The notes under the pieces were generated by a model. It was not told the DNA's origin. It did no database searches and worked only from the letters and a program-made list of their open reading frames with translations. Positions 1 to 64,000 of a DNA stretch of 64,000 nt are shown here, piece after piece. Each line of letters opens with the position of its first letter. Position 1 is the stretch's first letter. The translations under genes and the position numbers were made by a program. The stretch lies in the IMG/VR virus record IMGVR_UViG_3300047472_000309, positions 62,001 through 126,000 of that record. One strand, 5' to 3'.

Positions 1-439
1 GGACATGTCCACGGTGCTCGCGATGCCGATCAGTCAGGGCTTCTCCTCCAATGCCATGGCAGCAGGCAGTGAGATTGGCGCCGTCGCAGGTGGGGTGGTG
101 GGTGCAGGCGGGGGTCCGCTGACGGCGATCGGGGGTGCAGCACTCGGCGGGGCAGTCGGCGGCGCACTCGGTGCGGGTGCCGATGCCTTGAACAATGCCG
201 CGCAAACCATCGGCTCGATGTTCGACGATGACAATACCTTCACGGATTACATGGCGGTGTTGTCAGGCATGGGTCTTACGGACCAGATCTACTCGATGAA
301 CAAGTTCAAGCTTAACTTGACTCGCGCCATGACGAGCTGGAAGACCTGGTATAGCACGGCGCATTTTGCCAGCTTTGCCGGAGATACCTTGCCGGGCAGT
401 TTAGTTTCCGCGATCTTTGGTCGCACCGTCCGTAACTAA
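1..439 (+). CDS. C-terminal part of a probable virion structural protein (5' end outside window)
   Basis: Frame is open from the window edge; Gly/Ala-rich stretch followed by FDDDNTFTDYMAVL; ends just before a hairpin element. Confidence 0.6.
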   Translation, partial: DMSTVLAMPISQGFSSNAMAAGSEIGAVAGGVVGAGGGPLTAIGGAALGGAVGGALGAGADALNNAAQTIGSMFDDDNTFTDYMAVLSGMGLTDQIYSMNKFKLNLTRAMTSWKTWYSTAHFASFAGDTLPGSLVSAIFGRTVRN

Positions 440-443
440 TCGA

Positions 444-481
444 CGGCATAGAGGCCAGGGGAAACCCTGGCCCTTATGACG
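444..481. terminator. Bidirectional CGGCATA-hairpin-TATGACG element
   Basis: cggcata ga ggccaggg gaaa ccctggcc ct tatgacg, between convergent genes. Confidence 0.75.
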
Positions 482-500
482 TTGAAATAGACGATGAAGC

Positions 501-2027
501 TTAGTCGAACGTAATGCTCTTAGCCACGTAGCCTTGGCCGGTATCCTTGTTCGTGTAGACCCCACCAATCTGCCAGTGACCGTCGGGCCAGATGTAGTAG
601 CCGTTCTGGTTCTTGACACCCGGATCGCTCAGGTCATAAGCCTGACCGGTATCCGGATTGATCGTCTTCGGGTCCGGAGCCGGGTTGACCGTTTGTCCCG
701 TATTGGGCGAAACATTCGAGTAGCCGGTCGGCACTGTGATCGGTTGAGCCCCCGAAGCCAGTGCCAAGGGGTCTTGTGTGGAGGCCGACTGACTGTTGCC
801 CTCAAACACCGTCATCGGAAACTGCGAGGCCAGTTTGTCCGCCACGGTGGATTGCTGCACCACCCCTGCCAAAGCCATCACGTTGTTGGTGCGATCCGTG
901 GTGCTCGTCACGCCCTGCTGAATCACCTTCTTAAAATCATCCGAGCCATTGGTGATCGCATTCAGATTAAATGCCGGATCGTTTTGTGTCACGTCATTAC
1001 CGTCGGCATCGGTAATGGTGGTTTCCCGATTCAGCGTGGCCCAGTCTGGATCAACGCTACTGTACGCACTGGTCAGATTGCTAAAACAGTCCGCATAATC
1101 CACCTGGTTCGTATTGGACGAGGGTGGCGGCAAATAGTACGACGAACTGAAGTCCGCCAGGATGTTCGGGTTATAGGCGTAGGCGCCACGCGCCCCCAGG
1201 CTCGCACCAATTGACATTAGGCTGTGCACATCACCACTGGCAATCACTGAAGGCAATACCCTGGCCGTAATCTGCGCGAGCATGCCGCGATCCGTAATGG
1301 CTGCTGTGAGCGAGCCGAACGAATTCGGAATCCCGTAGCCGCACGAGGTTTGAATCAGGCCCGCATACAGACCGACCTTCACCCCAACGTCGTTGATATT
1401 GAAGTTCGCACTGATACCCAGCGAGTTAATACATTCCCCGAGCGCCTGCATGCCGCCCGCGTACGCCTGGTCCACTTGCTGCATCACCCCGCCTAGCTCA
1501 GCGTAGATCTGACTACCTACCTGACCCACGGCCTGGCCTACTGCGCCCTCGGCTGCACCAATTCCGGCATTGATGGAACTGGCGATATTGTCTAGTCCTG
1601 CTAGACCGAGCGCATTGAGCGCCCCTTTGGTGACGAGCGACGCCCCGAGGATGCGCGCCATGATGTCACCCTTTTGCAGCATGGTGACACCGCGCTGAAT
1701 CTGACCCGCTACGCGCAAGCCAGCGCGCAAGCCTGCCATCACCGCCCCGGCTTCCTGGGCGATAAACTTCCCCCCGCGCAAGACGTCGGAGATGGAGAAG
1801 TCAAACTTCTGAAACAGATTCTGGACGTCCGTGATGATGGCATTGCCACCAGGGGGATTGTAGACGTCCGCGGTAGCCAGCGCGTTATCCGCTGAGCCGA
1901 CCCAGGCATTTTGCGCCAGCGCGGCTTGCTGCGCAGACATTGCACCATTGACACCCGTCAGTGCCGTGCTGGTGCTCGCGGCCACAGCGTTAGTAGCGCT
2001 CTGAACCGCATCGGTAATAGACGGCAT
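501..2027 (-). CDS. Probable virion structural protein, 508 aa
   Basis: Long ORF with A/S/T/N/G-rich structural composition; GAGG RBS upstream. Confidence 0.65.
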   Translation of the reverse strand: MPSITDAVQSATNAVAASTSTALTGVNGAMSAQQAALAQNAWVGSADNALATADVYNPPGGNAIITDVQNLFQKFDFSISDVLRGGKFIAQEAGAVMAGLRAGLRVAGQIQRGVTMLQKGDIMARILGASLVTKGALNALGLAGLDNIASSINAGIGAAEGAVGQAVGQVGSQIYAELGGVMQQVDQAYAGGMQALGECINSLGISANFNINDVGVKVGLYAGLIQTSCGYGIPNSFGSLTAAITDRGMLAQITARVLPSVIASGDVHSLMSIGASLGARGAYAYNPNILADFSSSYYLPPPSSNTNQVDYADCFSNLTSAYSSVDPDWATLNRETTITDADGNDVTQNDPAFNLNAITNGSDDFKKVIQQGVTSTTDRTNNVMALAGVVQQSTVADKLASQFPMTVFEGNSQSASTQDPLALASGAQPITVPTGYSNVSPNTGQTVNPAPDPKTINPDTGQAYDLSDPGVKNQNGYYIWPDGHWQIGGVYTNKDTGQGYVAKSITFD

Positions 2028-2057
2028 GGTGGTCCTCGAAACAAAAAAAGAAGAAGG

Positions 2058-2083
2058 GGCATAGGGGAGGCCGAAGCCTCCCC
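2058..2083 (-). terminator. Hairpin (TTCG loop) + TATGCCC + U-rich tail
   Basis: Minus strand reads ggggaggc ttcg gcctcccc tatgcccc ttcttctttttt. Confidence 0.75.
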
Positions 2084-2105
2084 GAGCGATACAACGCGAA
2101 CTGCG

Positions 2106-2819
2106 TTAGTGCCCGTTCCGTTCCGGATTGGGATTGAACACGTCGCTGTAGTCGGGTTTATCCGGACGACGCCCTTCCTTCATCAACGTCCGAATGCTCT
2201 CCATCCCACGGGTGAACCAGGGAGCAATCTGCGGACGAATCGGAAAACCGGGGTCGTTGGCGCTGGCTTCCTTACCACGAAAAATGTAGTAGTGATCGAA
2301 CGGCAACTCAGAAGCCACAAAGAGCGCTTTGAGGTGGTCATTCTGTTCGATCTTGAAGTAGTTCGCCTCCATAATGATCTGGTGAAAATTGGCGATCCAG
2401 CGCACACCCAAGTTGCGCGTCTCGCGCTTGGCCGTCATGCCGGAGACATAACGCCAGCGGTCATCGCGCGTTGTATCTCGCACATAGCCCCAGAATCCCT
2501 CGACTGAACGAAAGCGCCCAAACTGCGGGTGCTCGAACTTTGACGCGAACTGATGCACCAGCATGCGGCCCAATTCAGTCTGCGCAAACGCATCGATGTT
2601 GATATGCGTGTTACCGTCTTCCAGAACGAGCGGATGCACCGGCACCTGCACTTCCTCCGTTACTGCTTGCATGACATTCTCCGCGGGTTTGGCTCCCGTC
2701 CTTGTATTGTCTTGTGCGTTTGCCCCAGCGCCCGACTTCTCCTGGGACGCTTCTCGGCGGCGTTCGTCACTAATGTTCGGGAAACGCACTCTTCCCTTGC
2801 GTTCACGATCATTGAACAT
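2106..2819 (-). CDS. NADAR-like / T4 gp30.3-like protein
   Basis: HINID...TELGRML..F...F.HP.FG.F.SVEGFW resembles the phage NADAR-type N-terminal motifs (recognised by eye). Confidence 0.45.
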   Translation of the reverse strand: MFNDRERKGRVRFPNISDERRREASQEKSGAGANAQDNTRTGAKPAENVMQAVTEEVQVPVHPLVLEDGNTHINIDAFAQTELGRMLVHQFASKFEHPQFGRFRSVEGFWGYVRDTTRDDRWRYVSGMTAKRETRNLGVRWIANFHQIIMEANYFKIEQNDHLKALFVASELPFDHYYIFRGKEASANDPGFPIRPQIAPWFTRGMESIRTLMKEGRRPDKPDYSDVFNPNPERNGH

Positions 2820-2882
2820 TCCTTCTATCCTCGCGCTCGATTAGTTCAACCCGAGCTGACAGCACTCGGGAACGAAGATGGC

Positions 2883-3308
2883 TCATTCGTCTCCCTTAGG
2901 TGTGTTGTCAGTCAACGTCTGAGTAGGCACCGTGCGGTCGCCCAGATTCACATCTGTGCTAAACGCAATTTCACGCCCGTGTTTATCGCGCGCGATGATG
3001 CACACCTCGAAGTGAACAAACTGCATGAACATCATGGCCTTGCAGAACACTTTCCACGTCATCTGCGGCCGGGCGAATTCCTTCGTCAAATTCCCCCGCA
3101 TGCTGGTCTGATCCTTACGCGTATTCGGTACGCCGTTACGCGGATCGTTCAGGAACGCATGCATTAGGATGTTCCACCGGTTCTCATTGACGTTCATGGT
3201 CAGCAAGAGCTTCCGGAAGAGGCGAGAGAGCACCCCGTTCGGACCGTATGTGCCGCCTACGTCCTTGTCGGTTTTGGCGAGGATGTTCGCCATCTGATTC
3301 TTTGCCAT
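2883..3308 (-). CDS. Hypothetical protein
   Basis: ORF; ATG at 3308 preceded by GAGGT. Confidence 0.7.
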   Translation of the reverse strand: MAKNQMANILAKTDKDVGGTYGPNGVLSRLFRKLLLTMNVNENRWNILMHAFLNDPRNGVPNTRKDQTSMRGNLTKEFARPQMTWKVFCKAMMFMQFVHFEVCIIARDKHGREIAFSTDVNLGDRTVPTQTLTDNTPKGDE

Positions 3309-3358
3309 TTGTACCTCGCGTTTCAATTGTAAATCGCTATTAAGTCCTGCGCCTTGTT

Positions 3359-3919
3359 TTACTTCTTGCCCTGCTCGAGCCCCACCTCCACCAATGCGGT
3401 GCTCAGTTCCCGCAACTGCACAAAGAGCCGTGACAGCATACGAAAGTTGTGCTCGTGGATACCGTGCGTCGCGGTGTCTGATTCACGCATCAGCTCACAC
3501 AGTCGCAGGCCCGCTACCTTAAACTTCTGCACGCTTTGTGCCACGTCCAAGTAGTAGCCGCCACTTGCGATAAAGAGCCGGTCAAACTGCACCAGCACTT
3601 CATCGGGTTTCATCCAGCCAGGCGGTATTGGCGTTTCTTTCAATACCATCGCCGAGGTATCCAGCAGACGTTTGGTGAACGCTTCCAGATTAGCGATGTC
3701 TTCACCGAGCTTCACCTGCTTGGCATAGTACGGTTGATAGCCAATGTACTTGTCCGGCTCCAGCAGGGTCAAAATTTCTTCGCAGCTCTGGCGATGCGGC
3801 TTCTTCTCCGGAATCTCCTTAAGCCGCCTCTTCAGTGCTTCGTACTGCGCGCGCGTGTTATGGTCACGCAGCCCCTGGCTGACCCGCATCACCCAGTTCT
3901 TCCAGCGATCAACGAACAT
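3359..3919 (-). CDS. Hypothetical protein, 186 aa
   Basis: ORF with AGAGGG RBS, downstream of a putative early promoter. Confidence 0.7.
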   Translation of the reverse strand: MFVDRWKNWVMRVSQGLRDHNTRAQYEALKRRLKEIPEKKPHRQSCEEILTLLEPDKYIGYQPYYAKQVKLGEDIANLEAFTKRLLDTSAMVLKETPIPPGWMKPDEVLVQFDRLFIASGGYYLDVAQSVQKFKVAGLRLCELMRESDTATHGIHEHNFRMLSRLFVQLRELSTALVEVGLEQGKK

Positions 3920-4031
3920 AACGCCCTCTTTGTAAATTCGCCTATTTACGGTGCCTTTTGACCGATACTATGACTCCAGCCCCCGTCAAGCATAGGGGCA
4001 TTGGATAAGGACACCTTGTTACTTATCTCCA

Positions 4032-4044
4032 ATTAGTAATATAT
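4032..4044 (-). promoter_or_regulatory. Putative early (virion RNAP) promoter, TATATTAC
   Basis: Minus strand ATATATTACTAAT contains the phiKZ early consensus TATATTAC, in an AT-rich intergenic region. Confidence 0.55.
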
Positions 4045-4069
4045 CGCTGAGTTTTTTAAGGATACGACC

Positions 4070-4516
4070 ATGTCTGCACATCAGGAAGTCGAAGTCGTGG
4101 GGCCCGCCGATGCGGATGAGGCCGTACTCGACTATACCCAAGGAATGCGGAAGCAGATTGTTGGCGTGCTCGCTAAGAATCTGGAAAACCTCGCCGACCC
4201 CAAAATCGTGGGCACCATCTCCCAAGTGCTCGACGGCATGGACCGACAGGCGCTCGGTAAGATGAAGCTGCGCGTCGAAGAAGCGCAGGTGATGAATCAA
4301 GAAGGCATGGCGGCCAACATCGCGGAGATCTTGCGCCAGATGGGCAGCGGCGGTCATAACTTCCAAGCCGCTGAACCTGTTCCAAGGGAGGTTCCGAAGC
4401 TCGGAAGCGATGTACCCGACCCCGTCCTGGTGGAAGGGGAAGTTGCCACTACGCCGATTCAGCAAGACTTCGATTCGTTCCACGCTCAGTTTGCACCGGT
4501 GGACGGTGCAGACTAA
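4070..4516 (+). CDS. Hypothetical protein, 148 aa
   Basis: ORF with AAGGA RBS, followed by a hairpin-TATGCCG element. Confidence 0.7.
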   Translation: MSAHQEVEVVGPADADEAVLDYTQGMRKQIVGVLAKNLENLADPKIVGTISQVLDGMDRQALGKMKLRVEEAQVMNQEGMAANIAEILRQMGSGGHNFQAAEPVPREVPKLGSDVPDPVLVEGEVATTPIQQDFDSFHAQFAPVDGAD

Positions 4517-4543
4517 CGGAAACCCGCTCCAAACCGTGACTGT

Positions 4544-4604
4544 GCTCCGCACCCACCTCGACCGCTCCAGAAGTGGGGTCGAGGGGTGCGGGGCGTTTAT
4601 GCCG
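4544..4604 (+). terminator. Long hairpin + TTTATGCCG element
   Basis: gctccgcacccacctcgacc...ggtcgaggggtgcggggc gtttatgccg. Confidence 0.65.
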
Positions 4605-5325
4605 GTTCGGAAGGTCGAATTATGCTGAAGTATTCGACATCGATCAAGTTCAGGCCGACGAGCGACCGTCCCAGGATCTCTACAGCTTGCAGTGGATGGG
4701 CTGCACGCTTGATGACTTGCTGCAATTCTTTGTCGCTTGGCTTATCCGCGAAGAATATCGCTGGCGCGAATATTGAGACATCTTGGATAGGCGTTGCTTG
4801 CTTCGATGTGGGTCCAAAATGCAGACTCATCCAAGGATCGTACTCGTACATCAACAAGCTCGAATACGACTGCTGTTTAACGTACAGAGGAGAAAGCTCT
4901 TGTGGGCGCATATGTACGAGCTCAACCGGTGCGAGCCCTGAAATCCAGGTCGCAATGACCTTGCCCAACTCAGCTTCTTCTTCGACGCTCAGCACGTAAG
5001 GGAACGTATTAATGACGACTTTTGCACTCTCGTGATACGGGCGTACAGTCGCCTGTTCCTTCAGATAACGCACTAGCGAATTCAGGAGGAACACCGCTTT
5101 AGTCGCGCGTGAGAACTTGAGCGTCTCTACGTCGCGCTTGGAGTACAGGTCACGGTAGACCTGCATATCCACGTCTGCGAACACGTCGCAGTCGCGTTTA
5201 TGATAACTCCCGGACAACAATACAGCTTCGGCTACATGGTCGCCCATGCGTGCCAGGGTCCCGAGCCGTGTATCGAGCAGAGCATCAAGCTCGGCGTATA
5301 CGACGGCAACCGCTGATTGATCCAT
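4597..5325 (-). CDS. Hypothetical protein, 242 aa (weak HAD-like N-terminus)
   Basis: ORF; N-terminal VYAELDALLDTR. Confidence 0.65.
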   Translation of the reverse strand: MDQSAVAVVYAELDALLDTRLGTLARMGDHVAEAVLLSGSYHKRDCDVFADVDMQVYRDLYSKRDVETLKFSRATKAVFLLNSLVRYLKEQATVRPYHESAKVVINTFPYVLSVEEEAELGKVIATWISGLAPVELVHMRPQELSPLYVKQQSYSSLLMYEYDPWMSLHFGPTSKQATPIQDVSIFAPAIFFADKPSDKELQQVIKRAAHPLQAVEILGRSLVGLNLIDVEYFSIIRPSEPA

Positions 5326-5392
5326 TCATTCCTGCCAGGCTTATTGTTATTGACCTGGCGCCCCGTTAAATATCTGACATCGCCATCGGCCC

Positions 5393-5935
5393 TCAGGCCT
5401 CCGGCATTTGGCCGTGGATCGGTTTGACGAATAGCTTAATCAGCATCGCCACGACAACCCACTTATTGGCTCTGAGGTATTTTTTTACAGTATCAGTCGG
5501 TGATAGACGCGCGCTAAGGTCTTTCGACATTAGCACGTAACCTTTGTCCTCACCGTCTTCATCTGCCGCACATCCCCAGCTCAATGTATCTACCAGACCA
5601 GTAAATTTTACTTTTCCCTCACCCCAGCGGGCAAAAAAGGTGAAAGTGAGCAGCATGATAAAATCACGGGTGAACTCGTCGACCATGAAGAGATCATCGA
5701 GATGGGCTGGCCCTTCCGGCGAGACCCAGACCCAGGGTTTCTCTTGCACCACGATGTTGTTGATAAACATCAGGAGCTTTTCCCTGAGTGCCTCATCCCG
5801 GTACTGCTCCAGCACAGTTTTAATCGCCGCCTCGAAAGCCCCGGCGACGACTTCCATGTCATCGTTGGTGAACACGTTCGGGTCGGCGACATCTTTCGGA
5901 TTGCGCCATGCACTATCTGCTTTAAAACCACTCAC
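5393..5935 (-). CDS. Hypothetical protein, 180 aa
   Basis: ORF translationally coupled to the upstream gene (4-nt overlap). Confidence 0.65.
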   Translation of the reverse strand: MSGFKADSAWRNPKDVADPNVFTNDDMEVVAGAFEAAIKTVLEQYRDEALREKLLMFINNIVVQEKPWVWVSPEGPAHLDDLFMVDEFTRDFIMLLTFTFFARWGEGKVKFTGLVDTLSWGCAADEDGEDKGYVLMSKDLSARLSPTDTVKKYLRANKWVVVAMLIKLFVKPIHGQMPEA

Positions 5936-6321
5936 TCCAACACCCCGTTATTTAGTAAAGTAGCGCAGTCTTTATAGGCTGCTAGAAATTGCTCGAGAAG
6001 GGCTCGCGCTTGCTCGCGACGTGACGTAACAATCGCGAAGAATAGGACCTTGCCTTCCGGATCGTCGTTGAAAGCTTGTTGTACAGCCGGGTTTTCATGA
6101 CGTTGACAGCGAAGTTGATACAGGTGATGGGCTTTAGCGTGTTCCAGATCGCCTGCTTCTCCGAAATACACGGCTTCATGCTCCGGAAAGTACAAGGCGT
6201 ACATGCCTACGGCTTTACGAAGCTCGGGAAATAAAGGCCCGACTGGCTGAGGCTCCCGTGAGAGGGCCTGAGCCAGTTCGAGCGTGATCCACTTGTCGAC
6301 GAAATAGGCGTCGATATTCAT
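5932..6321 (-). CDS. Stand-alone, probably degenerate GIY-YIG domain protein
   Basis: GMYALYF...VYFGE...HL..LR...HEN..VQ.AFN pattern of Seg-like GIY-YIG domains; start at 6321 or 6351. Confidence 0.6.
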   Translation of the reverse strand: MNIDAYFVDKWITLELAQALSREPQPVGPLFPELRKAVGMYALYFPEHEAVYFGEAGDLEHAKAHHLYQLRCQRHENPAVQQAFNDDPEGKVLFFAIVTSRREQARALLEQFLAAYKDCATLLNNGVLE

Positions 6322-6411
6322 TGTTGTTTCGGTGTGACGATGACGCGACACGGCTGGGAGTCGTACATCAACTTCCAGGCACGAATTTGCGCCATCACGC
6401 GTTTGTGTACT

Positions 6412-6660
6412 TCAGACATGGCCGCTCCAGACGAAGTGATCACTCCAGATAATAGCAACTATCCCGATCAGACCGATGAGGGCCAGAATCACGCAGATCC
6501 AGGCATCGATCGTCGTGAACCGAGACTCCTCGTCCCAGGGATAGTTGAGATCTGGCCGGTTGGTAAAGCCCAGACTTTCACCGGCTCGACCTTCGCGAAT
6601 AAAGCGCGCTTGGCGCTCCTTGGCAAGCCGCTCGTAGCCGATGTTAGTAAAGAGTCCCAT
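6412..6660 (-). CDS. Small membrane protein
   Basis: One C-terminal hydrophobic helix, WICVILALIGLIGIVAIIW. Confidence 0.65.
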   Translation of the reverse strand: MGLFTNIGYERLAKERQARFIREGRAGESLGFTNRPDLNYPWDEESRFTTIDAWICVILALIGLIGIVAIIWSDHFVWSGHV

Positions 6661-6668
6661 GACGATCC

Positions 6669-7370
6669 TTAATTAAGACCAGTATTGGCGAGGTGCATGC
6701 AGGTCAGAATGATGCTGAGGGTCTGCGTGGACTTCACCTGGGTGCCCAGCTTCTCGATCGACTTGAGCGACACCCCGCCAGTTTTGCTGATAGCGGAATT
6801 GAGCGCATCAAAGCCTTTCTCATCCCCGCCTCGATACTTGAGCATCTCGGTGAGGTTGGCGTCCAGATTAAGTGCGGCCATAATCTGCGTCTCTGGGTAG
6901 GAGATCTTCGATCCCTTGGACTTCCCGGTCGGCTGGCCTGTGAAATCGTCCACGGACTTAGAGTCTTCAGGAATCGAGATCTTCTTGACCAGCAGCTGCG
7001 CTTGACGGCGCAGGGGGAGATCAACCACCAGGTACGGAATCGGTGACAGATACGGTGGAATATCGTTGCCATTGTCGATCCAGATCCTTTCAAAGAAGTT
7101 ATGGCCCAGTTCATCAGCCAGCTTCAGGTTCCGTTCGATGTCTAGGCGCACCAGCTTCTTATCGCCGCCTTGCGGGTGTTCTGCGAGGTTAGGCGCAATC
7201 ACCGCGAGTCGAATCTCCTGCCGCTCAAGCTTTTCCATCCATACGGCAAACGCCGCGTCGTCCATGCTGGCGAAGAGATTGCGGTAAATGTCAGTGTTAC
7301 CTGACTCCGGGATCAACTTCTCGATCCATTCGTAGATAACCGCTTCAGCAGCTGCTCGGTTTCCTGCCAT
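6669..7370 (-). CDS. Virion RNA polymerase beta-like subunit, C-terminal piece (phiKZ gp149-like)
   Basis: DDFTGQPTGKSKGSKISYPETQIMAAL..LTEMLKYRGGD aligns with the RpoB C-terminal TQQP.GGK...GEMEVWAL..LQEML..KSDD region. Confidence 0.85.
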   Translation of the reverse strand: MAGNRAAAEAVIYEWIEKLIPESGNTDIYRNLFASMDDAAFAVWMEKLERQEIRLAVIAPNLAEHPQGGDKKLVRLDIERNLKLADELGHNFFERIWIDNGNDIPPYLSPIPYLVVDLPLRRQAQLLVKKISIPEDSKSVDDFTGQPTGKSKGSKISYPETQIMAALNLDANLTEMLKYRGGDEKGFDALNSAISKTGGVSLKSIEKLGTQVKSTQTLSIILTCMHLANTGLN

Positions 7371-7903
7371 GATGTTTTCCTAATCCGTTCAAGCCAGTCC
7401 TCGTCCGGTTCCACAAGGTTGATCGTCATCGCGAGCTGGTACTTCTTGCCCTGATCGATCATGTGTTTCGTGCCTCGTGATTCACCGTCCCAGAACGTGA
7501 TGAGATGGGTTGCCACGCGTGCCATTTGAGTGTTGCGCACATAACCTGCGCTACGCCCGAGCCCGTCCCAGTCGGCAGGAAACTCTGCCCATGGGAAGCC
7601 GTTCTCTTTGCACCAGTGGATAATCATATCATCAGCGCCCTTGCTGGCCTTGCCGGATACAAAAACGATCCTGGGTAAGTCAACCAAATCCTCTTTCATG
7701 AGCCGCAACTCCAACCAGTGGACAAAGTCCTCGTAACGGTTATAGTTGCGACCCCCGGCGACCACAATGATCGCGTCCCAGATCTCACGCGTTAACAGCT
7801 CATGCGGCACCACAAACTCTCGGCCCTTTACGATGGGCCACTCGTCGAGCAGATTTAAGCGCTCGCGTAGTGCGATTGCGGAATGCTGAATTTCATCATG
7901 CAT
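7313..7903 (-). CDS. SLOG-family (YspA/DUF2493-like) protein
   Basis: VAGGR..VSGKASKGAD..FPADW..GRSAGYVRN.QM..FWDGESRGTKHMI. Confidence 0.85.
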   Translation of the reverse strand: MHDEIQHSAIALRERLNLLDEWPIVKGREFVVPHELLTREIWDAIIVVAGGRNYNRYEDFVHWLELRLMKEDLVDLPRIVFVSGKASKGADDMIIHWCKENGFPWAEFPADWDGLGRSAGYVRNTQMARVATHLITFWDGESRGTKHMIDQGKKYQLAMTINLVEPDEDWLERIRKTSWQETEQLLKRLSTNGSRS

Positions 7904-8223
7904 GGCAGGACCATCTGTTCGAAGAGACGCATCCAGTCGTCAGCCGTGCCCTGATCGACCAGGCAGAAACGAATCTGCGTGGTATTCGCGGGCACCGCAC
8001 CGACGAGCTGACGCAGTTGGCGATTGACCAGGAAGCGATGACGGGGAAACTCGATCGTGGTGTAGGCGTCGCTATGGATGCCTTCGCCATAGGTCTGCCA
8101 GGCGCTCGGATTCGGGTGACCGGATTCGGCCAGCCGATTCGTCACGTACTCGATCAGGTTGGCTTCGAGTTGCGCGGGGGCTTCGCCGCCCACGATGTCA
8201 GTGGATTGAACTGCGGTATTCAT
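7855..8223 (-). CDS. Hypothetical protein, 122 aa
   Basis: ORF with AGGAG RBS. Confidence 0.7.
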   Translation of the reverse strand: MNTAVQSTDIVGGEAPAQLEANLIEYVTNRLAESGHPNPSAWQTYGEGIHSDAYTTIEFPRHRFLVNRQLRQLVGAVPANTTQIRFCLVDQGTADDWMRLFEQMVLPCMMKFSIPQSHYASA

Positions 8224-8233
8224 GTTGGTACTC

Positions 8234-8524
8234 CTAGCCGCGCGTCATAAGCGGGCGTGTGGGTTCTTCGGGGTAGCCGAGTGCTTTGGCTCGGCCACGA
8301 TAGACGAAACGACCGTCCTCGAACTCCGACTGACAGCGCATGCACATCCGACCGTCCTTCATCCGGTAAGCGTACGCGGGTTCACGCGTGTTCTCGAGAA
8401 CGTACTCCGTGGGCAGTCCAGCGACCACGTACAGGCCGCCCGACTTAACATGTTCCACCACGTCGTTGATCACAAACTTCACCGGCGAGACGACGGGGAT
8501 TTCTTGTTGTTCAGTGGTGCTCAT
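8234..8524 (-). CDS. DUF1653-like small protein
   Basis: HVKSGGLY.V...AY.....MCMR...EFEDGRF pattern. Confidence 0.6.
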   Translation of the reverse strand: MSTTEQQEIPVVSPVKFVINDVVEHVKSGGLYVVAGLPTEYVLENTREPAYAYRMKDGRMCMRCQSEFEDGRFVYRGRAKALGYPEEPTRPLMTRG

Positions 8525-8674
8525 GATAGCTCAGGACCTTAAAACCGTTGTAGGGTTCGACGAAATCTTTGCCACACCCCTTACAAACACGGTGGACCAA
8601 TACGAGATCGGTCCGGACCATCTTCTTCTCGGGGTGCTTGCAAAGCGTCGCTCTAATCAAACGACGCAGGTACT

Positions 8675-10105
8675 TCATGCTGCGGCCTTCAGGGCATCCA
8701 CGCTGACCGGATACCAGTACGGATGGTACAACCCCTTACGCATCCGCAGCAAATCCATGGTCGAAAGGAAAGGCAACGGATGGTCTTCGTCCGTCGTCCA
8801 CCAGCCGCGCGTATTGAGCAGCAGCTCCCAGTCGTAACCCTTGGCCTTCAGGTCGTTGTACAGCTCTTCCGGCGTGCACATCAGGTCGTCCAGGTGATGC
8901 CACATGTACGACATCTGGCACATTTCCGACGTGATGTTCAGCGCCCGACGCAGCTTCGCATCTTCGTCGATCTTGCTACGCACGGTAGTGCGACCCAGCT
9001 TGCACTCCGGATAGAGCGCCAGTGCGTAGTTGATCTTGCTGCCCACCAGCCCGTAGTAATCCTGTTCACGGATGTGATGGAACTCGGTCAGTGAGGGCAA
9101 CACGCCTTCGGTTTGTGAGACGATCAAGGTGATCGCCATGCCCGAGGGCCCGGACTTGGAGCGCAGATTGCGCAGCTGCACGGTGTTCAAGTCCGTATCG
9201 AGCTTGACCTTGTCATCGGAATCGCGCGGATACTCCGGCCCGTTCTTGTCCGCCGCCATCAAAGGCGAGGCGTTATAAGCGTGCCAGCAGTTGTGCGTGA
9301 TGAAGGTGAACTTGTCGGTCGTGCCCTTGATCTTGTCGCCGTTTTTCAGGTGCTTGAGCTTGACGATCGGCACCGAACCGGCAGGCCCTGCGTTTTGCAT
9401 CGTCGACTCTTTGCCGATGTGTGCGGTCATCAGCGAGTAGTTATTCGCCTGACCGTTCAGACGCGGCGCTTCCATCAGCAAGCGCAGCTTAGCCAGACCC
9501 TGACGCATGTGAATCGTGTTACCGCCCGATTCGCCCAGATCGTTCTTGTCCTGCATGTCCATCACGTCCGAGGTTTCGAATTCCGTGAAGGAGTCGATCT
9601 CATTGAACGTGGGGATGATCATGCGCAGCGGCCCGGAGCGATCCCGATTCCAGAACGGCGTATCCACCGACCACTTGCCGACGTTCTTGGCTTTCTCTTC
9701 CAAGAACTCGCGCTGCTTGGCGTACCAGTCGTCGCCCGTGTGCATGGTCTTGTCGGTGATAATCCAGCGTCCCGTTTGCAGGACGTCTTCTTCGTGCAGA
9801 CCTTCGACTCGACGGATCATCTCCATCAAGTGCCATTCCTGAATGTTGACTTCGGTATCGTAGGTGGAGGCCGAAGCCTGACGAAAACGCGACATCGCGG
9901 TGAGCATCTGGTAGTGCATCACCGTGGACTTGAAGTTGTTACCAATCCCCACGACCCCGGTGAGCGTAGCCAGGCCGCCGTTAAGGATGTGCTCACCCTT
10001 GCGCCCCTCGATATAGGTGCCGGTGGGGATGTCCATCAGTGCACCGATGTTAATCATCAGTTTCACGTTGGGCGCAGCGTTGATTTTAGGTTGAAGAAAT
10101 TCCAT
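8675..10105 (-). CDS. uvsX: UvsX/RecA-like recombinase (phiKZ gp152-like)
   Basis: Walker A variant GIGNNFKST, YDTE, IDSFT; true start MEFLQP at 10105 (the longer track ORF runs antisense into the next gene). Confidence 0.85.
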   Translation of the reverse strand: MEFLQPKINAAPNVKLMINIGALMDIPTGTYIEGRKGEHILNGGLATLTGVVGIGNNFKSTVMHYQMLTAMSRFRQASASTYDTEVNIQEWHLMEMIRRVEGLHEEDVLQTGRWIITDKTMHTGDDWYAKQREFLEEKAKNVGKWSVDTPFWNRDRSGPLRMIIPTFNEIDSFTEFETSDVMDMQDKNDLGESGGNTIHMRQGLAKLRLLMEAPRLNGQANNYSLMTAHIGKESTMQNAGPAGSVPIVKLKHLKNGDKIKGTTDKFTFITHNCWHAYNASPLMAADKNGPEYPRDSDDKVKLDTDLNTVQLRNLRSKSGPSGMAITLIVSQTEGVLPSLTEFHHIREQDYYGLVGSKINYALALYPECKLGRTTVRSKIDEDAKLRRALNITSEMCQMSYMWHHLDDLMCTPEELYNDLKAKGYDWELLLNTRGWWTTDEDHPLPFLSTMDLLRMRKGLYHPYWYPVSVDALKAAA

Positions 10106-10246
10106 GTGCTTTGCTTTGGTCTTAAATGGAGAATGACGAAACACAGCCGTACAAATAATGGCGATAGTCGGTGAAAAATACCATCCCGCTATAGCTGCCA
10201 CGCGCATGTTATGGCTTACAAACTTACCCCAGTCAGAAGGACACCT

Positions 10247-11074
10247 ATGGACTCGCTTCAAACTCTGCGTCACCATCGTGACGTTGTGGCGCTGGAGACT
10301 TTCAGCGTCCAGGCACTCGATGTCACCGGCATGCTCAAACAGATCTTCCCGGACATCAAGAAACACTTCCTCGATTTCACACAGCGCTTCTCGGGCACCG
10401 ACAAGCCGGTGCCGCTCTCGCGCCATCAGGCGAGCTTCATGAAGCTGCTGGAGCGTCACAACTACGTCGACATCAGCCCGCTTACCGTTTACTGCCCCGA
10501 AGGCATGAAGGGTACTTACCTGGAACTCGCCGCGGTGCTTAAGCGCGGTGCCGAGCATTCGGCCAAGGTGATGGATCTGCTTAACCAGTACACCACGTAC
10601 TTGGCGCTGCTGATCACCAACGAGTATCAACGCTTCTCGACGGAAAATTCGGCCAAGGTCTACCAGGGTCTGCAAGAAGCCCGCACGAGCCTCTTGAAGG
10701 ACATCGGCGCCTGCTTCAATCCGGGTCGTCACGACACGACCATGAAGTACGGCGAGGCCGTCGCGCGCAACAAGGACTGGGAGCTCGTGTTCGGTGAAGT
10801 CGACACGCTCTCCAAGCTGAGCAACAGCGTCTCGCGCGAGAAGCTCAATGCGAAGGTGAAGGAAGCCACCCAGTACATGGAAAAGATCGTCCAGATGCTC
10901 AAGGACGGCAAGATGGAAAGCACTGCGTACGAAGTCGCGCAAGAGCTCTCCGAGGGCGCCTACCAGATCGCCTGCGAGCTCGAGTTCTTCTCGACGATGT
11001 ACTTTCGCGTGATGGCGTTTAACACGAGCATCAACGAATCGGTCGACAAGATTACCGATAACCTGAAGTCGTAA
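10247..11074 (+). CDS. Probable head/virion protein with N-terminal ALE cleavage motif
   Basis: AGAAGG RBS before ATG 10247; VALETF motif; codon bias typical of highly expressed genes. Confidence 0.65.
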   Translation: MDSLQTLRHHRDVVALETFSVQALDVTGMLKQIFPDIKKHFLDFTQRFSGTDKPVPLSRHQASFMKLLERHNYVDISPLTVYCPEGMKGTYLELAAVLKRGAEHSAKVMDLLNQYTTYLALLITNEYQRFSTENSAKVYQGLQEARTSLLKDIGACFNPGRHDTTMKYGEAVARNKDWELVFGEVDTLSKLSNSVSREKLNAKVKEATQYMEKIVQMLKDGKMESTAYEVAQELSEGAYQIACELEFFSTMYFRVMAFNTSINESVDKITDNLKS

Positions 11075-11089
11075 GCCCTTTCGCCAGAC

Positions 11090-11146
11090 CGGCATAAACC
11101 CACTAACCCGCCCGTACCACTGGGGAGGTTAGTGGGAATATGACCG
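11090..11146. terminator. Bidirectional CGGCATA-hairpin-TATGACC element
   Basis: cggcataaa cccactaacc...ggttagtggg aa tatgaccg, between convergent genes. Confidence 0.7.
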
Positions 11147-11154
11147 CGATGGCA

Positions 11155-11574
11155 CTAGCCCAAAACTTCGGACTTATGACGGAACAACTTCTGCAGATCC
11201 GCATCGACCTCACCTTCACGACCGTAACGCAACCACGCTGGGATGCAGGCCTTGATCTGTTGTACGAGGTCACCGATGGTGGATTCAGGAAGAGGACCTC
11301 CCTTGGATAGCAGCGCTATGGCATCGACCGAAGTCTTGCCGTCCCAGATGGCTTTGGAAAGCGACGCGGGCAAACCCATCGCTTTTTCCTCGCCAGCCAG
11401 GTCCATGAGATTGTTGAGCTTACGAATCGTCTGAACATCCAAGCTGCGCGTTTCCTTCGCCTGGGCGACGATCGACGTCAACAAGATCAGTCGCTTCATC
11501 CGTCCAGGCAGTGACGATTCGAGGACCCCCGCCGCTGCAGATTTCAGACTTGCCGTTAACCGTAACATGGACAA
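11155..11574 (-). CDS. Hypothetical protein, about 139 aa
   Basis: ORF with GGAG RBS. Confidence 0.65.
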   Translation of the reverse strand: MSMLRLTASLKSAAAGVLESSLPGRMKRLILLTSIVAQAKETRSLDVQTIRKLNNLMDLAGEEKAMGLPASLSKAIWDGKTSVDAIALLSKGGPLPESTIGDLVQQIKACIPAWLRYGREGEVDADLQKLFRHKSEVLG

Positions 11575-11712
11575 AACTCCAATAATGGGCCGCCACTGAC
11601 GGTAATAAGCAGCAACCCATCGAGGTTAGTGAGATTGCGGTGTCACAATCCGCACGTTACTGTACATCCGACACATCTTCCCCGGAGCTCCAGACCTCGA
11701 ACCCTGCCACCC

Positions 11713-13350
11713 TTACGCCTTGGCAGGCGTGACGATGCGCACGTTCGAATATACTCCGGCCCAGATCCCCAGATCCTCCTCGGTTTCAATCACCGTGGCG
11801 TAACGGAAAATGTGCGGGGCCTCCAGCCAGGTAATCAAACTGACTTTCGGGTGAGAATTCTCCAGGCGTTTCAGAGCGTTCCGATCGAGGAGGTCAATGC
11901 CAAGTGTCAGGGTCACTGACGCAGAGCCGATACCTTCATCGGTCTTATACTTAGCCTCAACATCCATGGCCGCAAACCCGACGTTGTACTTCGGATTTAG
12001 CGTGCAGACGTCGACCGTCTCTTTCTTGACGACCTTTTGACTCTTCTCATACAGAATATCGGTCAGATCCGTGACAACAATCTCCGGGTCCTTCGCCAGA
12101 TACTGATTGAGCTTGTGCATCAGGAGCTCAATGGACTCCACGGCACGCATCGCCAGATGGGGCGGTTGGTGCTCGCGCGTGATGGGTTCCTTCTGCTTGT
12201 CCTTATCGAGACTGTGCAAATCGAAGGTGTCCAGCCGCCGCGGATTGTCCTGTACCATCACAAGCGGTCCATGCTGCGAGAGCTTCTTGTGAATGTCGGG
12301 ACGGTAGATGAAGTCGAGGCGCGCCGAGGCGAGCGCCATGACGTTATCAGCCAGCGTGCTCTGGTGACCGCGCACCAGTTCCAACACCGGGTCGGGTGTC
12401 TTCAGCTTGACAATCGCGTACGCACCGTCACTGATGCGCTTGCCCGGATGCTCTTCCTCGCGACCGTTACTGAGGTAGTACTCACCCGCACGGAAGTAAT
12501 CCGTACAGGTGTTAAAGTACATGCGGGGCATCGAGATAAACGGATGCTTTTCCGTGTCGTACTTCCAGTAGCCGTCGGCTGGGGACGTGTCGATTGACGC
12601 GTAGGTGGTCGCCACCGGCCCGTCCGGATCGAAGCTCCACGACTTGCCGAACATCGCCCGTTGTGAGAGCATCACGCCGATGGTCGCGGCCTGATCAGCC
12701 GTCTCGTTGCCCAGATGGTCGTTATGACCCTTGACCCAGTCAAAGCGCACTGTCACGCCGCGATTGGTCAAGATGTCGCGAGCGCTTACGAGCCTCTTCC
12801 AGTACTCAGCATTCTTCACGACCATGCCGTCGGACTTGATCCAGTTATTGCGAATCCAGGTCGGCACGTAATCCATCAGGCCATTGCAGACGTACTTCGA
12901 ATCGCAATGCACCTGCACAATCTTCACGTCGTACTGTGCGGCATGCTCCAGCGCTTGCGTCGCTGCCACCAGCTCGGCGATGTTGTTGGTGATTGCCGCG
13001 CTGAACGAGCCATACCCGTCGATGTAAGCAATCGGGGTGACTTCCATGTGCTTACGACGGGCAAGTGGGTTGCTCAACCATTCCTGGAAATCCGCGAGCG
13101 TCCAGTCATTGGTCTGCTTGTTGTACTCGACCTTGGTTACATAACCCGCAGCCGTTACGATGTGGTCCGGGTTGCCCGAACCTTTCTTCGGCTTCGCAGC
13201 CGCGTACAGATAGCCGTGAATGCCCCAGCCACCAGGGCCAGGATTCGGGCGGCAGCCCCCGTCAGTGTGATACACCACACCTTGCGGGGCATCGAGTAGT
13301 GCCGGTTGGCCTTTTGCAGGCTCAGCACCGACTTCTTCTACGCTTGACAT
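11713..13350 (-). CDS. rnhA: RNase HI (phiKZ gp155-like) with C-terminal extension
   Basis: YHTDGGCRPNPGPGGWG, TNNIAEL, HCDSKYV, VKN..YW, WVKGH...GNETAD; own RBS AGAAAGGA before ATG 13350. Confidence 0.9.
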   Translation of the reverse strand: MSSVEEVGAEPAKGQPALLDAPQGVVYHTDGGCRPNPGPGGWGIHGYLYAAAKPKKGSGNPDHIVTAAGYVTKVEYNKQTNDWTLADFQEWLSNPLARRKHMEVTPIAYIDGYGSFSAAITNNIAELVAATQALEHAAQYDVKIVQVHCDSKYVCNGLMDYVPTWIRNNWIKSDGMVVKNAEYWKRLVSARDILTNRGVTVRFDWVKGHNDHLGNETADQAATIGVMLSQRAMFGKSWSFDPDGPVATTYASIDTSPADGYWKYDTEKHPFISMPRMYFNTCTDYFRAGEYYLSNGREEEHPGKRISDGAYAIVKLKTPDPVLELVRGHQSTLADNVMALASARLDFIYRPDIHKKLSQHGPLVMVQDNPRRLDTFDLHSLDKDKQKEPITREHQPPHLAMRAVESIELLMHKLNQYLAKDPEIVVTDLTDILYEKSQKVVKKETVDVCTLNPKYNVGFAAMDVEAKYKTDEGIGSASVTLTLGIDLLDRNALKRLENSHPKVSLITWLEAPHIFRYATVIETEEDLGIWAGVYSNVRIVTPAKA

Positions 13351-13800
13351 ACGCTGTAATCCTTTCTTTTCTATTCGTACCGAATCAGAGTGTTTCGGGC
13401 TCGTCAGAGTATCCCTCAGGGGAATATATTGTTTCTTGCGTGTCCGAGACGCCCTCGCCTGATTCAGTAGGTAAGGTTGTCCATGGTGCAGGTCTAAGTA
13501 GTCCTGCTCGACCTCTTTCGTCACCTCGACTGGGAGGTTGATGTAGTAGAAATCAAAGGTTCGCTTACCTTCTTTAAACGCACGTTGCAAACCCTTGTTT
13601 TCGGCTACACCCCGTTTAAGTGCACGTAAGTGTTTAATCCGACCTCGGTACAAGTGCTTGGTTTGTCCGAAGAAGACTTCATCGGTCTGGGGGAAATGAA
13701 TCGCGTAGACGCCAGGCAAAGGAATGCGTTTGCGCAAATCCCCGTGGACATAAAGCGACAGATTGGTCTGAAGCCAATCTCGGATCGTAGATGGTGTCAT
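13351..13800 (-). CDS. GIY-YIG domain in frame with, and not separated by a stop from, the RNase H gene
   Basis: PGVYAIHF...VFFGQT..L.R...KHL..LKRG...N..LQ.AF...EVEQ.YLD....LLN. Confidence 0.65.
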
Positions 13801-13858
13801 GGAACTGCAGGGCAGGCATGTCGCAAAACATGAACCTACCCTGTCAAAATAACTTTTT

Positions 13859-14341
13859 TTACTGCTGATGGAGCATGACCCAGCGTTTGCATTCAGCCGC
13901 GTATTGACGCCGCTGACGCTCGCTCTGATCGCGCACCCGCGTGGCATACTGGTGCATCTGATCGATGTGATCATTGAGTAGCTGGATGAGCGCATCCTTA
14001 TCCTTGGGACTCAGTTGCCTGAGTTGATCCACTGGTACGGGCGGAGGCTGCGGCACCGGCACCAGTTTGACGTAAGGACACAGCACATTACCAGCTTCGT
14101 CGCGTGTTGCAATGACGATCTCAGGCGCAGAAGCCGGTGAATCAACCGGTACTTCACTCGCGGCTTGATCGCCCTGATCGTCACTGCCAAACAGGAAGGA
14201 GAAAAAGCCTTTATCCTGCTTCTTAGGGGGGTCGCGCTGCTCTTGTCGACCGCGCGGCCCGTGGGGAGGCTCGTAGGTATTAAAGCTATTGCACCCCGTG
14301 AGGCCAATGGCCAGCACTACTGCGTATTTTAGCGATCTCAT
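13859..14341 (-). CDS. Lipoprotein, o-spanin-like
   Basis: MRSLKYAVVLAIGLTG-C lipobox; Pro-rich segment, then a C-terminal helix. Confidence 0.6.
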   Translation of the reverse strand: MRSLKYAVVLAIGLTGCNSFNTYEPPHGPRGRQEQRDPPKKQDKGFFSFLFGSDDQGDQAASEVPVDSPASAPEIVIATRDEAGNVLCPYVKLVPVPQPPPVPVDQLRQLSPKDKDALIQLLNDHIDQMHQYATRVRDQSERQRRQYAAECKRWVMLHQQ

Positions 14342-14345
14342 GAGT

Positions 14346-14810
14346 CTACCTGCTCTTATAACCGCCAGTCCGCTCACGCGCCTGGATTTGATTAAAACGC
14401 GCTACGGTGGCGTCGTAACTGGACCACTGCTGCACCGTAGCTTCCGGCACCACAGGTGCACTAGCGGGCGACCGGGCGGACGCAGGCAGTGCATCTGTAA
14501 TCTTGTCCGGCTGCACCATCGACGTGTATTTCTTCACGGGCGGCGGTGCAGGCGGCGGTGTGTCGACCTTAGGATGATCCTCGGCACTCGTCTTTAAATC
14601 ATCATACTTGTGCTTGAGCTCCACATAGTCCGTGGAGATACGCACAATGTTGGGCACCAGCCATAAGTTCATCACGACCGAACCGATGATGGCGGCGATC
14701 AGAAAGACGCGTCCTTTGTTGGTCTTCAGTGCCTCGCTCAGTGTTTTCTTTCCAAGGAAGAGCTCCTTCAGAAACGGCCACAAGAGAGTGATAGTTTTCC
14801 ATGCCAGCAT
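14346..14810 (-). CDS. Inner-membrane protein, i-spanin-like
   Basis: TM helix VFLIAAIIGSVVMNLWLV followed by a short coiled coil; immediately upstream of a lipoprotein gene. Confidence 0.5.
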   Translation of the reverse strand: MLAWKTITLLWPFLKELFLGKKTLSEALKTNKGRVFLIAAIIGSVVMNLWLVPNIVRISTDYVELKHKYDDLKTSAEDHPKVDTPPPAPPPVKKYTSMVQPDKITDALPASARSPASAPVVPEATVQQWSSYDATVARFNQIQARERTGGYKSR

Positions 14811-14921
14811 GATAGCCCCTATTGCTTCATTTTATGCTTAGTCTTATTCTAATGGATTTCACGACACTTGGTCCATCCCACGGTGTCCACGACCTGTTGA
14901 AGAACAGCTGGAGATTACTCG

Positions 14922-16229
14922 ATGTACACACTTAAAGGTTTTGCGAGCCACGCCTTGTTCGCAAACAACACGCCGGGTCAAGTCAATGCCGTCGGGGAAC
15001 TCTCCACGGTGTCGCGGACTTACTCGCGCGAAATCGGCCTCTACACCGATGCGGCGGGTTCGCCCAACGTCACGCTCTGGTCTTTCTTGAGCGCCACGGA
15101 CGGCACAGCTCAAGTCGTCGATGCAGACCTCGCCAAGCGCGTGCTCACGATCTGTGCCTGGTTCTACAACCAGACCATTAACAATGCCGGTCAGCAATAC
15201 GCAGACGTCCTCCTGGAAGGCGCCCTCACGCAGTTTGCTGCTACCGCTAACACTTTCGCCTCCGGCGCGATGGTCACCGACGGCACGCGCTGGTTGCCCG
15301 AATGGGTCAGCTGGACCGACGTGGCCAACCCTGGTTCGTTTATCCGGATTTGGTTTGCAGATGCCAACTTCCAGAACGAATACGACGAATCGGCTTTTGT
15401 GATCGTGCCGCCGATCACTCCGCTTGACGACTTTTTCAAAGCCGCCACGCAAGTGCAAGCGGAAGTCAGTGCCGTCACCAAGCCGCAGTTGTTCCTGAAC
15501 ATCCAGGCAGCCAAGGCGAACAATCCGGAAACCGACATCATCGTCATGTCCTACGACTGGCATGATCCGGCCGGAACCGGCACGCTGATCTCGACGGACT
15601 GGACGCTGATTCTCTACGGCATGGCGGGCGACAATGTCGACTCGATCAGCGATGCGCTGGAAGCCTACATCCTCGCCAACAGCTCGCATTCGCGCGATGA
15701 GTGGGTCACGGTGTTTCCGGACATCTTCAAGCGCACCGAGTTTGTGCTCATCCCCCAGTGGAACAAAATGGCGATCGCTGATCGCGCTACGGGTCAAGCG
15801 GGCATATACTCTCCGATTACGAATCTGACGGATGCGCTCGCGCTGCTCCCCCAGTTCGCTAGTTATCCAAGTGCTCATATCAATGCGCACGGCACCGTCA
15901 TGGGCCATCCGTACAAGTCGCTGGCCATTGCCATGATTGGTTCGGACCAGAACCGCAACAACCTGTACGAGCTCTCGGACGTGTTCCCCGATCTCATCTC
16001 GGTGAGCTCGACTTCGACGGACTTCGCCCGCATGAGCCAGGCCACGCAGGCGTTCCTGTCGGCATTGGCCACGATGTTGCTGGTGGCGGAATCGATGACG
16101 CAGTATTCCAGCATTCCGCTGGGTTACACCAAGTTGATCCGGAACAACATTCTGTACCTGGTGTATAACTACCAGACGATCGACTACCTTGTCGCTGCCA
16201 AGTCGAACCCGCAGTTCGCCGCGCCGTAA
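14922..16229 (+). CDS. Virion structural protein, 435 aa
   Basis: GGAG RBS; structural-type composition; in an operon with the next gene. Confidence 0.7.
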   Translation: MYTLKGFASHALFANNTPGQVNAVGELSTVSRTYSREIGLYTDAAGSPNVTLWSFLSATDGTAQVVDADLAKRVLTICAWFYNQTINNAGQQYADVLLEGALTQFAATANTFASGAMVTDGTRWLPEWVSWTDVANPGSFIRIWFADANFQNEYDESAFVIVPPITPLDDFFKAATQVQAEVSAVTKPQLFLNIQAAKANNPETDIIVMSYDWHDPAGTGTLISTDWTLILYGMAGDNVDSISDALEAYILANSSHSRDEWVTVFPDIFKRTEFVLIPQWNKMAIADRATGQAGIYSPITNLTDALALLPQFASYPSAHINAHGTVMGHPYKSLAIAMIGSDQNRNNLYELSDVFPDLISVSSTSTDFARMSQATQAFLSALATMLLVAESMTQYSSIPLGYTKLIRNNILYLVYNYQTIDYLVAAKSNPQFAAP

Positions 16230-16241
16230 TAGGAGCACCGC

Positions 16242-17519
16242 ATGACCGTTATCACCACCAATCTGATTCCGGAGCTGGGGGCAGCCGGAGTCTTTACGCT
16301 CACCGCGCCGTTTAACAACGCGCTGATGGCGAACGCGTCGTACACCTGTATTGCGATCCGGCAGCTTGAGGACATCATCGCTGCAGGTGGCGACCCCTAC
16401 ACCCAGTACTACCAACCGCGCGAACAAACCTCGGGTGACCTGCAAGCCCAGTACCAAGCAGACCTCGGCAACGGCGTGTGCATCATCACGCTGCAGCAGT
16501 CATCGGGGGCGGTTGCTTATGTGCCGTCGAGCTTTGTGGCCAGCTACCCGTCTAAGGGCGGTGTCCCCTACACCAACCTGATGATGGCAGTCGACCTGGG
16601 TGCGATGCCCACCTACGTGGACCTCACGTTTTTGAAGCAACAGATCGCCAATCTGGTGAAGACGACCGTGGGGTTGACGAGCGTGTTGATTCAGACGGTG
16701 GTGGTGTCGCCGACGACCAATCTCTCGGCGTCCGACCATGCCCGTGCTGAGGCGGCCCGGCAGGCTAACATCACCATCACCAACACGCCCGAGTCGCAGG
16801 TGATTGCGCTGACCAAACAACTCCAGACCCTGCAAGGTCAGTACGCTAATCTGGAGGCGTTTGTGAATGCGAACATCGATAAACTCACGGGCACGACACC
16901 TCCGACCGATCCGGTGGATCAACTGGATGCAGCCTTGAGTCCAGCAGGCATCACGCTGAGCAACAACAACCTCACCGCCACCAGTACAGTAGTGGGTTGG
17001 CAATCGGCTCGCGGCACTGTCGGTCATCAGGCAGGCAAGTTCTACGCGGAAGCTACGCTCAACACGTTGGCCGGGGCAGTGGGCTTTGGCGTCTGTAACG
17101 CCAGTCAGCTCAACAACCAGCGAATCGGTACCGACACCAACGGCATGATGATCTTTACCGAAGCCGATGGGGCAACGGCCGGGATCTTCTACAACGGTGG
17201 CAATGCCCAGACGATCGGCACGGCTCCGCAGCAAGGGGACGTGGTGGGGATTGCCATCGACCTGAACGCCAAGCTCGGTTGGTTCTACAATCCGCAGACG
17301 CAGCAGTGGAATGGCGATGTGTTGGCTAACCAGAACCCGGCCACAGGTCTTGGTGGTCTGCCGCTCGCGGCGATTGCGGTTCCAGGCGGTACTGCAGGAC
17401 TGGTCTACCTCGGCGTGTCACTGGATGCCAAGACGGATGCCGTGACGATCAACGCAGGTGCGACCAACTTCGTGCACACGGCGCCCACTGGCTTTAACAA
17501 GTGGAACACCGCAGTTTAA
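16242..17519 (+). CDS. Virion protein with C-terminal SPRY/B30.2-like beta-sandwich domain
   Basis: ITLSNNNLTAT..WQSARGT..GKFYAE..GDVVGIAIDL..K.GWFY is a SPRY signature. Confidence 0.7.
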   Translation: MTVITTNLIPELGAAGVFTLTAPFNNALMANASYTCIAIRQLEDIIAAGGDPYTQYYQPREQTSGDLQAQYQADLGNGVCIITLQQSSGAVAYVPSSFVASYPSKGGVPYTNLMMAVDLGAMPTYVDLTFLKQQIANLVKTTVGLTSVLIQTVVVSPTTNLSASDHARAEAARQANITITNTPESQVIALTKQLQTLQGQYANLEAFVNANIDKLTGTTPPTDPVDQLDAALSPAGITLSNNNLTATSTVVGWQSARGTVGHQAGKFYAEATLNTLAGAVGFGVCNASQLNNQRIGTDTNGMMIFTEADGATAGIFYNGGNAQTIGTAPQQGDVVGIAIDLNAKLGWFYNPQTQQWNGDVLANQNPATGLGGLPLAAIAVPGGTAGLVYLGVSLDAKTDAVTINAGATNFVHTAPTGFNKWNTAV

Positions 17520-17536
17520 CAAGTGGAACACCGCAG
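17493..17536 (+). repeat. Perfect 22-bp tandem duplication spanning the stop codon
   Basis: tttaacaagtggaacaccgcag twice. Confidence 0.95.
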
Positions 17537-17549
17537 GCTGAAGCAACAA

Positions 17550-17585
17550 CGGCATAGAGGGAGGCTTCGGCCTCCCCTTATGTCC
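17550..17585. terminator. Bidirectional CGGCATA-hairpin-TATGTCC element
   Basis: cggcataga gggaggc ttcg gcctccc ct tatgtcc. Confidence 0.75.
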
Positions 17586-17593
17586 CTACTTTT

Positions 17594-18610
17594 TTAATTG
17601 TACTTGAGGTTCGGTGCCATGATCGATTCGGTCGCCTCGATCGTCACTGCCGTCATGTTGCCCCGCACGTCGAGGTCGCCCAAGAGCTCAGCCTCGCCCT
17701 TGATGCTGATCTTACCCGTACCTGCGTTACCCGGTGCCGTAGTCAGGTCACCATTCAGGCCGATGTTACCGTTGTGCGTGGTGTCACCGGTGTGGGTAGT
17801 TTCTGCCGTCACGGATTCGGTAGTAGCTTTGACCGTGCGTGTCTCGGTGGTTTCACTGGTGCTGTTCGAGGCCTCGACCGACCAGTCCTTGGTGGTCCAC
17901 TTAATCGAGTCATCCGCATGGCCCGAGATCGCTTTCTTGGTCATGTCGAAAAACGACCCATCGGCGTTCTCGATATGCCACTGGTGCTGCTGCGAGTCGA
18001 GGAACATCGCGTTACCGATGTCGTCTTCTAGTTGCACCTTGCCGTTACCGGTATCGAACTGGAACGAATAGGCGTAGGGCTCCCCATTGGCCTTGGTGGT
18101 GATAAGCGTGATCGACTTCTTGTGCGAACTGAATTCCACGTAGTACGTGTTGGTCTGGTCCGGGCTCGCGCCTTCCACCGCGGTGGCGCTGATGCCAAAC
18201 ACTACCGTCTCAAGCTTACGGAAGTTCAGGTCATTGCGCATCGTATTCCAGTAATACTTGTCGGTGTCGCCGTAGCGGTAAATGATCACCTGTTCACCGC
18301 GCCGCACATCAGGCGCAGTCAACCGGTTAGCCTGACCCACCGGTAACCAGGTCGCCTTGATGGTGCCCGAAGAGGTCATGTTCGTCTGGTACTGCTGGCC
18401 CGAGAGGTCGGTGCCTGACGCTTGCTCGGTGTTGGCATTGGTGGAGAGCTCCCCATCGACCATCGGCGTATCCTCGATTGGCGTAATCTCCAGATCGAAG
18501 GAATTCAGGGCTTTGTTCTGAGCAGCATGGCCCAGCGAGTACACATGAAACTTACTGACGGTACCCTGCGGGCTTTCGTGACCCGCGAATTGCGCGGCAA
18601 GGTGATCCAT
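17594..18610 (-). CDS. Baseplate central spike (gpV/gp5-like; phiKZ gp164-like)
   Basis: OB-like N-terminus (ATWLP..APDVRRGEQV.IY) followed by Thr/Ser-rich beta-helix-type repeats. Confidence 0.7.
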   Translation of the reverse strand: MDHLAAQFAGHESPQGTVSKFHVYSLGHAAQNKALNSFDLEITPIEDTPMVDGELSTNANTEQASGTDLSGQQYQTNMTSSGTIKATWLPVGQANRLTAPDVRRGEQVIIYRYGDTDKYYWNTMRNDLNFRKLETVVFGISATAVEGASPDQTNTYYVEFSSHKKSITLITTKANGEPYAYSFQFDTGNGKVQLEDDIGNAMFLDSQQHQWHIENADGSFFDMTKKAISGHADDSIKWTTKDWSVEASNSTSETTETRTVKATTESVTAETTHTGDTTHNGNIGLNGDLTTAPGNAGTGKISIKGEAELLGDLDVRGNMTAVTIEATESIMAPNLKYN

Positions 18611-18687
18611 TTTATCGGGTCCTGTTAAAAAACACAGAGCTCAACCATCGTCTGACGACAGAATCAAGCTGTGATTAGAAGGCTTAC

Positions 18688-21174
18688 ATGCTCATTAACT
18701 CATTAGAGCTGGTCGGATATAAGCGGATCGCGCTCAATGGGCACACCCGCTTTATGATCCGTCCGGCTGAACGCATTCAACTCATTCTCGGCACCAACGG
18801 CTCTGGCAAATCCTCCTTGGTAAAGGAATTGACCCCGTTGCCTGCTGAGCCTAAGGAATACAGTAAAGATGGCTCTAAAACCATAACGATTACTCACCGT
18901 GGCAACACCTTTGTGCTCAAGAGCTGGTTCTCAGAAGGCAATAAGCACAGCTTCCTGAAGAACGGCCAGGAGCTTAACGATGGCCACACCATCACCGTGC
19001 AACGCAAGCTGGTGATGACCGAGTTCGGTGTCAACGATGACATCCATGAGCTGCTGCGCAATGCGATCCGTTTCCACACCATGGGACCGACCGATCGCCG
19101 CAAGTGGTTTACGATGCTCTCGGACGTGGACTACACCTACGCCATCGGTTTGTTCATGCGTCTGAAAGAAGCCGCCACGGTGACTTCGGGTGCGTTGAAG
19201 ATGGCCAAGAACAAGCTGGTGGCAGAAACCAGTAAGATCGTCACCGAGGAAGAGGAACGCAAGCTTAGTCAGGAAGTCGAAACCCTGATTGGGGAGATTG
19301 AACGGCTGCAGCGTCAGCGTGCCCCGTTGCCACGGCCCGTGTCGTCGTTTATGACGGAGCAGGAAGAGATTTTATCTGAGCTCTACACCATCTCGGATAA
19401 TCTGCTGCGCCATCGTACCTCCTTCTTTGGTTGGAAGGGATATGACTCAGTCGAACAGATCACTGAGGACATCGATACGACCAAGCAAGAGATTGCGGCC
19501 ACTGAAGCGCTCCTCAATAAAGCGGTGGAAGAGCACGGCAAGCTGAAGGAAAAGCAGGACTTACTGAAGAAGACCGGCGCCCAAGGTGTCGATGCACTCC
19601 TGCGACGGCTGCACCTTGCTCAGGAAACCCGCAACAAGCTTCTCTCAGCCCGTGTGTTGGGCTTGGAAGGCTTCAGTGCATCCCAGGCAGCGGCGGCACT
19701 CGAATCGGTCTACGGGGTGCTCTTTGCGTGCTTCTCGGAGATCCCCTCCAATGAGGATCGCCGCTTCAGTCAGACGAAGAATAACGAGAACCGTCAGAAG
19801 GTGCTCGAGCGGCGTGACCTGATCCTGCAAAAGGAAAAGGAGATTGCCCACTTCGCCGGGAAGAAGCAGCACATGGAGTCCCATAAGCAAGCCGGGAACA
19901 TCGAGTGCCCGAAGTGTCATCACCTGTGGGTGGTGGGCTACGATCCGGAGGTGATCCAGAAGTACGACGCAGCGATTGAATCGCGCGGCGAAGAGATCAC
20001 CAAGCTCAAGGCCGAGATCAAGGCACTCGAAGAAGAGATGGAGGCGTTTCAGACCTACCTCAATCTCTACATGGACTTTAACCGCTGTGTGAAGAACTGG
20101 CCTGCGCTGCAACCGTTCTGGGATCACCTCTTGCATCACGAGATGGTCATCAAGACGCCGCGCGTCGCGCTCATGCAACTCGACCTGCTTAAACAGGATC
20201 TGGTGCAAGAGCTCGCCGCTGAGCGACAGGAGCGGGAAATCGCTGACATCAAGGAACTCATCAAACAAGCTGAACAGCTCGGTGATGCGAACCTGAACGA
20301 AGTGACGGAGTCGTTGGTCAAGGTAACGGGCACGGTCGAAGAGCTCACGGGCAAGCTGAACCGACTCAATAAGCATCTGCAACAAACGATGGCCTACCGG
20401 CGTCAGATGTCAGACGTGCAGTCGACCGGGCAGCGCCTGGAGCAGATGATCGGTCAAGCGGAAGACGCCACCAAAGAACTGGTGGAGATGCTGCGTCGCG
20501 AAGCGATCCAAAATGCAATCAATGCGCTGCAACTGTCGCTCGCCCACAAGAACTCGGCCTTGCAGGAGATGAAGCTCCAAAAGGGCATCATCGCCGAGTT
20601 AGAAAAGACGATTGCGCAGTATGCCTTGCGTGACGAAACCTTAAAGCTGATGGTCAAGGAGATGTCGCCGACCGATGGCTTGATTGCCGAAGGGCTGCTT
20701 GGTTTCATTCGGCGCTTTGTGCGGGAGATGAACCATCTCATCAAGAAGATCTGGGCCTATCCGCTGGAGATTCAACCCTGCGGCGTAGCGACGGATCGTG
20801 GCGCGGAGCTCGACTACAAGTTCCCGCTGATGGTGCAGGACCGTGCCAATATTCGCGACGATGTCAAGAATGGCAGTAGTGGCATGCAGGAAGTCGTCGA
20901 CCTGGCCTTTAAGGTGGTCGCCATGAAGTATCTGGGCTTAGGCGAAGCACCGTTGTTGCTGGACGAATTCGGCGCGAGCTTTGACCTGGAGCACCGCACC
21001 GCTGCATCGAGCTGTATTAAGAACCTGATGGATACACAGCACTTCTCGCAGTTGTACATGATCTCGCACTACGAAAGTGGTTACGGGTCGTTTACCAATG
21101 CGCAGACCTGTGTCTTGGATGCCCGCAACATCACGGTACCGAGCGTGTACAATCAGCACGTCACTATGCAGTAA
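18688..21174 (+). CDS. sbcC: SbcC/Rad50-like SMC ATPase
   Basis: Walker A GTNGSGKS, long coiled coils, CPKC zinc hook, signature SSGMQ, Walker B LLLDE, ISH. Confidence 0.92.
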   Translation: MLINSLELVGYKRIALNGHTRFMIRPAERIQLILGTNGSGKSSLVKELTPLPAEPKEYSKDGSKTITITHRGNTFVLKSWFSEGNKHSFLKNGQELNDGHTITVQRKLVMTEFGVNDDIHELLRNAIRFHTMGPTDRRKWFTMLSDVDYTYAIGLFMRLKEAATVTSGALKMAKNKLVAETSKIVTEEEERKLSQEVETLIGEIERLQRQRAPLPRPVSSFMTEQEEILSELYTISDNLLRHRTSFFGWKGYDSVEQITEDIDTTKQEIAATEALLNKAVEEHGKLKEKQDLLKKTGAQGVDALLRRLHLAQETRNKLLSARVLGLEGFSASQAAAALESVYGVLFACFSEIPSNEDRRFSQTKNNENRQKVLERRDLILQKEKEIAHFAGKKQHMESHKQAGNIECPKCHHLWVVGYDPEVIQKYDAAIESRGEEITKLKAEIKALEEEMEAFQTYLNLYMDFNRCVKNWPALQPFWDHLLHHEMVIKTPRVALMQLDLLKQDLVQELAAERQEREIADIKELIKQAEQLGDANLNEVTESLVKVTGTVEELTGKLNRLNKHLQQTMAYRRQMSDVQSTGQRLEQMIGQAEDATKELVEMLRREAIQNAINALQLSLAHKNSALQEMKLQKGIIAELEKTIAQYALRDETLKLMVKEMSPTDGLIAEGLLGFIRRFVREMNHLIKKIWAYPLEIQPCGVATDRGAELDYKFPLMVQDRANIRDDVKNGSSGMQEVVDLAFKVVAMKYLGLGEAPLLLDEFGASFDLEHRTAASSCIKNLMDTQHFSQLYMISHYESGYGSFTNAQTCVLDARNITVPSVYNQHVTMQ

Positions 21175-21197
21175 CTTAATGAGGAAAGAAAAGAAAC

Positions 21198-22184
21198 ATG
21201 AACCAGCAAGAGATCATCATCCATCCCGAACAAGACGAGCTGTCGATGTCGCCGACCGAGCTCCTGGAAAAGCGCCTGAACCGCGTGAACCTGGCGCTCT
21301 CGCAATTGCAGCAACTGCACATGAACACCATCACCGAGATGCAGAAGGACGTGGTGTTCTCGCTGCACGTGATCGAGGCCCTGAAGGGCTTCCTGCCTGG
21401 TGCCGTGGTGGACGACGCTGTCGCAGCGGCCACGGCCGCCACCGCTTCGGTGGGTGCTTACCGGCAGCAGCCTGCGGCAACCAATGCAGGTGCTTCAGCA
21501 CAGCGCCCGGCACCGGGCAAGCTGCCGATCACGCCCGCCGGTACGCAGGCTAATCCGGCGTTGCCGCCGGTGCGCCATCCGGGTCACAGCAGCATCAATG
21601 CCGCAGCGGAAGCCGCCAAGAATGCCGTCGAAACACTCGGCGAGAACATTCGCACGCACTTGCAACACCCGGCACCGGAAACCCCGGCGCGTCAACCGCG
21701 CTCGCTGCAAACCCTGCATCGTCCGACGCCCAAGCAAAAGCACGTGGGTGAGCCGGTCAGCGAAGCGGCGAGCGCGGCCGATTACCTCGGTCACTTCGTC
21801 GGCTCGGGTTCGGTGTTTGCCAAGTACTTCTCGCCGGAAGTCTACATCCTCGGGCGCGGCTTCGTGAAACCGGGCTACGGTGGCTTCGGGGAATACGAAG
21901 AAGACGTGCTGCGTATCGCGCCCCAGCAGTTGCGCGAGTACGACTACCCGAGCGGCTTTTACACCGATGAAGCGACCAAGCTCTTGCAGTTCTATCTCGG
22001 CAACGCCAAGATGCAAGTGACGGTGAGCAACTTGCCGAATACGGAGATCGACGTGTGGGTGTCGTTCGCCCCGTTCAACGATCGTCAGCACATCCGTTCG
22101 CTGAACCCGCAAGCAATGCAGCTGGTGTTCGGCACGGTGAGCGCGATCTTCAACGCCGGTGAGCGACTGGCGAGCCAGCAGTAA
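21198..22184 (+). CDS. Hypothetical protein (coiled coil + Pro/Ala linker + globular C-terminus)
   Basis: ORF with purine-rich RBS and strong codon bias. Confidence 0.75.
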   Translation: MNQQEIIIHPEQDELSMSPTELLEKRLNRVNLALSQLQQLHMNTITEMQKDVVFSLHVIEALKGFLPGAVVDDAVAAATAATASVGAYRQQPAATNAGASAQRPAPGKLPITPAGTQANPALPPVRHPGHSSINAAAEAAKNAVETLGENIRTHLQHPAPETPARQPRSLQTLHRPTPKQKHVGEPVSEAASAADYLGHFVGSGSVFAKYFSPEVYILGRGFVKPGYGGFGEYEEDVLRIAPQQLREYDYPSGFYTDEATKLLQFYLGNAKMQVTVSNLPNTEIDVWVSFAPFNDRQHIRSLNPQAMQLVFGTVSAIFNAGERLASQQ

Positions 22185-22200
22185 GCCCGTGTTGTACCCT

Positions 22201-22258
22201 CGGTCATAAACCCCCGTGCCTATCCTCTTCACAGGGGACGGGCCGGGGGTTTATGCCG
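22201..22258. terminator. Bidirectional CGGTCATA-hairpin-TATGCCG element
   Basis: cggtcataaacccccg...cgggggtttatgccg. Confidence 0.75.
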
Positions 22259-23536
22259 TTATGACGTCGAGCCGCTCGTGCCGCTATCGAAGTCAGTACC
22301 GATCTTTAGGAAGAAGGCCCGTGACGGAATCGAGACTTCCTGGCTTGTACGGGCGCTATTCACGCAGTCCGCATTGCGCCAGTCGACCGTATTGTAAGTG
22401 CGCTGGTTCCAACGGTTATCGTACACCGTCAGGGCCCAGCGACCATCTTCTTGCACCGACCAGTAATCCGCCAGCTTGCCATGGCCGTTCACTAGCGGGT
22501 ACTTCGGCTCCTGGTTCGACACCAAGATATTGGTGAGCTTACCCGTGTAGACCTTCTCGGTTTCGATGAAGACTTCCGGGTTATCCAGAATCACAAAGAA
22601 CGACTGGCTCATCGTCGCATACGCCACCAGGTTCTCGTCGGACAAGAAGTCCGCCACATTAATCTTGGACGGATCATGCGCATCGCGATCAAAAGGTAGA
22701 CCCGAGAAGTCGAGGTATTGCATCGACTCGTGGTAGCGCTCGAGAATCGGCAGATTGTTAAAGTTAATCCCCACCGACGTCGCACTGACCCGGAAGAAAG
22801 TCTGCGGATCGAGAATGTGCAAGTAGCCACCCAGCACCAACATCACGGTTTTATTCGTGATGTCCACTCCCAGATTCACGTACATCTGGTTGCGATAGGC
22901 TTGGTTGCTATTTTGCTTGTAGATCATTGACGGCTGAATCGCCACGTACTGCAAGCTACCGAGCTTCTGGAAGTTCAGCAGACCAAACTGATTCTGCTTG
23001 GAGAGGTTGCGGCTCACCATCCCGTCCATCACCCAGGCAGCGGTGGGGACCGCGTCGATATTGTGGAAGTAACCATTGATCGTCACCATGCAGCTCTTAT
23101 AAAAGAGCTCAAAGTCGATCGAGTTCCCCTCGGCGTCGGTCTTGGTGAGATACAGCCAGGTCTTCTCCGACATCGGCAACTGCGCATCGGGCGCAGCCAA
23201 CTTATTGACGGGCTGCACTTTGTAGCCTGCGCGAAAGCCATCCTTGTACTCGGCGTACTGCGGCTTAAGCGTGGGGATGGTGGTAGACGTCGGTAACGCC
23301 GCGTCACCGTTTTGGGTGAGAAACTCATTGAACGTCATCGACAAGCCACCATCGGCAGCTTGGATTTGCGAGAGGTCCAAACTGACCTGACCGCTCACAT
23401 ACGGATTGGTCAGGACTGCGTACACCTTCAGGTAGCTGGAATAGATCTGGCTCAAGGGCATCGCGCCAATGTCCACACTTTCCCATCGACCTGCGCTCGC
23501 AAACGATTTACCGATAGCTGAGACTAACGTATACAT
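22259..23536 (-). CDS. Virion structural protein, 425 aa
   Basis: GGAG RBS; located in the tail/baseplate gene region. Confidence 0.65.
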   Translation of the reverse strand: MYTLVSAIGKSFASAGRWESVDIGAMPLSQIYSSYLKVYAVLTNPYVSGQVSLDLSQIQAADGGLSMTFNEFLTQNGDAALPTSTTIPTLKPQYAEYKDGFRAGYKVQPVNKLAAPDAQLPMSEKTWLYLTKTDAEGNSIDFELFYKSCMVTINGYFHNIDAVPTAAWVMDGMVSRNLSKQNQFGLLNFQKLGSLQYVAIQPSMIYKQNSNQAYRNQMYVNLGVDITNKTVMLVLGGYLHILDPQTFFRVSATSVGINFNNLPILERYHESMQYLDFSGLPFDRDAHDPSKINVADFLSDENLVAYATMSQSFFVILDNPEVFIETEKVYTGKLTNILVSNQEPKYPLVNGHGKLADYWSVQEDGRWALTVYDNRWNQRTYNTVDWRNADCVNSARTSQEVSIPSRAFFLKIGTDFDSGTSGSTS

Positions 23537-23647
23537 GCCGTGGCTCCGGGGAAAAATCTTTTGAATACTATGATTGTAGCTTTGTTGTAGTCTTGGAAGA
23601 TAGACTAAAACCTATAGAATATCGCCTTCACCCGCTGGGAGAAAAGA

Positions 23648-25477
23648 ATGGCATTGAATTTGAATGACCTCGCTTACCCGTTTGATCCCACGGGCTCGCT
23701 TGCGTCGAACAAGATCACCAACGAGCAGCAAATCCTGACGGCGGTGAATTGGACCGATTACCAGATCATCGTGCCGCGCTGGGCGCCGTTCTTTGACGCA
23801 AGTGTGAGCCTGACCATCACGGACGCCCAAGGCAACGTCACGCCGCTACAACGCGGTAAGGACTGGTATCCGTGTTTTGAATTTATCTCCGCCTCGCGCG
23901 CCTGCGCCGCCCCCATCTGGGGTGGCATCCAGTTTGTCAATCCGCTCCTGGCTGGGGTGGTCAAGGTCAGCTATCAGACGCTCGGCGGCATGTGGACGCT
24001 GGATGAGGCAGGCGTCTCGGCCCTGCTTGCGGATCGTACAGCTAATCCGCGAATCACAGCTTGGGAGCAAGTCGTCGACCAACCGGTGATGTTCCCGGTG
24101 ATCGATCACGAGTGGGATCTCGTGGACATGGTCGGGGCGACAGACCTGGTCAACGCACTCGGCGACATCGAAACCGCATTGCGTCAAACGGGTTCCACGG
24201 GCCTGGCGGCCCACTTGGCGGACTTCACCAACCCGCACCGGGTAACGGCCACGCAAGTCGGCCTGGGTAATGTACAGAACTACGGCATCGCGCAAGCGGC
24301 TGACCTGGCAGCTGGGACGAGCAACAGCGTCTACATTACGCCGGGTGGCGTGACGACGATGATGAACGCGGGTCCGAATGCAGCGATTGCTGCGCACGCG
24401 GCACGTACTGACAACCCGCATGCGACCACCGCGCATGAAGTAGGAGCGTACACGCAAGCGGAAGTCGATCAGCTGCTATCGGGCTATACGCCTTCCGGCG
24501 GATCGGCAGCAGATTCGCTGCTCTTTGACGGCATGGATGCAACGACCTATCGGGACTGGGCACTCTCCACCGGCGTGGCTTCGAACTCGTCGAAGTTTGG
24601 CGGTCAAACCCCGGCTGACTTCACGGCCGCTGTGCTCGGCGGGACTGCTGCGAACGCCAATCAGCTCGCAGGCCATACCTACGCCCAAGTGCTCTCGGAT
24701 GCGTTGGCGGGTAAAGCGGCCGACACGTTTGAATTTAACGGCATGGACCCTGCCACGTTTGCGGCGTGGGTGCTCAACAATGGTGCCGCTTCGAACGCGT
24801 TGAAAGTTAACGGCATGACCCCGGCGGACTTTGCGACCTGGGTGCTGAATAACAACGGTCCGGCGGCAGACTCCAGCATGCTCGGCGGTTACACGCTTGC
24901 GCAGGTGTTGGCCCAAGCCGGTTCGGGCGCAGGCACGGCCTTTGCTCCGCAGGTGCTCTTTAATCCGACCAGCAGCGAAACCGGTACGGATTACTGGAGT
25001 GAGCTCGGTCAGATCCCGCTGCCGTCGGCGACCGACCCGGAACTCTCGGGCTACAACGATATTCGTTGGTTGCTCTCGGGCGGGGATTCGAATGGTCAGC
25101 TGGTGTCGGGTGCTTACCTGATCTGCTTTAACATCCGGGGACCCTCGGGCAGTCAAGTGACAATGAGCGTCACCAACATGGTGGCGAGCGATCCGGGTGC
25201 CCAGTTTGGCTACACGATCGAGAACGTCACGGTGGGCGGCACGGCTGTCCCGACCATTCGCGTCTGGATGAAGACGGGTCCGAACCTGAACGCCTACACG
25301 GTCACGCAGCTCTCCGATGATTCGTCCAAGCTCGTGACGAATAGCCGGGTGGCGGTGGCGCCTGCCAGCATCGTCTACGCGACGACGGATCGGTTTGCCC
25401 TGGAGTCAGAAGTCGTCAACATGGTGGACACACTGACCACATTGTTCAACCAGCTGGCCGCTTCGATTAGCAGCTGA
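23648..25477 (+). CDS. Tail fibre/baseplate-attached protein with NPH motifs and about 25-aa repeats
   Basis: N-terminal YPFDPTG domain paralogous to the next gene; NPH.VTA.QVGLGNV motifs; six FxG.xxA.F/Y...L repeats. Confidence 0.75.
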   Translation: MALNLNDLAYPFDPTGSLASNKITNEQQILTAVNWTDYQIIVPRWAPFFDASVSLTITDAQGNVTPLQRGKDWYPCFEFISASRACAAPIWGGIQFVNPLLAGVVKVSYQTLGGMWTLDEAGVSALLADRTANPRITAWEQVVDQPVMFPVIDHEWDLVDMVGATDLVNALGDIETALRQTGSTGLAAHLADFTNPHRVTATQVGLGNVQNYGIAQAADLAAGTSNSVYITPGGVTTMMNAGPNAAIAAHAARTDNPHATTAHEVGAYTQAEVDQLLSGYTPSGGSAADSLLFDGMDATTYRDWALSTGVASNSSKFGGQTPADFTAAVLGGTAANANQLAGHTYAQVLSDALAGKAADTFEFNGMDPATFAAWVLNNGAASNALKVNGMTPADFATWVLNNNGPAADSSMLGGYTLAQVLAQAGSGAGTAFAPQVLFNPTSSETGTDYWSELGQIPLPSATDPELSGYNDIRWLLSGGDSNGQLVSGAYLICFNIRGPSGSQVTMSVTNMVASDPGAQFGYTIENVTVGGTAVPTIRVWMKTGPNLNAYTVTQLSDDSSKLVTNSRVAVAPASIVYATTDRFALESEVVNMVDTLTTLFNQLAASISS

Positions 25478-25495
25478 TAAATAGCGCGATGCAAC

Positions 25496-25540
25496 ACACC
25501 TCTGGCTGGGGTCATCCTGGCCAGAGGTGATTGTGTCGTT
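25496..25540 (+). terminator. Intergenic hairpin without the TATG motif
   Basis: cacctctggctgg...ctggccagaggtg. Confidence 0.4.
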
Positions 25541-25567
25541 CGGACAAGATTAGGAGTTAGTAAACAA

Positions 25568-27061
25568 ATGACGCCGCTTCTCATTCGGTATCCGCTGGAC
25601 CCGACGGGCGTAAGCCCTAACAATCTGGTCACGGGCGAAATTCAAAACCTGACCGCTAACCGTAATGTGCGCGCAATCGCGCCGTTCTACGGAGCCTTCT
25701 TTACCGAGTCGCTGGTCATCACGGACATGGCGACCAACCAGCCGCTCACCACCAGCCAGTACTATGCAGCAGAAATGTACGAGCTGCCGACCGCGCGTTA
25801 CGGTAAGGAGATCTGTGCGGTCATCCTGATCACCGACCCCACGGTCAGCAATCAGGTGTCGCTGCAGTATCAAACGCTCGGTGGTCCGTACGGTACCTCC
25901 GCGCAAGCGATTATCCAGCAGATCGAAAACCTGCAACTGGATACCCGGCCGGTGGCCTGGGGTGATATCCTGGGTCGTCCGAGCGCGTTCCCGCCTGCGT
26001 TCCACTTGCACGACATTGGTGACGTGTACGGCTTCGAGTACTTGGTGCATGCGATTGACCGTCTGCGCGACGCGATTGAAGTGGGCGATAGTGCTCAGTA
26101 CGATCAGATTTACGCGTACATCGATCACGTGCAGCAAGTGCTGCAAGCGGAAATCGATTCGGGTAATACTGCTTTCAACGCCCACTTGACGGACTTCAAC
26201 AATCCGCACAAGGTCAGTGCTGCACAGCTGAACGTCTACACCAAGCCGCAGGCCGATGCGATCACCACGCCGATCAATACGGCCGTGACCAATCACATCG
26301 CCAACCGGAACAACCCGCACGGCGTGACAGTCGCGCAGCTCAATACGTACGATGGCCCGACCATCGACACGAAGATCGCCAACGCGACCAATGCCGTGAA
26401 GATCGGTTTCACGCCGGTGCAGCAAGGCGGTGGGGCCAATCAGGGCAGCAACAAGATCTATCTGGGCTGGGATGGTTCGCGCTTGCGCCTGCAGGTGGAC
26501 TCGACCGACATCGGTGGCATCGTGTCGTACAGCGAGCTGCAATCGAACGTCAGCAATCTGCAGAACCAGATCAATGCGCGGGTGGTGATCGGTAACACGA
26601 TCGCTTACACGGGGATTAACCAGTCGGTGAGCTTCTGGGACGTCACAGCCAACGGCACGCTGTACTCGGCCCATGACATCTGGGCCTTCTGGTCCGATGA
26701 ACGCCTGAAAGAGAACATTCGTCAGATCGAGCTGCCGTTGGAGAAGATCCGTCAGCTGATGGGTATTCTCTACACCCACAACCAGCTTGCGCATGACCTC
26801 ACGGGTTGCGATACCGAAACCGAGCATATGGGTCTGCTCGCGCAGCAAGTCTTCGCCGTGTGTCCGCAGTTGGTCGGCCCAGCACCGTTTGACCTGGTCT
26901 ACGACGACGAGGGTAACGTGATTCCGGGCGTGTCGAAGTCGGGTGAGTTCTACATCACGATCAAGTACGATAAGCTCGTGGCCTTGCTGGTCGAAGGGGT
27001 CAAGGCTCTGGACGGTCAGGTGCGGGATCACGAAGCGCGCTTGCAAGCACTGGGGGTGTAA
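25568..27061 (+). CDS. Tail fibre with C-terminal intramolecular chaperone (peptidase S74)
   Basis: YPLDPTG N-terminus, NPH motifs, GFTPVQQGGG, WSDERLKENI...GLLAQQV...YDKLVALLVEGVKAL. Confidence 0.85.
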   Translation: MTPLLIRYPLDPTGVSPNNLVTGEIQNLTANRNVRAIAPFYGAFFTESLVITDMATNQPLTTSQYYAAEMYELPTARYGKEICAVILITDPTVSNQVSLQYQTLGGPYGTSAQAIIQQIENLQLDTRPVAWGDILGRPSAFPPAFHLHDIGDVYGFEYLVHAIDRLRDAIEVGDSAQYDQIYAYIDHVQQVLQAEIDSGNTAFNAHLTDFNNPHKVSAAQLNVYTKPQADAITTPINTAVTNHIANRNNPHGVTVAQLNTYDGPTIDTKIANATNAVKIGFTPVQQGGGANQGSNKIYLGWDGSRLRLQVDSTDIGGIVSYSELQSNVSNLQNQINARVVIGNTIAYTGINQSVSFWDVTANGTLYSAHDIWAFWSDERLKENIRQIELPLEKIRQLMGILYTHNQLAHDLTGCDTETEHMGLLAQQVFAVCPQLVGPAPFDLVYDDEGNVIPGVSKSGEFYITIKYDKLVALLVEGVKALDGQVRDHEARLQALGV

Positions 27062-27064
27062 ACC

Positions 27065-27574
27065 ATGACGATGCAATCCTCTGGCGCGATCAGTATCGGA
27101 CAGGCGATGGCAGAGTGTGGGATTGGCCAGCAGCAGTACGACGCAGCTGGCGTACCGATCTCGATGCTCGCAGGCGTGGGTTCGGGGGCGCAATACGCCT
27201 GGTCGTATTGGTACGGAAAGTCGAACCTGACCACCTACAACAATGCGCTCTTTGCCCAGTACGCGATGTACATTGACCGCAACGGTTATCTGTCGCTTAA
27301 CTTCCGTACCGGAGCGTATAACGGGTATGGCTTTAACGGGGATCACGGCCCGCATTTGTCGTTCTGTAATTTGCAGATGGCGCCGATTGATAAGATCGCG
27401 CAGTACCGCACCGTGCAGTGTACGCCGCAAAAGTACGCCGGTCGTTCGAACGTGTCGTTGCAACAAGCACCGAACGCAGGCAACGACTGGACGGCCATCT
27501 TCTACAACGACGATAACCCTTGGGGTGGTGCGACCGATGTCGGGGTGAATGTACTGATCACCGCGATTCCTTAA
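27065..27574 (+). CDS. Putative tail-fibre tip/adhesin protein
   Basis: MTMQSSGAISIG N-terminus typical of small proteins following S74 fibres; rich in aromatic residues and Gly. Confidence 0.5.
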   Translation: MTMQSSGAISIGQAMAECGIGQQQYDAAGVPISMLAGVGSGAQYAWSYWYGKSNLTTYNNALFAQYAMYIDRNGYLSLNFRTGAYNGYGFNGDHGPHLSFCNLQMAPIDKIAQYRTVQCTPQKYAGRSNVSLQQAPNAGNDWTAIFYNDDNPWGGATDVGVNVLITAIP

Positions 27575-27583
27575 GGACTCACG

Positions 27584-28033
27584 ATGAAGCTTAATCTGAA
27601 CCAACCCGCTGCGCAGATTCTGTTGGATCTGATCTGGCGCAGTAACGGCCTCTGGTTGCAACAGGACTACATGGAGTTCGGCACGCCGGTGGCGATCGGC
27701 AATGCAGCTTCCTGTGGTCCGGATACCTTGATTACGGTCACTGCTGACCAGATCGAGGATAACCGCTTCGAAGGCAGTCAGCAGATTCTGTATCGACGCT
27801 TGCCGCTGGATGAAGTGTTGCTGCCTGCAGTGTCGTTGACGGTCGCAGCTTTGCCGTTTAACCTCGTCGATCTGCTCCCGGCGATCAATCAAGCCTATCA
27901 GCTGCAACTCACCGCAGCCGATATCGTGAATACCCAGTATGCGGACCTCACCCAGCCTGTCGTACTGGCTGCTGCGCCTGAATCGCTCTGTTATAGCGGC
28001 CAAGTGCAACTGACCGTCGTAACGGTACCTTAG
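27584..28033 (+). CDS. Small virion/tail-associated protein
   Basis: AAGGA RBS; YRRL motif; last gene of the fibre operon. Confidence 0.6.
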   Translation: MKLNLNQPAAQILLDLIWRSNGLWLQQDYMEFGTPVAIGNAASCGPDTLITVTADQIEDNRFEGSQQILYRRLPLDEVLLPAVSLTVAALPFNLVDLLPAINQAYQLQLTAADIVNTQYADLTQPVVLAAAPESLCYSGQVQLTVVTVP

Positions 28034-28047
28034 AAGCCTTCAGTTAA

Positions 28048-28106
28048 CGTCATAGAGGCCTTTCCCGCCCCTCGCAACCATGAGGGTAGGGAAAGGCCTT
28101 ATGCCG
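28048..28106. terminator. Bidirectional CGTCATA-hairpin-TATGCCG element
   Basis: cgtcatag aggcctttccc...gggaaaggcct tatgccg. Confidence 0.75.
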
Positions 28107-28149
28107 CTATGACAACGCCTCTGAGAGGCTCTCAGTGCGTTTACTGCAT

Positions 28150-30033
28150 TTACTGCGCTTGGGCTTCGAGCTTACGCTTGTCCTGATCGTTCTCCGGCGG
28201 AATCTCATCGGTCTCGGCCTTGGACGGCACGTTCGCTACCCCTGCTTGTTCACCATTGGCTTGGTCGATGTCTTCGCCCGAACCATTGTTGCCTTCAGCG
28301 GTCCCCGAGGTGGAAGTCGGTACGGTACCTTCTTCACTGGCCGGGTCAGTCGCATCCGCGCTGGTCAAATCCAGTGCGTCGTCGTCCGTGCCCGTGGTGC
28401 CTGCACCGTCTGCCAGTTCACCACCCAGTCCATCACCGGTGCCTGCACCGTTCTCGTCCGGGTTGGTGCCATCAGTCGCACCTGTGACGTTGCCGCCATT
28501 GGCGGTTTCTTCGCCTGCCCCTTCCGGATTGTCTTGGTCATCGGGCTTCATCATCGACGGGTCCCCAGCGGGGTTATCGATGAGGTCCACCGGCACCTTG
28601 CCATCTTCGGTCGGATCGAGCTTGCCTTGGGATTCGGCTTCGGCCTTCTTCTGTTGCTGAATGGCTTCGACTTTATCTTCGGTTTGCTCTTGGGTCTGTT
28701 CTTCCTGTTGTTCTTGTTGCTCTTCAGGCGTAGATGCCGTGGAGCTATTGTCCTCAACAGGCGCTTCGTTCCCGGCTTGCGGCTTGGTTGCCAACTCATC
28801 CGGCGTGTCGCTAGGCGCGCTCACATCCGGCTGCTCAGGTTGCTCCAGTGGCGTACCCTCGGCTTGAGCGGCTTCGGCTTCGGGCTGTTCAGCTTGCGCC
28901 GGAGCTTCGTTCGGCGCAGGCGTCTGCGCAACGGTGGAATCGACCTGGGCCGGTTCTTCAGCTTGAGCCTGTTGCGGCAGTTCAGCCGTTACGGGTTCTT
29001 GCACTTCCGGTTCCGGTTGCACCTGCAGGTTATCCGGAATACCTTGATTGAGCGCCTGATCCAGTTGCTGCTGGGGATTCTGCGCCGTCGACGCAGCGGG
29101 CCGGGGTGCGATGTCTTGCACTGCCGGGGCCGGTGCTTCATCGCTCGCACTGGTGTGGGTGTCGAGCTGTTGCGGTTCGGCCGTATCGTTGGGCAAAGCC
29201 GGAACCGCGGTCGCGAGACCCTGATCACCTGCGCTCGTCGAACCGACGGCTGGCGCTGCGTCCCCGCGCGGCAAGAACTGGTTCTTGAGCAGGAAGAACT
29301 GATCGTAGAGCTGGGTGATCTGGTTCTGTACTTCCCCGCCCCCAGTGCGACCGTAGCCTTCGGGCAGAATCACGTCTTCCAGTGGAATCGGAAACTCAGG
29401 AATCGGCTGTTCGCGGTTCTGCACTTCCAGATCGATCTTGCACCACTCGAAGAACCCGTCGCCATCGGGCTTGGGGAACATGTCGATTTCCCACTTCAGG
29501 TTCGTGCCGATGATCGGGAAGGTGTAGCGCACCTTGCGCATGCCTTGGGCGGCGAGGAACTTGAAGATGGTGAACTCGTCCTTATTGGACGGCATGGGCA
29601 ACTCAATCTTGTCGCCCTTTTCGTTCATCACGACTTTCGAGGTACGGACGAACGAGGCTTCTTCTTCCTTGCCATCGAGCCAGGTCTTGCGCACGCGCAT
29701 CGAGCCCTTCCCGGCGATCTTCTCGGTCTTCTCGATCCGGATTTCCCACTGTTCCTGGTTTTCCTTCGACGCAGCCTGCTCGAGGTCAGAGAAGTTCACC
29801 ACGCGCGCGTAGATCGTGTGCTCGATTTCGTTGACCGGCTGACCATTGGCGATTTCTTCCATGGCCAGATAGGGTCGACCAATCGGGTTGTGCTCGATCA
29901 CGACAGGCGGGCTCGGATACAGGTGACCGAACTCCTTGCGAAATGACATGATCAACGCGTCTTCATGCGAAGGCGGTTGGTTCACGTTGATAAACGCATT
30001 CTCGAGGGCCAGTCGCATCAGTTGACGGCGCAT
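28150..30033 (-). CDS. CYTH-like domain protein with long acidic disordered tail; probable head protein
   Basis: EIEH..., RVRK, RKVRY, WEIDMF, IDLEV resemble CYTH motifs; ALE/AME sites near the N-terminus; GGAG RBS before ATG 30033. Confidence 0.6.
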   Translation of the reverse strand: MRRQLMRLALENAFINVNQPPSHEDALIMSFRKEFGHLYPSPPVVIEHNPIGRPYLAMEEIANGQPVNEIEHTIYARVVNFSDLEQAASKENQEQWEIRIEKTEKIAGKGSMRVRKTWLDGKEEEASFVRTSKVVMNEKGDKIELPMPSNKDEFTIFKFLAAQGMRKVRYTFPIIGTNLKWEIDMFPKPDGDGFFEWCKIDLEVQNREQPIPEFPIPLEDVILPEGYGRTGGGEVQNQITQLYDQFFLLKNQFLPRGDAAPAVGSTSAGDQGLATAVPALPNDTAEPQQLDTHTSASDEAPAPAVQDIAPRPAASTAQNPQQQLDQALNQGIPDNLQVQPEPEVQEPVTAELPQQAQAEEPAQVDSTVAQTPAPNEAPAQAEQPEAEAAQAEGTPLEQPEQPDVSAPSDTPDELATKPQAGNEAPVEDNSSTASTPEEQQEQQEEQTQEQTEDKVEAIQQQKKAEAESQGKLDPTEDGKVPVDLIDNPAGDPSMMKPDDQDNPEGAGEETANGGNVTGATDGTNPDENGAGTGDGLGGELADGAGTTGTDDDALDLTSADATDPASEEGTVPTSTSGTAEGNNGSGEDIDQANGEQAGVANVPSKAETDEIPPENDQDKRKLEAQAQ

Positions 30034-30061
30034 TGTATTACTCCAATTGTTACACGCTGGT

Positions 30062-30553
30062 TTACTCTTCTCCGCCAGTGATGACGGTAAGCACTTCTTT
30101 GGCAGTGTGCCAGAGTGCGACCAGAGCGGGGTTGTTGGCAGCATGACCTTCACGGATGGCGACCATCGCCGTAGCCCCGGTCACGATCAGGATGACAGCC
30201 GCGGCGAGCAGAAAGGCTCCCTTCATGAAGAAGATCTTCAGCTTGTGCTCTTCCTGATCCTCCGTCTCGGCCTCCGGCTTCGGTACTGGGGCACCCGGCA
30301 GGGGACCAGGAAGCTCACCGCTTGCTTGCAGGTACACATACAGCAGTTCGACTTGGTCTTCGGAGTCCATCGCGAGAATGGCCTCCTTCAACTCTCGTCC
30401 GGTTGACAGAGGTGTCATGTTCGGTAGTTCATCGACATGCGCAACCTTCTTGTTGTAGGCTTCTACCAAGACATCCACCGGCAGACGTCCTGGCTTGTGA
30501 TCCGAAACCGCTCGCGTGTCGCTGATCCCCTTAAGGACGCGTTCCACTAACAT
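30062..30553 (-). CDS. Membrane protein adjacent to the spanin pair (possible lysis accessory/holin)
   Basis: C-terminal hydrophobic helix; AAGGGG RBS before ATG 30553. Confidence 0.5.
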   Translation of the reverse strand: MLVERVLKGISDTRAVSDHKPGRLPVDVLVEAYNKKVAHVDELPNMTPLSTGRELKEAILAMDSEDQVELLYVYLQASGELPGPLPGAPVPKPEAETEDQEEHKLKIFFMKGAFLLAAAVILIVTGATAMVAIREGHAANNPALVALWHTAKEVLTVITGGEE

Positions 30554-30863
30554 TGCTTGCCCCTTGCGGAGATGCCGCAAAGACGGCGTTGTTCTGTGTT
30601 TTCCAGTCCTGCAAGGAACTGATGTGACGATTGGCCGTGGCAACGTTTGCCGTTTGCGCATCGTACTTCGATTCCCACAGGTCGCTGCGCTGCTTCCAGG
30701 AGAGCGTGCCATAGCTCGTTTGATCAGGCGGGGCTTCCACCGTGGCCTTCACAAGCAGTGCGTCGGGTGGCGCGACGTACAGGTTCTTCAGTTCCGGTAC
30801 ACCGGTTTGTGCACACCCCGCCAGGCTTGCTGTCACCAGCACAGCCAGGATTGTCTTTTTCAT
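30531..30863 (-). CDS. o-spanin (Rz1-like) lipoprotein
   Basis: MKKTILAVLVTASLAG-C lipobox; PP..LL..PP segment, then a helix. Confidence 0.75.
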   Translation of the reverse strand: MKKTILAVLVTASLAGCAQTGVPELKNLYVAPPDALLVKATVEAPPDQTSYGTLSWKQRSDLWESKYDAQTANVATANRHISSLQDWKTQNNAVFAASPQGASNVSGTRP

Positions 30864-30879
30864 GATGGTCTCTCGCTTC

Positions 30880-31425
30880 TTACTGAGCTTGCGGCAGTGC
30901 TGTGCACTTGGCATCAGCGTTGTCAATGGCCGCACAATACTTCATCCAACTCCCCGTGAGCTGAACGGCACTTACTTCGGCGTCACGCCCCACGGGCACA
31001 ACGTCACCGGCTTGATCACTGGTAATGGTCTTGACCGGCACAACTGGTTTAGGCTTAACTGTGTTCGAGGGCGTGCTTGTCGCCGACGTCGCCGGAGCGA
31101 CAACACTTGTCGTCGGATTGGCGTACTTCGAATCGATCTGCTTGGTCTGGTCTGCGACCCAGGCGTCGATCTTGCTACCCGTGGCAGCCGCTGCTTGATC
31201 GGCCTTCACCGACGAAGCCACCACCGCATCGGTCACTGCAGCGGTACTCGCCTGCTGAACGATCGTGGTTGCCTGGCCTTTGATGACCACAGCGTCTGAA
31301 CCGATCTTCTGGTTATCACTGAGCACGGTGTGATACTCGTGCACCGCGAACCAGCCGAGCAGTCCGATAACCGCGATAATTGCTGCCCCGATCGCGAGTT
31401 TGATTTGCCATGTGAGGGTGCTCAT
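30880..31425 (-). CDS. i-spanin (Rz-like)
   Basis: Single N-terminal TM helix; Ala-rich helical periplasmic part; C-terminal Cys pair; directly upstream of the lipoprotein. Confidence 0.7.
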   Translation of the reverse strand: MSTLTWQIKLAIGAAIIAVIGLLGWFAVHEYHTVLSDNQKIGSDAVVIKGQATTIVQQASTAAVTDAVVASSVKADQAAAATGSKIDAWVADQTKQIDSKYANPTTSVVAPATSATSTPSNTVKPKPVVPVKTITSDQAGDVVPVGRDAEVSAVQLTGSWMKYCAAIDNADAKCTALPQAQ

Positions 31426-32000
31426 CTGTGTTGCTCCCGTAGGATTTTAAGTCGACAGTACGCCACGGCGAGCGCGTCGATCGAGTGCTCATCCAGCATC
31501 TCAAGCGCAACCGGTCCGTTATAGTTTAAATCCGGTAGACGCATCAGTGCTGCCTTGACTTCATCCTTCTTGGCGTGTGAGGTTGCCCCCACGGCCTTCT
31601 TGACGCTGGGCGGGTCGATCATAAAGAGCGACAGCCAGCAGTCGTATCGCCATAAGGCACTCCGGATCGCATCGACAGTCTCTGTCAATGCGCCGTATGC
31701 CTGAGGTCGAAATTGACTGTAAAACGGAGACTCTGATGCAACCAGGTTAGGACGGTAATACTCGAAGATTTCCACCAGGTTATCTTCGTGGGCTGCAATA
31801 CGCTCAGCCCGTGCACCATGGGTGTCGCCAAACCAGGTGTCTTTCGCCAGTTTCGACCCGACGAAAGTAAACGCAGTGCTCTCGATGATTTCGAGCTTCA
31901 CTACGTCTACTCTCAAGGCACCCATTCCAAGTGTCTCGCTCCCAGGGTCGATACCGACGATGCATCCGATGGGGGATGCACCTTCCGGTATTACTAACAT
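31422..32000 (-). CDS. ruvC: RuvC-like Holliday junction resolvase
   Basis: IVGIDPG, ASESPF, P.SVKKAVG..AKKDEV, HSIDALAVA. Confidence 0.85.
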   Translation of the reverse strand: MLVIPEGASPIGCIVGIDPGSETLGMGALRVDVVKLEIIESTAFTFVGSKLAKDTWFGDTHGARAERIAAHEDNLVEIFEYYRPNLVASESPFYSQFRPQAYGALTETVDAIRSALWRYDCWLSLFMIDPPSVKKAVGATSHAKKDEVKAALMRLPDLNYNGPVALEMLDEHSIDALAVAYCRLKILREQHR

Positions 32001-32009
32001 GCCTTAGCC

Positions 32010-32894
32010 TCAGCTGGTGGTAGTCTGCGAACCCGATGTCGTGCCCGTCCCGGAGGTGAGCTTGTACAGGGGTTCCACCGCGCCACAGTCGACCACGTTC
32101 TCGACGCCGTCCTGGCTAAAGTTCAGCGCATAGAAGGTGTTGATAAACGTGTCCACTTGCGCGGCGATGACTTCCTTGAAGTTGAACGTGGGTTGCCCCG
32201 ACCCACCCACTGCAATGACCTTGTCCACGCCGGAGACCAGCGCAATTTCGGAAACGATCGCAGCGTTCGGATCACCATAAATGATGTTAGCGACGTTCAA
32301 AATTTCCGTGACGTCATCGGCGGTGAGCGTAATCGGTACCGGCGCCGAGGCCATTACGTAGTCGCCAGTGGCCACATTCACGCCGGTGGGCGAGAGGGCT
32401 TGCGGGTTCGGATTCAGATTCGACGTATCGGGCTGGAACGGCGTGGTGGTGACCGAGCCATCCGCATTAACCGTCTTGTACTGCATCGAAACCGCTACAC
32501 CCGTAAAGTCGATGCGCTTCAGGTAGTAGGCGATGTAGTTGACGCCGTTGTGCGTTTCCGCCACGCGCAGACCGTACGCGGCTTGTTGGGCCGACGTCAA
32601 ATCGTTGGTGGGTTCACGCAGCACGAACGGCAGGTGGTTGTAGAGCGCTGCGTCGGTCGTCAAGTGCTGGATCGGCTCAGGGATGTACAACCCATTGGTG
32701 ATGTTCAGCTTGTGACCACCATTACCGATCGCAAAGTAACGGCAGGTCGGCAGCACCCCGGAGTTGGGCAGAACGCCCGGCTGCACTTGAAACTTTTCAT
32801 TCAGCGTGCTGTTGGTAGCCAGTGCAAACGGCAGCCCCAAGAGCTGGCACGACTGCAGATAGCTGCCGTACACGGTGCGTACGATATTGTCCAT
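32010..32894 (-). CDS. Virion structural (baseplate-region) protein, 294 aa
   Basis: YFAIGNGGH...LY.HLPFVLR...YYLK pattern of phiKZ-like structural proteins. Confidence 0.65.
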   Translation of the reverse strand: MDNIVRTVYGSYLQSCQLLGLPFALATNSTLNEKFQVQPGVLPNSGVLPTCRYFAIGNGGHKLNITNGLYIPEPIQHLTTDAALYNHLPFVLREPTNDLTSAQQAAYGLRVAETHNGVNYIAYYLKRIDFTGVAVSMQYKTVNADGSVTTTPFQPDTSNLNPNPQALSPTGVNVATGDYVMASAPVPITLTADDVTEILNVANIIYGDPNAAIVSEIALVSGVDKVIAVGGSGQPTFNFKEVIAAQVDTFINTFYALNFSQDGVENVVDCGAVEPLYKLTSGTGTTSGSQTTTS

Positions 32895-32960
32895 TCTCTT
32901 ACCTGAAAAAGGGTGTCACAGATTACTTAATCACACTATTTGCGATCAATTGGCCCGTGC

Positions 32961-35321
32961 TTAAAAGCCATCGAGGTCGAGCTGTGGAATGACGTTAATC
33001 GTTCCATCGGGCTGGTGGTAAATCAGACCGGTGAGATAGCCGGTACGAATTACGCTCGACAGCATCGTCGTTTGGTTATCCGGCACCGTGGGTTGGAAGT
33101 CATTGCCCCAGATGTCCGTGATCTTTTGCTGCTCGCCTGCAGGCAGATTCAGCCAGTTACACAAGCCCGGTACCACAATCGCCTGGCTGGGGTTAGGCGC
33201 CGCGCACTCGCAGTCGTGCATCCTAAAGCGCACCTTACCTGCATTGAGGAAGGTGTGCTGCACGTTGCTGCTGACTTCGTGCCACGGATTCTTGATCGCC
33301 AGTTTCACGTGGTTGGCCATGGACACATGTCGATCATGGATCGGCGTGTACTTGGTCACCTGGTTCTCCAGCGAATTCTTGAAGTGCGGGTGTTGATCGA
33401 GCGCCCGCACACCAAGATCCGTTGCATCCATCTCATTGGCCTGATGACCGCGCGCATCCCCGACCCGAATCGCGGCCCACTCACCCGGCACGATGGTCGA
33501 ATCGTTAATGGTCGACATGAATTGAATCGAGTAGCTCGAGAGCTGCTCCATCATGCCAATCATCGCCTTCTGGATGTTCGCTACGCTCGGCGTCGTGATG
33601 AGATCCTGACCCGTGGCGTGAGCGACGATCTCCGCGTAGAGTGAACCCCACTCGGTTTGCGTGAATGCCGCCACGTCCAGGTTGCGCGCTGCAAACCAAG
33701 CCGAGTAGTTATCCCCCGGATCAGCGACGTAGCACAAATTGTCGCTCCACAAGAGTGAGGTGGCGTTCTTCACATAGCCACGCACTTCCATGTGTTCCTG
33801 GTACGACACCAGGCCGTCTTGCTGATTGGCTGCGGTATAGATCTGCTGACACAGGCTATAGAACGCTTCGGTCGAGAGGAAGGTCGATGACGGCTTGATC
33901 AACGGCATCAAGTCATGGATCTCCTGCAACGTCGCTCGATCCACCTTGCTCATGTCACACACTGCTGCCATCGCGTCGACACTGGGCGTCGGCAAGCGTG
34001 GCACGCGCTGCGCGAACATCGGTGGGATCACATCCAGCGTAATCCCAATCGAAGCGTTAAGCGCATACCAGGCCAGACAGAACGCATCCTTCGCAAACAA
34101 GGGTACCGTTTCACCGGTGGCTGGATTGGTGAACTGCACGGCCGAGTTGTAATACCCGAGACTTGAGAGCCACAACCAGTTATTGACCAGGATCTCAGAG
34201 AGCGGATACTTGACGCTACCCGTGTAGTCGATCATCGACGACTCAAGCGCCTTGGTCGGCAACTCATTGGAGAGCGAATTTTGCATCGCCTCCAGAATCT
34301 TCGGCTCGTAGTCGCCCTCGTACTTCTCATTGTCGCGCGCAACGGGCCGTTCCTTGATCAGCATCTCGTCCAAGGTGATCTCGTTGATGCTATCCAGGTT
34401 GTAGCCCAGATTGACCGGATCGCGCGTAAACGTAATGGTCGGATAGAGATCCGTGGGCATCTGAGACACGTCATGGCGCATGGTGTACTTTGCCAGGGGC
34501 AAATTACGCTCGGTCATGATATGGTCCACGAGCCACTCGAAGATCTCCGACTGCCCGGCGTTACGCTCCAGGTAGTTGATGTTCCGATATAGCTCGAGCG
34601 ACTGCTTGGTCGTCAGCTGATCGAGGTACAGATCCAGCAGGCCATGACTCAGGAGGTACTGACGCACGTGAAAGCTATGCGCCTCATTAGTCTTGCAAGC
34701 TTCCAGGCGCAGCGACAAAATCACCTGCGGCAGCAACGCGTACATGATCCCCAGGGTGAAGGGGGTATACATGTCGTCTGAGACCGTGTAGGCGAGATTC
34801 ACCCAGCGCGTTTTGAATCCATCGATCCAGCGCTGCAGCTTGTCGATGAGGCTGTACTCATTGAATTCGACCAGGCTGCTCGGGTAGGCCAAGATCTTCC
34901 CATCGGCGGCGCTGATGGCATCGTCGATGTCAACCGGATTCAAGATCCCGTTGATGAGAGTGACCTGGGTCGGATACTGGGCCACCAGCGCCAGATAGTC
35001 ACGTTGGCCAAACTGGTAGGCCTTGGCAGTGGCGCGGTGTAGCGCCAGATTCTCGACCGTGAATTCGATCGTTTCTAGCGTATCCATCGAGACGACATAC
35101 ATCATCGTGTCGGCGAAGTGATACTGGCCAGACAAATTCATATAGTAGCGCCACGTCGTGGGGTCCAGGTCATTGACCTGATCTGCCCCATACACGCCGC
35201 TGATATACGTGTTGATTGCATCAGCCGTGGCTGACGACTTGACGACAATGTATCGGGCCAACGCGAGTACACTGTCGAGATAGACCTGATACTGATTCGA
35301 GGTACTAGTTGTCGCGGCCAT
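32961..35321 (-). CDS. Large virion structural protein (phiKZ gp128-like position)
   Basis: 786-aa ORF divergent from the portal gene; WRYYMNLSGQYH motif. Confidence 0.65.
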   Translation of the reverse strand: MAATTSTSNQYQVYLDSVLALARYIVVKSSATADAINTYISGVYGADQVNDLDPTTWRYYMNLSGQYHFADTMMYVVSMDTLETIEFTVENLALHRATAKAYQFGQRDYLALVAQYPTQVTLINGILNPVDIDDAISAADGKILAYPSSLVEFNEYSLIDKLQRWIDGFKTRWVNLAYTVSDDMYTPFTLGIMYALLPQVILSLRLEACKTNEAHSFHVRQYLLSHGLLDLYLDQLTTKQSLELYRNINYLERNAGQSEIFEWLVDHIMTERNLPLAKYTMRHDVSQMPTDLYPTITFTRDPVNLGYNLDSINEITLDEMLIKERPVARDNEKYEGDYEPKILEAMQNSLSNELPTKALESSMIDYTGSVKYPLSEILVNNWLWLSSLGYYNSAVQFTNPATGETVPLFAKDAFCLAWYALNASIGITLDVIPPMFAQRVPRLPTPSVDAMAAVCDMSKVDRATLQEIHDLMPLIKPSSTFLSTEAFYSLCQQIYTAANQQDGLVSYQEHMEVRGYVKNATSLLWSDNLCYVADPGDNYSAWFAARNLDVAAFTQTEWGSLYAEIVAHATGQDLITTPSVANIQKAMIGMMEQLSSYSIQFMSTINDSTIVPGEWAAIRVGDARGHQANEMDATDLGVRALDQHPHFKNSLENQVTKYTPIHDRHVSMANHVKLAIKNPWHEVSSNVQHTFLNAGKVRFRMHDCECAAPNPSQAIVVPGLCNWLNLPAGEQQKITDIWGNDFQPTVPDNQTTMLSSVIRTGYLTGLIYHQPDGTINVIPQLDLDGF

Positions 35322-35389
35322 AACGGCGCCCCTTATTTCAATAACATGCAGTCCTTGTTTTTCAAGGGCTATCTTTCGTTGAGGTTCAA

Positions 35390-38254
35390 ATGTCCAAAGC
35401 GTTGAAGGAAGCCATTGCGCTTGCTGGCAGTGGCAAACGCTACTCGGCGATGTCCCTGGTTCGTCAAGACCCAGGCATGGCCGCCACCATCAGCAAGATG
35501 GTCCATGGCAAAACGCCTCCCCGGTACGACAGCTCTGGAAACATGACGACGGACAATCCGTCGATCCAGGCATTGAAGAACGTCTCGGATAATACGGTTC
35601 AAAACATCTCGGACGCACAGACTGTGCTCCAGACGTTGCCTGAACTCGAACTGGCGATCCAGATCCTCGTGTCCTCGGTACTTTCACCGAAAGACATGAT
35701 GACCGTGGAGCTGACATATAAAGCTCCGGAGAACCTGGTCCCGCCGGAAGTGAACACGGCAATGACCAATCGTGTTCGCGTCCATTTTGAACAGAACTAT
35801 AAAATAAAGCAGGTCCTTCCTCGGATGCTGCGTGACGTTCTGGCTGAGACGGGCTCGTATCCGGTCGCGGTGATTCCCGAGAACTCGATTGACGATGTGA
35901 TCAACTCCAATCGTAAAGTGTCGATGGAGTCGCTCGTCGAGCACTTTCACAACGATGGTCGGATTAAGCCGCTGGGTCTGCTCGGTCCGGTCACCAAGAC
36001 CAAGCCCACGCAAGTGCGTCAGGGTGCCGCACTCTCGATGGAGTCGCTCGAGACGTTCAAGTTCGACACGACCTATCGCACCGATGTGACGCTTGAGAAA
36101 GCGTTCGATAACGTCGCGCAGGAAACCTATACGACGGTGACCGATAACCCGTCGTTGCTCAAGGTGCCAATGCTGCACCAGAAGATCCGCGAAAGCCGGG
36201 TGATGGATCTGTTGGGTGCCCGTAACGGTCTGTCGCGCGGGATGAAGCTGGCGAGCGAAGCGTACGGCGCGCAGAACCCGACGCATCAGGTGCAACAGCA
36301 TAAGCCCAATGACCGGGAACTGGCGGGGATGATCTATCGGGATCGCAACTACCAGTACAAACCGATCACTACGCTGAAAACCCAAGAGCAGCTTAATCGC
36401 CGCACGGTGGGTGCGCCGCTCATCATGCACTTGCCCTCGGAAGCGGTGATTCCGGTGTTTGTGCCGGGTAACGTTGAGCAGCACGTGGGCTTCTTCATTC
36501 TGATCGATGAAGACGGTCACCCGATCCAGCGTATTGCCGACATCGATTACTACCAGCAACTGAACGCGCGGATGAATTCCGGTGGTTCGTTCCCTTCGGC
36601 CATGCTGCAAAAGGTCAAGGCGAACATGCAGGGGTTCGATAACACCAATAACGCCCACCTCGATTACTCGGCACGCGTGTACGGTGAAATGATCGAGCAG
36701 GATCTGCTCGCTCGCCTGCGTAATGGCGTGTACGGCAACGGCGTGGCACTGGCTAAGCGCGAAGAAGTGTACCGCATCATGTTTGCACGAGCGCTCGCTA
36801 AGCAACACACGCAGCTGCTCTTCATGCCGATCGAGTTCATGACGTACTTCGCGCTGCGCTATAACGGCGACGGCATGGGTAAGTCGATGCTCGATGACTT
36901 GAAGATCATCAATTCGCTGCGCTCGATGCTCTTGTTTGCCAACGTGATGGCGGCCGTCAAGAACTCGATGGGTCGCACCGAGGTCAAGATCAAGATGGAT
37001 GAGCACGATCCTGATCCGCAGAAGACCTTTGAGCGCGTGGTGCATGAAATCTTGCGCAGCCGTCAGCAAGCATTCCCGGTGGGCACCAACTCGCCGATGG
37101 ACATCGTTGACTGGGTGCAGCGTGCGGGCTTTGAGTTTGTACCGGAAGGTCATCCTGGACTCCCGGACATGACGGTGGAGTTTGGGGAAAAGAACACCAG
37201 CTACGTGAAGCCTGATACGGAGCTCGATGATGATCTGCGTAAGCGCTCGATCATGGGCCTGGGTCTTACGCCGCAGTCCGTTGATGCGGCCTTCGAAGCG
37301 GAGTTCGCCACCTCGGTCCTGACTAACAACATCCTCTTGTCCAAGCGGGTGATGAACATTCAAGAAGTGATTGAGCCGCAACTGGCCGATCACGTGCGTA
37401 AGGTCATGATGAACGATGAAGAGCTCGTTCGTGATCTGCGGGCGATTCTGGAGGCGAGCGCCGATAAGCTGCTTGAGCGCTTGAAGAAGCAAGACGAGGC
37501 CCATAAGGACGATCCGACGTACCGCTCGCATCTGGGCGGTCAGCCGAAGGAATTGGTGATTCAGCAGCTCCTGTACGACTTTGTGATGGGCCTGGAAGTC
37601 AGCCTGCCGAAGCCGAACAGCGTGACGCTGGAGAACCAGCTGGCGGCAATGGATACGTACTCGAAGTCGCTCGATCAGGGGCTCGACTACTACATCTCGA
37701 CGAACTTCCTCACGTCCGACACCGCGGGCGATCTCGGTAACTACGCGGGTTCGCTCAAGGAGATGGCCAAGGCCTACTTCATGCGTAAGTGGATGGGTGA
37801 GAATGGCGTGCTGCCGGAGCTCTCCGATCTGAACACGCTCGACGATGACGGCAAGCCGAAGCTCAACCTGTGGGACGCGTTCCAGGATCACACCAGCAAC
37901 ATGATCCTGAGCATGGACCACTTCATGAACGGCATGAAGCCGATCAAGGATGCAGCGGGGCTAAACAACGCCAAGCGTCAAGCAACCGACCAGAACAGCG
38001 GTGGGATGGGAGGCGGGATGGGTGACATGGGTGGCGGCAGCATGGGTGGCGGCATGTCCATGGGTGGTGACACCGGTTTGGGTGGGTTGGGTGGCGGTGA
38101 TGACTTTGGGGGCGGTGGTTTCAACATGGGTGGTGCAGGGGGCGGTGACGATCCCTTTAACCTCGGTGGCGGAGCCAGCACGACCGATGAGTCGCCTTTG
38201 AATCCGGAAGATGACAAGCCGGAAGATCAGGGTGCTGCAGAACCGCAAGTCTAA
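35390..38254 (+). CDS. Portal protein (phiKZ gp129-like)
   Basis: 954 aa; LPELELAIQILVSSVLSP..., LPSEAVIPV, SMES processing sites; synteny with phiKZ-like genomes. Confidence 0.75.
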   Translation: MSKALKEAIALAGSGKRYSAMSLVRQDPGMAATISKMVHGKTPPRYDSSGNMTTDNPSIQALKNVSDNTVQNISDAQTVLQTLPELELAIQILVSSVLSPKDMMTVELTYKAPENLVPPEVNTAMTNRVRVHFEQNYKIKQVLPRMLRDVLAETGSYPVAVIPENSIDDVINSNRKVSMESLVEHFHNDGRIKPLGLLGPVTKTKPTQVRQGAALSMESLETFKFDTTYRTDVTLEKAFDNVAQETYTTVTDNPSLLKVPMLHQKIRESRVMDLLGARNGLSRGMKLASEAYGAQNPTHQVQQHKPNDRELAGMIYRDRNYQYKPITTLKTQEQLNRRTVGAPLIMHLPSEAVIPVFVPGNVEQHVGFFILIDEDGHPIQRIADIDYYQQLNARMNSGGSFPSAMLQKVKANMQGFDNTNNAHLDYSARVYGEMIEQDLLARLRNGVYGNGVALAKREEVYRIMFARALAKQHTQLLFMPIEFMTYFALRYNGDGMGKSMLDDLKIINSLRSMLLFANVMAAVKNSMGRTEVKIKMDEHDPDPQKTFERVVHEILRSRQQAFPVGTNSPMDIVDWVQRAGFEFVPEGHPGLPDMTVEFGEKNTSYVKPDTELDDDLRKRSIMGLGLTPQSVDAAFEAEFATSVLTNNILLSKRVMNIQEVIEPQLADHVRKVMMNDEELVRDLRAILEASADKLLERLKKQDEAHKDDPTYRSHLGGQPKELVIQQLLYDFVMGLEVSLPKPNSVTLENQLAAMDTYSKSLDQGLDYYISTNFLTSDTAGDLGNYAGSLKEMAKAYFMRKWMGENGVLPELSDLNTLDDDGKPKLNLWDAFQDHTSNMILSMDHFMNGMKPIKDAAGLNNAKRQATDQNSGGMGGGMGDMGGGSMGGGMSMGGDTGLGGLGGGDDFGGGGFNMGGAGGGDDPFNLGGGASTTDESPLNPEDDKPEDQGAAEPQV

Positions 38255-38270
38255 GACCAAAAAAAAAGAG

Positions 38271-38310
38271 CGTCATAAGCCCCCAGGCTTTCGCCTGGGG
38301 GTCTATGCCG
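38271..38310. terminator. Bidirectional CGTCATA-hairpin-TATGCCG element
   Basis: cgtcataag cccccaggc tttc gcctggggg tc tatgccg. Confidence 0.8.
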
Positions 38311-38373
38311 TCTTTAAGACGTGTCGAGCACGCCGTTTGGATTTGTTATTATTGGCCCCATCGCACGGCCCCG

Positions 38374-39843
38374 TTAATCACCCGTCTTAGGCAAATCCAC
38401 CTGTCCGTTGTTGTTTACATCGGCGACCCTGGTCAGGTTCTGTGACAGCATCATCTCTTCGGCTTGAAGCAACGCCTCCGCTGGTTTGCAGATGGTCATC
38501 CCACGGCGGGAATCCGGGTAGCTCTTCCACACGTCGAGATCAGCGATGCGTTCCATCTGATCTTTCAACACCGGATCAGCAGGCGAAGCTATGGGTGCAA
38601 CACCGCCCGGCCACAGTCCTGCGTCGTCGATGTGCATGACGGAGCGGCTCATCCCACGTGGTTGCTTGACAACCGTATCGCCTTGAGCCTGTTCGAAGAT
38701 GGTGTCGACTTCTTGTTGGGTCTGGAGCATTTCGGCTTCTATCTTCCAGCGCACCCCGCACTGCTCATCGAACACCAGATCGACTGGGAGGTTCGAATAG
38801 TCCAACGCCAAGTGGCCGCCGAGGTGAGCCGTACGAATGAACGGACGTGCGCGTACCAGCATCTGATTACGCGTTTCACCGGTGAGCGGATGGATCTGCA
38901 TCTGGTACTTGAAACCCGACTCCAGTTCGCCATTGTGATCCCCGTTATCTTGCCCCAGCGGATGACCCAGGACAGTACCACCGAACTCTGCAGGCCACCC
39001 TCCTTCAGGCCTGAAAACACGCGCATCGGTGGCCCGCACCGCGAAGTGGTTCTTGGTGATGTCTTCCAAGGTTTCCAGGATCGGTGAAGACTCCCGGACT
39101 TGTTGGCTCGTCATGGTCAGCAACGCATCCCCACCGGCTGAAGCCAGCGCACCATGGGTTTTCCGATCGAAGAGTGGTGTGCCAATGCGCAGTTCATCGT
39201 CTTTAGCAGCTTCTGCCAACCCCAGGAAGCTCTGCACGCTTCGATCCGCGTAATCATCCCCCTTCAGGCGAGCTTCAGCTTCCGCGATCATTTCGTCACG
39301 CGTCTTGTGCGGCAACAATGCAGCGCTCGCGTTCAGGGCGTTGGGATTAGCTTGCCGAGCTTGCTCCAGAATTTCCCTGGTGCTGGGGCGCAAACGCAAC
39401 TTTGCTGGCAGCTTGGCTGAACCGAGCCCGTAATGGCGCTCCATGACCTCGGCAGTTGAGAAGCCATGCGGTTCATCAGTCATCGGTTGCCCCCGACCCA
39501 TTTCGTAGTCAATGTGCTCCTGGTTGGAGAATATCGGCGTGTACTGGTCCGGCTTGGCTTTCCAGCGACGTGGGTTTTCGGACACGCCTTCTGCGATGAA
39601 GGGCCGTGGCGTGTTGCGCTCGACGAACACAAACTCAGTGTCCTTCCAGAAGTTGTGAGCGACGGCCTCTTCGATGATGCGCCGCCCTTCAGCTTCTTCG
39701 AACTGAATACCACTGTCGTTGAGGAAGGTGATCTGGGCGTCTTCGATGCCGTTCTGCTTGAGGAAGTCAGCGAAGGCAAATGCCAGCAGCGTCTTGCCTG
39801 TGCCGCAGAAACCATCGATGGTGATACGGATTTCCTTTTTCAT
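38374..39843 (-). CDS. Hypothetical protein with a short N-terminal P-loop domain
   Basis: ITIDGFCGTGKT Walker A at the extreme N-terminus; AGGAG RBS. Confidence 0.6.
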   Translation of the reverse strand: MKKEIRITIDGFCGTGKTLLAFAFADFLKQNGIEDAQITFLNDSGIQFEEAEGRRIIEEAVAHNFWKDTEFVFVERNTPRPFIAEGVSENPRRWKAKPDQYTPIFSNQEHIDYEMGRGQPMTDEPHGFSTAEVMERHYGLGSAKLPAKLRLRPSTREILEQARQANPNALNASAALLPHKTRDEMIAEAEARLKGDDYADRSVQSFLGLAEAAKDDELRIGTPLFDRKTHGALASAGGDALLTMTSQQVRESSPILETLEDITKNHFAVRATDARVFRPEGGWPAEFGGTVLGHPLGQDNGDHNGELESGFKYQMQIHPLTGETRNQMLVRARPFIRTAHLGGHLALDYSNLPVDLVFDEQCGVRWKIEAEMLQTQQEVDTIFEQAQGDTVVKQPRGMSRSVMHIDDAGLWPGGVAPIASPADPVLKDQMERIADLDVWKSYPDSRRGMTICKPAEALLQAEEMMLSQNLTRVADVNNNGQVDLPKTGD

Positions 39844-39866
39844 CCTGTTCTCCTGAAAGCGTTACG

Positions 39867-40382
39867 TTAAGCGGTGGCGTGCTCGATCTCTTGCAACAAG
39901 GCGCGGTCCCCGAGGCGAAAGCCCGCGTTGATGATAAGACCTAGCACGCTGTTGGGCGTCGGTTCCCCCACGCCGTCGAGCCAGCGCTGATACTCGGCGG
40001 CCCCTTCGGTGTATTCTTGCGTGAGCTCGCCGTAGCCGAGCCAGCTAATCATGTCCGCCAGGGCACGCTCCTGTTCCCGCGCACGATTGTAAAAACGCGG
40101 GGCGTACTCTTGCGAGGCCGAGCGCATAAAGCGCACTTCAAAGAAGCCCGTGAACTGCCGCGCCCGGATACGCACCTCGCGTTCAGCGGCTTCGCTGCCC
40201 GAGGTTGCGCCGAAGCGAATTTCCATATCACCCCATCCCGTCGAGGCATACAGCTTTTCCTTTACCGTGCCCAAGGGGAAGACCTTCTTCGAGATGATCT
40301 GGGAGTTCAAAGCCTCGATCAGCTTGACACCGAATTCGTTACCGGCATTGGTGAAATCAAAGAGTTCCATGTTTTTATTCAA
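39867..40382 (-). CDS. Hypothetical protein, 171 aa
   Basis: ORF in a co-directional cluster. Confidence 0.65.
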   Translation of the reverse strand: MNKNMELFDFTNAGNEFGVKLIEALNSQIISKKVFPLGTVKEKLYASTGWGDMEIRFGATSGSEAAEREVRIRARQFTGFFEVRFMRSASQEYAPRFYNRAREQERALADMISWLGYGELTQEYTEGAAEYQRWLDGVGEPTPNSVLGLIINAGFRLGDRALLQEIEHATA

Positions 40383-40446
40383 CTAAGACATAAGCGTTAT
40401 AAGTAGCGAGGAAGCCGTAGCCTCCTCGCCGGTAAGAAAAGCAGGG

Positions 40447-40860
40447 TTACAGCGCGCGGGCTGGTTCGACAATACAGCCGTCGAGGACCAGCGCTTCTTC
40501 AGCCGTGATGCCTTCCTGACCGATCGCACCCAGTGAAAGCGGGCGTGGTTCGGACAAAAAGCCCATGCCGTCGGTGTTGATCTCAGCCACGTTGGCATTT
40601 TCCCGACTGACCACCGTGACCGGTGCATCAAACAACTGCGGATTCGCATCCCGCATGGCGTCAAGCAGCGTGTCAGGCTGCTCGTCTATCCCTTGGGTGC
40701 TGGTCCAGGCTCTAAAGCCAGGCGTATCGGCCTGAATGTTGGCCACGGTGACATTATTAAAGCCATACGTGTCCTTCAGTGCTTGACCAATTGCCCGACC
40801 CACAAGCTCCGCAGCCTTGCCATCGGGGCTTTCCACCACGATGTTCACAGGTGCGTCCAT
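40447..40860 (-). CDS. Paralogue 1 of the GF.NV / LLD.M..NP.LF family
   Basis: GGAGG RBS; motifs shared with neighbouring genes. Confidence 0.8.
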   Translation of the reverse strand: MDAPVNIVVESPDGKAAELVGRAIGQALKDTYGFNNVTVANIQADTPGFRAWTSTQGIDEQPDTLLDAMRDANPQLFDAPVTVVSRENANVAEINTDGMGFLSEPRPLSLGAIGQEGITAEEALVLDGCIVEPARAL

Positions 40861-40872
40861 TTTCCCTCCCTT

Positions 40873-41241
40873 TTAATCGCGTTCGTTCACCTCGTCACGA
40901 TCCAGTTCGAGCGCGACTTCCAGATCCGCCGCTTCGTTGGGTGGCAGATCCATCTCCACTTCGAGCTCCGGCTCCAGACACGCACTCACCACTTCGATAC
41001 GACGATGGAAGAGCGCCGGATTGGCGTCTGCCATCGCATCGAGCAACGACTTACCTTGCTCGAAGTCCGTTTGCGGGTCACCCACGGCTTCGCTACTCAC
41101 ATCCGCATGATGAGTAACGGTGACGTTGGTGAAGCCGACGTTCTGGATCGCGTGTCCCACCACCTTACCGAGCGCCAGCGCGAGTTCGTTGTTATCCGAC
41201 TCGATGACTACGCTGGCAACCGCGTCTTCTTGCTGTTCCAT
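40873..41241 (-). CDS. Paralogue 2 of the GF.NV / LLD.M..NP.LF family
   Basis: AGGAGG RBS; shared motifs. Confidence 0.8.
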   Translation of the reverse strand: MEQQEDAVASVVIESDNNELALALGKVVGHAIQNVGFTNVTVTHHADVSSEAVGDPQTDFEQGKSLLDAMADANPALFHRRIEVVSACLEPELEVEMDLPPNEAADLEVALELDRDEVNERD

Positions 41242-41271
41242 GTCCTTCCTCCTTGTTTTTACTGCGTCATT

Positions 41272-41685
41272 TTACTGCACGATGACCGTAGCTGCTTCGG
41301 GCTTGCTCACCCGGATCGCATCGTTCAGACCTGCGCCGTCGCCGAGTTCTTCCTTGGCGTCTTCAATCATGTCCGTGACGAGATCCAGTGCTGCACTGCC
41401 GCCCGCGGTGGCAATGACGGCGATGGGTGCATCGAAGAGCTGCGGGTTTAGGGCCTTCATCGAGCCGAGGAGCGTGTCCGCGTTCGAGAGGTCCACATCC
41501 ACACGCGTCGGATCGTCGCTCTTGTCGACATGGATCGCCACGTTGGTGAAACCTGCGTCCGAGAGGCCTTTATTGACCGCGACGGCAATCGCCTGTCGCT
41601 GGCTGATGTTGTCTGACGCGATGATGACACCCGCACCGCTGTCATTCTTGGTTACGTCGTTCATAATGCGAGCAAATTCCTTCAT
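41272..41685 (-). CDS. Paralogue 3 of the GF.NV / LLD.M..NP.LF family
   Basis: Shared motifs. Confidence 0.8.
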   Translation of the reverse strand: MKEFARIMNDVTKNDSGAGVIIASDNISQRQAIAVAVNKGLSDAGFTNVAIHVDKSDDPTRVDVDLSNADTLLGSMKALNPQLFDAPIAVIATAGGSAALDLVTDMIEDAKEELGDGAGLNDAIRVSKPEAATVIVQ

Positions 41686-41716
41686 GATACCGTTCCTGTT
41701 CGTGATGGGTTTTTTG

Positions 41717-42154
41717 TTAGACGAGAACTTCGTCGAGTAGCACTGCTTTTGGTGCTACAAACGTGGCGAGGTCAATGATCGTGCCATCTTTCAGACGACC
41801 TTGACCGGGCTGGAGTTCGGGCGCATCGCCCGAGAGTTCTGTCATGTCGATGTGGTCAGCCATCGTGCTCAGATGGGGCTCGGTAGCTTCCACAGGGTTC
41901 TCGCTATAGGGCATAGCGAGGATGCTCACTGGCCGCGCGAACAGTCGCGGGTTCAGCGCACGCATCTCATCAAGCAGGCTCGGAAGCGCGGAGCGTTCGA
42001 TCACCTTGCTTGTTTCGTCGTCGCGGCTGGCGATGCCAGTGTCGACATGGGTGAACCCCGATTCCTGCAGTTTGTCTTGGATCAGACTTGCCACCAGCTG
42101 CCGGGTCTGTGCGCCCTGTGCTTCGATGATGACATTGATTGCGTCAGGAGTCAT
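41717..42154 (-). CDS. Paralogue 4 of the GF.NV / LLD.M..NP.LF family
   Basis: AAGGA RBS before ATG 42154; shared motifs. Confidence 0.8.
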   Translation of the reverse strand: MTPDAINVIIEAQGAQTRQLVASLIQDKLQESGFTHVDTGIASRDDETSKVIERSALPSLLDEMRALNPRLFARPVSILAMPYSENPVEATEPHLSTMADHIDMTELSGDAPELQPGQGRLKDGTIIDLATFVAPKAVLLDEVLV

Positions 42155-42173
42155 GCCTAATCGTTCCTTGAAG

Positions 42174-42217
42174 GGCTCATAAGACGGAGGGGCCGAAGGC
42201 ACCCTCCATCTCATGCT
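42174..42217 (-). terminator. Variant hairpin + TATGAGC element
   Basis: ggagggtgccttcggcccctcc gtct tatgagc on the minus strand. Confidence 0.5.
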
Positions 42218-42232
42218 CAGTCGTCGTAAGTT

Positions 42233-42637
42233 TTACTTCTGCTGCGAGGGACCCACATGCGCCCAGATCGTGTTAGCGGCAATGAGAAGCTCTTCTTCGA
42301 TTGCCTCGACAAAGAGTTCTTCGGTTTTACCATCGTGCAGCCACAGATCAAAGAATCGCCCTGTACCCGGTTCATCATCCCGATAGTACTCCCTCATCGA
42401 CACGTACGGGACCTGTTGGCCCATCCGGGTTAAGTCAATGAAGTAGAACTGGGTGTGTGCGTGACTGTCTTCTGACTCGCACACGTACATGGTTTTCAGC
42501 TGAATGCTCGGATATGCCGAGCGCACTGCTAACAGCTTAGCCTGCAGAATTCCCATGATGGCGTAGCCGAACGGATTCGGTACGTTATCAGCCATCGGAA
42601 CGGTTTCAGGAAGGGCAGGTTTCTTACGGGCGCTCAT
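42233..42637 (-). CDS. Hypothetical protein, 134 aa
   Basis: ORF with GGAG RBS. Confidence 0.65.
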   Translation of the reverse strand: MSARKKPALPETVPMADNVPNPFGYAIMGILQAKLLAVRSAYPSIQLKTMYVCESEDSHAHTQFYFIDLTRMGQQVPYVSMREYYRDDEPGTGRFFDLWLHDGKTEELFVEAIEEELLIAANTIWAHVGPSQQK

Positions 42638-42643
42638 TAATGC

Positions 42644-43804
42644 TTACTCCGTGGTCTGGAACTTACGAGCCCGATGCAGTTCGATGGAGAATGCCTCGGG
42701 GTTCTTTTCGATCTCAGCCCACGTGGTGTGGTCGGGCACAATCGCGGGCAAGGTGAGATTCACACGATGTGAGTCCCCATCGACTAAGAACATACCGATG
42801 GCGCCTGCCCACTGTCCCACGTACACCTGTGGGATCTTTTCAAAGCGCGCAATGCTACTGAGCTTAAGGAGCTCGCCCGCTTGCCCGAAGAATTCCACGT
42901 TCACCCAGCCCGGTTGTAGGTCGAACCCTTCCTCGATCACGACCTTCCACTTAGGCTTACCGTCCGGTGGGTCCAGATACACCGTAGTGGTGCCGTAGGC
43001 GCTCTCAGTGGGCTCGCAGACGTCAGCGGCATAGCCGGTACAGTCGTAGGCGCCGACGACGCCCTTGACCAGCAGCGCCAGCCCACGACCGGCTGAGCAG
43101 GCGTCCTCCATTTCGAACTGGTAAGACACTTGCGGCTGCAACTCGAGCCAGTCTGCATCCATCCAGAAACCGATCGGCTCGGCTTGCGTGAAATACGCCA
43201 CCAGCGAGGTGACAAATTCGTCTGCTTCCAGATCGAGCTGATGGCCCTTGCGATCGAGCACGGCCGACACATGCACAGGCGTAAGCTGGACAACACGCAG
43301 ATTACCGCTCTTGATATTGAGCGTACCTGAGAGCTCCATCTCCAATCGCACATACATCTCTTCAGCCATCATGCGCTGCAGAATCGGCGGTCGCGACTCG
43401 ACCGTAGTCCAGGTCGCCAGCTCCGTGAGACCGATCACAAACGGAATGCGCTTGTTTTCGATCGCCAGTTGACAGAAGTCCGTTTGCGAAGCGGGCACGA
43501 ACCGGGCATCCGCCACATTCAACCCGATGGCCGAAGTCACCACCTTTTCACAATCGGGCAGCTTGAACACCACGCCGTACAGGCGCGGGTTCGTCGGATC
43601 AATCCCCCAGCTCGGGCGAATCACTTCTTGCGCGACAAGCTCTTCACTACGTGCCAATCCCGTGAAGGGGATGTTCACGTTAAAGCGCAACGCCGACGTG
43701 TAGACCGTGATGTGCGAGGTGAGGGCTTCTGCTTCGCCGAGATTGTACTGATCATCGACAAAGTGGTAACGGTTAAAGGGGGTATGCAGCGGTAGGATTT
43801 TCAT
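42644..43804 (-). CDS. Hypothetical protein, 386 aa
   Basis: ORF with purine-rich RBS. Confidence 0.7.
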   Translation of the reverse strand: MKILPLHTPFNRYHFVDDQYNLGEAEALTSHITVYTSALRFNVNIPFTGLARSEELVAQEVIRPSWGIDPTNPRLYGVVFKLPDCEKVVTSAIGLNVADARFVPASQTDFCQLAIENKRIPFVIGLTELATWTTVESRPPILQRMMAEEMYVRLEMELSGTLNIKSGNLRVVQLTPVHVSAVLDRKGHQLDLEADEFVTSLVAYFTQAEPIGFWMDADWLELQPQVSYQFEMEDACSAGRGLALLVKGVVGAYDCTGYAADVCEPTESAYGTTTVYLDPPDGKPKWKVVIEEGFDLQPGWVNVEFFGQAGELLKLSSIARFEKIPQVYVGQWAGAIGMFLVDGDSHRVNLTLPAIVPDHTTWAEIEKNPEAFSIELHRARKFQTTE

Positions 43805-43841
43805 TTTCTTTTCCCTGTCTTTTTAACCTGTACTGACTGCG

Positions 43842-44234
43842 CTAAAAACGGATGGTGGTCATGCCACCCTGAATCTCGATGGCCTTGATGGGACCATCGG
43901 GCGGGCTTGGATTGGTGATCCGGTTCCAGGCCGCCTCATTGGGGATGTCTGGTTCAAACGCTTGCCGGGCAGTTTCCACCGTAATTGCGGTGGTAAAGAT
44001 TTCGGGGTTAAGCAGCTGACACTCTTCCAAGAGCGTGGTCACGTTCTCGGACGGCATCTGCTCCTTGTGATCCGGAATGTAATCGACGTGCTGAAAGCCT
44101 GCGCCTTCCAGGGCACCAAAGACCACCTCTTTGGCGACCCAACGGGCGCGCTCTGTGCCACCGGTGATGACGATACTCATCGCATCCTCACCCACATCCA
44201 GCGGGCCCACCAGGTCCATGTTCAGCTGTGCCAT
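43842..44234 (-). CDS. Paralogue 5 of the GF.NV / LLD.M..NP.LF family (divergent)
   Basis: GAGFQHV...TLLEECQLLNPEIF. Confidence 0.7.
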   Translation of the reverse strand: MAQLNMDLVGPLDVGEDAMSIVITGGTERARWVAKEVVFGALEGAGFQHVDYIPDHKEQMPSENVTTLLEECQLLNPEIFTTAITVETARQAFEPDIPNEAAWNRITNPSPPDGPIKAIEIQGGMTTIRF

Positions 44235-44235
44235 G

Positions 44236-44616
44236 TTAACTCTCCCAGGAGTCGGTTGCTAGATAGAGATAAAAGCGGATCAGGTAGTCGGGAATGGTCT
44301 CTGCATTCACCCACAGCTCCGCCACTTCGATGTCGTCATTGCGGGCACCGACGACGTGACGCATCACCTTCACCCGTGCCATGCGCAAACCTTCGCGCTC
44401 CATCACACTTAAGTAACCTTTCAGCTCCAGCGGTTCTTGCCCGACGAGCTCGCCGATGAGGAGCTCAGTATGGTGCTCGCGGGTCTCATCGTCATCCTTA
44501 CGGGTCACAAGGACTTTCGTGAGCGAGTTCTTTATTTTGTAGCCGGTCAGCGCCTGACGAAATACCACGTACTGCGCGATCAGCTCCGCAAAGGGACGAT
44601 TGCTTTCTACGGTCAC
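44236..44616 (-). CDS. Hypothetical protein, 126 aa
   Basis: GTG start with AGGAG RBS. Confidence 0.65.
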   Translation of the reverse strand: MTVESNRPFAELIAQYVVFRQALTGYKIKNSLTKVLVTRKDDDETREHHTELLIGELVGQEPLELKGYLSVMEREGLRMARVKVMRHVVGARNDDIEVAELWVNAETIPDYLIRFYLYLATDSWES

Positions 44617-44638
44617 AACACTCTCCTGGTTATCGTAA

Positions 44639-44683
44639 GGGCATAAACCGAGACAAGGAAAAAAATCCTTGTCTCGTTATGAG
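44639..44683. terminator. GGGCATA-hairpin-TATGAG element
   Basis: gggcataaac cgagacaagga aaaaaa tccttgtctcg t tatgag. Confidence 0.65.
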
Positions 44684-44773
44684 TGAGCCTTAGGCCCTGT
44701 CACCGCTCGTGTTAGGAAACACGTCACGCTGCGCAATCATGGTCAGGGGTCCGTTTGGCCTGCTATCGATGAA

Positions 44774-44816
44774 CAAAAAAGAAAGGCCTGGGGATCACTC
44801 CCCAGGCGCTATGCCG
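44774..44816. terminator. Hairpin with a U-tract on the minus strand and TATGCCG on the plus strand
   Basis: aaaaaagaaag gcctgggga tcac tccccaggc gc tatgccg. Confidence 0.7.
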
Positions 44817-44824
44817 CCGAATCC

Positions 44825-46897
44825 TTAACGGATCTTGCGGATCAGGTACGCATCACTGCCGAGGTAGCCCGTGGTGACTTCGAGGATGTGGTCATCTGCC
44901 GTACGGATGAAATGCCGGTAGAAGTTATCGTCGACGCCGCTCGTGGCTTGGAAGATGCTTTCCGCCAAGTTGTACAGCTCCGGCATGTCGCTGGTGATCA
45001 ACGACGCGATCCGGTCCTTCGGATCGAGTTCGAGTTCCAGCTCCACGGCCGCCGCGCTCAGATACGTGAACGTGTAGTTCGAGGTGAGGTACGTGAGTTT
45101 GGGCGGATGTTCCGGCGAATAATCGCGATCCATCAGGAGATTGTCCGTGAGGGCCGCTTCATCGTCCGGGTGCGAAAACTCCGCAAACGCTGCACGAATG
45201 TTCTTCGTCTGGTTGCCCAGGAAGACCACCGAGAACGTTTCGCCGTACCACTTCTCGATCACGCCCGGCAGATCCGCCACATCGGCCGCGAAATCATGGA
45301 TGCGGATGTCGCCGATGGAGAGCGACTGCGCGAGCACGCGGTTGATCATCTCGGTGAGCTTGCGATTGATGGCTGCATAGAGCGGGCCATTCATCACGCC
45401 TTCGACCGATTTCATCATTTCCGCGAGTTCTGCGTAGCTCTTCGCTTGCGCGAACGATTGCAATGCCCCGCTTTCGTCCTTCAGCGACACAAAGGGCTCA
45501 GCCACTTGCGCACGGATGCGATACACATCCGGCACTTGCTCGCTGTCCTTCGTCACGGCCATGCACTTGAGCGTACCTTGCAGCCACGCCAGATCCAGCG
45601 TCGGCTCCAACACCCACGTGTCTTCCACCACCTGCACGAGCGGCTTCTTCGGCGGTGCTTCGCCCGCCTCCCCATCGCCGACCTTCTCGGTCAGTTCCTT
45701 CACCCCGGCCGCAATACGCGTGAGCGTCTGGGCCGATTTGTTGGTATCGATGTACTTCGGCACGCTGCCGAATGTAGTTGGGAGGCGATGCTTTTCACGG
45801 TCCATCGAAGAGTCCGTCCTTTCTTTCACGAGTTGGATGACAGTGCCGTCGGCCTGCTTTTGCAGATACAACAGACTGGTACGAGGGTTATACGCCAATG
45901 CATACGGCTGACGCACCGACGGCTTCCACACCAGTTTGGTGGAGTCGATATGCTCCGGCTCGTTACCAGCCGGTTTCGTTTCCACCTGCGTTGCAGGCTT
46001 GGCTGCGGGTGCGGACTCACTCCGTTCGCTTGGCGGTACCCAGGACGTCTTCACGTTCGGCACGGAAGGTCCTTGGTTGTCACCCGGCTTCTTGTCGAAA
46101 CGGCTTGTGTTAAAGCTGCCGCTTTCCTGGGCGGGTTCGCCATACTGCACACCCCCGGAGAACAGGCCCGACGTTCCACCTTGGTTCAGAGAACCGGCAA
46201 ACTGCCGCGCAGGAGGACGTTGTTGATTCCAGCCACCGCCCCCCTGGTTGCCCCAGCGCGACTGTTGCTGCTGGTTCCCCCACTGTTGGCCACCACCGGA
46301 GTTGCCCCACTGACGTGCGCCACCCCACTGATTGCCACCGCCTTGATTGCCCCAACCCGCACCTTGACCACCCTGCGGCGCGCCGCCTTGCATCATCTGC
46401 GCGTAAACGGGACTGTTCTTGAACGCATTGATTTCGTTCTGGATGTCGTTTGCCATCTGAACGAGACCGGTGATATGCGCCTGCATCTGTGGCGGCACCC
46501 CTTGTTGCAGCTCCGCGTACTGCACCACTTGGTTTGCCACATACATCTCGACCATCTTCGGGATCAGCGCCTGCGCACCTTGCTCCGGATTCTGGAACTT
46601 GTTGCTCGCCAACCCGAGCAGGACCCAGTCGACGACACCCATCACGAGACCTGCGAACACCTCGTTTTGGTAGCCGTTACGGGACACCACGTTGTACGCC
46701 ATCGTCCGCGGCGGACTATTGGGCGCATTGGTTTGAAAATCGAGCGCGACCGCCGCCGAAATCACCGGTATCAAGTCTGCCATGAACCCCGGATACGGAA
46801 ACTGCGGGACACAGGGCGGATTGTTGATGGCGATAGGCAGTGGAGCGCGTTCTGGATTGTAAGGGTCCGCAGGCAGACCCGCATTTGACATAACCAT
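44825..46897 (-). CDS. Large hypothetical protein with a central Q/G/N/W low-complexity region
   Basis: 690 aa; AGGAAAGG RBS; directly downstream of the nvRNAP subunit gene. Confidence 0.75.
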   Translation of the reverse strand: MVMSNAGLPADPYNPERAPLPIAINNPPCVPQFPYPGFMADLIPVISAAVALDFQTNAPNSPPRTMAYNVVSRNGYQNEVFAGLVMGVVDWVLLGLASNKFQNPEQGAQALIPKMVEMYVANQVVQYAELQQGVPPQMQAHITGLVQMANDIQNEINAFKNSPVYAQMMQGGAPQGGQGAGWGNQGGGNQWGGARQWGNSGGGQQWGNQQQQSRWGNQGGGGWNQQRPPARQFAGSLNQGGTSGLFSGGVQYGEPAQESGSFNTSRFDKKPGDNQGPSVPNVKTSWVPPSERSESAPAAKPATQVETKPAGNEPEHIDSTKLVWKPSVRQPYALAYNPRTSLLYLQKQADGTVIQLVKERTDSSMDREKHRLPTTFGSVPKYIDTNKSAQTLTRIAAGVKELTEKVGDGEAGEAPPKKPLVQVVEDTWVLEPTLDLAWLQGTLKCMAVTKDSEQVPDVYRIRAQVAEPFVSLKDESGALQSFAQAKSYAELAEMMKSVEGVMNGPLYAAINRKLTEMINRVLAQSLSIGDIRIHDFAADVADLPGVIEKWYGETFSVVFLGNQTKNIRAAFAEFSHPDDEAALTDNLLMDRDYSPEHPPKLTYLTSNYTFTYLSAAAVELELELDPKDRIASLITSDMPELYNLAESIFQATSGVDDNFYRHFIRTADDHILEVTTGYLGSDAYLIRKIR

Positions 46898-46952
46898 GGC
46901 TTGTTTCCTTTCCTTGTTTTTTGCTTACACTCGATACGTCTACCGAGCGCTT

Positions 46953-48653
46953 TTAGTGAGACGCACTGAATTGACGGACCCGACTACCGTAGGGTTTCAG
47001 CTTGACCTGGGTGGAGTCCAGCAACTCAATGAGAGCCGGGTCGCGCAGCACGACACCCTTGGAGTCCGTATGCAGATGCGGATTCAAGCGTGCATGCCCG
47101 GAAGGATCACTCTTGGGCAGATTCGCATACCCGCCGACTTCACACACCGAAATGTGGATCTTCTTCGTCGGGTCACTGATTGCCGCGTTGTCCTTCCGCC
47201 CCGTTTGGCGACTGGAGCTCGTTTGCGGCACCAACTGGGCGGTCGTTTTGAACGCCTTGTTGTCGCCAGGACACGAAATCGTCGAGACCTCACCGTGCTT
47301 CTTGGTGATCGAGTACACCAGACCGGTCCGCAGCGTCTGGTTCATCATGGTCGTGATTTCTTTCGTGTTCAGTTCTTTCTTCGAAGCCGCCTTCAGCTTG
47401 AAGTAGAACTTGTTGATTTGCTTGGTGATTTCGTCGAGCACGTAATACAGCACCGACAATTCCTTGTCGTACATGCTACTGACGTGATCCCGCGCCGCGA
47501 GAATCCAGTCCTGGAAGTTCTCGAGCACAATACCGAAGAGCTGGTAAATGTCCTCGATCGGCATCCCGATGTCGCGGAACTTGATCTTCATCACCTCATC
47601 GATGTACTCATCCAGGCTACGGATGTGCTCAGCGATGTCGTCCTCCAGCTTACCTTCGGTGATGTTGCTGGAGAACAGCAGATGACCCATCAGAATCATC
47701 CACAAGGCACGCTCCCGAGGCTTGGGTGCATCGATCGTGCCCAGATACTTCGGCTGGACGCGGCTCGGGAAGTGATCGACGATGTAGAAGAACCCACACA
47801 CCAGGTTTTTGACCATCGGCGTGTAATCCTCCCGGCGGATAGCCAGGCGTATCGTCGTCGGCGTATACTGCTTAAGCGTATACGTGCGCGCAGGCCGCGT
47901 GTGGGTGTTGGTCTTCACGATCACCCAGTCGCTTGGCGGATACTCCGCTTCGCTAATGGTGCTCGCATCCCCCACGATCGGCACGGTGCCGCCGAAGCGC
48001 TGGAACATTTCCGCAAATCCATACTTACACAGCAAGTAGTGAACGAGCGTGGTGTTCGCTTTGATGACCGGCTTAAGCTTTTGCATCTTCTGGTTCTTGT
48101 TGTACACCAAGGACCAGGCCACGTGAACTGTCTCACGGAAATCCCGCCCCGTGACATCGTTCGCGAGATAATGCTGCTGCTCGCGCTGGAACGTCAGCTT
48201 CGCGCGGATGAGCTTCACGAAGATGGAATCCTCCCCCTTCGAGATTACTCGGTCGGCCAAAATCGGCGAGATCACAAAGCGTGAGCCGCCGAGATAAATC
48301 ACCCCAGCATCGGACACAAACGGGAGATACATGTACCGCTTGATTTCCTCCGTCTTACCGTTCTTGTCGGTATGGCGAAAGATGTACTTCATCATGTAAA
48401 TGTCCGACCTGGCCACATCGAACATCCGTTTGTTGTTCTTCTTCCGAGTTGCCTCGTCGAATTCCTCTTGTGGGGTACAGCGCTCTCCTCTCACATAGGT
48501 GAAGCCATCCGGAAAGCCTTTAGCCACGGCTCGGAATACCGAGTCAACCCAGCCTTCAGCTTCCTGCATGTGCTTCTGTGCCAAGCCGCCCGCCAAATCC
48601 GGATTCAATTTGGGGGTGTGTTGATCAATTAGCCGAGAAAGTTCGCGGTCCAT
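46953..48653 (-). CDS. Non-virion RNA polymerase beta-like subunit, N-terminal piece (phiKZ gp123-like)
   Basis: YLPFV..AG.IYLGGSRFVISPIL.D matches the RpoB N-terminal region; C-terminal IHIS..EVG....PKSDPSG..RLNP. Confidence 0.85.
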   Translation of the reverse strand: MDRELSRLIDQHTPKLNPDLAGGLAQKHMQEAEGWVDSVFRAVAKGFPDGFTYVRGERCTPQEEFDEATRKKNNKRMFDVARSDIYMMKYIFRHTDKNGKTEEIKRYMYLPFVSDAGVIYLGGSRFVISPILADRVISKGEDSIFVKLIRAKLTFQREQQHYLANDVTGRDFRETVHVAWSLVYNKNQKMQKLKPVIKANTTLVHYLLCKYGFAEMFQRFGGTVPIVGDASTISEAEYPPSDWVIVKTNTHTRPARTYTLKQYTPTTIRLAIRREDYTPMVKNLVCGFFYIVDHFPSRVQPKYLGTIDAPKPRERALWMILMGHLLFSSNITEGKLEDDIAEHIRSLDEYIDEVMKIKFRDIGMPIEDIYQLFGIVLENFQDWILAARDHVSSMYDKELSVLYYVLDEITKQINKFYFKLKAASKKELNTKEITTMMNQTLRTGLVYSITKKHGEVSTISCPGDNKAFKTTAQLVPQTSSSRQTGRKDNAAISDPTKKIHISVCEVGGYANLPKSDPSGHARLNPHLHTDSKGVVLRDPALIELLDSTQVKLKPYGSRVRQFSASH

Positions 48654-48708
48654 TCGCTTTGGTCAATCCTATCAAACTTGCGCATTTAACTGCATCCTCT
48701 TAGCATCA

Positions 48709-49947
48709 CTAGCTGCTCTTGCCGAACAGTTTCATGACGATTGGGATGGCTGCCCCGATTCCGACTATGATTGTCGGTAACATCTTTACTACTTCACTGC
48801 GGTCTTTCCTGTCCAAGCTGCGCTCCTCGTAGCGGTCCTTCATCCTCAGCTTCTCAAGCGCTAAGAAGTGCTCGATACGCTTTCGCTCCTCTTCCAACTC
48901 AGACTCTCGGCGCTCGCGCTTAAAGTCTGCCTCCTTCTGAAGAGCTTCGGCGTGCTTCAGTTTGAACTCCCACTCACTAATTTCTAGCGCATGCTGCTGC
49001 TTCAGCTGATCGTTCTCTCGCCGAAGGTGAGCGGTGGCATGCTCGATCTCTGCTAACTCCCGTTTCCGGGCGCCAGACAGATCACCCAAATGCTCAGCCT
49101 CCTCGTAACTCTTAAAGAGGCCGTACTGGTCTTGATCCGGGCTATCGAGCGGAAGGAACTTGACTGTGTACTCACCGGGCTGAAAGACGCCTGTGTCCGG
49201 TGTGCTTGAGCCAATGTAGATTCCATTGCGTCGGGTCGGGTCACGAATCGGTCGAACACGATACACTGTGTTCACGATGTTCAGAAAGCGGTCACCAAAC
49301 CTGCCGGTGTTATCCACAATCTCTACACAGTAACCGAAGCTCGAGCCTCCTACCCGTACTGGCGTGTCCACCATCATCTTTGCATTGCGGCCTGCCTCGC
49401 TGTAGGGGTGTAACGGCGCGGCCTGCACACTTAGCAAACTGATCACCAAGTCCGATTCGTGATGATACACGCTTCGACCGTGGCTCTTGATTTGCTCTAC
49501 ACTGATTGGGTGGTCCAGTATTAATTTTGCAGGGGCATAAAACCCCTGTTTTTCGTCAGATTCCTGGAGCGCTCTCTTGAGCAACTGCAGCTCTTGAGAC
49601 GAGCGATCATCAACTCCATTTAATACTGCGCGCACGTTTTCTTTTACTTCTGCAGAAATCGCCCACTCAGCCCGTATGACAAAGCCGCTGCTGCGAAAGC
49701 TGGGTTTAGGGGGAATGGAGACCCTAAGACCAGACCTTTGCACCACCGTGATCGGCACACTGGTGTTGTTGATGAAGGAAACCCGACGACACGCATGAAT
49801 CAAATTCCCACCCCATGCCTCGCCCACGGCGTCGCCAGGCGCGACGTCACCGAAGAACGTCGGACTGCTCATCGGGGGATAAGACATAAGTCCCTCTACT
49901 GCGTGAAAGTTAAGCCGAGTACATCGCATCTCAGCTGGCCTATTCAT
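48709..49947 (-). CDS. Hypothetical protein with C-terminal coiled coil and hydrophobic tail
   Basis: ORF between the capsid and nvRNAP genes; start uncertain (49947 or about 49887). Confidence 0.7.
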   Translation of the reverse strand: MNRPAEMRCTRLNFHAVEGLMSYPPMSSPTFFGDVAPGDAVGEAWGGNLIHACRRVSFINNTSVPITVVQRSGLRVSIPPKPSFRSSGFVIRAEWAISAEVKENVRAVLNGVDDRSSQELQLLKRALQESDEKQGFYAPAKLILDHPISVEQIKSHGRSVYHHESDLVISLLSVQAAPLHPYSEAGRNAKMMVDTPVRVGGSSFGYCVEIVDNTGRFGDRFLNIVNTVYRVRPIRDPTRRNGIYIGSSTPDTGVFQPGEYTVKFLPLDSPDQDQYGLFKSYEEAEHLGDLSGARKRELAEIEHATAHLRRENDQLKQQHALEISEWEFKLKHAEALQKEADFKRERRESELEEERKRIEHFLALEKLRMKDRYEERSLDRKDRSEVVKMLPTIIVGIGAAIPIVMKLFGKSS

Positions 49948-49958
49948 TCTGATGCCAG

Positions 49959-49971
49959 TTTAGTAATATGT
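49959..49971 (-). promoter_or_regulatory. Putative early promoter, CATATTAC
   Basis: Minus strand ACATATTACTAAA matches the 4032-4044 motif; lies upstream of the nvRNAP-subunit operon. Confidence 0.5.
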
Positions 49972-49992
49972 AATTGAAAGAATCTTGAGCAG

Positions 49993-50331
49993 CGGCATAA
50001 TAGCCGAGGCTTGCGCCTCGGCGTCTATGACGGCATAAAACACCCAGCGAGGGTAGCTGGTTAGGCTACCCCCACCTTCGGAGACATCAAGGAGTTCCGT
50101 TGCCAGTTCCCCTCAATAGATATCCTAACGCAGTAAGGAATTACGGCCAGCAGTTTTGACGCCATCGACTCACCTTCTGAAGGGCAGGCAAGAACGGCAT
50201 AAAGCCCAAGGTTTCCCTCGGGCCTCATGTTTGCAAACGGTGCTGCCCATGTTCCCATGGGTGTTGTGCCTGGCCATGTAACCATAGACAGCATAAATAG
50301 ACCTCGCCCAGGACTCCCTGGGCGAGACCTA
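49993..50331 (-). terminator. Four tandem hairpin-TATGC(C/T)G elements downstream of the major capsid gene
   Basis: cggcata at 49993, 50031 and 50195 and cagcata at 50289, each adjacent to a GC-rich hairpin. Confidence 0.7.
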
Positions 50332-50425
50332 CACAGCCCCAACAGCTGCACCGACGCATGGCTCAAGGCTAACCTGAGTAGATCTGAAATCCACCCAGGT
50401 CAGTTACATCAACCAAGCGTGTTCT

Positions 50426-52630
50426 TCACGACACCGTGTGCATGTTGACCGCAACCTTCGCCGTCACCACGTCTTCGATGCCGCTCACGTCGATCGAACC
50501 CATGATCGGCAGGTTCACGACGTGCAGGAACGACGGCTGGACCGTGATTTCCTTGCTGTTCGCGCCGTTGCGGTGCAGCGGGAGAATCAGCGTCAGTTCC
50601 GGCTTCCATGCCATGTTGCCGAAGTGCATCGGGTTCGGCACGCCTTCCTTGCCTTCACCGAATTCGCCGAACGACATGCGGATCTTGCCGCGCATGTTGA
50701 TGTTCAGCGTCGACACGATCTTCACGTTGAAGTCGTTGCCGAGCGTACGGAAGTCGCCCGTGACTTGCAGGTAACGCGCGATGACCGGGTCCGTACCGAT
50801 GATGACGGTCGGCGTAGCAGCGATGCCGCCAGCCAGTGCGTCTGCAGCAGCCTTGTAGCCCGAGTCGCGGTACATGCGGTAAGCCATGTCGCGCAGGATG
50901 TTGATCAGCGAGGCCTGGATGTCGGCCGCACGCTCGTGCGACTTGATCGAGTCCACCACCGCCGGTGCGTTGTAGTCTTGGTGCTCGTAGAACGGAGTCA
51001 CCAGGAAACGCGCCACGCCGAGGATTTCCGGATCGCCTTGATACAGACCACCGTTGGCCGTGACCAGTTCCTTCAGCGCCGTTTCGACGTCCAGCAGCTT
51101 CGCCACTGCAGCGTTCGACGTACGGATGTGCGTTGCCGTGATCAGTGCAGCCAGATCGCTTGCGTCGTTCTGGTCACCCAGCGTCAGCGGACGCGGAATC
51201 GTGATCGGCGACAGCAGCGGCACGCCGTAAACCATGTTGTAGAACGTGAGGTCGAGCAGCTGACCGCGTTCACGACGGTTCGTGTTGGTGCGACGTGCGT
51301 CGAGGTCGTAACCGACGATCGATGCGCCAGCCAGCGCCGTAGCGATGGTTGCGCCTGCGCCCGTGGTCGGGTCGACGATGTTGCCGTCTTCGTCACGGAT
51401 TTCGTAGATCGACACTTGACCAGCCGACAGTTGCGTGTCAGCGAGTTCGAGGTTCACGTTGCCGAACACTTGCACCGACAGCTTGACTTCGTAGTTGCCT
51501 TGCACGATCGGCGCGAGCACCGTCGAAGCCGAGCCGTCGGCCTTCTTCGTGTTCACGTTCAGCACGAGCGCGTTGCTGATGAAGTTCAGCGTCATCAGAC
51601 GGTAGTTGTTCTGCACCGAGTACGTGAACGTGCCCGATTGCATGTTGGCAACCGACTTGAACTTGATGACTTCGGCCGAGCCGCCCGAGCCGACTTGCAG
51701 GTACAGCGAGCTCAGCTTGATCGCCGGGTCGATTGCGTCGGTCGAATCCAGCATGCCGGTTTCGAGCAGCGCGTCGGTTTGCGAGATGCCGAGCAGCGAG
51801 AACGACTTGCCGATCGCGAGCGGCGCCGTCTTGATCGACACGCCTTCGTGTTCGATGTCCGCAGCCGGAACCAGGCCGGTCGCGACGAAATTCGCTGCGC
51901 TTTCCGGACGGTAGACCGGGACGATCTTCGAGAGGTCGTTGCGCAGGATGGTCGGGTCGATCAGGGCCTGGATGATGTTCTTCTTGCCGAAGTTCTTGCT
52001 CAACGCGCCGTCGATGGTGCGACGAACTTCGTCGTACACTTGCACGAGGCGAATCGACACGGTGTAGCCGTACTGGTCCGGCGTGACGACGACGGTCGGG
52101 AAGAATGCTTCGCCGAATTCGTCTTGACGTGCTGCTTGCAGGTTGTACGCCACCGAGTACACGGTAGCCGACTTCGTTTCACGCTCGTCGTAGGCTTCGA
52201 GCGCCTTCGACTGACGGTGATCCATCGCGCCGTTGCCCATCGCGGGGATGAACGTGTGGCCTTCGAGCGAAACCTTGCGTGCGACCGGTGCCTTCAGGAA
52301 GCCAGCCATGTCGCCCGCGACGATTGCCGCGACCAGACCTGCTTGCTTTTGCGCGACGGTGTGCTTGCCCTTGATCAGGCCGTCGTTCGCGTTCAGTTCA
52401 GCCGCGAATTGCGAGCTGATCGATTCGAGCGACGTCTTCAGACCCTTCACCGAGCCTTCGAGTTCGAGCTGCGTGGTTGCGTCGAGCGATTCCATCGCGA
52501 CGACGGACGATGCCAGGCGCTTTTCGATGTGCGGGCCGCTGCGGTTGACAGCATGTTGGACCTTCGCAACCAGCGAGTTGATCGTGCCGTCCTGGCCAGC
52601 GTTGCCGATTTGATACAGTTTGGAAGACAT
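50426..52630 (-). CDS. Major capsid protein (phiKZ gp120-like)
   Basis: 734 aa; propeptide with AME/SLE/SLE/ALE sites; YN..AARQDEFGEAFFPTVV; extreme codon bias. Confidence 0.9.
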   Translation of the reverse strand: MSSKLYQIGNAGQDGTINSLVAKVQHAVNRSGPHIEKRLASSVVAMESLDATTQLELEGSVKGLKTSLESISSQFAAELNANDGLIKGKHTVAQKQAGLVAAIVAGDMAGFLKAPVARKVSLEGHTFIPAMGNGAMDHRQSKALEAYDERETKSATVYSVAYNLQAARQDEFGEAFFPTVVVTPDQYGYTVSIRLVQVYDEVRRTIDGALSKNFGKKNIIQALIDPTILRNDLSKIVPVYRPESAANFVATGLVPAADIEHEGVSIKTAPLAIGKSFSLLGISQTDALLETGMLDSTDAIDPAIKLSSLYLQVGSGGSAEVIKFKSVANMQSGTFTYSVQNNYRLMTLNFISNALVLNVNTKKADGSASTVLAPIVQGNYEVKLSVQVFGNVNLELADTQLSAGQVSIYEIRDEDGNIVDPTTGAGATIATALAGASIVGYDLDARRTNTNRRERGQLLDLTFYNMVYGVPLLSPITIPRPLTLGDQNDASDLAALITATHIRTSNAAVAKLLDVETALKELVTANGGLYQGDPEILGVARFLVTPFYEHQDYNAPAVVDSIKSHERAADIQASLINILRDMAYRMYRDSGYKAAADALAGGIAATPTVIIGTDPVIARYLQVTGDFRTLGNDFNVKIVSTLNINMRGKIRMSFGEFGEGKEGVPNPMHFGNMAWKPELTLILPLHRNGANSKEITVQPSFLHVVNLPIMGSIDVSGIEDVVTAKVAVNMHTVS

Positions 52631-52679
52631 CTTTTGTTTCCCTTGAGTTAAACGAAGTTGCTATTGGGGCTGAAACCGT

Positions 52680-53249
52680 TTAGGCCGCCACTGCTACTTT
52701 TTTCTTGGACAGCAGTTGCAGCCAACGCTTGAACCAAGGTGTTCGAGCCACCTCGTTAGGCGGTGTGTACACATACAATGCTTTTAGAATTGCTTCCACC
52801 GTAGCGAGGTAGAGCTCATCGGGAGCACTGGCAGTATAGAAGCCCGGACTAATGACCATCGCGCCAACGGCAGGAGCTATGTCATAGTAATTAAAAGGTT
52901 CACTGTGACGCTCGGTGCGACTGTCTTCGCCAAACAAGCGATCTTTCGCGTCCTTGACGAACGACTCATCGCAGGTTAGCGGGATGACCGTGTTCTGGTA
53001 AAAGGTTCGGCTCTCCTCCGTACGAAGTGATTCATACCACGCCTGGTGGATTCCCCAGGTCCCAATGTGAAGATCACCACCCACAAGATGGGTAGCAAAT
53101 TCTTGCACAATCAGGAGGCCAGCCATATCAGCAGGCGCACAAACACGACGGATCTTCTCGAAATCGAGCATGTCCGCCAAATTCATCTTGTTACGATGAA
53201 TGGAATCGGCGATCCAGTAAGGGACCACCACAATCTTTTTTTCGGCCAC
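52680..53249 (-). CDS. Hypothetical protein upstream of the capsid gene
   Basis: GTG at 53249 with GGGAG RBS. Confidence 0.65.
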   Translation of the reverse strand: MAEKKIVVVPYWIADSIHRNKMNLADMLDFEKIRRVCAPADMAGLLIVQEFATHLVGGDLHIGTWGIHQAWYESLRTEESRTFYQNTVIPLTCDESFVKDAKDRLFGEDSRTERHSEPFNYYDIAPAVGAMVISPGFYTASAPDELYLATVEAILKALYVYTPPNEVARTPWFKRWLQLLSKKKVAVAA

Positions 53250-53463
53250 GGTTGATGCTCCCAATGATGGGTCAGATGTTAATTTTGAAGCCGTGTGCCT
53301 AGAGTATGTACAGGGGACGAAGCAGATCCCTCGACAGCAGGCATACGCAAGAATTCCTTTACCCGAGATTAGTCGTTCTGCCACAACATAATCATTTTCA
53401 TAGAGATGATAGTGGTTGACGGGGACCAAGCCTCTTGGGGATAACTACCATTAACGCGCAGAA

Positions 53464-55017
53464 ATGAATAACCGACTCCTTTTGGTGAATGCAATCACCC
53501 TGCTTTACCGCGAAAGTCAATTGCCACCGACGATGGAGCGTAGCCAGAATCTGGTCCGCAACATTGTGTCCACCATCAAGATGCCTGAGGTGAACCTCAC
53601 GCTTGATCCTGAAACCGAGACGCTTGCGGGTCTGAAGAGCTGCGCACTGGCAATGTGCGACACGCCGCAGGACCATCAGTACGAGCCGCTCGAAATCATG
53701 CAGCGCATGAAGGTGGTCTGTGGGGAAGACCAAGCGATGTATGAAGCGTTTGAACAAGGTATTAGCTCGGAGCTGCAAGAAGGCTCGCTGAAGCGTACCT
53801 GCCTGAACATCCGCCGTACGTTGCAGAATTACTTCCGCGAAGAGAAGGTCAAAGAGATCTTGCACCGCGCAGGCGTCGCGGTGAAGTTCAACCGTGAGAA
53901 CATCACGGACATGAAGCAGTTCGTCGCCGAAGTGTGTGCCGAGCTGGAGCCCTATCAGCAAGATGCCGTCACCAAAGATCCGGCGATTGTCTCACACGTC
54001 TCGTTTAGCAACCTGGACTCGATGGCCGAAGTGTTTAAGGACATTCAGCAAGAGTCCAACGGTAACTCGATTTTGCGCACCGGCTGGCAGGGCATTAACC
54101 GCATGCTGCGCGGAGGCTTCCGCCGTGGCGAGCAGGTGGTGATCGGCGCGCTGCAGCACAAGTACAAAACGGGCTTTACGCTGTCGATCTTCAAACACCT
54201 GGCACTCTACAATGTGCCGGAGATGATTGATCCGACCAAGAAGCCCTTGCTGTTGCGGATTTCGTTTGAGGACGACATCAACAACAACATGCGTTTCCTG
54301 TATACGTCGCTCAAGGAAAACGAGACCGGCGTCGCGGTGACTGATAAGGAACTCGAAGGGGCAGATCCGCAAGAGATTGCGGCGTACGTGAAGGAGAAGA
54401 TGGGGGTCAATGGTTATCACATTGACATGCTGCGGGTGGACCCGACCAAGTGGTCGTACATGGACATCTGCAACAAGCTCATCGAGTACGAAGCGGACGG
54501 CTACGAAATCCATGCGCTCATCGTCGACTACCTGTACATGGTGCCGACCACCGGTTGCTCGCAAGGCCCGGCCGGTCACGACGTGCGCGACATGTTCCGT
54601 CGGATGCGTAACTTCACCAACCCGCGCAAGATCACCTTTATCACGCCGCACCAGCTCTCCACCGAAGCCAAGCAATTGGTGCGCGACGGCAAGACCGACT
54701 TCGTGAAGGAAATCGCGAACAAGGGCTACTACGCCGGTAGCCGTCAGATTGACCAGGAAGTGGATCTGGAACTCTACATTCACATTGAAATCGTGAATGG
54801 CCAGTCCTGGCTCACGGTGCAACGCGGTAAGCACCGGATTGTGGGACAGACCCCGTTGATTGATCAGTACTGCGTGCTACCCTTCCAACCGGTTGGGGGT
54901 ATTCTGGACGATCTGAACGGGCCGGACACGACGCGCCGTAAGGTGGGCGGGGGTCCGATTGGTAGTACCGATGAAACGCCGTGGTTTGCAGCGCTGGATG
55001 ACCCTTTGCAACTCTAA
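53464..55017 (+). CDS. dnaB: DnaB-like replicative helicase (phiKZ gp118-like)
   Basis: TGWQGINRML.GGFRRGE, variant Walker A GALQHKYKT, ISFE, IVDYL, HQLS, IDQEVD, RGKHR. Confidence 0.88.
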   Translation: MNNRLLLVNAITLLYRESQLPPTMERSQNLVRNIVSTIKMPEVNLTLDPETETLAGLKSCALAMCDTPQDHQYEPLEIMQRMKVVCGEDQAMYEAFEQGISSELQEGSLKRTCLNIRRTLQNYFREEKVKEILHRAGVAVKFNRENITDMKQFVAEVCAELEPYQQDAVTKDPAIVSHVSFSNLDSMAEVFKDIQQESNGNSILRTGWQGINRMLRGGFRRGEQVVIGALQHKYKTGFTLSIFKHLALYNVPEMIDPTKKPLLLRISFEDDINNNMRFLYTSLKENETGVAVTDKELEGADPQEIAAYVKEKMGVNGYHIDMLRVDPTKWSYMDICNKLIEYEADGYEIHALIVDYLYMVPTTGCSQGPAGHDVRDMFRRMRNFTNPRKITFITPHQLSTEAKQLVRDGKTDFVKEIANKGYYAGSRQIDQEVDLELYIHIEIVNGQSWLTVQRGKHRIVGQTPLIDQYCVLPFQPVGGILDDLNGPDTTRRKVGGGPIGSTDETPWFAALDDPLQL

Positions 55018-55023
55018 CTGTTT

Positions 55024-55049
55024 CCCTGTAGTACCTCCCCTGTAGTACC
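55024..55049 (+). repeat. 12-bp direct repeat
   Basis: ccctgtagtacc at 55024 and 55038. Confidence 0.8.
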
Positions 55050-55106
55050 GCTAGGTGTGACACTTGGGCCTGACCAGCCCAGGTGTTGCCCTAGCCTTTT
55101 ATGCCG
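55050..55106 (+). terminator. Hairpin + TTTTATGCCG element
   Basis: gctagg..acacttgggc..gcccaggtgt..cctagc ctt ttatgccg. Confidence 0.7.
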
Positions 55107-55192
55107 CTCCAATGCCAGTAAAAGAATCGAGCCGAAATAGTTATGAATCCATTTTTGGTCCGCTAACTATACACCGACTCTCAGGGGTGCGA

Positions 55193-57286
55193 ATGTTCTC
55201 CGGTTTTAAACGCCTAATCGGCTCCATCGACGTCTTCGAGGATGAAAAACTCATCCATATCGAAGGCTTGCCTGCCGATGTGATTGCCCGCGACATCACG
55301 AAAATCTGGTCTACCAGCAAGATCGCGATGTTCATGTTCACCAAGATGGGACGCTCAAGCGTTGCGTTCAACAAGTTCTTTGCCCCTGACATCGTCTACA
55401 CCTTTGAGACGATCATCAAGCTGCGTAGCCGCAACTATAATAACCGCGCGCTGCAAAAGATCGTCGACCTGATGTACGAGAACACCTGGCTCAAGAGCGT
55501 GCGGGAAGCCTCGCACCCAGCCATTCTGGATTTCAGCCAGCTCGATGAACTGAATGTGAACCTGCTGCCCCATCAGGCAGAGTTCCTCCAGCTCTATAAC
55601 GAGATGGTGCCGCGCATGAAGTTGAAAGGCTATGTGCTGGCCGCCGCCCCTGGCTCGGGTAAGACCATTAACTCGATTGCGCTCGGCTGTGTACTGAATG
55701 CCGATGTGTTTATCGAGCTGGTACCGAAGCCCGCGGTGGATGAGGTGTGGGATAAGACGCTGCGCACCCTCTTTAAGAAGCCGGAGAATCACAAGTACTG
55801 GACCACGCTCTCCGGTAAGCCGCTTGAGTGGGGTTATCGCCACTACGTGTTCCACTACGAGCAGCTCCCAAAGGCGATCGAGTTCTTCAAGCAACACCAG
55901 CACAAGCTCCGTAAGCCGTTCATGATCGTGGACGAGTCCCACAACCTGAATGAGCTCGATAGCCTGCGCACGAACCTGTGGATCGATCTGTGCAAGGTAA
56001 CTGACTGCCAGCACGTGCTGCCGATGTCCGGTACGCCGATGAAAGCCATCGGGGCGGAAGCGATTCCGATTCTCACGGTGCTGTGCACGGACTTTAATCA
56101 GGACGCCCAGTTGCGCTTTAAGGAGATCTTCGGTAAGAACTCCGTGCGCGCGAACGACATTCTGCGTAACCGCCTTGGACAGATGATGTACAAGGTCGAC
56201 AATGTGGTGGATAACAACCGCAAGGAGATCCAGAAGAACATTGAGATGCCCAATGGTGGTGTCTATACGCTTGACGCGGTGAAGGACGTCATGAAGGCGT
56301 TCATTACCGAGCGCATGGCCTACTACCAGGCGAACTTCAAGGGCTTCCAGAACATCTACTACACGGCCTGTGGGATCTACGAACGCACCCTGCGTGATGG
56401 TCCTGCCAAGAACGAGTACAAGAAGTACCAGGGCTACATCAGCCAGATCATCCAAGGGTACGACCCGAAGACGATGAAGGACATGGTGATGTTCTGTAAC
56501 AAGTTCGAGAAGCAGAAGATCGCCCCGTGCTTGCCACGCGACCTGAAGATCTCGTTCCTGGATGCCCGCTCGGTGGTGAAGTACATGGACTTGAAAGTCC
56601 AGGGTGAAGCCTTGGGTCGGATTTTGGGTAAGCTACGTGCGCAGTGTCACGTCGACATGCTGTCCTACGTGGGGATGCCGGAGCTCATTGATGGCTCGAT
56701 GTCCAAGACGCTGATTTTCACGTCCTACGTGAATGTGGTCAAAGCCGCGGATGAGTATCTGCAGAAGGAAGGCTATCAGCCCTTGCTCGTCTACGGCGAA
56801 ACCAACAAGGACCTGAAGGGCATCATCAAGCGCTTTGATGAGGACGAGGATCTGAACCCACTGATTGCAACCTTCGATTCCTTGTCGACTGCCGTGCCGG
56901 TGCTTTCCGCGTCGACCATGATCAACCTGAACGCGCCGTTTCGGGACTACGAGTACAAGCAGGCGATTGCACGGATCGATCGGATTGGTCAGAAGTTCCC
57001 CTGCACGATCTGGAATGTGTTTCTGGATACCAAGGGTGTGCCCAACATCTCGACACGCTCGAACGACATCCTGAACTGGTCACGGGAAATGGTCGATTCG
57101 ATCATGGGCACGAGTAGCGCTGGGTTGGATCTGGCGCTGGAAGCCTTCAGCTTGCAACAGAAGGCCGATCGGTACGAGCTGGCGATGGAAACGTTTAACG
57201 ACGGGGGTACCGAAGGCGACGACGAGAAGGTCGAGACTGGTAGTATCATCGTTCAACCCAACTGGATGTCCTGGTCATCTAACTAA
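55193..57286 (+). CDS. SF2 (SNF2-like) helicase, probably virion-packaged
   Basis: APGSGKT, IVDESHN, MSGTP, QAIARIDRIGQ; C-terminal ALE/AME sites; start MFSGF at 55193. Confidence 0.88.
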   Translation: MFSGFKRLIGSIDVFEDEKLIHIEGLPADVIARDITKIWSTSKIAMFMFTKMGRSSVAFNKFFAPDIVYTFETIIKLRSRNYNNRALQKIVDLMYENTWLKSVREASHPAILDFSQLDELNVNLLPHQAEFLQLYNEMVPRMKLKGYVLAAAPGSGKTINSIALGCVLNADVFIELVPKPAVDEVWDKTLRTLFKKPENHKYWTTLSGKPLEWGYRHYVFHYEQLPKAIEFFKQHQHKLRKPFMIVDESHNLNELDSLRTNLWIDLCKVTDCQHVLPMSGTPMKAIGAEAIPILTVLCTDFNQDAQLRFKEIFGKNSVRANDILRNRLGQMMYKVDNVVDNNRKEIQKNIEMPNGGVYTLDAVKDVMKAFITERMAYYQANFKGFQNIYYTACGIYERTLRDGPAKNEYKKYQGYISQIIQGYDPKTMKDMVMFCNKFEKQKIAPCLPRDLKISFLDARSVVKYMDLKVQGEALGRILGKLRAQCHVDMLSYVGMPELIDGSMSKTLIFTSYVNVVKAADEYLQKEGYQPLLVYGETNKDLKGIIKRFDEDEDLNPLIATFDSLSTAVPVLSASTMINLNAPFRDYEYKQAIARIDRIGQKFPCTIWNVFLDTKGVPNISTRSNDILNWSREMVDSIMGTSSAGLDLALEAFSLQQKADRYELAMETFNDGGTEGDDEKVETGSIIVQPNWMSWSSN

Positions 57287-57297
57287 GAGAGCAAAAC

Positions 57298-59427
57298 ATG
57301 AAACGACGCATGAGCCTGGAGAGCATTGCTGCTCTGGGTATGGAATCCTTCGACTCGTCCCCCACAGGCAATGTTCAGCCGACGATGCAGGGCGAAACCC
57401 CGGAGCAGCCCCTCATCACCGCAGGCTACAACGAATCACCCTTCAGTGGTTCGGAGAACTATGCAGCGGAGAAGCTGGCCCAGCGAGTCAAGGAAGCCAT
57501 CGAGAAGCCGCTCTTTCCGGTGCGCTACGCTTCGGAAGCTGACGCCATCGTGGTGGACGACGATGAATTCGACGCGCTGATTCGTTCCTCGACAGCTGCC
57601 ACGTCGGTCTGGGACGACGACAGCCAGGTCTCGCTTGAAGCCAAGGACAGCAACAAGCTGGCGGTCGCCAAGAACAAGCTGCACGGGCGCTTTAAGAAGA
57701 TGTTTGAGGGCTGGAAAGATGGCTGGCGCACCATGCCCGGTCTCATCAAGAAGTACGAGGCACGGCTCGCCGAGCTGCAGAAGGAACTCAACGGCACGAT
57801 CATCCGCGGCCCGCTCGATGTGAATCTCTCGGGCCTGTGGCAGCACTTCTCCAACGACGCCGGTCCGATCCACAACAACTTCATGCACAAGGTGCAGGAG
57901 GACTTGGCGTTCTCGAGCTATATCCTCGGCGACTTCTCCAAGGAAGCGATGGCTCAGCTGCGTAAGCTGGAGATGGCCCTGCACACGGGTCAAGGCAACT
58001 CCGACGAAGAAGCCAAGCGCACAGCACTGGATCTCGAGAAGCTCGAAGCCCCCTCGATGTACCTGGACCACAAGTGGATGTGTGTCTCGGGTGAGCAACC
58101 GTATCTGTCGGTCACGGGTATCTACGCCAACCAAGGGCGTGTGCCGCGTCCCGTGGCGATTGGTGGCATGTCGATGGAGAAGCTCGCCAAGATGGCGATG
58201 CCGTTCCATGTACGCGAGTACGGCTCATTCCTGCACGGCATGAAGAAGCTCTTCGTGAACGGTAGCAAGGCGAACGTGCGTTTGACTGAGAACGATCTGG
58301 AGAACCTGCTCAAGGCCGGTCAGACGTACCTGGAAGGTGCGCGCAGCTACATGGATAACTACCATAACAGCTGGCCGATCTTCCGGCGTATTGACGAGTC
58401 GCTTGAGCTGATCTGGAAGGACTTCGATCTGACGGACTACTCGATCACGCTGGGCGATGAAGAGGACGAAGACGCCGTGGAAATCAGCTGGCAGACGTCG
58501 GGTACCGGTGACGTGACACGCCGCGCTGCCCTCTACGACCAGATCCTGATGGTGGTGCAGAACTTCGCCGACTCAGTGGTCGCACCGGGTAGCCACGAAG
58601 CGCATCGCGCGGTGCGGGCAGCGAAGTTCCACTGCTACTTGCTCGAGGCTGCGCTGAAGGCCGCGAAGTCAGCGGCGATGGAAAGCGAGAGTCTTGCGAT
58701 GGAAGCACGCGGCTTTAAGGGTCTGCAATTGGCTCAGGAGTTCTTCTGGAACAATAAGCCTCACAAGCCTGAGGAATACGTGGCGCCTAAGTGGAAGGAC
58801 ATCCCGAAGCCGCAATGGGACCCGAAGCACCCGCCCTCAATCGCTGAATCGGTGAAGGCCCTGCGTGCTGCTATGCAAGAGCACGATCCCGAAGCTCTCA
58901 AGACGTTTAATCGTCCGGCGACTCCTCAGGAGCTGCAAAAGCTCGAAGCCCTGGTCAAGCAACACACCGGCAAAGGTTTGCCCCCGCAATTGGTCGAGCT
59001 GTACAAGATCTCCAATGGCGGTGTGGATAGCTACCGCCACCTGCGTCTGTTTGACTTCGATGATTTCATGCCGATTCAGCAGGTCATCCAAACCTACGAG
59101 TTGTTCTTGCACTTGACCGAGAATGACTGGGCGGGTGACGAGTCGGAGATTGAAACCGGTATGCAAGGCAAGCGGTATTGGGAACCATGGTGGATTCCCT
59201 TCACCGCCAGCGGTAGTGGCGACCATTTCTGCGCGGATGTGAATCCGGGTGGCGGTGGGCAAACTGGTCAGGTGATCGACTGGTGTCATGATTACCACGC
59301 TCGTCGGGTGGCTGCCCCGAGTATTGCAGCATTCTTGGCGATGTCGATTCATCGTCAGTTATACCTGATCCAACACAAGAAGGATTGGGACGCCAAGAAC
59401 GGTGGCGGGCAAGCAGCACAGAAGTAA
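57298..59427 (+). CDS. Internal head protein fused to a C-terminal SMI1/KNR4 (SUKH) domain
   Basis: SLE, GME, SLE, AME, AME sites; C-terminal PAT.QEL.KLE...LP..L.ELY..SNG...WIPF..SGSGD.FC.D..PG..GQ.GQVI.W.HD......APS...FL. Confidence 0.8.
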   Translation: MKRRMSLESIAALGMESFDSSPTGNVQPTMQGETPEQPLITAGYNESPFSGSENYAAEKLAQRVKEAIEKPLFPVRYASEADAIVVDDDEFDALIRSSTAATSVWDDDSQVSLEAKDSNKLAVAKNKLHGRFKKMFEGWKDGWRTMPGLIKKYEARLAELQKELNGTIIRGPLDVNLSGLWQHFSNDAGPIHNNFMHKVQEDLAFSSYILGDFSKEAMAQLRKLEMALHTGQGNSDEEAKRTALDLEKLEAPSMYLDHKWMCVSGEQPYLSVTGIYANQGRVPRPVAIGGMSMEKLAKMAMPFHVREYGSFLHGMKKLFVNGSKANVRLTENDLENLLKAGQTYLEGARSYMDNYHNSWPIFRRIDESLELIWKDFDLTDYSITLGDEEDEDAVEISWQTSGTGDVTRRAALYDQILMVVQNFADSVVAPGSHEAHRAVRAAKFHCYLLEAALKAAKSAAMESESLAMEARGFKGLQLAQEFFWNNKPHKPEEYVAPKWKDIPKPQWDPKHPPSIAESVKALRAAMQEHDPEALKTFNRPATPQELQKLEALVKQHTGKGLPPQLVELYKISNGGVDSYRHLRLFDFDDFMPIQQVIQTYELFLHLTENDWAGDESEIETGMQGKRYWEPWWIPFTASGSGDHFCADVNPGGGGQTGQVIDWCHDYHARRVAAPSIAAFLAMSIHRQLYLIQHKKDWDAKNGGGQAAQK

Positions 59428-59441
59428 GCAGTAAGCGTAGC

Positions 59442-59480
59442 GAGGGAGCGGCTCGAGAGGGCCTGCTCCCTCTTATGCCG
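59442..59480 (+). terminator. Hairpin + TTATGCCG element
   Basis: gagggagcggc..gcctgctccctc t tatgccg. Confidence 0.75.
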
Positions 59481-59542
59481 TAGTTTTATCGCCCCGTGCT
59501 GAATCTTATAGAACTTCTCTCAAACCCTTTATTGGTCCCACT

Positions 59543-60283
59543 ATGAGCCAAACCGACGAGCTGGCACAATGGCTCGAGACTGTGCCCGAAAAAGTTCGTA
59601 AGAACGTGTCGATTGTGACCCCGGTTGAAGTGAAGCAAGACTTCTTCCTGCACATTTCCACGGCCACGAACATCAAGAAGTTTATCCCGTTAATTGGGCG
59701 CCGTCAGGCTTATAGCGAGGATCGTACCGTCCCACGCGTAACGGTGGCTCCTACGCTGCTGGGGTGCTTGATCGGCTACGCGAAGGCCGACCATGACTTT
59801 CGCGAGTACCATTCCACGGGTAAACCCGAACACGGTAACTACAAAGGCGGCTGGAAGATTTACGCGCTCCCTTTCGAAGCAGCCTTAAAACCGAATGCGC
59901 GCATGGTGTACGATGCGCAAGCAAGCGACGAGCACTGGCTGGTGTCGTACTCACGGGAAACCAACGAGTACATCCCGCAAGCGGCGGGTAAGATGTTCTA
60001 CCGGTCACTGCGCCTGATCGGTCGCTCAGGAAAGAAGCCTGCCGGGGAGATGGAGTTGTATGTGGAAGTTACAAAAGAAGACGGGCTTCGTTTTAGTAAG
60101 TCCCACTTCCTCAATCCCGGCTACTACCGCGTGGTTGGACCCGTGCAAGAAAACGTCGCCAGCTGGAAAGACGATAGCGAGTATGTGGTCACCCCCATCG
60201 ACAAGGATGACTACCTCTCCGCCAAGAACGCAGCCGCCGACCTCTTGGGATTCAAAGATCCCCCACCCCATCAGCAGTGGTAA
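59543..60283 (+). CDS. Hypothetical phage protein (possible ART-like fold)
   Basis: LHIS...F.P...EDRTVPRVTVAPTL.GCL...EHW; the fold assignment is a guess. Confidence 0.55.
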   Translation: MSQTDELAQWLETVPEKVRKNVSIVTPVEVKQDFFLHISTATNIKKFIPLIGRRQAYSEDRTVPRVTVAPTLLGCLIGYAKADHDFREYHSTGKPEHGNYKGGWKIYALPFEAALKPNARMVYDAQASDEHWLVSYSRETNEYIPQAAGKMFYRSLRLIGRSGKKPAGEMELYVEVTKEDGLRFSKSHFLNPGYYRVVGPVQENVASWKDDSEYVVTPIDKDDYLSAKNAAADLLGFKDPPPHQQW

Positions 60284-60286
60284 GAA

Positions 60287-61009
60287 ATGAAAAAACCGAC
60301 CTACCTGGAATGGGCGAATTCGCAGATTCGCCCGGTGGCACTCGAAGCACTGGTGCTCGAAGAGCTCGCCCTGGAAAAGGAAGCCACTTTCGACGAAGTG
60401 TATAAGAAAAGTGGCTGGATGAAGAAGATCGGCATGAAGCTGGTCAGTCTGTTTGGCTATGTCCCTGACCTTGCCTTCCAAAAGGAAGACGTGGACATGC
60501 ATGTAGTCCAGCAGATACTCCAGCACAAGGAGCTGCTCCAAGCGGTCTCGGACTGGATCTCGGACACCAACTACGAGTTGCTGCCCAAGCTTCATGAAGC
60601 CAAGAAGGTGTTCGAAGCCATCCAGCGACCCAAGCCCCATCCGATTCTGTACCGGGGCTTCAAGATCAATCCGGGCCAACAGAATTCGGGGATCGCTGAG
60701 CGCTACAAGCAGATGAAGCCGGGTGACAAGTGGCAGCATACTCCGGATAAGCCCATGTCTTTCTCCTGGCATCAGGGGACCACGCGCGCATACGGCGACA
60801 TTATTGTCAGTGCGAACTATAACGCGCTGGCTAAGCGCTGTCTGCACATCACCAACGAGATGGTGGCGGCGCTCTTTCATCTGGACCTGGACGGCAACAT
60901 CGATCCTAACTACGAGATGAAAGCCGAGGCGTACATCTTCACGTACGCTGAGAGCGTGTTCCTGCCTGACGGCAAGCCGATCGAATTCACCCTCGTCTCC
61001 AAGGGTTAA
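60287..61009 (+). CDS. Putative R-S-E ADP-ribosyltransferase with a head-protease-type propeptide
   Basis: ALE...ALE N-terminus; LYRG, MSFS and a late Glu (YAESV) in canonical order. Confidence 0.55.
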   Translation: MKKPTYLEWANSQIRPVALEALVLEELALEKEATFDEVYKKSGWMKKIGMKLVSLFGYVPDLAFQKEDVDMHVVQQILQHKELLQAVSDWISDTNYELLPKLHEAKKVFEAIQRPKPHPILYRGFKINPGQQNSGIAERYKQMKPGDKWQHTPDKPMSFSWHQGTTRAYGDIIVSANYNALAKRCLHITNEMVAALFHLDLDGNIDPNYEMKAEAYIFTYAESVFLPDGKPIEFTLVSKG

Positions 61010-61030
61010 TCCTTTTCACATTGGACCAAC

Positions 61031-62266
61031 ATGAAATCCTTTAACATGCGCGCCGCGCTCGAAGCGCGCCCGATTGAAGACCAAGATCTGGAAGACACCG
61101 CCAAGCCTGCGCCGGACGCAGGTCAGATCGATGGCGACACCACGACGCTCTCCGGCATGGCCAAGCCCGGTCAGAATCCGGTGCCCGATACGGAAAACGT
61201 CGCTACTGAAGGCACTGAGAAGATCGATACGCGTCCGGTGGATCTGGACGATGTCGTCTTGCTCGAGCAAGATCGCCGCGCCTTTGAGCCGCAGTCGGAA
61301 GGCAGTGCTGAGCACGATGCGATCAACGCGCAGAACATCGCCCAGGAAGGCTGGATCAGCAAGAAGTTCGAGAATGTCAAGGACTTCTTCATGCATCGTG
61401 AGAAGGAACTCGAAGATGGCCACACAGCCACCAAAGAGAACCTGGAAGCGATTGCGCGCCTGCGCACCAAGTTGCAAGTACGCGCGGGTGAAGTCACCCG
61501 CGATGCGGACACCGTCACGATCAGCAAGTACGCCAAGTGGCTCTCGATCGACGGCAAACACATCACCGATCCCGCGCGACTGATTCGTGAACTGCAACGC
61601 GTCTACGAGCTCGTGCAATGGTCGGGCAATCTGGATAAAGCCTGGCTCGAGGGCTACAAGTTCGTGGCGGACCAGATCTGGAAGCTCGGCGAGACGGACC
61701 TGAAGAAGGCCAACGAGAATCTGAAGAAGATGTGGGAAGTCACGCGGCCGCAAGGCGCCGAGAAGTGGCTCACGGTTAACAAGCCGGTCCAGTTCAAGGG
61801 CAAGGAATACATCGACAAGCATTCGCCGTTCTTCCTCGGTCAGTGGTGCGTCTTTGAGATCTCCCAAGAAGAAGACAACCATGCACCGGGCGGGATTGTT
61901 GAAATCCAGCGCATGAAGTCGATGAAGGCTGTCGGCGGGGGTGAATTCCCGGCGTTGACCAAGGCCCAGATGAAGCAAGTGCTCGACATCTGTGAAAAGA
62001 TCGAAGCGCATCTGGTGTCCATGACCTTCGATGGCCGCATCATCGATCGTTATCTGGACGCGCTGGATGAATTCGCGTATCGCTATCGCAACTTCAAGTC
62101 GCTGTCGCGCGAAGACCAGACACTCGCTTCGCGTCTGTATGCCTGGGGCCAGCTCATCATGCAGCACGACACGACTTTCCTGCCGACGGCTTTTAGCAAC
62201 CACCTGGTGAAGGTGATGTTGAGCTACGTCGAGAAGTCGATGCGTCGCATTGAAGTCGATCAGTAA
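61031..62266 (+). CDS. Internal head protein
   Basis: Acidic propeptide with ALE, ATE and AQE-G sites, followed by the amphipathic helix GWISKKFENVKDFF. Confidence 0.7.
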   Translation: MKSFNMRAALEARPIEDQDLEDTAKPAPDAGQIDGDTTTLSGMAKPGQNPVPDTENVATEGTEKIDTRPVDLDDVVLLEQDRRAFEPQSEGSAEHDAINAQNIAQEGWISKKFENVKDFFMHREKELEDGHTATKENLEAIARLRTKLQVRAGEVTRDADTVTISKYAKWLSIDGKHITDPARLIRELQRVYELVQWSGNLDKAWLEGYKFVADQIWKLGETDLKKANENLKKMWEVTRPQGAEKWLTVNKPVQFKGKEYIDKHSPFFLGQWCVFEISQEEDNHAPGGIVEIQRMKSMKAVGGGEFPALTKAQMKQVLDICEKIEAHLVSMTFDGRIIDRYLDALDEFAYRYRNFKSLSREDQTLASRLYAWGQLIMQHDTTFLPTAFSNHLVKVMLSYVEKSMRRIEVDQ

Positions 62267-62278
62267 AAGGAGTCCCTC

Positions 62279-63601
62279 GTGGAAGAAGTCAATCAAGAAG
62301 CGACGATCGTCACCCTGAGTGATGACGTCGAATGCAATCGCCTGAACGATGCGCTCGATAAGCTGGGCGAGTTGGGTACGCGACTGCAAGCAGACGGTCA
62401 ACTGACAGTCGACGTGGCGCTCGAACATCAGGCCCTCACCGGTAGCAATACCCTGGTGAATACCTACTACAGCACGCTCGGCAAGCAACAGAAGCTCAAA
62501 GTGGCTCAGGAAGGCCTCTACGAGCAAGCCAAGAGCCTGCTGAAGAAGGCGATGGACCTGCTGTGGGAAATGATCGTCAAGGTCTGGAAGTGGCTGCAAA
62601 AGCTCTTTGTGAATGGCGTGCCCATGACCGAAGCAGCCCTCGCCCGCGAGAACGAGAAGTTTAAGTCCTTCGTGATGCCGGTGCAAAAAGCCGAACGGGT
62701 TCCGAGTTCACGCACTGCCATCATCCAGGCTGTCCGGGAAGAAGGCCTGAACGAAGCGTTCGTGAGCAAGCTCACTCCGGAAGAGATGGACATCTACAAC
62801 GAGGGTCCGTACCATCAGGCAGTGCAGCGCATGATTCCGGCGCTGGATGGCTTCAATGTGGCGAGTGTCGTCGAGACGCTGGTGAAGTGGCACGAGAAAT
62901 GGTTGCCTGCCGGTCGCCAGTTTGATCAGGACAACGCAGGGGCTGATCCCCATGCGCTTCAGGACAAGCTGGAACGCTTCCAGAAGGACGCTCAGACCGA
63001 TCTGGAGCACGCGACCTCCATGGCTACCAAGCTCATGCAGATCCGCCTGGAGAGCTACCAGACGGCTGTGGAAGCCCGTCGAAAACTGAAGGTCGATCCG
63101 AACTTCCATCTCGGTACCGATCTCTCGGGCATCATGGCGCGTGGTGTGCGCATCTACGACCAGTCGGGCTACAAGAAGATGGGTTCGGCCCTGACCGATG
63201 TCTTCAAGTCCCTCGACTCAACGGTCAAGAAGATGGAGTCGATTCGCACCAAGGCCTACCAGAATCCGATGCCCAACGACCATGGCGGGGCCAAAGCGGG
63301 CGAGGAGTGGATCGAGCAGATCTACATGAAGGAAGTCAATCGGATCATTTCGACGCTGCATCAGTGCGTCTCGATGATTCAGTTGATCAACAACTACTAC
63401 TCGTTCGTGGTTGGCTCGGGCAAAACCATCATGAAGTACGTGATGACGGTGGCGCAGAAGGCCATTCAGCACGGTGGTGATGCTGCCTCGCTGCAAGAAA
63501 TCGTGCGTAGCGGTAGTTCGGCACTGATGGGCATGGCTGCAGATGGTTCGCAAATGGCAGCGCAGCAACAAGCTGCCGGTATGCAAACCGACATGGGTTA
63601 A
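62279..63601 (+). CDS. Internal head protein
   Basis: GTG start with AGGAG RBS; ALE and AQE-G sites, followed by an amphipathic helix (KKAMDLLWEMIVKVWKWLQKLF). Confidence 0.7.
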   Translation: MEEVNQEATIVTLSDDVECNRLNDALDKLGELGTRLQADGQLTVDVALEHQALTGSNTLVNTYYSTLGKQQKLKVAQEGLYEQAKSLLKKAMDLLWEMIVKVWKWLQKLFVNGVPMTEAALARENEKFKSFVMPVQKAERVPSSRTAIIQAVREEGLNEAFVSKLTPEEMDIYNEGPYHQAVQRMIPALDGFNVASVVETLVKWHEKWLPAGRQFDQDNAGADPHALQDKLERFQKDAQTDLEHATSMATKLMQIRLESYQTAVEARRKLKVDPNFHLGTDLSGIMARGVRIYDQSGYKKMGSALTDVFKSLDSTVKKMESIRTKAYQNPMPNDHGGAKAGEEWIEQIYMKEVNRIISTLHQCVSMIQLINNYYSFVVGSGKTIMKYVMTVAQKAIQHGGDAASLQEIVRSGSSALMGMAADGSQMAAQQQAAGMQTDMG

Positions 63602-63619
63602 GCGTAAACGACGCTAGAA

Positions 63620-63658
63620 CGGCATACGAGGCCAGGGTTTCCCCTGGCCTCTATGACG
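63620..63658. terminator. Bidirectional CGGCATA-hairpin-TATGACG element
   Basis: cggcatacga ggccaggg tttc ccctggcc tc tatgacg. Confidence 0.78.
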
Positions 63659-63661
63659 CTG

Positions 63662-64000
63662 TTACTGCGGGGTCAGTGGACTGATCGTCACGATCCACTC
63701 ACGCGTATTGGTGAAGTCAAACGCGCAGTCCAGGACGATGTGTTGATACAAACAGTCTGGGTCGCTGCCGTCGGAAATCAGAATGTCAATTCGTCCCTGC
63801 TTGCCGGGGGCGAGTGAGGGGTCGTTTTGGTAAGGCAACGTCGTCAGACGCACCTGCACGATCTTGATGTACAGGTTAAAGGTGTACTTGATCAGGGCCA
63901 TGATCGAGTACGCGGTGGTTTGCGTTTGCGTGTTGGCGAGCAGCCAAGTACGCAGGCCGTCGAGATCCACGGCGGTGTCCGGGACTACGATGGGCGTCGG
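63662..64000 (-). CDS. 3' part of a hypothetical/virion protein (start outside window)
   Basis: Frame is open to the window edge. Confidence 0.55.
   Translation of the reverse strand, partial: PTPIVVPDTAVDLDGLRTWLLANTQTQTTAYSIMALIKYTFNLYIKIVQVRLTTLPYQNDPSLAPGKQGRIDILISDGSDPDCLYQHIVLDCAFDFTNTREWIVTISPLTPQ

Follow-up and report, generated by a model that had tools for sequence, protein, structure and literature searches.

What does a 240-residue protein of no assigned function do among the head-associated genes of a phiKZ-like phage? The question arises from a complete and intact gene, with an ATG start and a TAA stop, in the window analysed here, which is a 64,000-nucleotide stretch (positions 62,001 to 126,000) of the IMG/VR virus record IMGVR_UViG_3300047472_000309. 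The original prediction had proposed a small ADP-ribosyltransferase (ART) that is packaged in the virion and injected into the host, with T4 Alt as its model. Scanned directly against Pfam, NCBIfam and PADLOC, the protein gave no hits, and none of the curated family models reached its threshold. The sole PHROG match was to PHROG 29772 ("unknown function"), a family that is hypothetical throughout the databases and GenBank records consulted. The features of the locus are collected in the table below.

Table. Features of the ART-like gene, its protein and the surrounding gene string; coordinates are those of the window.
Feature	Coordinates	Strand	Basis or remark
SNF2/SF2 helicase, head of the same gene string	55064..57286	+	Pfam ResIII, Helicase_C, SNF2
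709-aa protein with C-terminal SUKH (SMI1/KNR4) domain, same string	57298..59427	+	Pfam SMI1_KNR4, E 2.4e-18
246-aa gene, PHROG 5043, function not assigned	59543..60283	+	Stop codon 4 nt before the ART-like start codon
ART-like gene, stop codon included	60287..61009	+	ORF list and sequence; PHROG 29772, E 5e-50
Residues 1-30, candidate N-terminal propeptide, predicted disordered	60287..60376	+	pLDDT <50 for residues 1-30
Residues 31-112, helical region N-terminal to the catalytic core	60377..60622	+	AlphaFold secondary structure; column counts
Residues 113-240, predicted ART catalytic core	60623..61006	+	AlphaFold model, hhalign coverage, ART-dominated fold-search lists
R motif L121-Y122-R123-G124, first core strand	60647..60658	+	Conservation; alignment with T4 ModB R73-G74
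S motif M157-S158-F159-S160, strand then helix	60755..60766	+	Conservation; alignment with invariant S99 of ModA/ModB
E motif Y220-A221-E222-S223	60944..60955	+	Conservation; Y220 and E222 align with ModB E171 and E173
Two downstream genes, 411 aa and 440 aa	61031-62266, 62279-63601	+	Weak phiKZ-type internal head protein likeness

The sequence elements named in the original prediction are in place. LYRG matches L121-Y122-R123-G124 exactly, MSFS corresponds to M157-S158-F159-S160, and the N-terminal VALE-ALVLEELALE segment runs from V17 to E30 (60335-60376), with two A-L-E triplets at residues 18-20 and 28-30. The glutamate that had been placed in a terminal β-strand near position 60950 was confirmed as E222 (Y220-A221-E222, 60944-60952), but in the AlphaFold models its strand (222-225) is the penultimate one and the last strand spans residues 232-239. 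Profile search recovered 139 relatives, and conservation was counted in an alignment of 122 relatives with identity down to 17%. R123 is kept in all 122 and G124 in 121, S158 in 118, F159 in 105 and E222 in 120, with S or T at position 160 in 119, whereby the conservation of the R, S and E motifs is well beyond chance. The R-S-E order proposed for the protein was upheld by these counts together with the register of the three residues with T4 ModA/ModB described below, making R123 the candidate NAD+-binding arginine and E222 the candidate catalytic glutamate. In addition, the column counts revealed a nearly invariant W90 family-wide. The atypical tyrosine two positions ahead of the glutamate is likewise real, with Y220 standing in place of the Q/E of classical R-S-E enzymes. 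At position 220 the 122 relatives have Q 77 times, Y 18 times, E 8 times and F 3 times, while the subfamily of the window protein has Y in 22, F in 3 and E in 2 and keeps S223 in 27/27; an aromatic residue at 220 is a mark of this subfamily, and Q is found in most of the wider family.

To place the family among characterised enzymes, we compared its 122-member profile with an alignment of T4 ModA/ModB using hhalign, which gave a probability of 95.2% (E 2.7e-8, 109 columns) in a register pairing R123 with R73, S158 with S99 and Y220-x-E222 with E171-x-E173. Control comparisons with reversed and column-shuffled copies of the ModA/ModB alignment yielded 0.5% and, over 20 shuffles, at most 2.2%. 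The probability was 86% against ModB alone and 71% for the window's subfamily alone, whereas the family profile against ModA alone gave 4.5%, too weak to count. The ModB R73A variant is inactive, showing that R73, the residue aligned with R123, is required for catalysis (PMC10468400). T4 Alt served the original prediction well as a likeness in mode of delivery, but not as a relative: hhalign of the family profile against Alt returned a probability of 0.2%, on which we rejected kinship, and the nearest known relatives are ModA/ModB.

Library searches of the individual family members gave matches below threshold. PHROG 832, the ModA/ModB family, was matched by 28 of the 122 members at E <0.1 (best 3.3e-5), and Pfam DRAT (PF07357) by 42, all sub-threshold (best E 1.7e-4), in alignments spanning the R motif to past the S motif and scoring, in the ten members inspected, no more than 18.5 bits against a gathering cut-off of 25 bits. 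The window protein itself had no match to the Pfam DraT model. Unrelated families recurred across the four libraries in no more than 2 members each, and Pfam ADPrib_exo_Tox gave one weak match, in a single member (E 0.16). Neither the protein nor either of the two profiles found anything significant among PDB sequences; the best hit, 2kxi_A (E 0.021), which matches at the R and S motifs, is deposited as an 'uncharacterized protein' that we take to be an ART of Neisseria. A word-based protein search with the family profile recovered no named protein.

AlphaFold modelled the full protein at pLDDT 83.7 and the domain of residues 96-240 at pLDDT 94.8 and pTM 0.86. The predicted N-terminal region contains helices at residues 35-41, 44-56, 71-78, 81-93 and 96-112, followed by core strands at 120-125, 148-151, 157-160, 172-177, 185-187, 217-219, 222-225 and 232-239. 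In these models R123 lies inside strand 120-125, the S-motif strand 157-160 leads into a helix at 163-169, and E222 lies in strand 222-225. Foldseek with the full model ranked ART toxins at all ten of its best PDB positions, with E-values of 0.1-0.6 and 12-16% identity, including ExoS, VahC, Certhrax, Plx2a, C3, VsdC, iota Ia and CDTa. With the core model, about 28 of the 50 best matches were ART-superfamily chains, and the structurally nearest chains included the RhsP2 toxin and KptA/Tpt1 enzymes. A BFVD search listed the family's own members first, then weak ART, ModB and VIP2 matches. Structure prediction and Foldseek, which had been proposed as a check of the fold, gave confident models and ART-dominated lists, but neither the full nor the core-only model had a match at E <=0.001 (best E 0.11 and 0.28, TM-scores 0.2-0.36) and no single match was significant. 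Taking these observations together, the ART identity of the protein is supported by all three catalytic motifs in register with T4 ModA/ModB under clean controls, with which the sub-threshold DraT and ModA/B-PHROG matches and the fold lists agree; judged from its sequence, the family is a sister to PHROG 832 and not a member of it.

Evidence that the protein is packaged comes from an orthologue. ORF124 of Ralstonia phage RP31, 45% identical to the window protein, was present in purified virions analysed by LC-MS/MS (PMC5468394, Table S3), identified by 2 peptides at 8.5% coverage in a gel band of 25 kDa against a theoretical 24.5 kDa (PMC5468394). A look for virion proteomics in the paper on BONAISHI found none. 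The RP31 gel mass neither shows nor excludes the loss of a short propeptide, a loss of 16 residues being below its resolution. The RP31 ORF166 helicase was found in the same virions with 14 peptides (PMC5468394), and the window helicase at the head of the gene string is 44% identical to it by tblastn against a database that joins six adjoining, unmodified pieces of the public RP31 record; Erwinia phage RAY also has a virion-associated SF2 helicase, gp131. The N-terminus of the window protein is consistent with packaging as well. The alignment of 28 subfamily sequences shows G, S or A at position 28 in 26 of the 27 rows occupied there, E at position 30 in 27/27 and E at position 32 in 26/27. 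Upstream of this conserved [A/S/G]-x-E site the sequence is anywhere between 11 and 43 residues long, and the site (residues 28-30) sits at the border of the disordered N-terminus and the fold. The prohead protease of SPN3US cleaves after A-X-E with V preferred at P4 and strips short propeptides of 20 and 24 residues (PMC10052503), a rule with which the subfamily's site is consistent. The second A-L-E triplet is, by its sequence, a candidate prohead-protease site, although the conserved motif could instead serve structurally, capping the first helix. Virion packaging, as originally predicted, is backed for the RP31 orthologue by the published mass spectrometry, with which the N-terminal [A/S/G]-x-E site and the operon shared with a virion helicase agree.

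The surrounding genes define the setting of this gene. The gene for the SUKH protein is conserved in L016, L017 and FLC9; it contained no second, hidden ART domain, and a relationship of this protein to the ART and SUKH fusion P0068 was also rejected. The 246-aa upstream gene occurs in 79 phage records by tblastn, including Erwinia phage RAY (gp169) and Burkholderia phage FLC9 (gp98), and was rejected as an ART-specific partner, being a widely conserved chimallivirus gene that FLC9 carries without the ART gene. The two downstream genes, both conserved in L016, L017 and FLC9, matched Pfam phiKZ_IP below its cut-off (E 3.7e-4; 20.3 bits against a 27-bit cut-off for 62279-63601) and the PHROG 'internal head protein' at E 0.002 and 0.028, so the label is sub-threshold only; BLASTP did not support them as paralogous internal head proteins. 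The phiKZ internal head protein model (PF12699) did not match the ART-like protein. In the corresponding slot of FLC9 the ART gene is absent while its neighbours are present, and head-protein operons that are otherwise collinear may hold the gene or lack it, which marks it as accessory cargo; because of its absence in FLC9, it is dispensable for the operon architecture. There is no GC anomaly, and recent foreign acquisition of the gene was set aside. Simple sigma-70 and terminator scans were uninformative because the phage has its own polymerases. Elsewhere, the ART domain is fused with NADAR (in one relative), GNAT, HD, SNF2 helicase, SUKH, ParB-like and DUF5662 domains in giant proteins of 700-2350 aa on large phage contigs, and these multidomain relatives, compared by means of an HMM made from alignment A2, also keep R, S and E, with Q, R, L, T, E and Y at position 220.

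As a whole explanation, we favour with moderate confidence a small R-S-E-clade mono-ADP-ribosyltransferase that is packaged, injected and host-modifying. The protein would be made together with the surrounding head and ejection proteins, as its place in the operon suggests, and would be taken up into the prohead, for which the virion mass spectrometry of the RP31 orthologue speaks. There, the prohead protease would remove the disordered N-terminus, about 30 residues long, at the [A/S/G]-x-E site whose last residue is E30, a step suggested by the motif, its position and the disorder. By analogy to T4 Alt and phiKZ-type ejection proteins, the trimmed protein would then leave the capsid with the DNA, and, going by homology, it would bind NAD+ via R123 and S158 while E222 would drive ADP-ribose transfer to a macromolecule of the host within the first minutes of infection. 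Such phages come with a virion RNA polymerase of their own, and therefore shutting down a host function, be it transcription, translation or a defence protein, would be a likelier purpose than redirecting host RNA polymerase. The aromatic Y220 at the specificity-determining position complicates this picture, as the missing Q/E could weaken or alter catalysis. We further speculate, tentatively and at a low probability, that the [Y/F]-x-E-S subfamily has an acceptor chemistry unlike that of the classical arginine- or asparagine-directed enzymes, with either nucleic acid or another side chain as the acceptor. The protein would then be a first-minute effector injected by nucleus-forming phages against host defence or translation machinery, acting with the virion helicase and the SUKH protein encoded alongside it, whose domains occur fused to the ART domain in other giant phages.

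Other explanations of the same observations have to be weighed against the packaged, host-modifying enzyme. The protein could be an active ModA/ModB-like ART that is made during infection and acts in the cytoplasm, the RP31 virion signal being carry-over. In favour of this account, sequence comparison detects no characterised relatives other than ModA/ModB, which are early gene products; homologues in RP12/RP31, RTH11 and BONAISHI lie among small or nucleotide-metabolism genes, away from head genes, and those on two metagenomic contigs among non-structural genes; and the RP31 identification comprises 2 peptides. We nevertheless regard it as unlikely: the RP31 virions were purified and gel-separated with ORF124 in a band of its own size, and the window's clade has the gene in a conserved string including the virion-helicase orthologue and carries an additional disordered N-terminus that closes with a conserved site of the protease type.

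Packaging would also be compatible with an ART-fold enzyme whose substrate is not a host protein, namely a nucleic acid, a small molecule, NAD+ itself by hydrolysis, or phage proteins in the capsid or early compartment. The acceptor-selecting position 220, which is Y/F in the clade and Q, R, L, T or E elsewhere, points in this direction, as do the NADAR fusion in one relative and the presence of RhsP2 and KptA/Tpt1 among the structurally nearest chains. The RhsP2 toxin and the KptA/Tpt1 enzymes act on RNA. Non-protein acceptors are well known in the ART superfamily (PMC9503650). However, ModA/ModB, the sole relatives detectable by sequence, modify proteins, and RNA-directed enzymes match the fold no better than protein-directed toxins do, leaving a non-host-protein substrate, in our judgement, quite improbable. 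Far more remote is a catalytically dead ART-fold protein retained as a head scaffold or structural part. The lack of Q/E two positions ahead of the glutamate and the head-associated operon location would suit such a role, but enzymes that turn into purely structural proteins usually lose their catalytic residues, and in this family R is kept in 122, S in 118 and E in 120 of 122 relatives at identities down to 17%, and all three in all fusions examined. Moreover, the FLC9 operon keeps its architecture without the gene, which an accessory effector fits better than a scaffold.

The favoured reading, a packaged and injected host-modifying ART, bears on what phiKZ-like phages inject besides DNA and the virion RNA polymerase, and on how nucleus-forming phages resist the host before their protective compartments form. 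A hypothetical family gains a predicted function and a link to an existing virion proteome, and an annotation rule follows: PHROG 29772 is to be read as a ModA/B-like ART with invariant R/S/E, in which residue 220 marks the subfamilies. Head-packaged ARTs are an established strategy (T4 record note) that PMC9503650 predicts to be widespread; with T4 Alt already known, the present family is an extension rather than a surprise.

Among known systems, T4 ModA/ModB (PHROG 832, with the precomputed label PF26816) are the closest in size, at about 200 aa compared with 210 aa for the window protein after the predicted cleavage. The two differ in having E-x-E and Y-x-E, respectively, and in the extra disordered N-terminus and helical region of the window protein; no curated model links ModA/ModB to PHROG 29772, the match being visible profile-to-profile only. 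Helices likewise precede the core in the C3/ExoS/Vip2/iota-type toxins of the R-S-E clade, which are the best structural neighbours. DraT (PF07357) shares the sub-threshold likeness in 42/122 relatives noted above, and its biological setting differs. ModA/ModB are cytoplasmic early gene products for which no packaging has been reported (PMC10468400), whereas T4 Alt (PHROG 802), the likeness for the proposed delivery mode, is carried in the capsid and reaches the cell together with the DNA (T4 record note; PMC10468400). Alt is otherwise different, a protein of 682 aa in another PHROG, without detectable sequence relationship to the window protein, and its action is to redirect the RNA polymerase of the host, whereas phiKZ-like phages supply a polymerase themselves. 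The N-terminus of T4 Alt is trimmed by the prohead protease. With phiKZ-type internal head and ejection proteins (PF12699), the window protein has in common its neighbourhood and the predicted N-terminal [A/S/G]-x-E site; they lack sequence similarity to it, and its neighbours match them below threshold only. The virion-embedded phage polyvalent proteins described by Iyer, Aravind and colleagues (PMC9503650) have a multidomain ART architecture that matches the fusion relatives of the family, and the window protein differs from them in being stand-alone and single-domain. In light of these comparisons, PHROG 29772 is best read as a new family of ModA/B-like ARTs, so far unannotated, in phiKZ-like phages, with a delivery that is probably Alt-style.

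The open reading frame is intact, and every motif on which the original prediction of a virion-packaged, T4 Alt-like ADP-ribosyltransferase (ART) had been built was located within it at the positions first read. Its 240-aa product, hereafter the ART protein, gave no match in NCBIfam, PADLOC or the PDB sequences and no worthwhile match in Pfam, and was assigned to PHROG 29772, a family of 'unknown function' (E 5e-50) with no annotation or curated model across the resources searched. Homologues in RP12, RP31, Xanthomonas RTH11, Erwinia pEa_SNUABM_54, Vibrio BONAISHI and Klebsiella Eowyn are all labelled 'hypothetical protein', and Shewanella SXP01 and KpYy_2_45 carry a homologous stretch without an annotated feature. 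In GC content the gene does not differ from the genes around it. In this GC-rich genome, two antisense frames overlapping plus-strand genes, the 284-aa one with a tblastn match to RP31 on the strand opposite ORF124 (the RP31 orthologue of the ART protein), resemble non-coding shadows.

A word-based search returned 28 close relatives, forming the window's subfamily, and an exhaustive profile search returned 139, of which 122, with identities as low as 17%, were aligned and used for the column counts in the table. Position 220 was Q in 77 of these 122, Y in 18, E in eight and F in three, so the classical Q-x-E prevails in the family. In the window's subfamily the residue at 220 is Y (22), F (3) or E (2), S223 is invariant, and an N-terminal extension makes the proteins longer (median 231 versus 187 aa). 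The atypical Tyr two residues before the catalytic Glu that had been remarked upon is thus present and typical of the subfamily, but not of the family as a whole.

Features of the window and conservation of the ART motifs among 122 aligned relatives
Feature	Window position	Strand	Detail
UvsX-like ORF	8675-11095	-	806 aa
Major capsid protein	50426-52630	-	
SNF2 helicase	55064-57286	+	listed start TTG
SUKH (SMI1/KNR4) protein	57298-59427	+	709 aa; C-terminal domain, E 2.4e-18; two genes 5' of ART
Intergenic gap	59428-59542		
Hairpin arms in gap	~59444-59452, ~59461-59470		GC-rich
Antisense ORF	60026-60880	-	284 aa
ART gene	60287-61009	+	240 aa, ATG to TAA; start 4 nt past upstream stop
N-terminal segment, two A-L-E triplets	60335-60376	+	residues 18-20, 28-30
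R motif L121-Y122-R123-G124	60647-60658	+	R123 122/122; G124 121/122
S motif M157-S158-F159-S160	60755-60766	+	S158 118/122; S or T at 160 119/122
G170			121/122
E191			112/122
E motif Y220-A221-E222	60944-60952	+	E222 120/122
Antisense ORF	61016-62686	-	556 aa
Gene following ART	61031-62266	+	
Last gene of string	62279-63601	+	

Each of the 122 members was then scanned singly against libraries. Pfam DRAT was matched below threshold by 42 members (best E 1.7e-4), from the R motif to past the S motif, and no other Pfam family recurred in more than two; PHROG 832 ('RNA polymerase ADP-ribosylase'), to which T4 ModA and ModB belong, was matched by 28 (best E 3.3e-5), each further PHROG outside the family's own being matched by one member only. 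Scans against NCBIfam and PADLOC, serving as negative controls, yielded no recurring family. Using modA, modB and alt sequences taken from the public T4 record, hhalign aligned the family profile to ModB alone with a probability of 86% (E 5e-6) and to an eight-sequence ModA/ModB alignment with 95.2% (E 2.7e-8, 109 columns), placing R123, S158 and Y220-x-E222 in register with R73, S99 and E171-x-E173. ModB is an R-S-EXE enzyme whose activity needs R73 (PMC10468400). The reversed ModA/ModB alignment scored 0.5% and 20 column shuffles at most 2.2%, and the R-S-E order originally read from the motifs is thereby upheld. The window's subfamily alone reached only 71%, across the R and S motifs, so the wider family serves as the bridge to ModA/ModB. 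Kinship to T4 Alt, a member of PHROG 802, was considered and rejected (0.2%). By these profile comparisons, ModA/ModB and not Alt form the sister group of the family, and the ART homology taken by itself is very probable.

An AlphaFold model of the full protein built on the subfamily alignment (pLDDT 83.7, pTM 0.76) contained disordered residues 1-30, a helical region at 35-112 and a strand-rich core, with R123 in strand 120-125, S158 in 157-160 and E222 in 222-225; a model of the core (residues 96-240, 129 sequences) reached pLDDT 94.8 and pTM 0.86. In Foldseek searches of the PDB no single match was significant (best E 0.11 and 0.28, TM-scores 0.2-0.36). The top ten for the full model were all ART toxins (ExoS, VahC, Certhrax, Plx2a, C3, VsdC, iota Ia and CDTa), and about 28 of the 50 best matches of the core model, counted from descriptions, were ART-superfamily chains (ExoS, Certhrax, the RhsP2 toxin, KptA/Tpt1, tankyrase, PARP-2, SpvB, pertussis S1, C3, HopU1, C3larvin, an ART toxin/immunity pair, Vip2 and VsdC). 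A search of viral models returned members of the family itself first, then weak ART, ModB and VIP2-like matches. The ART fold anticipated by the original prediction is thus echoed in ART-dominated lists rather than in any individually significant match, and the predicted structures are consistent with that fold but not decisive.

The source phage shares a collinear stretch with RP31, a phiKZ-related Ralstonia jumbo phage (RP31 52.8-106.6 kb, window 1-55 kb), including the major capsid protein and a phage RNA-polymerase beta subunit. Its nearest cultured relative is Burkholderia phage FLC9, with a DnaB-like protein 98% identical over the stretch compared; the phage collection searched held no near-identical record, and an identical ART protein occurs on contigs of up to 310 kb. 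In the UvsX-like ORF only residues 334-795 match the UvsX-like protein of RP31; the ~330 extra N-terminal residues may represent a domain fusion, inserted sequence or a start called too far upstream.

Evidence for packaging comes from RP31. Its 211-aa ORF124 (45% identical in the database search, 43% over 234 columns of a local alignment) was among 32 proteins found by LC-MS/MS of purified, gel-separated virions, with two unique peptides and 8.5% coverage (Table S3, PMC5468394). Its theoretical mass is 24.5 kDa and its observed mass 25 kDa (PMC5468394), the latter from a gel whose resolution is too low for a short cleavage. The same proteome contains the helicase ORF166 with 14 peptides (PMC5468394), the orthologue of the window's helicase, and an SF2 helicase is also virion-associated in Erwinia phage RAY. 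The virion packaging proposed at the outset therefore holds for the orthologue. In the window's subfamily, the variable N-terminus (11-43 residues) ends in a conserved candidate cleavage site (G/S/A at position 28 in 26/27, E30 in 27/27 and E32 in 26/27 rows), which coincides with the border between disorder and fold in the AlphaFold model, and ORF124 has a similar site ~16 residues from its N-terminus. The phiKZ protease site is S/A/G-X-E. The SPN3US prohead protease cleaves after A-X-E, with V favoured at P4, and takes 20- and 24-residue propeptides off small head proteins (PMC10052503). Both V17-A18-L19-E20 and A28-L29-E30 match the SPN3US rule. This motif could instead be structural, and the case for packaging is weakened by the number of RP31 peptides, two, and by the lack of head-gene neighbours around the homologue in RP12/RP31, RTH11, BONAISHI and some metagenomic contigs. 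Weighing both sides, we consider it likely that the ART protein is packaged in the window's own phage.

The window's gene string runs DnaB-like protein, SNF2 helicase, SUKH-domain protein, 246-aa protein and ART, then two proteins with a weak likeness to internal head proteins. Two metagenomic relatives (ARTs 69% and 64% identical) keep this order with an extra gene between the SUKH and 246-aa proteins, and FLC9 keeps it without the ART gene, 4 nt separating the 246-aa homologue from the next gene. The ART gene is cleanly absent between gp98 and gp99 (FLC9 7744-7749, window 60283-61031), and tblastn detected no copy elsewhere in FLC9, making the two a natural presence/absence pair. Since the FLC9 operon is otherwise conserved, the ART gene is accessory cargo, which fits a host-directed effector, unlike a scaffold. 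SUKH domains are familiar chiefly from polymorphic-toxin immunity proteins, and the SUKH protein here has S-L-E and G-M-E triplets inside its first 16 residues. The TTG start of the helicase is probably too far upstream, because the alignment with RP31 starts only at residue 40. The sole sizeable intergenic gap holds a hairpin and, after it, an AT-richer stretch; this gap may form a terminator/promoter boundary before the 246-aa and ART genes. The last two genes gave sub-threshold matches to phiKZ-type internal head proteins and no paralogy to each other by BLASTP; the first has a homologue in FLC9 among the examined relatives' loci, the second only in FLC9 among cultured phages by tblastn.

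Sixteen relatives are multidomain, on large phage-like contigs, including P0159 (2354 aa; NADAR, ART-like domain, SNF2 helicase; 265-kb contig L023, 8001-15065), P0124 (1370 aa; DUF5662, GNAT, ART-like domain, SNF2 helicase), P0120 (1634 aa; DUF5662, GNAT, HD, ART-like domain), P0130 (2161 aa; DUF5662, GNAT, transglutaminase-like, ART-like domain), P0068 (806 aa; ART-like domain, SUKH; near genes for ClpP-type and S80-type proteases) and P0033 (481 aa; ParB-like nuclease, ART-like domain). Nearly all retain R, S and the catalytic E, with Q, R, L, T, E or Y two residues before it. DUF5662 is N-terminal in several giants (P0095, P0120, P0124, P0130, P0157), and a DUF5662 protein is also encoded directly upstream of P0159. 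The NADAR fusion ties the ART-like domain to NAD+/ADP-ribose chemistry, and its fusion partners SNF2 and SUKH have counterparts in the window's operon. These architectures match the 'polyvalent proteins' that Iyer and colleagues read as virion-embedded, injected effectors, in a survey finding ARTs often packaged and common in jumbo phages (PMC9503650; PMC7824862).

Taking together the sequence-level homology to ModA/ModB with its conserved catalytic residues, the orthologue in the virion and the accessory status of the gene, we propose that the ART protein would be made alongside head proteins, taken up into the prohead, trimmed of ~30 N-terminal residues, ejected with the DNA and, early in infection, ADP-ribosylate a host target using NAD+, a chain that as a whole we hold to be somewhat more probable than otherwise. 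Rifampicin does not prevent the replication of RP12 and RP31, in contrast to that of the related RSL2 and RSF1 (PMC5468394), and phages of the RP12/RP31 group carry a virion RNA polymerase; of Alt-like redirection of the host polymerase and the shutting off of some host function, we therefore hold the second to be the likelier. The aromatic residue at 220 would leave several acceptor types possible. Among Ralstonia phages, tblastn placed the ART family only in RP12 and RP31, in a collection that may not include RSL2 and RSF1, and its match with rifampicin tolerance may be coincidental.

Phage ARTs are already known, and head-packaged ones have been since T4 Alt. New, as far as can be told, are the link to ModA/ModB, the virion evidence, the presence/absence polymorphism and the change that sets the subfamily apart at the acceptor-selecting position, ModB having E-x-E where the window's protein has Y-x-E. 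Since the kind is known and it is the family that lacked annotation and a curated model, the ART gene would be a further example of phage ARTs, probably a head-packaged one, not a new kind.
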